Assembly: GCA_964501035.1 (NCBI GenBank)
Contig: CAZCRK010000002.1
Span: 55,893-75,892 of the forward strand
Direction: 5' to 3'
Length of the DNA: 20,000 nucleotides
The position numbers were made by a program, and so were the translations under genes. Of the stretch, positions 1-20,000 are shown one piece after another (within the stretch, counting starts at the first letter, position 1; the number at the start of each line of letters is the position of its first letter). The notes under the pieces are model-generated. The model saw nothing but the letters and a program-made list of their open reading frames with translations. It made no database searches and was not told the origin of the DNA.

Positions 1-54
1 GCACATGGTGAAGCCATGTTTACATCTCAATTTGAAACACAAATTTTATTTTAG
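1..54 (+). CDS. possible 3' end of an upstream gene (AHGEAMFTSQFETQILF*)
   Basis: Frame 1 is open from the window start to TAG at 52-54. The terminal Phe resembles an outer-membrane beta-barrel C-terminus, but the fragment is too short to assign. Confidence 0.3.
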   Translation, partial: AHGEAMFTSQFETQILF

Positions 55-89
55 TTGAAATTTTACAAGACGAAAGTAATTAAGAGTAA

Positions 90-2696
90 ATGACAAAATC
101 ACCATCTTTGAAATTATCTTCTAACGAAATTCGCCAGCAATTTATTGATTTTTTTCTTGCTAAAGAACATCAATTTATTCGCAGTTCGTCCGTAGCACCA
201 ACTGATGACCCCACATTATTATTTACTAACGCAGGAATGAATCAGTTTAAACCTATATTTTTAGATCAAGAAAAGCCTAAAAACACCCGAGCAGTCAATT
301 CTCAAAAATGTATTCGTGTGAGCGGAAAACATAATGATTTAGAAGAAGTTGGTGTAGATGATTATCATCACACATTTTTTGAAATGTTAGGAAATTGGTC
401 CTTTGGTAATTATTATAAAAAAGAAGCAATCTCTTGGGCATGGGAATTACTCACTGAAGTTTGGAAAATTGATAAAAATCGTCTTTGGGTTACAATTTTC
501 AAAGATGATGATGAATCAGGCGAGATTTGGAAACAAGTAACTGATATAAATCCTGAAAGAGTTTTAAAATTTGGGCATAAAGATAATTTCTGGGAAATGG
601 GAGACACTGGTCCATGTGGCCCATGTACTGAAATTCATTATTACACAGGTGAAAATATTGAAGATCAAGTTCCTGAAGGTGTTAATGTTGAAGCAGAATA
701 TCGTGAAATTTGGAACTTAGTTTTTATTCAATATAATCGAGATAAAGAAGGTTCCTTACATGATTTGCCTGCAAAACATGTTGATACTGGAGCAGGATTT
801 GAACGATTAGTTGCAGTACTTAATGGGAAGTCATCTAATTATGATACTGATTTATTTACACCCATCATTCAAAAAATTGAAAATGTATCCAAACAATCTC
901 TAGAATTTGAAAATGGTGTTCCACATAGAGTCATTGCAGATCATTTACGAATGCTTTCATTTTCAATTGCTGATGGAGCAATGCCAGGGAATGATGGTCG
1001 TGGATATGTACTTCGAAGAGTGTTAAGACGTGCTTGTAGATTCGGCAGAGTGCTAGGAATGCATGAGCCTTTTATCTACACTTTAGTTCAATCTTTAGTT
1101 GATATAATGGGTGATGCTTATCCCGAGTTAATAGAAAAACAAAAACATATCGAAAAAGTGATTAAAGCAGAAGAAACATCTTTTGGTGAAACCTTAGATA
1201 GAGGTTTAGAAATGTTTGATAAAACAATTTCTCAGTTAAAAGGTGATGTTATTTCTGGAGAAGATGCTTTCAAACTATATGATACCTATGGTTTTCCGTT
1301 AGATTTAACAGAACTCCTCGCTCGTGAAAATGATTTAACAGTGAATATTGACCAATTTAATTCCTGTATGCAAGACCAAAGAGATAGAGCTAGGTCAGCA
1401 GGGAAGTTTAAAAATGAAGATAATTCGGAAAAGTGGATAGTGGTTAATGATAATAAAAATTCACAGTTTATTGGTTATGAAAGTGAATCAACAGAATCTG
1501 AAATTTGTAAGTATAGATTTAATGAAGATGTTGTTGAAGTAGTTTTAGATAAAACTCCATTTTATGCAGAATCAGGCGGTCAAATTGGTGATGAGGGTGT
1601 TTTGAAAGCAGACGGATTCAAAATGGATATCCTCAATACCGTTAAAATTAATAATTCGATTTGCCATATTGGTAAAATTAATTCTGGGGATGTTGCAAAG
1701 CTATCCCATGTACAAGCTGAAATTGATACCAATAAACGACAAGCAATCCGACTAAACCATACTGCCACACATTTGTTGCATAAAGCATTAAAAATAGTAT
1801 TAGGAGATCATGTCCACCAGGCTGGATCACTTGTTACTGATGAAAAACTGCGCTTTGATTTAACGCATTTTGAGAAAATCACATCAGAACAATTAATTGA
1901 TATTGAGAATATGGTTAATGATTTGATACGTCAAAATATTGAAATTAAAACTTCAATTCAGGATTATGAAGAAGCTCGAAAAAATGGTGCAGAGGCATTG
2001 TTTGGTGAAAAATACGAAGATAAAGTAAGGGTTGTTGATATTTCTGGGTTTTCACGTGAGTTATGTGGAGGAACACATGCATCTAGAACGGGTGATATTG
2101 GATTGTTTACAATAACCTCAGAGTCATCTTTAGCTTCAGGTATACGGAGAATTGAAGGAGTAACCGGTTTATTTGCTGAAAAACAAAAAACAACACAATC
2201 TAAACTTCTTGCTTCTTTGCAAAATCAAGTAAAATGCAATTCAAAAGATTTGTTACAGCGTGTTATTGAATTACAAAATGAAAATAAAAAATTAACCAAA
2301 GATTTAAAGGAATTAAAAAAAGAGGGTCAAGGTTCTGTCATCAAATCCATGCTGTCTTCAGCTCAAAAGTATGAAAATGTAAGTTTGATTGTTCAACAAG
2401 TAGATGAAATTGACGATTTAAAAATATTTGGAGATGAATTCAGAAATTCAATTTCAAAAAAGGGAGTTATATTGATTGGAACCATTCAAAATAATAAACC
2501 AATGGTAATGTGTGCTGTAACGGATGACCTAACATCAAAAGTAAAAGCAGGGAATATTGTAAGAGAAGTTGGAATGTTTATGGGCGGTGGAGGTGGTGGA
2601 AAACCTCATCTCGCTACTGCTGGTGGAAAGGATGTTTCAAAACTTAGTGAAGCATTAGAAAATGGGTTACAACTAATTAAATCACAATTGAAATAA
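90..2696 (+). CDS. alaS: alanine--tRNA ligase
   Basis: 868 aa. Motifs LLFTNAGMNQFK, HHTFFEMLGNWSFG, GPCGPCTEI, DTGAGFER; editing motifs HTATH and ELCGGTH; C-terminal GGGGGK. Confidence 0.99.
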   Translation: MTKSPSLKLSSNEIRQQFIDFFLAKEHQFIRSSSVAPTDDPTLLFTNAGMNQFKPIFLDQEKPKNTRAVNSQKCIRVSGKHNDLEEVGVDDYHHTFFEMLGNWSFGNYYKKEAISWAWELLTEVWKIDKNRLWVTIFKDDDESGEIWKQVTDINPERVLKFGHKDNFWEMGDTGPCGPCTEIHYYTGENIEDQVPEGVNVEAEYREIWNLVFIQYNRDKEGSLHDLPAKHVDTGAGFERLVAVLNGKSSNYDTDLFTPIIQKIENVSKQSLEFENGVPHRVIADHLRMLSFSIADGAMPGNDGRGYVLRRVLRRACRFGRVLGMHEPFIYTLVQSLVDIMGDAYPELIEKQKHIEKVIKAEETSFGETLDRGLEMFDKTISQLKGDVISGEDAFKLYDTYGFPLDLTELLARENDLTVNIDQFNSCMQDQRDRARSAGKFKNEDNSEKWIVVNDNKNSQFIGYESESTESEICKYRFNEDVVEVVLDKTPFYAESGGQIGDEGVLKADGFKMDILNTVKINNSICHIGKINSGDVAKLSHVQAEIDTNKRQAIRLNHTATHLLHKALKIVLGDHVHQAGSLVTDEKLRFDLTHFEKITSEQLIDIENMVNDLIRQNIEIKTSIQDYEEARKNGAEALFGEKYEDKVRVVDISGFSRELCGGTHASRTGDIGLFTITSESSLASGIRRIEGVTGLFAEKQKTTQSKLLASLQNQVKCNSKDLLQRVIELQNENKKLTKDLKELKKEGQGSVIKSMLSSAQKYENVSLIVQQVDEIDDLKIFGDEFRNSISKKGVILIGTIQNNKPMVMCAVTDDLTSKVKAGNIVREVGMFMGGGGGGKPHLATAGGKDVSKLSEALENGLQLIKSQLK

Positions 2697-4150
2697 TGTT
2701 TGTAGAAACACCAGTTATATTTACAAAATCAAAACCGGGCAAAAAAGGTTATTCATTGCCTAAGACCGACGTTCCAGAGGTGGAATTGTCAAAACATATA
2801 CCTAAAGAACTATTACGTCAAGAAAAAGCTGAGTTACCAGAAGTTTCTGAACCAGAAGTGGTACGACACTTTACTAATTTATCTGTAAAAAACCATCATG
2901 TTGATAGAGATTTCTATCCGTTGGGTTCATGCACAATGAAATACAATCCTAAGGTAAATGAAGTGACATCTGCATTACCTGGTTTTGCACATATTCATCC
3001 ATTACAGTCTGAAGAAACTGTGCAGGGTGCATTGCAGTTAATGTATGATTTGGAAACAATGTTGGTTGAAATCACCGGAATGTCTAGAGCAACTCTACAG
3101 CCAAGTGCAGGATCACAGGGCGAGTTTGTGGGAATATTAATGATGAAAAAATACCACGAAAGTAAGGGTGAAGACAGGAAAATTATTATTATTCCAGAAA
3201 CAGCACACGGTACAAATCCAGCAAGTGTTGTTTTGGGTGGGTATGAAACCTGTCAAGTGAAGTCTGATGAACGTGGCCGTGTTGATATTGATGATTTAAA
3301 AAGTAAATTATCTACAAATGTAGCAGGAATGATGTTGACGCAGCCCAATACATTAGGGTTGTTTGAAGACCGAATAGAAACCATTACAGAATTGGTTCAT
3401 GGTGTTGGTGGGCTCATGTACATGGACGGAGCAAATTTAAATGCATTAATTGGCTTAGCCCGACCTGGAGATATGGGATTTGATATAACTCATATAAATT
3501 TACACAAAACATTTTCTACTCCACACGGAGGCGGGGGACCAGGGTCTGGCCCAATTGCTGTTACTGAAGAGTTAGTTCCATTTTTGCCAGTACCTATGAT
3601 TCAAAAGCGAAATGACGGTACATATTATTTAGAGGTTGATAACAAGAGTTCAATTGGTCAACTTCATTCATTTTATGGTAATTTTGGAATTTTAGTAAGA
3701 GCATATACCTATATTTTAATGATGGGTAAAGATGGATTATCACATATGACTAAAAATGCAATTCTAAATGCAAACTATATAAAACATACACTTCAAGAAA
3801 AATATCATATACCATTTTCAGAAGGCACATTACATGAGTTTGTAATTTCTGGCACCAAACAAAAAGAGCGTGGAATTAAAGCACTAGATATTGCAAAATC
3901 ATTATTGGATTATGGATATCATGCACCAACTATTTATTTTCCAATGAATGTTCCAGAGGCCATGATGATTGAACCAACAGAATCTGAAAGTAAAGAAACG
4001 CTAGATGATTTTATTGATGCTATGCTTGAGATTGATGAAAATTCAATTCTTAATCCTGATGTTTTAAAAGATGCTCCTGTAAATACTGTCGTTAGTCGTA
4101 TGGATGAAACAAAAGCAAATAGAGAATTAGATTTAAGGTGGAAACCGTGA
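2696..4150 (+). CDS. gcvPB: glycine dehydrogenase (decarboxylating) subunit 2
   Basis: 484 aa. Motifs LPEVSEPEVVRHF, YPLGSCTMKYNP, AHGTNPAS and the PLP-lysine motif NLHKTFSTPHGGGGPG. Ends in TGA used as a normal stop. Confidence 0.97.
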   Translation: MFVETPVIFTKSKPGKKGYSLPKTDVPEVELSKHIPKELLRQEKAELPEVSEPEVVRHFTNLSVKNHHVDRDFYPLGSCTMKYNPKVNEVTSALPGFAHIHPLQSEETVQGALQLMYDLETMLVEITGMSRATLQPSAGSQGEFVGILMMKKYHESKGEDRKIIIIPETAHGTNPASVVLGGYETCQVKSDERGRVDIDDLKSKLSTNVAGMMLTQPNTLGLFEDRIETITELVHGVGGLMYMDGANLNALIGLARPGDMGFDITHINLHKTFSTPHGGGGPGSGPIAVTEELVPFLPVPMIQKRNDGTYYLEVDNKSSIGQLHSFYGNFGILVRAYTYILMMGKDGLSHMTKNAILNANYIKHTLQEKYHIPFSEGTLHEFVISGTKQKERGIKALDIAKSLLDYGYHAPTIYFPMNVPEAMMIEPTESESKETLDDFIDAMLEIDENSILNPDVLKDAPVNTVVSRMDETKANRELDLRWKP

Positions 4151-4581
4151 ATTATCGAGTAGAGAAAGATAAAATATTTATATCACTTGATCGTGGTGAA
4201 TTTATCAATTTATCGTTAACGGAAGTTGCCAAAAAAGTAGGCCTTAGTGCTGGATGGATTAATGGAATTGGCGCATTAGAAAATGCTGAATTAGGATATT
4301 ATGATTATCCATCTAAAACCTATGTAAAAAAACAATTCTATGATGAATATGAATTGACCAGTTTAAGTGGTAATATTTCAATAAAGGAAAATGAAGTATT
4401 TGTTCACACACATGTTACGTTAAGTAATAAATCTTTTGAGGTTTTTGGTGGTCATCTCTTTGATGCTCAAATATCAGCTGCGGGTGAATTTGTCATGTAT
4501 CCCGGATCAAACGAAATTAATAGAGAATTTAATGATGATATTGGGTTAGCCTTGTGGTGTTTAGGAGAATCTAATGCGTAA
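4138..4581 (+). CDS. PPC/DUF296 domain protein
   Basis: 147 aa. Motifs GIGAL, ELTSLSGNI, HTH and GGHL are typical of the PPC/DUF296 fold. Confidence 0.9.
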   Translation: METVNYRVEKDKIFISLDRGEFINLSLTEVAKKVGLSAGWINGIGALENAELGYYDYPSKTYVKKQFYDEYELTSLSGNISIKENEVFVHTHVTLSNKSFEVFGGHLFDAQISAAGEFVMYPGSNEINREFNDDIGLALWCLGESNA

Positions 4582-4963
4582 AGTTATCTCAACAGACAAT
4601 TCCCCAAAAGCTATTGGAACTTATTCTCAGGGTATTCAAATTGACAATCTAGTTTTTACTTCTGGTCAAATTCCTTTACATCCTGAAACAGGAAAGTTAG
4701 TACAAAATGACTTTAAATCTGAAGTCAATCAAGTTATGCTAAATTTAAAAGGTGTACTTGAAGAAGCCGGAAGTTCTTTAAAAAGTATTGTAAAATGTAC
4801 CGTGTTCTTAACAGATTTAACTTTATTTCCTCAACTCAATGAGGTGTTTTCTGAATATTTTATATCTGAACCACCTGCTAGATCTGCAGTTGAAGTTTCA
4901 GCACTTCCATTAGGGGTTCGTGTAGAAATTGAAGCCATCGCATTAAAGAATAATGATAACTAA
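4574..4963 (+). CDS. ridA: RidA/YjgF/UK114 family enamine/imine deaminase
   Basis: 129 aa. Motifs PKAIGTYSQG, SGQIP, PPARSAVEV and VEIEAIA. Confidence 0.93.
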   Translation: MRKVISTDNSPKAIGTYSQGIQIDNLVFTSGQIPLHPETGKLVQNDFKSEVNQVMLNLKGVLEEAGSSLKSIVKCTVFLTDLTLFPQLNEVFSEYFISEPPARSAVEVSALPLGVRVEIEAIALKNNDN

Positions 4964-5324
4964 AATTTTGTCTTTATTTTTAGTTATTTGCTTTGTAACT
5001 GGTCAAGAAACTTTTATTGATTCTTCAAAAGTGAAAAACCCACAGATAGCTTGGAAATTGGGAGCTATCCCTGGAGTCGGTCAATTGTATAACCAAAAAT
5101 ATGGTAAAAGTGTAGCATTTATTGCTACCCAATCCTATGCGTATAAGCAGTTTGTTACATTTAAAAATGATGGCAATATTTCAAAACGAAATACGTATGC
5201 ATGGTGGGTGTTTGGATTATGGGTGTTAAGTATGTTAGATGCTTATGTGGACGCCCAGTTAACTACATTTCCAGTTGAAATAGAAACAGATGAGAGTCAA
5301 CCAACTCACAAAGAGGAGAACTAA
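4953..5324 (+). CDS. DUF5683-like membrane/secreted protein
   Basis: N-terminal hydrophobic signal, IPGVGQLYN motif and LDAYVDAQL motif. Confidence 0.7.
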   Translation: MITKILSLFLVICFVTGQETFIDSSKVKNPQIAWKLGAIPGVGQLYNQKYGKSVAFIATQSYAYKQFVTFKNDGNISKRNTYAWWVFGLWVLSMLDAYVDAQLTTFPVEIETDESQPTHKEEN

Positions 5325-5330
5325 AATTAT

Positions 5331-6680
5331 ATGTGTGGGATAATTGGTATATATAATAATCCTGAAGCAGCTACCTTGGCGTATATGGGGTTGTACGCAC
5401 AACAACATCGAGGACAAGAAGGTGCAGGGGTTATTTCTTCAGATGGTGAAAAGTTACATCAACATATGGGTCAAGGATTAGTTTCTGATGTATTTTCCGA
5501 TTCCTCTGTATTTAATAATTTAGTTGGTGAATATGCCATTGGTCATGTTCGATATTCAACAACTGGGAATTCAAACCCTCAAAATGTTGGACCACTAACG
5601 TTTAATTTAAATGATACACCAATTTCTATTGCTCATAATGGTAATTTGGTAAACTTAAAAGAGACTCGCAAAAAACTCCAAAAATCTGGTGCTTTATTTC
5701 AAACAAGCACAGATACAGAAATCATTATTCATCTTCTTGCTAGAGAAGAGACTGGAAGCTTAGATCAACGATTAGAAAGAGCATTAAAGCAGGTTGAGGG
5801 AGCATTTTCATTATTATTAATAACACCAGAAGAAATGATAATTGCACGCGACCCTTTAGGGATACGACCTATATGTTATGGAATGTTAGATGATACATAT
5901 GTCTTTGCTTCTGAAACGTGTGCTTTGGATTTACTCGGTGCAAAGTATGTTAGAGAAGTTAAACCAGGAGAAATGATTGTTCTAAATAAAGATGGTTTAT
6001 CATCACGACAGTTTGTAGAATCCCAAAAACCAAAACATTGTATTTTTGAATATATTTATTTTTCTCGACCAGATTCAAAAATATTTGGTGAGAGTGTAGA
6101 TAAAATGCGTCGAAGGTTTGGGAAAACACTAGCAAGTGAAAGCCCTGCTGAATCAGCAGATATTGTAATATCCGTACCTGATTCCAGTAATACCTGTGCG
6201 TTAGGTTATTCCTCTAAATCTAATATAAAACACGAGATAGGTTTAATTCGAAATCATTATATTGGTAGAACATTTATTTTTCCTTCACAAAGATTACGTG
6301 ACATCTCTGTAAGGTTAAAGTTTAATGCTGTTCAAGGTGTAATTGAAAATAAAGAAGTGGTTATTATTGATGATTCTATTGTCCGTGGAACAACACTTAG
6401 AAAATTGGCAAAACTTTTAAAAGAATCCGGTGTTAAAAAGGTTCATGTTCGGATAAGTTCACCACCTGTTGCAAATCCTTGTTTTTATGGTATGGATTTC
6501 CCGACAAAGGAAGAACTTGCTGCAGGAAATAATTCAATTTCTGAAATTCAAAAAACCTTGGATGTGGAGTCTTTGGGTTACTTAACTTTAGATGGTTTGG
6601 TGTTATCGACTAAAATGAAAAAAGAAAATTTTTGTACTGCTTGTTTCTCTGGTGATTATCCAATAGATATAAGGAATTAA
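5331..6680 (+). CDS. purF: amidophosphoribosyltransferase
   Basis: N-terminal MCGIIG nucleophile, QHRGQE, GHVRYST, PRPP motif IDDSIVRGTT, and Fe-S cysteines (CIFE, CFYG, CTAC). Confidence 0.99.
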   Translation: MCGIIGIYNNPEAATLAYMGLYAQQHRGQEGAGVISSDGEKLHQHMGQGLVSDVFSDSSVFNNLVGEYAIGHVRYSTTGNSNPQNVGPLTFNLNDTPISIAHNGNLVNLKETRKKLQKSGALFQTSTDTEIIIHLLAREETGSLDQRLERALKQVEGAFSLLLITPEEMIIARDPLGIRPICYGMLDDTYVFASETCALDLLGAKYVREVKPGEMIVLNKDGLSSRQFVESQKPKHCIFEYIYFSRPDSKIFGESVDKMRRRFGKTLASESPAESADIVISVPDSSNTCALGYSSKSNIKHEIGLIRNHYIGRTFIFPSQRLRDISVRLKFNAVQGVIENKEVVIIDDSIVRGTTLRKLAKLLKESGVKKVHVRISSPPVANPCFYGMDFPTKEELAAGNNSISEIQKTLDVESLGYLTLDGLVLSTKMKKENFCTACFSGDYPIDIRN

Positions 6681-7688
6681 ATGATTAAAAGATTTTTCAA
6701 AGAGCATACTGTTCATAAAAATATAGTTCCGATATTTGATACATTATTTATACTAAGACCAACTTTGTTTTTCTCCGTGTGGGTTATGATTACAATTGGT
6801 ATGGCTACAGCAACATTGAGTTTTAATCAACATGCAATTTGGTTAACAAATTTACATCTTTCAACCCTGCTAATTTATATTGGTGTTACATGTATTGCAA
6901 GTAGTACGTTTATTCTGAATCAAATTCAGGATAAAGAGGGAGATGAAATAAACAATAAACTCTTTCTAGTTGGCAATTATGTTTCTAAAGATAAAGCTAG
7001 CAAAATTATGAATACAATTGGACTCTTTGGATTTATTTTATTAGTGGTTTCTGATTGGAAAATTGCAATTTTTGGCATTTTGTTGTATTCTGTATGGGGT
7101 GTTTTTTATAACTATGAATACTTTTATTGGAAAAGTAAACCTGTTTTAGGTTTAGTTGCCAATATGCTCGCAGGAATTATTTTGTTTATGATTGGTTGGT
7201 TGCACATTTTTCAATGGGATTTTTTCACCAATAAAATTATAAATGAAATGTTAGTTTCTTCTATCCCGTATGTTCTTTCTTTTACATCCGTTTCATTACT
7301 CACAACCCTACCAGATATTGAGGGTGATAAACAAACTGGGGTACGAACATTTCCAATCGTTTTTGGAAACAAGACAACAGTGTTTCTATCAACAATTTTA
7401 GTGGCTGTATCCATTTATACTGCGTTGATAAATCAAGACCCAATTGCTTCAACAGCAACAATTGTATCGTTTCCATTTTTTCTTTTTGCTTTGTTAAGAG
7501 GTTTAGAAAAAGATATTCTGCGTGCAATTAGATATCCTATATTTATTCTAAATTTCTTTGTTATGGTTGTTTATCCTTGGCTGTTTCCAGCCGTTTTTAT
7601 TGTATTTTATTTGAGTAAATATTATTATTGGCATCGATTTGATTTACATTATCCAACCTTTATAGTAGAACATGATCACGATACGTAA
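6681..7688 (+). CDS. UbiA-family prenyltransferase (possibly DGGGP-synthase-like)
   Basis: Polytopic membrane protein with both Asp-rich UbiA motifs, NQIQDKEGDEIN and DIEGDKQTGVRTFP. Family call is solid; substrate is not determinable from sequence. Confidence 0.85.
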   Translation: MIKRFFKEHTVHKNIVPIFDTLFILRPTLFFSVWVMITIGMATATLSFNQHAIWLTNLHLSTLLIYIGVTCIASSTFILNQIQDKEGDEINNKLFLVGNYVSKDKASKIMNTIGLFGFILLVVSDWKIAIFGILLYSVWGVFYNYEYFYWKSKPVLGLVANMLAGIILFMIGWLHIFQWDFFTNKIINEMLVSSIPYVLSFTSVSLLTTLPDIEGDKQTGVRTFPIVFGNKTTVFLSTILVAVSIYTALINQDPIASTATIVSFPFFLFALLRGLEKDILRAIRYPIFILNFFVMVVYPWLFPAVFIVFYLSKYYYWHRFDLHYPTFIVEHDHDT

Positions 7689-7851
7689 AGATAGATGTGA
7701 TTTTTGCGGTACTTGTGTTGCAGTATGTCCTGAAAATTGTATAGAAGTTCGAGAAGCCTCAATACACATTTATCATTCAGAATGTATTGATTGTGATTTA
7801 TGTGTAGAAATATGTCCCATCACTGTTTTGGAATCAGTAAATGAAAAATAG
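7672..7851 (+). CDS. 2[4Fe-4S] ferredoxin (59 aa, absent from the ORF track)
   Basis: Manual translation: MITIRKDRCDFCGTCVAVCPENCIEVREASIHIYHSECIDCDLCVEICPITVLESVNEK*. Two CxxCxxCxxxCP motifs; overlaps both neighbouring genes. Confidence 0.95.
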   Translation: MITIRKDRCDFCGTCVAVCPENCIEVREASIHIYHSECIDCDLCVEICPITVLESVNEK

Positions 7852-9019
7852 TTATGATATTATAGTAGTTGGTGGTGGCCCTGCAGGATCGATGGCAGCT
7901 TGGGAAATTGCAAAAACCGGACTGTCAGTTTGTTTACTAGAAAAGGATAGAGATATTGGATATCCTGTTCGATGTGGGGAAGCAGTTGCTCATAATGGTT
8001 TGGCACAATTTGTTGAACCAAAAGAAAAGTGGATTGCAGCTACAATTGATAAATTTAGATTGGTTTCACCAAATGGGACTAAAATTGATGCCAATCTCAC
8101 AAATGAAACAGGCTATATTCTGAATCGAAGAATATTTGATTATGATTTATCAAGATACGCTGCAAATGCTGGTGCAGAAATTTTTACAAAATCATTTGTA
8201 AAGGACTTAGTTATTGAAGATAGTTTTGTTTCTGGTGTTGTTGTGGATTATTTGGGAGAAGAAAAATATATTAAATCTAAGATGGTAATAGGAGCTGATG
8301 GTGTGACTTCATCAGTGGGTAGAATGGCTGGTTTACGAACTCTTATTCGAATGAAAGATATGGAATCTTGTGTTCAATACACTGTAGCCAATATAGATAT
8401 TGACCCAAACCGGTTAGATTTTTACATGGGGTCAAATCATGCACCAGGGGGGTATTTATGGATATTTCCTAAAGGAAATCGTACTGCAAATATTGGGCTT
8501 GGAATTAGTGGAAAATATAGTAAAGTAAAATCTGCACAATTATTTCTTGATGAATTTATGAAAGAAAACTTCCCCAGTGCATCTATTTTGACAACTATGT
8601 GTGGAGGTGTACCCTGTGCTAAACCAATGCAAAATCCAATAACTGATGGGTTAATCCTTATCGGTGATGCTGCGCATCATGTAAATCCAATGACTGGTGG
8701 TGGGATTATATCTGGGATGAAAGCTGGATTGATTGGGGGACAAATTTCTGCTGAAGCAGTTAAGAATGGAGATGTTTCTAAAAAATATTTAACTAAATAT
8801 TCTGATTTAATTCGAAAAGACTTTTGCAAAAGACATGATAAACTCTATAAAATAAAGGAAATGACATCCAATTTGCCCGATTCAGATTTAGATGCAATTG
8901 CAAAAAAAGTAGAACAAATTCCAATAGAAAACAGAAGTCTAACTAATATTTTCAAAGCAGCAGTTTTTCGAAAACCAACTTTAATTGTTGATGTTATAAA
9001 AGTGTTTGCTGGAATATAA
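7841..9019 (+). CDS. geranylgeranyl reductase family FAD-dependent oxidoreductase (DGGGPL-reductase-like)
   Basis: Motifs GGGPAGS, PVRCGE, GADG, PGGYLWIFPKG (YxWxFP) and GDAAHHVNPMTGGGI. Confidence 0.9.
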   Translation: MKNSYDIIVVGGGPAGSMAAWEIAKTGLSVCLLEKDRDIGYPVRCGEAVAHNGLAQFVEPKEKWIAATIDKFRLVSPNGTKIDANLTNETGYILNRRIFDYDLSRYAANAGAEIFTKSFVKDLVIEDSFVSGVVVDYLGEEKYIKSKMVIGADGVTSSVGRMAGLRTLIRMKDMESCVQYTVANIDIDPNRLDFYMGSNHAPGGYLWIFPKGNRTANIGLGISGKYSKVKSAQLFLDEFMKENFPSASILTTMCGGVPCAKPMQNPITDGLILIGDAAHHVNPMTGGGIISGMKAGLIGGQISAEAVKNGDVSKKYLTKYSDLIRKDFCKRHDKLYKIKEMTSNLPDSDLDAIAKKVEQIPIENRSLTNIFKAAVFRKPTLIVDVIKVFAGI

Positions 9020-11843
9020 TTTGAACATAGCCAGTCTTTTAGAATTATTACATCTTCGTGAGTTTGTTTCATTTGATTTAGAAACTACTGGATTAGATGC
9101 TAAACATAATAAAATAACAGAAATTTCTGCATATAAGTTTAAAGATGGGAAACCATCTGAAAATTTCACTTCACTAGTTAATCCAAAAATTAGTATCCCC
9201 AAAGATATCGTAGAGCTTACTGGAATTTCTGATGAGATGGTGAAGAATGCACCAACCATTGAAGAAGTATTACCACAGTTAACAGAGTTTATAGATGATT
9301 TACCCATTGTTGGACATAATGTTCATTTTGATATAGGTTTTTTAAAATTTAATCTTGAAAAGTCAAAATTACCATATACTCAAAGGTCGCTTTATGATAC
9401 GGTTACTCTGGCAAGAGCATTTATGTATTTTAATAATGAGTTTAACTTATCTGCTGTTAGTCAATATTTTGGTTTTAATACTGAAAATGCTCACAGAGCT
9501 AGTGCAGACACACTCAATACAGGAAATATTTTTGTTAAATTAGTCCAAGAGTGTGCTTCATATCCACTGACAATCATTCAAAAAATATATAATGTGATTT
9601 CACATACAAATATCCCAAATATTGAGTTGTTTAAACATATTGTTGAAGCTAGTGCCGAAAGACATACTGTAAGTGGTTTAACACAATCTGTTCCTGAAAT
9701 TAATTTTGAAAATACATCACATATTTATACTCATACTTCAAATTCAGAAACTGATTTACCATCAACACCGGAAACCTATTTTGAAGAGGGTGGAGTTTTA
9801 CAACAAAATTGGACGGGTTACGAACCTAGACCTTCACAAGTTAGTTTAACAAAAGATAGTTTTGATTCATTTATGGGTGATGGAATATTAATTGCAGAAG
9901 CAGGTACAGGATTAGGCAAATCATTGGCTTATATTTCAGCAGGGCTTATTGCAAGTAAAAAATTAGATATTCCGTTAGTAATTTCAACATATACTAAAAA
10001 TTTACAAGATCAATTATTTCATCATGATATTCCTGAGTTTGCCCAAACTATCGATCAAGATGTTTCTGCTGTTATTGTAAAGGGAAGAAACAATTATTTA
10101 TGCAAAACTAGATTGGAATGGGTAATTAAAAATAGTAGTAAACTTTTGAGTGAAAAAGATTGTGAAGACATATTGCCTGTTTTGATTTGGTCTGAATTTA
10201 CCAAATCTGGTGAAATTAGTGAGTGTAAAGGATTTAGAAAGCAATTTGCGTTTCGAGTTTGGAAATTGATACGAAGCGAGACTGGATTTTGTACATCAAA
10301 AAGGTGCAACAGACACAATGGATGTTTCTTAAAAAATGTTAGAGAAGATATGAATCATGCTGATATAATTATCGTGAATCATTTTCTGCTAATGAGTGAC
10401 GCAAATCAGTCACAATCTAATCTACCTGAACGTTTCATTTACGTCATTGATGAGGGGCACAATTTAGTATTGGCAACTCGGGATCAGTTAACAGACCAAA
10501 TTGGTGAAGATTCTTTTAACGAAAGTTTCACATTTTTCAAACGTAAACATAAGATATTTTCAGATACATTATCTGAGATAGTTGATAAAATACCAAATAT
10601 ACTCCCAATTCTAGATGAATTAGAGAGAAATTCAAAAGATTTGAAATCAATATTAAATGATTTTTTTCAATCGTATTTATCATCTAAAAAATCTGAATTT
10701 GAACAATCTGATTTTTATGAAACAAATGTCCGATATACGAACGCCCTAGATGAATTTATTGAGGTTTCTCCGATTCCAGATGATATTATTAACAAGTTAA
10801 AGAAATATTATAACCTAGCTATGGGTTATTCCCAAGAATTGCAAAAATTTAAGGAAGAACTGAAGGGCACTTATTTAAGCGAAGTTTCTATTCAGATAGG
10901 TCGTTTAGAACAGTTTATCTCAGTGTTTAGTAAATGTTTTACAGATTCAGTTGATACCATTATGTGGTCATCATTTATTCGTTCATCATTTAAACGAAAA
11001 GTATTCTTAAACAATGCGCCTTTACAAGTTAATTCATTTATCGCAGATAATATTTTTTCTCGAGAAAATGGAGGAATTATTTGTTCTGCAACTTTAACAG
11101 TGGAAGATTCTTTTTCATATATTAAAGAAACAATAGGTCTTGATAAAGTGAATCATTTTAAAAATGTTGACGAAAAATTATATCATTCACCTTTTCATTA
11201 TGAGGACCAAGTTTCATTATTTGCATTAAAATCTGATTTGAATGCAAATTCATCAGAATTTCTTCGTTTAATTGCCAATCAAATAGATGAAATCACCCAG
11301 AAATATAAAAAACGAATGTTAGTTTTATGTACTTCCTATAAACAGACAAAAGTGTTAAAAGATGTGTTGCATCCAAAAATGTTTCAGTTAGAAAGAAGAC
11401 TTTTAGTTCAAACCCCGGGTGCCAACCGGAGAGCTTTAGTTCAAAACTATTTGGATAACCCTCAATCAATATTGATTGGAACATCCAGTTTTTGGGAGGG
11501 GGTAGACTTTCAAGGGGATAAAGTTGAAATATTAATGATAGTAAAGATTCCATTTGGAAACCCAAGTGATCCGCTAGTTTCTGCTCAGATAGATTTATAC
11601 AATAGCGAGGGTAGAAATGCTTTTATGAAATATCAAATTCCCGAAGCTGCAGTGAAATTTAAACAGGGATTTGGTAGATTAATTCGAAGCTTAGAAGATT
11701 CTGGTATATGTATTCTTACAGACCCAAGATTATTAAAAAGTAGATACGGTCATGTTATTTTAGATTCATTACCTGTAGATGTAGTTCCATATTCTTCTAC
11801 GCCGACAATATTTCTAGAATCTCAAAGTAAACTTGGCTATTAG
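9006..11843 (+). CDS. dinG: DEDDh 3'-5' exonuclease (DnaQ-like)-DinG family helicase fusion
   Basis: Exonuclease motifs FDLETTG, GHNVHFD, HRASADT. Helicase motifs AGTGLGKS, KGRNNYLC, IDEGH, FWEGVD, QGFGRLIRS. The real start may be TTG at 9021. Confidence 0.92.
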   Translation: MLEYNLNIASLLELLHLREFVSFDLETTGLDAKHNKITEISAYKFKDGKPSENFTSLVNPKISIPKDIVELTGISDEMVKNAPTIEEVLPQLTEFIDDLPIVGHNVHFDIGFLKFNLEKSKLPYTQRSLYDTVTLARAFMYFNNEFNLSAVSQYFGFNTENAHRASADTLNTGNIFVKLVQECASYPLTIIQKIYNVISHTNIPNIELFKHIVEASAERHTVSGLTQSVPEINFENTSHIYTHTSNSETDLPSTPETYFEEGGVLQQNWTGYEPRPSQVSLTKDSFDSFMGDGILIAEAGTGLGKSLAYISAGLIASKKLDIPLVISTYTKNLQDQLFHHDIPEFAQTIDQDVSAVIVKGRNNYLCKTRLEWVIKNSSKLLSEKDCEDILPVLIWSEFTKSGEISECKGFRKQFAFRVWKLIRSETGFCTSKRCNRHNGCFLKNVREDMNHADIIIVNHFLLMSDANQSQSNLPERFIYVIDEGHNLVLATRDQLTDQIGEDSFNESFTFFKRKHKIFSDTLSEIVDKIPNILPILDELERNSKDLKSILNDFFQSYLSSKKSEFEQSDFYETNVRYTNALDEFIEVSPIPDDIINKLKKYYNLAMGYSQELQKFKEELKGTYLSEVSIQIGRLEQFISVFSKCFTDSVDTIMWSSFIRSSFKRKVFLNNAPLQVNSFIADNIFSRENGGIICSATLTVEDSFSYIKETIGLDKVNHFKNVDEKLYHSPFHYEDQVSLFALKSDLNANSSEFLRLIANQIDEITQKYKKRMLVLCTSYKQTKVLKDVLHPKMFQLERRLLVQTPGANRRALVQNYLDNPQSILIGTSSFWEGVDFQGDKVEILMIVKIPFGNPSDPLVSAQIDLYNSEGRNAFMKYQIPEAAVKFKQGFGRLIRSLEDSGICILTDPRLLKSRYGHVILDSLPVDVVPYSSTPTIFLESQSKLGY

Positions 11844-12053
11844 ATAACTCAGTTTAAATAATAAGATAAATAAAATTGATAGTTGAATAACTACTTTAGG
11901 TGTAAATTTACTGGATTGTTTCAATCGACAATTATTCAAATACATAATTAATGAGTGTTTGATTTGATGATTTAACAATTAGCTCCATAAGTTAGATGGA
12001 GATACAGATTAATTTATTAATTTGTAGTTTTTTAGTTTAAAAAAAGGTAGAAA

Positions 12054-12263
12054 ATGTCAGAGACAAAACAAGGAACCGTAAAATGGTTCAATAATACTAA
12101 GGGTTATGGATTTATTGAATGTGATGGTGAAAAAGATCTTTTCGTTCATATGAATGATATAATCATGGATGGTTATAAAACACTATCAGAAAATCAAAAA
12201 GTTGAGTTTGAAGTTGGTGAAGGCCAAAAAGGACCTGCAGCAAAAAATGTAAAACCTTTATAG
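12054..12263 (+). CDS. cold-shock protein (CspA family)
   Basis: GTVKWFN, RNP1 KGYGFI, RNP2 LFVH. Confidence 0.97.
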
Positions 12264-12290
12264 GATTTATAATCAATTTTTGAAATAACT

Positions 12291-12320
12291 AAAGGTCATC
12301 TTTCGAGATGACCTTTTTAT
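12291..12320 (+). terminator. intrinsic terminator after the first csp gene
   Basis: AAAGGTCATCT-TTCG-AGATGACCTTT, a perfect 11-bp stem followed by a T run. Confidence 0.88.
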
Positions 12321-12344
12321 TAATATGGAGTTTTCAATCATCTA

Positions 12345-13748
12345 ATGAACATAATTGAAAAATTAAAAATATCAGGAGAATATGTTTATCCTATTATAGA
12401 AGGTGGTAAAGGTATTGGTGTAAGTGATGGAGTTACTGCAGGTTCATTTGCACAAGCAGGTGCAGTTGGAACAATTTCTGGTGTGTTTCCAAACATGCTT
12501 AATGAAGTTGGGAAAGTCATATTCCCTCAGTTTATTGGAAAAACTCGACTTGATAGATTTAATGAACTGGTTGAACAATGTATTACTGGATGTTTAGATC
12601 AAATTGATATTGCAAATAAAATCTCTGATGGGAATGGCCGAATACATTTAAATATTTTATGGGGTATGGCTGGTGCAGAACGAATTTTAAATGATGTGTT
12701 AGAATCTGCAAAGGACAAAATTCATGGAATTACATGTGGTGCTGGTATGCCATACAAACTTGCGAATGTTGCGGAAAAGTATAAAGTGTACTATTATCCA
12801 ATTGTATCTTCAGCTCGTTCTTTTAGAGCATTATGGCTTAGGTCATATAAGAAATTTCCAGATTTTCTAGGAGGGGTTGTGTATGAAGACCCATGGAGAG
12901 CTGGTGGCCACACAGGTATCACTCAAAAAGAGAACCCACATGTTTTTGAAGATTCTTTTCCACGAGTAAAAGAGTTAAGAAATTTTATGAATAAAGTTGG
13001 ATTAAATAAGACTCCGATTGTTATGGCTGGTGGAGTGTGGTATTTAAATAAATTTAAAGATTGGATAGATAATGTTGATATTGGTCCAATTGCATTTCAG
13101 TTTGGAACTAGACCTATGTTAACAAAAGAAAGTCCAATTTCTACAGCATTGAAAGAAAAACTGTTAAAATTAAAGAGGGAAGATGTAGAACTAAATAAGT
13201 TTAGTCCAACAGGTTTCTTTTCTTCGGCATTAAATAATTCATTTTTAAAGGAACTTAAAGACAGAGCATCTCGGCAGATTGCCTTTAGATTAAATAAGGA
13301 TGAAACGTTTGATACTGAATATCCAGAAACCAAGTCAGCAAAATCATCATTTATTGAAAGTTCGAACTTAGATAAGGTTAAACAGTGGTTTAATAATGGA
13401 TTTACTAAATTTGTAAAAACACCAGATTCAACATTTTTGTTTCTTAAACCTGAAAAAGCAAAACAAATACGAGACGATCAAAAGAACTGCAAGGGGTGTC
13501 TTGCAATGTGTGGGTTTAGTAGTTGGCTTGAACGATCTGAAAATAATTATACTACAGGTGAAATTGCTGACCCACGAAGTTATTGTATCCAAAAAACTTT
13601 ACAAAATGTAATTTTAGATAATGATATTGAAAACCAGCTCATGTTTGCAGGGTCCAATGCCTTTGAATTTTCAAATGACCCACTTTTTAATAAAGCTGAA
13701 TTCCCATCGATTAAAGAGTTGATTCAACAAATTTTATTAGGGAAGTAG
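12345..13748 (+). CDS. nitronate monooxygenase / FabK-FabX-like FMN-dependent oxidoreductase
   Basis: PIIEGGKGIGVS, GAGMP, AGGH, MAGG and FQFGT motifs of the FMN TIM barrel. C-terminal CKGCLAMC...YCI cysteine cluster. Confidence 0.85.
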   Translation: MNIIEKLKISGEYVYPIIEGGKGIGVSDGVTAGSFAQAGAVGTISGVFPNMLNEVGKVIFPQFIGKTRLDRFNELVEQCITGCLDQIDIANKISDGNGRIHLNILWGMAGAERILNDVLESAKDKIHGITCGAGMPYKLANVAEKYKVYYYPIVSSARSFRALWLRSYKKFPDFLGGVVYEDPWRAGGHTGITQKENPHVFEDSFPRVKELRNFMNKVGLNKTPIVMAGGVWYLNKFKDWIDNVDIGPIAFQFGTRPMLTKESPISTALKEKLLKLKREDVELNKFSPTGFFSSALNNSFLKELKDRASRQIAFRLNKDETFDTEYPETKSAKSSFIESSNLDKVKQWFNNGFTKFVKTPDSTFLFLKPEKAKQIRDDQKNCKGCLAMCGFSSWLERSENNYTTGEIADPRSYCIQKTLQNVILDNDIENQLMFAGSNAFEFSNDPLFNKAEFPSIKELIQQILLGK

Positions 13749-13749
13749 T

Positions 13750-14028
13750 TTAACAACTGGAATCAGAGTAAATAGTCAATCCTTTTCCTCTATAATCATC
13801 AATATAATCAATTGTAAAGTTTGACATATACTCTTCATCTCGTTTGCTTACTAAAAAGTCAATACCATCAATATTTATTTTTTTATCATCATTTTGTAAC
13901 TCATCCAGAGTCATACCATAGTTGGGGCCACCTCAGCCAAATCCTGCCATAAAAACACGAACGAATTTGTTTGATTCCTGCTTCAGAATATTAATGATTT
14001 CAATTTTTGCTTTTTCAGTTATTTTCAT
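13750..14028 (-). CDS. HesB/IscA-like protein with in-frame UGA (probable selenoprotein, Sec32)
   Basis: Manual translation: MKITEKAKIEIINILKQESNKFVRVFMAGFG-U-GGPNYGMTLDELQNDDKKINIDGIDFLVSKRDEEYMSNFTIDYIDDYRGKGLTIYSDSSC*. TGA at 13933-13935 occupies the first conserved Cys position. AAGGGA ribosome-binding site upstream. Confidence 0.88.
13896..13916 (-). promoter_or_regulatory. candidate bacterial SECIS hairpin
   Basis: mRNA UGACUC-UGGAU-GAGUUA forms a 6-bp stem. The loop starts 26 nt after the UGA and has G at loop position 2, fitting the bacterial SECIS consensus. Confidence 0.65.
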
Positions 14029-14244
14029 AAATCCCTTTAAAGTGTTTTAATATTGATATGAATTGTTTCAAAAAGTTACATAAAAAGTAGTAGAAATATT
14101 TTTCTTTGTATTTCGTTAAAATTATTTTTAACTTCCTCATAGTAGTGTTGAACAAGTCTTTCACATATGGAATTATTCAAATTATGAAAAGAGTTATAGT
14201 AACATTACATTAATTGATTAATCTGATTTAAAATAGGAATAGAA

Positions 14245-14454
14245 ATGTCAGAAAAAGAAAAAGGAACCGTAAAGTGGTTCAACGCAAAAAAAGGGTTTGG
14301 TTTTATTTCTAGAGAAGATGGAACAGATGTGTTTGTGCATTTTTCAAGCATAAATTCAGATGGATATAAATCCTTAAAAGATGGTGATTCAGTAGAATTT
14401 TCTGTTGTTGAGGGTGAAAAAGGCAAACAAGCCGAAGACGTAACTGTAGCCTAA
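14245..14454 (+). CDS. cold-shock protein (CspA family)
   Basis: GTVKWFN, KGFGFI, DVFVHFS. Confidence 0.97.
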
Positions 14455-14602
14455 CTAACGTACACTAATTAAATATCAAATATTTTAGTTTTATTCCAAA
14501 CTATTGGCGTAAAATTAAATCCGACCAAAATAGTCCTTTTTATTTAATATAAATAAAATGTAACTTTGTTTGTTCATTACTTTATAATAAATGGAGGGGA
14601 AA

Positions 14603-15343
14603 ATGTATAAATACTCAATCAAATTAATATTAATATCAAGTACTCTTTTTTGTATGCTAATAGCAAATTCTAATAACCCACCAAATGCTAGAACAGGTGC
14701 TCCTGGAGAATCAACTTGTATAGACTGTCATAGCAGTTATGGACTAAATTCAGGGTCAGGTTCACTTTCATTATTAAATATTCCTGCTGAATATGAAGTC
14801 GGACAATCATATCTAATCAATGTTGAGTTAACTCATTCAGGACAAGAAAAATGGGGTTTTGAAATCTGTGTGAAAGATGAAGATCAAAATCAAATTGGAG
14901 AGTTAAACGTCATTGATAACTCTACAACAATGTCGGGTACCCAAAATGGCATTACGTACATAAAGCAACGAAGTGCAGGTACATTTGATGGACAAATGCA
15001 TAATGCAACATGGACAGTAGAATGGATAGCACCATCAGAAAGTATAGATAATATTACATTTTACGCATCTGGAAATGCTTCTAATAGTGCTCAAGGCAAT
15101 AGTGGTGACTATATTTACACTACCTTAGAAACTACACACGCTGTTCAAATGGAATGCCTTGGAGACGGAGATGCAAATCTAGATGGGGTAGTAAATGTTA
15201 TTGATATTGTAAATACTGTAAACTACATCATTGGAAGTGTTGAGTTTCAGGATGAAAATTTTTGCCATGCTGACGTTAATGTTGATGGTTTAATTAATGT
15301 TATTGATATTGTAAATATGGTCAATATAATTATCGGTAATTAG
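14603..15343 (+). CDS. secreted Reeler-like (choice-of-anchor V) domain protein with CxxCH and C-terminal dockerin-type repeats
   Basis: Signal peptide, TGAPGESTCIDCH, WTVEWIAP and GDYIYT. Duplicated GDANLDGVVNVIDIV / ADVNVDGLINVIDIV repeats. ATG 14603 follows a GGAGG ribosome-binding site (the ORF track starts at 14591). Confidence 0.75.
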   Translation: MYKYSIKLILISSTLFCMLIANSNNPPNARTGAPGESTCIDCHSSYGLNSGSGSLSLLNIPAEYEVGQSYLINVELTHSGQEKWGFEICVKDEDQNQIGELNVIDNSTTMSGTQNGITYIKQRSAGTFDGQMHNATWTVEWIAPSESIDNITFYASGNASNSAQGNSGDYIYTTLETTHAVQMECLGDGDANLDGVVNVIDIVNTVNYIIGSVEFQDENFCHADVNVDGLINVIDIVNMVNIIIGN

Positions 15344-15708
15344 TGTTTCTTAGATTTATTTTATGGTTGTTAGGATTACTACTTACTTCATGTTCATACG
15401 TTTTTCAACCCAAAGATTTGAATTGTGAGGATGATACAGGAGAGTATTGTGCTGTATATACTATTTTAGAATCGAAATGTTTAAATTGTCATTCAAGTAA
15501 TAACCCAGAAGGTTCTCTTGATTTGTCTACCTATGAGGAAATTATAAGCAGTAATGTGATTAATTTTGATGATTTAGAAAGCAGTATTCTTTTAACTAGA
15601 ATAGCTGATGAATCAAATCCAATGCCACCTCCTGAGTATGATACACAGTTAAATGAAAACGAAATTCAGGTAATAACCAATTGGGTTTTGAATGGAGCAC
15701 AGCCATAA
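15343..15708 (+). CDS. monoheme c-type cytochrome lipoprotein (planctomycete cytochrome c-like)
   Basis: Lipobox LLTSC, CLNCH heme motif, GSLDLS, MPP (probable axial Met) and terminal WVLNGA. Confidence 0.8.
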   Translation: MFLRFILWLLGLLLTSCSYVFQPKDLNCEDDTGEYCAVYTILESKCLNCHSSNNPEGSLDLSTYEEIISSNVINFDDLESSILLTRIADESNPMPPPEYDTQLNENEIQVITNWVLNGAQP

Positions 15709-16292
15709 AGTTATTATTCATTATTTTAGTATTTCCAATTATTCTAATTGCAAATGAGTTTACAATTGTAGATAGCTTACCGTCGAATTTACCTGTTATT
15801 AAGAAAATTCTTTGGGGTGAAAAAGGACTGATTAGACAAACTCCATTTGCTCCAAAAAGTAGAATAGAAGAATATAAATTGCGACGTAAGATGTTACAAA
15901 CACATCAAAAGTTGGGTACAATTACATTAGGGTTAATGGCTATGCAAGCGTATTATGGACATCAATTGATTGATGGAAATTATGATAATAGACATATACA
16001 TAAAACTTTAAGCTATGCGTTAACTGGAACATATTTTACGACTGCTTCATTTTCCATTTTCGCACCACCGGCAAGAAAATATTCTCAAAATATATCATCA
16101 ATAAAATTGCACAAATGGTTATCAATTATTCATTTTACAGGTATGATTGTTCAACCATGGTTAGGGTATCAGTCTGCTAACACATCAAATGGGTTTCATG
16201 CAAAACAATATAAAGACTGGCATGTACAAGCAGGAAACATCACTTTTGTCAGTTTTGCTTTAGCATTTTTAACAACATTACTTCCGTACTAA
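15681..16292 (+). CDS. His-rich multi-pass membrane protein (possible b-type heme binder)
   Basis: Several hydrophobic helices, each preceded by or containing His (THQKLG, IHKTLS, LHKWLSIIH, WHVQAG). Start codon uncertain. Confidence 0.55.
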   Translation: MGFEWSTAIKLLFIILVFPIILIANEFTIVDSLPSNLPVIKKILWGEKGLIRQTPFAPKSRIEEYKLRRKMLQTHQKLGTITLGLMAMQAYYGHQLIDGNYDNRHIHKTLSYALTGTYFTTASFSIFAPPARKYSQNISSIKLHKWLSIIHFTGMIVQPWLGYQSANTSNGFHAKQYKDWHVQAGNITFVSFALAFLTTLLPY

Positions 16293-16817
16293 ATGATGAA
16301 AATTATTTTACTATTTGTTATAATTTCCTTTTCAATTGCACAAATTGAATTAGTCTCTTCTACTATAACATACCATGGAAGTCATCCTTTGCATGATTGG
16401 AGTGGAACTAGCATTTCTGCGCAAATCAAATTTGACTGTAACGACTCAAAAGTTTGTTCGGTAGTTATGAATATTCCTGTTGACTCATTTAATAGTAATA
16501 ATGAAAATAGAGATTCAAATATGTATGATGTGCTCGAAGGGTATTACTATCCTCAGATTACCTATATGTTTAAGGATTTAAATTTAATTTCAATTCAAGA
16601 TTACTATAAAAATAATGGGGTACTTACTTTGCATGGTGTCTCTAATGACCATAATCTAAATGTGCATTGCACCAAAAATAATTCTGATATTTTTTGTGAT
16701 TCAGATTTCGACATACGTTTGACAGATTTTAACATTGAAAGACCTTCTCTATTGTTTATGAAAATTGAAGATTTAGTTCAAATAAATTGTTCGTTTCATT
16801 TCAATATAAATCCATAA
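16293..16817 (+). CDS. YceI-like periplasmic lipid/polyisoprenoid-binding protein
   Basis: Signal peptide, HPLHDWSG, FNSNNENRD, YPQI, GVLTLHGV and DFNIERP. Confidence 0.85.
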   Translation: MMKIILLFVIISFSIAQIELVSSTITYHGSHPLHDWSGTSISAQIKFDCNDSKVCSVVMNIPVDSFNSNNENRDSNMYDVLEGYYYPQITYMFKDLNLISIQDYYKNNGVLTLHGVSNDHNLNVHCTKNNSDIFCDSDFDIRLTDFNIERPSLLFMKIEDLVQINCSFHFNINP

Positions 16818-16858
16818 TTCTTCTTTAATATTTTAAAATTTAGTTTTTAATTTACATA

Positions 16859-17290
16859 ATGAAAATTATGTCAATAATTACCCTTACTATTGTATTAATA
16901 TGCTTAAATAGTTGCTCTCATATTTTTAGGGTTAAGGATAACTCAAACACACCACAGAATTTTGTAGTTTCATATTACGAAAATGGAAACATAGAGTATG
17001 AATCAGAGTATGAGAATGGGAAGTTGCATGGTGTGTCCAAGCATTGGTCAGAAAATGGTATTCTTTTAAATAGTGTAGAATATAAATATGGTAAAACACA
17101 TGGTTCTTGGATACACTACTATCCCAGTGGAGTCATAAAACAAATTACGGTGTATAAGTTTGGTAAAAAGAATGGTGATGAAAAATGGTTTTATGAGAAT
17201 TCTCAATTACAATCCGTAGTAACATATGAGAATGGGATGCAAGTTTCAAATATTGTTCGGTATGATAAAAACGGAAATTTGATTTATTAA
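16859..17290 (+). CDS. MORN-variant repeat (YwqK-like) lipoprotein
   Basis: Lipobox-like CLNSC followed by repeated YYENG...YENGKLHG...W units. Confidence 0.8.
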   Translation: MKIMSIITLTIVLICLNSCSHIFRVKDNSNTPQNFVVSYYENGNIEYESEYENGKLHGVSKHWSENGILLNSVEYKYGKTHGSWIHYYPSGVIKQITVYKFGKKNGDEKWFYENSQLQSVVTYENGMQVSNIVRYDKNGNLIY

Positions 17291-17311
17291 ATAAAGTTCG
17301 TAAATCGAAAG

Positions 17312-17402
17312 TGGCGGAGAGAGGGAGATTTGAACTCCCGGTAGGCTTTTGACCTACACACGCTTTCCAAGCGTGCACCTTAAACCACTCGGACACCTCT
17401 CC
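17312..17402 (-). tRNA. tRNA-Ser(GGA)
   Basis: Reverse complement GGAGAGGTGTCCGAGTGGTTTAAGGTG-CACGC-TTGGAAA-GCGTG, long variable arm GTAGGTCAAAAGCCTAC, then GGGAGTTCAAATCTCCC-TCTCTCCGCCA with encoded CCA. Confidence 0.98.
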
Positions 17403-17645
17403 ATTATTAACACATAAATTGATTGAAAAATTACATGTTCACTAAAACATATTACAAGAGATTACAATTCTAATATATAAATATATTTATGACCTTCCGC
17501 AAAAAAATTATACCACATATTAAGTTGCGGTTTTTGTAAAAATGAGTAGTTTGCCAAACACGGTATATTTGTAAAATGTTGTAAATTAAAATAGATGATT
17601 TAGTGGTTTTTTCTTTCGTTTCAAGTAAAAAAGGAGTTTTATAAA

Positions 17646-19385
17646 ATGAAACACACAATCAAACATATCTCAACTTATCTTATTTTTATAATTACAGGAT
17701 TATTTGTTTTTACATCTTGTGATGACCCAGTAGAACCCGATACAACTGCACCATTAGTTGTCATCACATCCCCAGTTGAAGATGCAACATTGTCAAGTGC
17801 AACGACTATTCGGGTAGATGCTACAGATGATACAGGTGTAGAAAAAGTAGAATTTTTAATTGATGGGCAAACGGTGGCGACTGATACTGAAGAACCGTGG
17901 GAACACCTATGGCAAGTGAGTTATTACGCTGATGGTGAAACTCATTCTATTTTAGCCAAAGCCTCTGACGAAGCAGAGAATACAGGGCAAAGTGATTTAG
18001 TGCATGTCTTTGTATCAGAAAATGCACAGGAAACGCCAACACTACAAATACCCTTGAATTACACTGTTGAAAGAAACACTAATATAATTGACTTTATTTG
18101 GTCAAGTATTGCGGGTGCAGAGGAGTACATTGTAATAGTTTCCTCCAGTTATAATTTCACAGACACGGAGTATAGTATAACAACCTCAGACACAACTGTT
18201 ACTACTGATGCTTTAGTAGAAGGAAATCATTATTGGAAGGTTCGTGCAAAGAATAGTGTTGGTAACTATGGTGAGTGGTCAAGTTATTATACATTTGAAA
18301 TAACAGGTCCTGAAGCACCTACATTAATAACACCTGAGTATGGAGAACAGATTGCAGATGCAGAAAACGCTGATTTGGTTTGGTCAACATCAGAGTTTGC
18401 TGAAACTTATGATGTAATAGTTTCCTCCAGTTATAATTTCACAGACACGGAGTATAGTATAACAACCTCAGACACAACTGTTACTACTGATGCTTTAGTA
18501 GAAGGAAATCATTATTGGAAGGTTCGTGCAAAGAACAGTGTTGGTAATTATGGTGAATGGTCAAGTTATTATAGTTTTAGAATCGGTGAATCAGCATTTA
18601 CTGGTCAGATGGTATCCCTTTCCGGTGGCACTTTTGAGATGGGCGATATTTGGGGAGCAGGATATAGTAATGAACAACCGACTCATACCGTTACCTTGAG
18701 CAGTTTTGAGATGAGTGCTACAGAAATCACCAATCAGCAGTATGCAGACTATTTAACAGAAGCATTAGCAGATGGCAGTATATCAGCCACAAGTGGCAGT
18801 GTAACTGGTACTTGGGAAGGCAATACTTATGAATTTTTAGATTTAGATGATAGTGATTGTCAAATAACCTATTCAAACGGTCAATTTACTGTAGATGCAG
18901 GTAAAGAGAATTATCCAGTCATTGAAGTAAGTTGGTATGGATCAACAGGTTTTGCAGAGTATTATGGATGCAGACTACCTACCGAAGCAGAATGGGAATA
19001 TGCATCAAGAGGTATATCAGCAGGAGAAGACCATAAATGGTCAGGCACAAGTACAGAGAGCGAACTTACAGATTATGCGTGGTACTATGAAAATTGGGAT
19101 GGAAACTATCACGGAAGAGAAGTAGGTACAAAACTTCCGAATGGCAATGGATTATACGATATGAGTGGTAATGTATGGGAATGGGTATCCGATTGGTATG
19201 ATGATAGTTACTATTCTAATAGCCCCCAGAACGACCCACAAGGACCTTCAAGCGGTTCTTTTCGTGTTATACGCGGTGGCCGTTATTATAATGATTCCAA
19301 CTATTTGCGTTGTTCAAATCGTAACGGCAACGATCCGAGCTACACGGGCTACGGCATCGGTTTCCGTATTTCCAGGACAAATTNN
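17646..19385 (+). CDS. DGR target lipoprotein: Ig-like domain + 2 FN3-like repeats + FGE-sulfatase (CLec-fold) domain with C-terminal VR (about 579 aa)
   Basis: AGGAG ribosome-binding site at 17632 and lipobox FTSC. Ig-like DTTAPLVVITSP; FGE motifs FEMG, YPVIEVSW, RLPTEAEWEYA, GLYDMSGNVWEW, RVIRGG, GFR. The stop T(AG) falls in the N gap, inferred from copy 2. The ORF-track extension to 19445 is an artefact. Confidence 0.92.
18131..18573 (+). repeat. intragenic direct repeat, 161 bp x2 (18131-18291 and 18413-18573)
   Basis: Offset 282 nt (94 codons). Only 3 mismatches, all synonymous (AAT/AAC, AAC/AAT, GAG/GAA). Confidence 0.95.
19237..19383 (+). repeat. DGR variable repeat, copy 1
   Basis: Encodes QGPSSGSFRVIRGGRYYNDSNYLRCSNRNGNDPSYTGYGIGFRISRTN. 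Differs from copy 2 almost only at codon positions 1-2 of NNY codons. Confidence 0.9.
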
Positions 19386-19393
19386 NNNNNNNN
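19384..19393. other. assembly/scaffold gap (10 N)
   Basis: Run of ten N between the two VR copies. Confidence 0.99.
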
Positions 19394-19545
19394 CACAAGG
19401 ACCTTCAAGCGGTTCGTTTCGTGTTTTACGCGGTGGCGATTATGATGATGTTTCCGGCAGTTTGCGTTGTTCAAGTCGTAGCAGCGTCGGGCTTCCGAGC
19501 AGCGCGTTCAGCAGCATCGGTTTCCGTATTTCCAGGACAAATTAG
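19394..19545 (+). repeat. DGR variable repeat, copy 2 (ends in TAG)
   Basis: Encodes QGPSSGSFRVLRGGDYDDVSGSLRCSSRSSVGLPSSAFSSIGFRISRTN*. 26 substitutions plus a 3-nt insertion relative to copy 1. Confidence 0.9.
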
Positions 19546-19571
19546 TTACACTATGCACTTTAATTCTTTTA

Positions 19572-19620
19572 CCAGCCTGCTCCACGCTGTTTCGTGGCTG
19601 GCAGGCGCTTTTTTCTTTTG
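19572..19620 (+). other. GC-rich hairpin downstream of the VR, followed by a T tract (DGR target-recognition hairpin and/or terminator)
   Basis: GCCTGC (19575-19580) pairs with GCAGGC (19601-19606), enclosing CCACG-CTGTTT-CGTGG. A T-rich tail follows. Confidence 0.65.
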
Positions 19621-19645
19621 GTTCTTTTCTTTCAAAGAAAAGAAC
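19621..19645. repeat. perfect inverted repeat
   Basis: GTTCTTTTCTTT-C-AAAGAAAAGAAC, with 12-bp arms. Confidence 0.85.
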
Positions 19646-19656
19646 AGAATGTTAAT

Positions 19657-20000
19657 ATGATTGAGAAAGAAATAGAAATATTACCGAAAGTTTATGATTT
19701 AATTTTGTGGTATTCACCTAAAATAAGCCAATATCCAAAAAAGTATAAATACACAATTGGTGAGAGAATTACGAACACGCAGTTGGCGATATTAGAGCGA
19801 ATCATTGAAGCAAAATACACAAGTGGTAGTAAAAAGAAACATTTTCTTCGTCAAGCAAATCTAAACCTTGAAAAACTTAGGTTTTTAATAAGATTAAGTA
19901 AAGATTTGCAGTGTATATCCATTAAAGAGTATGAATTTGTATCTAAAAACATCAATGAGATTGGTCAAATGGTAGGTGGCTGGGAGAAATGGACTTTAGT
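19657..20000 (+). CDS. avd: DGR accessory variability determinant Avd (truncated by the window edge; absent from the ORF track)
   Basis: Manual translation: MIEKEIEILPKVYDLILWYSPKISQYPKKYKYTIGERITNTQLAILERIIEAKYTSGSKKKHFLRQANLNLEKLRFLIRLSKDLQCISIKEYEFVSKNINEIGQMVGGWEKWTL... It shows the bAvd-like four-helix-bundle pattern (YDL..W, PK..Y.IG.RI, LEKLRFLIRL, EIG.M.GGW). Confidence 0.92.
   Translation, partial: MIEKEIEILPKVYDLILWYSPKISQYPKKYKYTIGERITNTQLAILERIIEAKYTSGSKKKHFLRQANLNLEKLRFLIRLSKDLQCISIKEYEFVSKNINEIGQMVGGWEKWTL

Follow-up and report, generated by a model that had tools for sequence, protein, structure and literature searches.

The right-hand end of the window, by which we mean the whole 20,000-nt stretch of DNA that was analysed, carries a gene for a predicted surface lipoprotein, a second copy of the end of that gene, and an avd reading frame that runs off the end of the contig (C2). 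A template repeat (TR) and a structured RNA that match this gene set lie at the end of another contig, C24, of the same genome (G000). The features, most of them parts of what is very probably a diversity-generating retroelement (DGR), are as follows.

17312..17402, minus strand: tRNA-Ser(GGA), left border of the cassette (ARAGORN; Rfam tRNA 49.4 bits)
17646..19383, plus strand: target gene, open reading frame of 579 codons (Pfam and solved-structure matches)
18131..18583, plus strand: two near-identical stalk modules (direct-repeat search)
19251..19374, plus strand: VRa, 124 nt, most likely one of two VR alleles (aligned with the TR of this genome and those of relatives)
19375..19383, plus strand: IMH-like 3' end of the VR (GGAC in VR, ATAC in TR)
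19384..19393, no strand: ten consecutive N, where the scaffolder joined two pieces
19394..19545, plus strand: second copy of the gene end, including the IMH-like end and a TAG stop (19543-19545)
19408..19534, plus strand: VRb, 127 nt, most likely the other allele, with one extra codon (aligned with the TR of this genome and those of relatives)
19575..19606, plus strand: G+C-rich hairpin followed by a T run (RNA fold)
19621..19645, plus strand: perfect 12-bp pyrimidine/purine palindrome (repeat search, fold)
19657..20000, plus strand: predicted avd (DGR accessory variability determinant), 114 codons present and about 10 missing
C24:20602-20678, minus strand: 3' half of the TR, AAC-rich, at the end of C24
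C24:20472-20608, minus strand: Rfam RT-14 (RF02921) RNA, starting in the last bases of the TR

A predicted lipoprotein gene with two ends, and avd

An earlier note on this DNA, made from its letters, described a lipoprotein ending in an FGE-type domain on an Ig/FN3 stalk, and the reading frame at 17646-19383 fits that description. Its 579-aa product has Pfam matches to Big_7 (aa 36-102, E 2e-16) and to FGE-sulfatase (PF03781, aa 321-575, E 1.5e-54); its Pfam matches to Ig-like domains were weak. The stalk is encoded in part by a 171-nt direct repeat (18131-18301 and 18413-18583) with 96% identity and a period of 282 nt. This protein has two Ig/FN3-like modules; the number in homologues ranges from one to three. 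At the N-terminus we found K2 and K6, a stretch of hydrophobic residues, and Cys25 in the motif VFTSC, where homologues have FNSC or FNAC. Read by eye as a lipobox under the PROSITE PS51257 rule, this predicts a surface lipoprotein with a signal peptide and Cys25.

The VR forms the last ~45 residues of the FGE-sulfatase domain (PF03781). Among solved structures, Treponema TvpA (2y3c, E 1.1e-28) came closest to the C-terminal 141 aa, in an alignment that runs through the VR, which is thus predicted to lie at the C-terminus of a C-type-lectin-fold domain. The top PDB matches of the full FGE domain were FGE enzymes (E 2.3e-41). In alignments to 6muj and 2q17, both cysteines of the FGE loop after GGS, a pair that is catalytic in FGE, fell in insertions relative to the target, so that the target has no such active-site pair there. 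Seven homologues, 71-84% identical to the target, are near-invariant except at a fixed set of VR positions, and these correspond to Asn, Thr and Ile codons of the TR. The genome has two FGE-sulfatase genes in total, and the other one, on C117, gave no match to the TR.

The last ~49 codons of the gene are present at 19237-19383 and again at 19394-19542, followed by the stop at 19543-19545; the two ends differ by 25 substitutions and one 3-nt indel. The earlier note had thus correctly seen two divergent versions of the last ~50 codons, but they are separated by ten N and are probably alleles, not genomic copies. The assembly has 4 runs of 10 N and 24 runs of 100 N. The first assembled piece stops 2 nt before the stop codon, so the stop of the 579-codon frame was lost in the gap, and the second piece begins 14 nt 5' of the VR. 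The sequence that occurs twice is thus confined to the VR and a few adjoining bases, which is what two alleles of a single hypervariable site would give. Contigs from public sequencing runs were consistent with this: one of 151 nt from run X1 spans 19237-19383 precisely, and its 25 differences and 3 inserted letters equal the counts for VRb. Across 18600-19383 the public-run contigs show the organism at ~4-5x, and over the VR there were only short contigs, with 10-25 differences; an exact X1 contig covers 18747-19157, upstream of the VR. Within each of the pairs X1/X2 and X3/X4, the two runs appear to be duplicate deposits of one data set. We conclude that VRa and VRb are most likely two population alleles of one locus, set side by side by the scaffolder.

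The last 20 nt of VRa (19355-19374) are invariant and common to VR and TR. Directly after this block the VR has GGAC and the TR has ATAC, a contrast found in both G000 and the related genome G025. This points to a putative IMH in the VR, distinct from the IMH* of the TR and followed by a hairpin. The hairpins that had been noticed after the target gene were found at 19575-19606 and 19621-19645; for this region the fold z-score was -4.82, and none of 200 shuffles folded as well. The hairpin at 19575-19606 is probably the terminator of the target gene, although a simple terminator scan did not flag it and it was not conserved in G025 in a comparison by eye. The palindrome at 19621-19645 was kept, with compensatory changes, in all seven loci inspected.

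We found that the frame at 19657-20000, proposed earlier as Avd-like, scored well above the cut-offs of both Avd models: 108.1 bits for NCBIfam NF033474 DivGenRetAVD (cut-off 80) and 73.3 bits for bAvd PF22296 (cut-off 40), the latter being the only bAvd match in the genome. The generic 23S_rRNA_IVP model PF05635 was not passed (32.6 bits against a cut-off of 33.8, E 1e-7). The frame is thus predicted to encode the Avd accessory protein. It is incomplete because C2 ends at 20000, which is also the end of the window; Avd proteins of relatives are 120-124 aa long.

The tRNA-Ser(GGA) gene lies 244 nt upstream of the target gene, and both flanks of the DGR are housekeeping genes. The element is therefore chromosomal, as had been proposed. 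Two proteins sharing the target's stalk at 79% identity are named Candidatus Marinimicrobia by NCBI, which indirectly supports the earlier note's guess of a Marinimicrobia-like genome. The host is a marine bacterium of a small-genome lineage.

The template repeat and the missing reverse transcriptase

The earlier note had called for a search of the sequence beyond 20000 for an AAY-rich TR and an RT of the DGR clade. No such sequence exists on C2, which ends there, but an AAC-rich TR lies at the end of C24 and, over the 69 positions that align, differs from both VRs only at adenines. In VRa, 10 of 25 adenines and 0 of 44 other positions were changed (Fisher p 9.6e-6); in VRb, the counts were 14 of 25 and 0 of 44 (Fisher p 2.9e-8). 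The 5' half of this TR is unassembled, and the 5' half of the VR was compared with relatives' TRs only. There, 8-14 adenine positions differ, together with 3 of 36 non-adenine positions for locus L021 and 4 of 34 for L022. These non-adenine differences are the same in VRa and VRb, as expected if the TR differs by lineage. All 25 substitutions between VRa and VRb fall at TR adenines, 14 judged by the genome's own TR and 11 by the TR 5' halves of L021 and L022. Thus, the locus has a TR/VR pair with mismatches at TR adenines.

No reverse transcriptase (RT) was found in the assembly: there was no RVT_1 (PF00078) match in the 1.87-Mb genome, which is 95.7% complete, in a search that a very divergent or fragmentary RT could escape. 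Relatives with 73-90% identical Avd carry the target, avd, RT, TR and RT-14 in one piece. In G025 (Avd 74% identical) the order is target with VR, avd, a 374-aa RT (RVT_1 1.2e-29), TR and RT-14; L025 has the entire cassette on a 2834-nt contig, and L021, L022 and L024 have avd, then an RT of 364-381 aa, then a TR-like repeat. The RTs between avd and TR in these five are 363-381 aa long. Those of L021, L022 and G025 contain YMDD and IGNLTSQ, which agrees with IGxxxSQ, presumably a mark of DGR RTs, and the three relatives' RTs tested failed to reach the cut-off of any group II, retron, Drt or Abi model. A contig search with the L022 RT returned five loci only, in Cloacimonadota (43-46% identity), Spirochaetota, Muribaculaceae and Nomurabacteria.

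C2 and C24 both break off at the edges of the site that holds the RT in relatives. We infer that the two ends adjoin in the genome and that the RT of this organism lies in the unassembled ~1.2 kb between them. No contig in the genome is shorter than 1510 nt, and an RT piece of ~1.2 kb bounded by repeats would presumably have been discarded. Synteny spoke neither for nor against the join: homologues of the 714-aa neighbour of the TR occur in 38 of 42 family genomes, and in G002, of the same genus, a contig begins with the 714-aa homologue and an unrelated gene follows the MORN homologue.

Explanation, rivals and known systems

With high confidence, we explain the locus as a chromosomal DGR of the order avd-RT-TR (architecture B2) that the assembly divides between the ends of two contigs, with the alternative gene ends being VR alleles from the population. 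The cassette would run from the target gene with its VR (17646-19545) through the palindrome, avd, ~1.2 kb with the RT and the TR 5' half, the TR 3' half and RT-14 to housekeeping genes. By analogy with the Bordetella phage system, the avd-RT-TR-RT-14 transcript would fold, and stem-loops just 3' of the TR would bind RT-Avd and place the TR 3' end for cis-primed reverse transcription. TR adenines would be miscopied in this step, and the cDNA would replace the VR, guided by the common 20-nt 3' block and the VR-specific GGAC end. The outcome would be that ~18 codons are rewritten at the exposed face of a C-type-lectin-fold tip, held off the cell surface by an Ig-like stalk. That a DGR rewrites the lipoprotein tip, the central proposal of the earlier note, thus agrees with the adenine test, the Avd models, the likeness to TvpA and the housekeeping flanks.

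Three other explanations were weighed. Improbable, in our view, is that there are two separate target genes, with VRa in the 579-aa gene and VRb at the end of a second target beside avd, the scaffolder having misjoined or omitted the rest. The ten N do conceal a stretch of unknown length, VRb exceeds both VRa and the TR by one codon, and multi-target DGRs are known (Wu et al. 2018, PMC5758913). In L021, moreover, the RT is followed by a repeat with a VR-like 3' half that also has one extra codon and whose downstream flank is different, which hints at extra targets in the clade. However, the genome has two FGE-sulfatase genes in all, the one on C117 does not match the TR, and in L025 and G025 a single target immediately precedes avd. 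Pieces that overlap over the VR and a few bases only are the signature of an assembly bubble, and the 151-nt X1 contig behaves as an alternative path across 19237-19383. To a DGR that has decayed, with its RT lost and its VR alleles left as fossils of past activity, we give a little less weight still. Such decay does occur among related DGRs, since in G025 the VR is 7 nt shorter than the TR and the target is out of frame there, and a genome of this completeness without an RVT_1 match could be read in the same way. But a deletion would leave avd joined to the TR on one contig, whereas here the two contigs end precisely at the edges of the RT site seen in relatives, in an assembly from which contigs under ~1.5 kb are absent. 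Moreover, avd and the target frame are intact up to the breaks, and two VR alleles coexist in one assembly. Three observations bear on whether diversification is ongoing: the two alleles in one assembly, homologues that vary only at VR positions, and public-run contigs, whose low depth does not reveal heterogeneity specific to adenines.

The third explanation was that there is no DGR at all, and that an FGE-family enzyme gene with a duplicated end sits beside a generic four-helix-bundle protein of the 23S rRNA IVS type. The FGE enzymes that top the full-domain PDB matches and the PF05635 E-value of 1e-7 would suit it. Yet the PF05635 score is below its cut-off, both Avd models score well above theirs, the two FGE-loop cysteines fall in the target's alignment gaps, and RT-14 directly follows the TR. 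Differences that are specific to adenines, relative to an AAC-rich repeat elsewhere in the genome, together with the Avd scores, rule this explanation out for practical purposes.

The split B2 DGR that we prefer is typical, one more of a known kind, and leaves the understanding of DGRs unchanged. The earlier note had thought the architecture perhaps undescribed, and this did not hold. Wu et al. 2018 (PMC5758913) class the order avd-RT-TR as architecture B2. They place FGE-sulfatase targets that carry additional N-terminal domains, in 13 domain compositions, in category b, the largest target class; the core order and the target class here are the same. The solved protein closest to the target's C-terminus, TvpA of Treponema denticola (2y3c), differs from the target in that the latter has Big_7 and two Ig/FN3-like modules as an N-terminal stalk. 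The two elements are alike in being chromosomal and not phage-borne. In that paper, the Treponema DGR belongs to a clade with architecture C, which has an HRDC accessory gene, whereas the cassette here has avd. LdtA of Legionella pneumophila is, as predicted for the target, a surface lipoprotein with an exposed, diversified C-terminus and an Avd in its cassette (Wu et al. 2018, PMC5758913). Its VR, in contrast, is of the DUF1566/Fib_succ_major type and not of the FGE type, and the Legionella DGR lies in an integrative conjugative element, where here housekeeping genes stand on both flanks.

Bordetella phage BPP-1 (mtd, avd, TR, brt) shares with this locus Avd, adenine-specific transfer from TR to VR, a VR-specific 3' end that differs from the TR, a palindrome or hairpin after the VR, and an RNA with defined structure immediately 3' of the TR. 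The two differ in order (avd-TR-RT in the phage, avd-RT-TR here), in the RNA (RT-10 there, RT-14 here) and in the target, which is a phage tail fibre in one and a predicted cellular lipoprotein in the other. In addition, the palindrome here is rich in A+T and begins or stands ~75 nt past the stop codon. The phage RNA 3' of the TR is Rfam RT-10 in the description of Weinberg 2017, and its cis-priming role is described by Handa et al. (bioRxiv 10.1101/2023.10.23.563531).

The locus adds one well-documented DGR to a marine, probably Marinimicrobia-like, small-genome lineage. It also illustrates how DGRs look in a draft MAG: the assembly breaks at VR and TR, the RT is on a piece too short to pass the contig-length cut-off, and two population alleles of the VR face each other across a scaffold gap. 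Because the RT is absent from the draft, DGR counts made by RT genes would miss such an element.

RT-14 RNA and possible length variation

RT-14 has been published as an Rfam motif only as lying 'near RT genes', and we can now place it directly against the TR 3' end. The match in G000 is full-length (1-144 of 144) and reaches 48.5 bits, a margin of 0.4 bits over the gathering score of 48.1. The same TR/RT-14 junction occurs in G025 (51.2 bits), L025 (62.8), L022 (45.4) and G069 (43.4), the last two below threshold; thus RT-14 lay directly against the TR 3' end in all five matches inspected. A search of 151 genomes of the phylum gave 2 matches, with G000 itself lost to the stricter filters used. 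A wider search found no match at E <= 0.01 in 8 of 9 sources, nor in any of 6 further sources. An RT-14-like element was also seen by eye in L024, where it was unscored by the model.

This placement fits the recent finding that DGR RNAs have protein-binding stem-loops just downstream of the TR. In DGRs of the avd-RT-TR (B2) type, RT-14 may be the RNA that binds RT-Avd and primes in cis. Its outer helix may form from TR-specific bases on the IMH* side, so that the TR transcript alone, and never that of the VR, could be folded and copied.

VRb has a 3-nt insertion relative to the TR, one codon more than VRa and the TR, and this goes beyond adenine mutagenesis alone. A template with one more AAC would still leave one C-to-G change to explain, as judged by eye. 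RT slippage in the (AAC)n tract may produce one-codon insertions of this kind, such as those of VRb and the L021 repeat with the VR-like 3' half. These two modest extensions, RT-14 as the cis-priming RNA of B2 DGRs and length variation made by the DGR, are tentative proposals that we think rather unlikely. DGRs are thought to make substitutions only; if slippage does occur, it would add indels to their repertoire.

Template repeat and the two gene ends

The earlier note had proposed that a chromosomal diversity-generating retroelement (DGR) rewrites the tip of a surface lipoprotein at 17646 to 20000. This proposal proved right and withstood the refuting conditions set with it: an AAC-rich template repeat (TR) was found, and the Avd models scored above their cut-offs. 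The features concerned are listed below.

Features at the end of the target gene and beyond
17646-19383, plus strand: target ORF, 579 residues
19237-19383, plus strand: first copy of the gene end, variable region VRa; stops 2 nt before the stop codon
19384-19393, no strand: run of ten N between the two copies
19394-19542, plus strand: second copy, VRb, beginning 14 nt ahead of the variable stretch; TAG at 19543-19545
19575-19606, plus strand: G+C-rich hairpin, then a T run
19621-19645: perfect 12-bp palindrome
19657-20000 (window end), plus strand: avd ORF

The duplicated stretch served as query against the whole genome (G000; 1.87 Mb, 167 contigs, 95.7% complete) and matched at one other place, the terminal 77 nt of contig C24 (minus strand). 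Read in TR orientation, C24 starts AAC-rich and encodes R-C-S-N-R-N-N-N-N-P-N-N-T-N-N-N-I-G-F-R-I-S. In a gap-aware alignment, 69 TR positions were comparable with both gene ends. VRa had changes at 10 of 25 TR adenines and at none of the 44 other bases (Fisher p 9.6e-6), and VRb at 14/25 adenines and 0/44 other bases (Fisher p 2.9e-8); altogether, 18/25 adenines were altered in one or both. Both ends are mutated copies of the TR, and neither is the TR itself.

VRa and VRb differ by 25 substitutions in DNA and, in protein, by 17 exchanges in 49 residues and a one-residue insertion. Fourteen of the 25 substitutions sit at an A of the genome's own TR. The remaining 11 lie in the 5′ half, for which the two closest metagenomic relatives, L021 and L022, supplied proxy TRs; all 11 are A in both. 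Non-adenine differences from these proxies numbered 3 (L021) and 4 (L022) and were identical in VRa and VRb, as expected if the TR 5′ half of G000 departs slightly from theirs. After the last variable adenine is a 20-nt block common to VR and TR, beyond which the VR reads GGAC and the TR ATAC, a contrast also seen in the relative genome G025. As read from the sequence, block and contrast form the expected arrangement of a putative IMH/IMH* pair.

The two divergent gene ends that the earlier note had reported are both present, but a ten-N gap separates them. Runs of ten N (four) and of a hundred N (24) recur in the genome; thus, we regard them as scaffold joins. Since the copies consist of the VR and a few bases flanking such a gap, and a single VR lies ahead of avd in the intact relatives G025 and L025, the simplest reading is that VRa and VRb are two alleles of one VR locus in the sampled population. 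The "two versions" are therefore most likely an assembly effect of hypervariation. A 151-nt contig from the public sequencing run X1 has the exact span 19237-19383; its 25 differences and 3 inserted letters equal the counts of VRb, which is what an alternative graph path would give. X1 may be the source sample, so this contig is not independent evidence. VRb is one codon longer than VRa and the TR, within the (AAC)n tract. The extra codon could come from slippage of the reverse transcriptase (RT) or from co-assembled strains with TRs of unequal length; given a template with one added AAC, VRb would still require one C-to-G change.

Avd, the reverse transcriptase and related cassettes

The ORF at 19657, described in the earlier note as Avd-like, exceeded the cut-offs of two Avd models: NCBIfam NF033474, "diversity-generating retroelement protein Avd" (108.1 bits; cut-off 80), and Pfam bAvd (73.3 bits; cut-off 40). 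The genome has no other bAvd match. On 23S_rRNA_IVP it scored 32.6 bits, under the cut-off of 33.8. Position 20000 is the end of the window's contig, C2, and avd is cut short by about 10 C-terminal codons (Avd of relatives is 120-124 aa).

A TR and an RT had both been predicted for this genome. The TR was found at the C24 end, with its adenine-only changes, but the assembly lacks an RT: there was no PF00078 match anywhere in the 1.87 Mb, 95.7% complete genome. C2 ends within avd, and C24 begins within the TR. In the relatives, the RT stands between avd and TR. About 1.2 kb is missing between the two contig ends, and the shortest contig in the genome is 1510 nt. Thus, we infer that the RT either formed a separate assembled piece or went unassembled, and was then lost to a length filter.

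Avd matches occurred in 7 of 42 genomes of the family, G000 included. In G025 (Avd 74% identical), an FGE-type target with its VR, avd, an RT (374 aa, RVT_1 1.2e-29), a TR immediately behind the stop codon of the RT, and the RNA motif RT-14 stand on one contig and one strand. A metagenome scan gave six loci; L021 to L025 were examined in some detail and L026 only upstream of avd.

Metagenome loci with a related avd (Avd identity in brackets)
L021 (90%): avd, RT, then a repeat
L022 (90%): avd, RT, TR, RT-14
L023: sequence stops soon after avd
L024: avd, RT, TR
L025: entire cassette on 2834 nt

The variable part of the TR 3′ half in L022 is identical to that of G000. The RTs of G025, L021 and L022 contain IGNLTSQ and YMDD. 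Three RTs of relatives, scanned against NCBIfam, did not reach the cut-off of any group II intron, retron, Drt or Abi model.

Excerpts of Wu et al. (2018, PMC5758913) describe avd-RT-TR as architecture B2 and assign FGE-sulfatase targets, which have diverse domains added N-terminally, to category b, the most populous class (71/372). Both descriptions match, so the G000 element belongs to an already known DGR type; it is a typical DGR and may already be in the catalogues of Wu et al. and Roux et al. The suggestion that this instance and target architecture might be undescribed was thus not borne out. Excerpts of Roux et al. (2021, PMC8144416) place VRs systematically in C-type-lectin folds and report DGRs as enriched in the FCB group, Marinimicrobia counted in.

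Several relatives show irregularities. In L021, the repeat after the RT (1690-1830) resembles the TR in its 5′ half, where adenines are intact. Its 3′ half looks like a VR: it is one codon longer (as in VRb), closes with a VR-type end and a stop codon, and is followed by a flank of its own. Either the assembly is chimeric, joining TR and a VR, or this strain may have a second target at a remote site. In G025, the VR falls 7 nt short of the TR in length (L017, contig C4, 13117-13240 versus 11399-11529, minus strand). The last ~35 codons of its target are out of frame and run into avd, with FGE-sulfatase covered at 4-229 of 255; this target is either decayed or mis-assembled in a hypervariable stretch. 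Directly after the G025 DGR is an IS200-like Y1 transposase ORF (181 aa, PF01797 1.2e-7; L017 10490-11238) flanked by 99-nt direct repeats of 90% identity, and by eye a short related segment also lies between VR and avd. In G069, all that precedes TR and RT-14 (L055, contig C31, 240-450) is a stretch of ~15 codons that looks like the end of an RT frame, together with a small unrelated ORF; a truncated RT is possible there.

The same-genus genome G002 has no cassette after the MORN gene and carries a different DGR elsewhere; thus, the element is accessory and patchily distributed. The G002 DGR (L019, contig C19, 7912-9290, minus strand; Avd 43% identical, RT 358 aa) has its avd cut by the contig end, is followed by a Por_Secre_tail/Big_7 protein, and gave no RT-14 match at E <= 0.01.

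The target, a predicted lipoprotein

Domains of the target (Pfam)
residues 36-102: Big_7, E 2e-16
residues 154-314: Ig-like, weak matches
residues 321-575: FGE-sulfatase, E 1.5e-54

The FGE-type end was thus recovered, and the lipoprotein signal is a prediction. Read by eye, the two N-terminal lysines, the hydrophobic stretch and VFTSC with Cys25 fit the PROSITE lipoprotein rule. The weak Ig-like matches coincide with a 171-nt direct repeat (18131-18301 and 18413-18583, 282 nt apart, 96% identity), so the stalk consists of one Big_7 and two nearly identical modules.

There were 753 homologues at E <= 1e-5, of which we aligned the best 7 (alignment A1). These 7 are 71-84% identical to the target, with long invariant stretches. 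Over their last ~45 residues only certain positions vary, always the same ones (RV-x-RGG-xxxxx-(A/S)-xx-LRCS-x-R-xxxx-P-xx-(T/S)-xxx-(I/F)-GFR), and these correspond to the TR codons for Asn, Thr and Ile. Near-identical 94-aa stalk modules number one in P0006 and P0007, two in the target and P0002-P0005, and three in P0001. Stalk length varies among close homologues, as does the tip.

For the last 141 residues, the best solved relative was Treponema denticola TvpA (2y3c, E 1.1e-28), in an alignment that spans the VR. FGE enzymes ranked after it, and the target has gaps where these have their two loop cysteines. We therefore rejected an FGE enzyme; the TvpA match and the absent cysteines suggest a binding module, in agreement with the description of TvpA in excerpts of Wu et al. 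(2018, PMC5758913).

The same Big_7 and Ig-like stalk, at 76-79% identity, ends in Fib_succ_major (PF09603) in P0008-P0011, P0020, P0024 and others; thus, one stalk type carries different tips. Fib_succ_major is among the DGR target tips listed in excerpts of the same paper. Two of these proteins carry the NCBI label Candidatus Marinimicrobia, the only pointer to the taxon that we obtained.

G000 has a second FGE-sulfatase protein (C117:1684-2670; L046 1195-2181), of 328 aa with a signal-like N-terminal segment. Its stop is 23 nt from the contig end, a suspicious place for a break. We rejected it as a second target of the same DGR because its C-terminal DNA has no match to the TR.

RNA elements and genomic neighborhood

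The hairpins that the earlier note had placed after the gene end are there, and the fold z-score of this region is -4.82. A simple terminator scan did not flag the hairpin at 19575-19606. A pyrimidine/purine palindrome after a T-rich run was present in 7/7 loci examined (G000, G025, L021, L022, L023, L025, L026); its arms change length together, and its foot pair occurs both as G-C and as C-G, depending on the locus. Guo et al. in 2011 reportedly described a hairpin aiding target recognition in BPP-1. The palindrome resembles that hairpin by position and by analogy may share its role, although in G000 it is A+T-rich and ~75 nt past the stop.

After the TR, we found a full-length match to Rfam RT-14 (RF02921) at C24:20472-20608 (48.5 bits, gathering score 48.1), beginning within the last TR bases and ending in a hairpin. 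This junction recurred in 5/5 RT-14 matches examined: G000, G025 (51.2 bits), L025 (62.8), L022 (45.4) and G069 (43.4), the last two below threshold. Aligned together with the L024 element, these matches gave 37 predicted pairs, of which 17 show compensatory change in one or more sequences. In the predicted outer helix, the ACTA from the TR-specific end makes up the 5′ strand; further features are a ~10-bp hairpin with a four-base cap and a terminal hairpin, and the AGTCCAGAT...TTCCTGCT stretch is conserved and unpaired.

Excerpts of Weinberg et al. (2017, PMC5737381) describe RT-1 to RT-19 only as near RT genes, place RT-10 between TR and RT in BPP-1, and guess that other RT motifs serve other DGRs. 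According to excerpts of Handa et al. (bioRxiv 10.1101/2023.10.23.563531), the RNA surrounding the TR wraps RT-Avd and primes the synthesis of cDNA in cis, and a stem-loop lies just downstream of the TR in 207/278 Avd-bearing DGRs. RT-14 would fit that description. The literature searched held no link between RT-14 itself and DGRs; its one match concerned 3D motifs in Rfam.

The element was also said to be chromosomal, and accordingly no phage or plasmid genes were seen in the window upstream of the target or on C24 beyond the TR.

Neighboring genes
Window, upstream: alaS, glycine-cleavage P-protein gene, purF-like, UbiA, geranylgeranyl reductase
Window, continuing: DinG-type helicase-exonuclease, cspA, several small secreted proteins, then tRNA-Ser(GGA)
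C24 beyond the TR: 714-aa protein without known family, dnaX, ybaB, recR, pgsA, pgpA, cinA, ligT, recA, polA

Small exported proteins are encoded in a row at 14591-16817, just upstream of the element. One (250 aa) combines a CxxCH motif with a dockerin domain; the others are a PSCyt1 cytochrome-c-like lipoprotein, a YceI-like protein and a membrane protein without family. These could form an extracellular electron-transfer or heme-handling cluster.

Follow-up and report, generated by a model that had tools for sequence, protein, structure and literature searches.

The window, that is, the whole stretch of 20,000 nt that was analysed, corresponds to positions 55893-75892 of contig C2 of the draft genome (G000:C2:55893-75892), and its right-hand end is also the end of that contig. 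As one can read from the translations, its content is cellular rather than viral and includes alanyl-tRNA synthetase-, glycine dehydrogenase-, and amidophosphoribosyltransferase-like proteins, among others. Between positions 14591 and 16817 there are small genes for exported proteins (dockerin-domain, PSCyt1 cytochrome-c-domain, weak cytochrome b561-like membrane, and YceI-like), which may form a small redox or binding cluster and are seemingly unrelated to the subject of this analysis. A tRNA-Ser gene (anticodon GGA), at 17312-17402 on the minus strand, separates a MORN-repeat gene from the target gene of a diversity-generating retroelement (DGR). The target gene is interrupted near its end by a run of N, a stretch of it is found on both sides of that run, and it is followed by the accessory gene avd. 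The features are as follows:

17646-19383, plus strand: DGR target gene as far as the N run, an ORF lacking only its last base and the stop codon, which are found after copy 2
19237-19383, plus strand: copy 1 of the duplicated stretch, 147 nt, with CACAAGG at its 5' start
19384-19393, no strand: scaffold gap of exactly 10 N, joining two contigs with overlapping ends
19394-19543, plus strand: copy 2, 150 nt, also with CACAAGG at its 5' start; its last T is the first base of the stop codon
19543-19545, plus strand: TAG stop codon of the target gene
19575-19616, plus strand: G+C-rich hairpin with a T run, about 30 nt past the stop codon (stem in the centroid structure; z -3.1; matched in folding by 2 of 200 shuffled sequences)
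19657-20000, plus strand: avd (accessory variability determinant), cut by the contig end after 114 codons

The product of the target gene is, as predicted from its translation, a surface lipoprotein with an FGE-sulfatase/C-type-lectin domain. Its N-terminus has the form of a signal peptide whose end is lipobox-like and has a Cys, and Pfam recognizes a Big_7 immunoglobulin domain (2e-16) and an FGE-sulfatase domain (1.5e-54, residues 321-575 of 579), the latter having a C-type-lectin fold. Two Ig/FN3-like modules lie between these domains. At the nucleotide level they form a 171-nt direct repeat inside the gene (18131-18301 and 18413-18583, 96% identity), which is an assembly hazard too, and the related protein P0121 (635 aa) has one more such module, so that the module number varies among relatives. 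The FGE-sulfatase domain reaches the end of the protein, and both copies of the duplicated stretch correspond to its last 45 codons or so. When ORFs are called on the window as it stands, one obtains a 599-aa frame that runs across the N run. The hairpin past the stop codon is terminator-like; in a second genome of the same family (G003), where the sequence was judged by eye, no comparable hairpin is evident at the matching place.

The two copies share 81% identity (E 2.5e-35 in a search of the own genome), a likeness far beyond chance. The earlier note had remarked that both end alike and meet at exactly 10 N, and the same final 28 nt are indeed found in both. Its counts of 26 substitutions in 18 codons (17 non-synonymous), with T or C at the third position in both copies for 15 of the changed codons, could be reproduced when a one-codon gap was allowed. 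As an ungapped codon comparison of the copies gives 53 mismatches, the count of 26 must have assumed a gap, which was left unstated; the note is silent on the point that copy 2 is one codon (3 nt) longer than copy 1. The length difference is located where 8 nt of copy 2 (19486-19493) stand against 5 nt of copy 1 (19329-19333). Placing the gap at the nucleotide level leaves 25 columns in which the copies disagree. First codon positions account for 13 of them, second positions for 11, and third positions for 1; an A is present in copy 1 at 14 of the 25, in copy 2 at 6, and in neither at 5.

When the whole draft genome was searched with copy 1 as the query, a third, AAC-rich copy was found in the last 77 nt of another contig (G000:C24, minus strand). 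This terminal stretch is, on the strength of the alignment, the 3' part of the template repeat (TR) of the same genome, and comparisons with the TR in its own genome are limited to these assembled 77 nt. The TR part on C24 matches copy 1 in length. The variable region (VR) can then be delimited in both copies:

19251-19374, plus strand: VR allele 1, of TR length; the homology to the TR of G003 begins at AGCGGTTC
19408-19534, plus strand: VR allele 2, one codon longer; its 3 extra nt fall within 19486-19493, in the part for which the AAC run of the TR is the template

Over the 69 comparable columns, 25 of which have an A in the TR, copy 1 has 10 differences from the TR, and copy 2 has 14 in addition to its 3-nt insertion. 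Each of these differences (10/10 and 14/14) falls at a TR adenine, a placement with a hypergeometric P of 1e-5 for copy 1 and 3e-8 for copy 2, and no substitution in these columns lies elsewhere. For the 5' half, where the own TR is not assembled, the TR of the same-family genome G003 served as the standard: all 11 mismatches between copy 1 and copy 2 are at an A of that TR (20 A in 55 columns; P 1.4e-6). It had been proposed from the window alone that neither copy is the TR and that both were made from one unseen template, and the repeat on C24, together with the adenines of the G003 TR, bears out both proposals. Sequencing error was considered as the origin of allele 2 and rejected, given that its substitutions relative to the known part of the TR are all at TR adenines.

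The VR and TR are identical as far as ATTTCCA and diverge after it, a pattern as of an IMH/IMH* pair; a G+C-rich IMH motif could not be recognized at either 3' end. The two alleles also share some bases at places where the TR of G003 has A. An example near the beginning of the VR is a TTT (Phe; 19260-19262 and 19417-19419) in both, against AAT in the G003 TR, and the corresponding residue varies in related proteins (Y, G, T, N, and K, with F in P0127). Either the own TR would be without adenines at this site, or the 5' end of the VR may not have been replaced when the alleles separated, as a matter of shared history.

The product of avd matches the Pfam family bAvd at 2e-20 (73.7 bits, against a cut-off of 40 bits) and is 74% identical to that of G003. 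The cassette of G003 lies on one contig and consists of an FGE-sulfatase target, avd, a reverse transcriptase (RT; RVT_1, 1.2e-29), and the TR. The present draft genome, which is 95.7% complete, has neither an RVT_1 match nor a match to the RT of this relative. The contig with the target gene ends inside avd, and going by the layout of G003, the missing stretch between C2 and C24 is expected to measure about 1.2 kb. No contig of the draft is shorter than 1510 nt; a piece of about 1.2 kb would be under a length floor of about 1.5 kb and would thus have been dropped, which would explain why the RT is absent from the draft.

An Rfam RT-14 RNA (RF02921) starts at the TR's 3' end, where it takes in the final 7 nt of the repeat, both on G000:C24 and in G003:

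G000:C24:20472-20608 (= L003:1371-1507), minus strand: RT-14 RNA, from Rfam
L018:5270-5401, minus strand: RT-14 RNA in G003, from Rfam

The scores of 48.5 bits (G000:C24) and 51.2 bits (G003) place a structured RNA beside the TR at barely above the gathering score of 48.1. About 65 nt past the TR are conserved between the two genomes, and this RNA is probably the element used by the RT-Avd complex. Synteny past the TR was sought with tblastx, comparing C24 and the G003 locus, and no hits were obtained; the adjacency of C2 and C24 is therefore supported by the DGR parts alone. In G003 itself, the VR is 7 nt shorter than its own TR (at about 792-915 versus 2503-2633 of L018, which is G003:C4 on the reverse strand). 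The deficit shifts the frame so that the target ORF overruns the expected stop, and it is due either to a genuine frameshifting indel or to VR variants that were assembled into a chimera.

Four public runs from four studies (X1-X4) were compared with the locus in the form of pre-assembled contigs, a comparison in which uncovered parts do not count as evidence. Runs X1 and X2 have nearly the same contigs; they look like a single data set that was filed twice and are probably not independent. In X1 there is an exact 151-nt contig over 19394-19544 (allele 2; depth 2.7), which stops at both ends of the copy; no contig for allele 2 was seen in X2. Neither of these two runs has allele 1 as an exact contig or an exact same-strain contig over the non-variable stretch 19158-19236, and a same-strain contig bridging 19157 to 19394 is found in none of the four. 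Because the non-variable stretch 19158-19236 is also without an exact contig, thin coverage (about 5x) may explain the break as much as heterogeneity does.

A 270-nt contig in X2 matches 19251-19335 with 11 differences and is unlike the window upstream, precisely where homology to the TR should start; it may be the missing 5' part of the TR. The depth of 2.5-3.0 seen over copy 1 in X1 and X2 might be taken for half coverage of allele 1. This was rejected: the value of 3.01 in X2 is the share of the 270-nt contig, which is more likely the 5' part of the TR than allele 1, and the depth over copy 1 in X1 is near-identical to that in X2. A scan of metagenome contigs for a 19-mer common to the VR and TR returned six loci, all of them chance matches, among which the only likeness was one 30-nt stretch around the 19-mer in L020. 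Among short protein fragments bearing other VRs, there were none from the same species, the best match being 55% identical.

How the duplicated stretch should be read depends on whether one or two loci are involved. We consider it probable (about 85%) that one hypervariable gene end has been written twice, as two unmerged natural alleles of an ordinary DGR, and the gaps of the assembly provide the first line of evidence. There are 24 gaps of 100 N and 4 of 10 N, and 7 of the 28 have duplicates abutting both sides: five exact 55-mers, one of 179 nt, and the present case, in which the duplicate occupies 154-300 of the 300-nt left flank and 1-150 of the right flank. Abutting duplicates of this kind we take to be the mark of a SPAdes-type scaffolder with k = 55, and unmerged overlaps are thus routine in this assembly. 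The exact 55-nt overlaps, which are trivially closable, are at the 100-N gaps C6:20073, C8:4033, C10:25165, C28:9001, and C52:2185; the gaps C54:2360, C33:5502, and C2:38931 fall within repetitive coding sequence.

An overlap of two VR alleles left by the assembler was also the reading preferred in the earlier note, which had named a second target gene hidden in the gap as the alternative. The copies would then be truly separate, either as a second or partial target that has its own VR just upstream of avd and a body in the gap, or as a tandem VR, and this we regard as very improbable. Multi-target DGRs are known (PMC5758913), the downstream side of copy 1 and the upstream side of copy 2 are both unassembled, and a difference of one codon would be unremarkable for paralogues. 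However, the duplication is bounded exactly by the gap, as at the other overlap-type gaps of this assembly, and the relatives have one VR each. In G003 a single VR stands directly 5' of avd. In a related contig from X3, with differences at 116 of 668 letters, the places that correspond to 19200 and 19666 are 314 nt apart; in the window they are 465 nt apart, or 305 nt if there is one VR. A single VR at the end is seen in 10/10 of the related proteins aligned. The search of the own genome with copy 1 revealed no further VR-like copy in the draft, and a VR lacking its own lectin-fold body would presumably not fold. The contigs with the gene body and with avd have equal depths in X1 (4.8 and 5.1), which gives no hint of a collapsed second gene, weak as such a sign is at this depth.

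The reading as two alleles of one locus leads to the following account. The host would be an uncultured, low-G+C marine bacterium, probably of the lineage Marinimicrobia to judge from the names on related proteins, with one chromosomal DGR locus in which the target, avd, and presumably the RT are followed by the TR with its RT-14-type RNA element. The VR would comprise the last 45 or so codons, on the ligand-binding face of the C-type-lectin/FGE-sulfatase fold. If the established DGR mechanism operates here, the TR RNA would serve as the template for a cDNA in which the bases opposite adenines are random, and this cDNA would replace the VR. The sampled population would have carried at least two VR alleles, from which a short-read assembler would have built two contigs, one in which the gene body runs on into allele 1 and one in which allele 2 runs on into avd. 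As their overlapping ends are only 83% alike, they would not have been merged, and the scaffolder would have inserted 10 N. Slippage of the RT in the AAC run would be the simplest account of the extra codon in allele 2.

That diversification is active we infer from two alleles only, and one may ask whether this single locus merely records old differences between fixed strains or pooled samples, with an element that is perhaps inactive now. The small number of alleles, a draft genome without an RT match, and an assembly that may pool data would all suit this view, but we consider it unlikely. In X1 and X2 the contigs over the flanks agree with the window in every letter (0 others), against 25 differing sites in the 124-nt VR, and the same concentration is seen among relatives: the near-identical orthologues P0121, P0123, P0124, and P0126, which come from other samples, agree at 115/115 positions just before the VR in 6/6 pairs and at 15-22/35 positions within it, so that all have different VRs. 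As to the RT, the missing piece is expected to be shorter than the shortest contig, and no damage is seen in the assembled parts of avd, the TR, and the RT-14 RNA. Polymorphism of this kind is common in metagenomes, with SNVs at 70.1% of VR loci (PMC8144416).

The additional codon in allele 2 deserves separate consideration. Its 3 nt lie inside the stretch templated by the TR run AAC AAC AAC AAT, and wherever the gap is placed, changes at adenines do not suffice to turn AAC or AAT into the inserted codon, which calls for either one change at a base other than A or some bases added without a template. The extra residue is absent from all 10 related proteins in the alignment. Lengths of the TR and VR differ in 25 of 372 DGRs, mostly by multiples of 3 and in 74% of cases adjoining AAC, and Wu et al. 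2018 ascribe such differences to template slippage (PMC5758913), a model that is also cited in the discussion of a 2026 study of a reconstituted DGR (PMC12875486). The retroelement could itself have newly inserted the codon, in frame, when its RT slipped in the AAC run of the TR, an explanation that we hold tentatively and at a little under even odds. If true, the DGR alters the length of the binding loop besides its residues, and a natural population has been caught with both length forms.

The value of these observations is mainly practical. As an assembly artefact, the duplicated stretch would lead gene-calling programs to cut the target gene short or to read it wrongly; at the same time, it flags a DGR that is otherwise hidden in the draft, with the RT missing and the TR on another contig. 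Among the 12 avd loci listed from a search of 61 genomes (L006-L017), 11 have a contig end at most 1.5 kb from avd, and only G039:C80 has full flanks. DGR cassettes seem, as a rule, to break such short-read draft genomes. With 11 of the 12 listed avd loci near contig ends, the DGRs of marine drafts are likely to be under-counted by tools that need the RT, TR, and VR on one contig, and the same caveat is made by Roux et al. 2021 (PMC8144416). The locus is also a further example, from an abundant uncultured marine lineage, of a surface lipoprotein whose lectin face is hypervariable.

In the PDB, the target protein has its best matches among the formylglycine-generating enzymes (5e-41), which belong to the same Pfam family. 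When the target is aligned with 2q17 and 6muj, the C-x4-C cysteines of the Streptomyces enzyme, which we take to be its catalytic pair, fall in insertions that are missing from the variable stretch of the target. As both cysteines are missing, the target domain is likely a binding scaffold and not an enzyme. Among the closest matches there is also TvpA (2y3c; 4e-29), a DGR-diversified lipoprotein of Treponema denticola, the alignment with which is gapless through the VR, from RGG to GFR. Pfam and the TvpA match agree in placing the VR at the C-terminus of a C-type-lectin (FGE-sulfatase) target protein; the fold class and the C-terminal position of the variable residues would be those of TvpA, from which the target differs in its added N-terminal Ig/FN3-like modules.

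At the level of the cassette, the closest counterpart is architecture B2 (avd-RT-TR) with a C-type-lectin-class VR, as described by Wu et al. 2018 (PMC5758913). Adenine-only differences between the TR and VR are shared with these DGRs, as are avd, an AAC-rich TR, a VR that forms the C-terminal end of an FGE-sulfatase/CLec domain, and an in-frame indel adjoining an AAC run. The B2 order of target, avd, RT, and TR is read in G003, and by analogy with G003 it would also apply to this genome, where the RT is unassembled. Variants are concentrated in the VR here as they are in the metagenome VR loci of Roux et al. 2021, who also report poor read recruitment over VRs and fragmented assemblies around DGRs (PMC8144416). 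The heterogeneity differs from theirs in that it takes the form of a duplicate across a scaffold gap and not of called SNVs. The locus is an ordinary DGR that belongs to a known kind, with no departure from established DGR biology.
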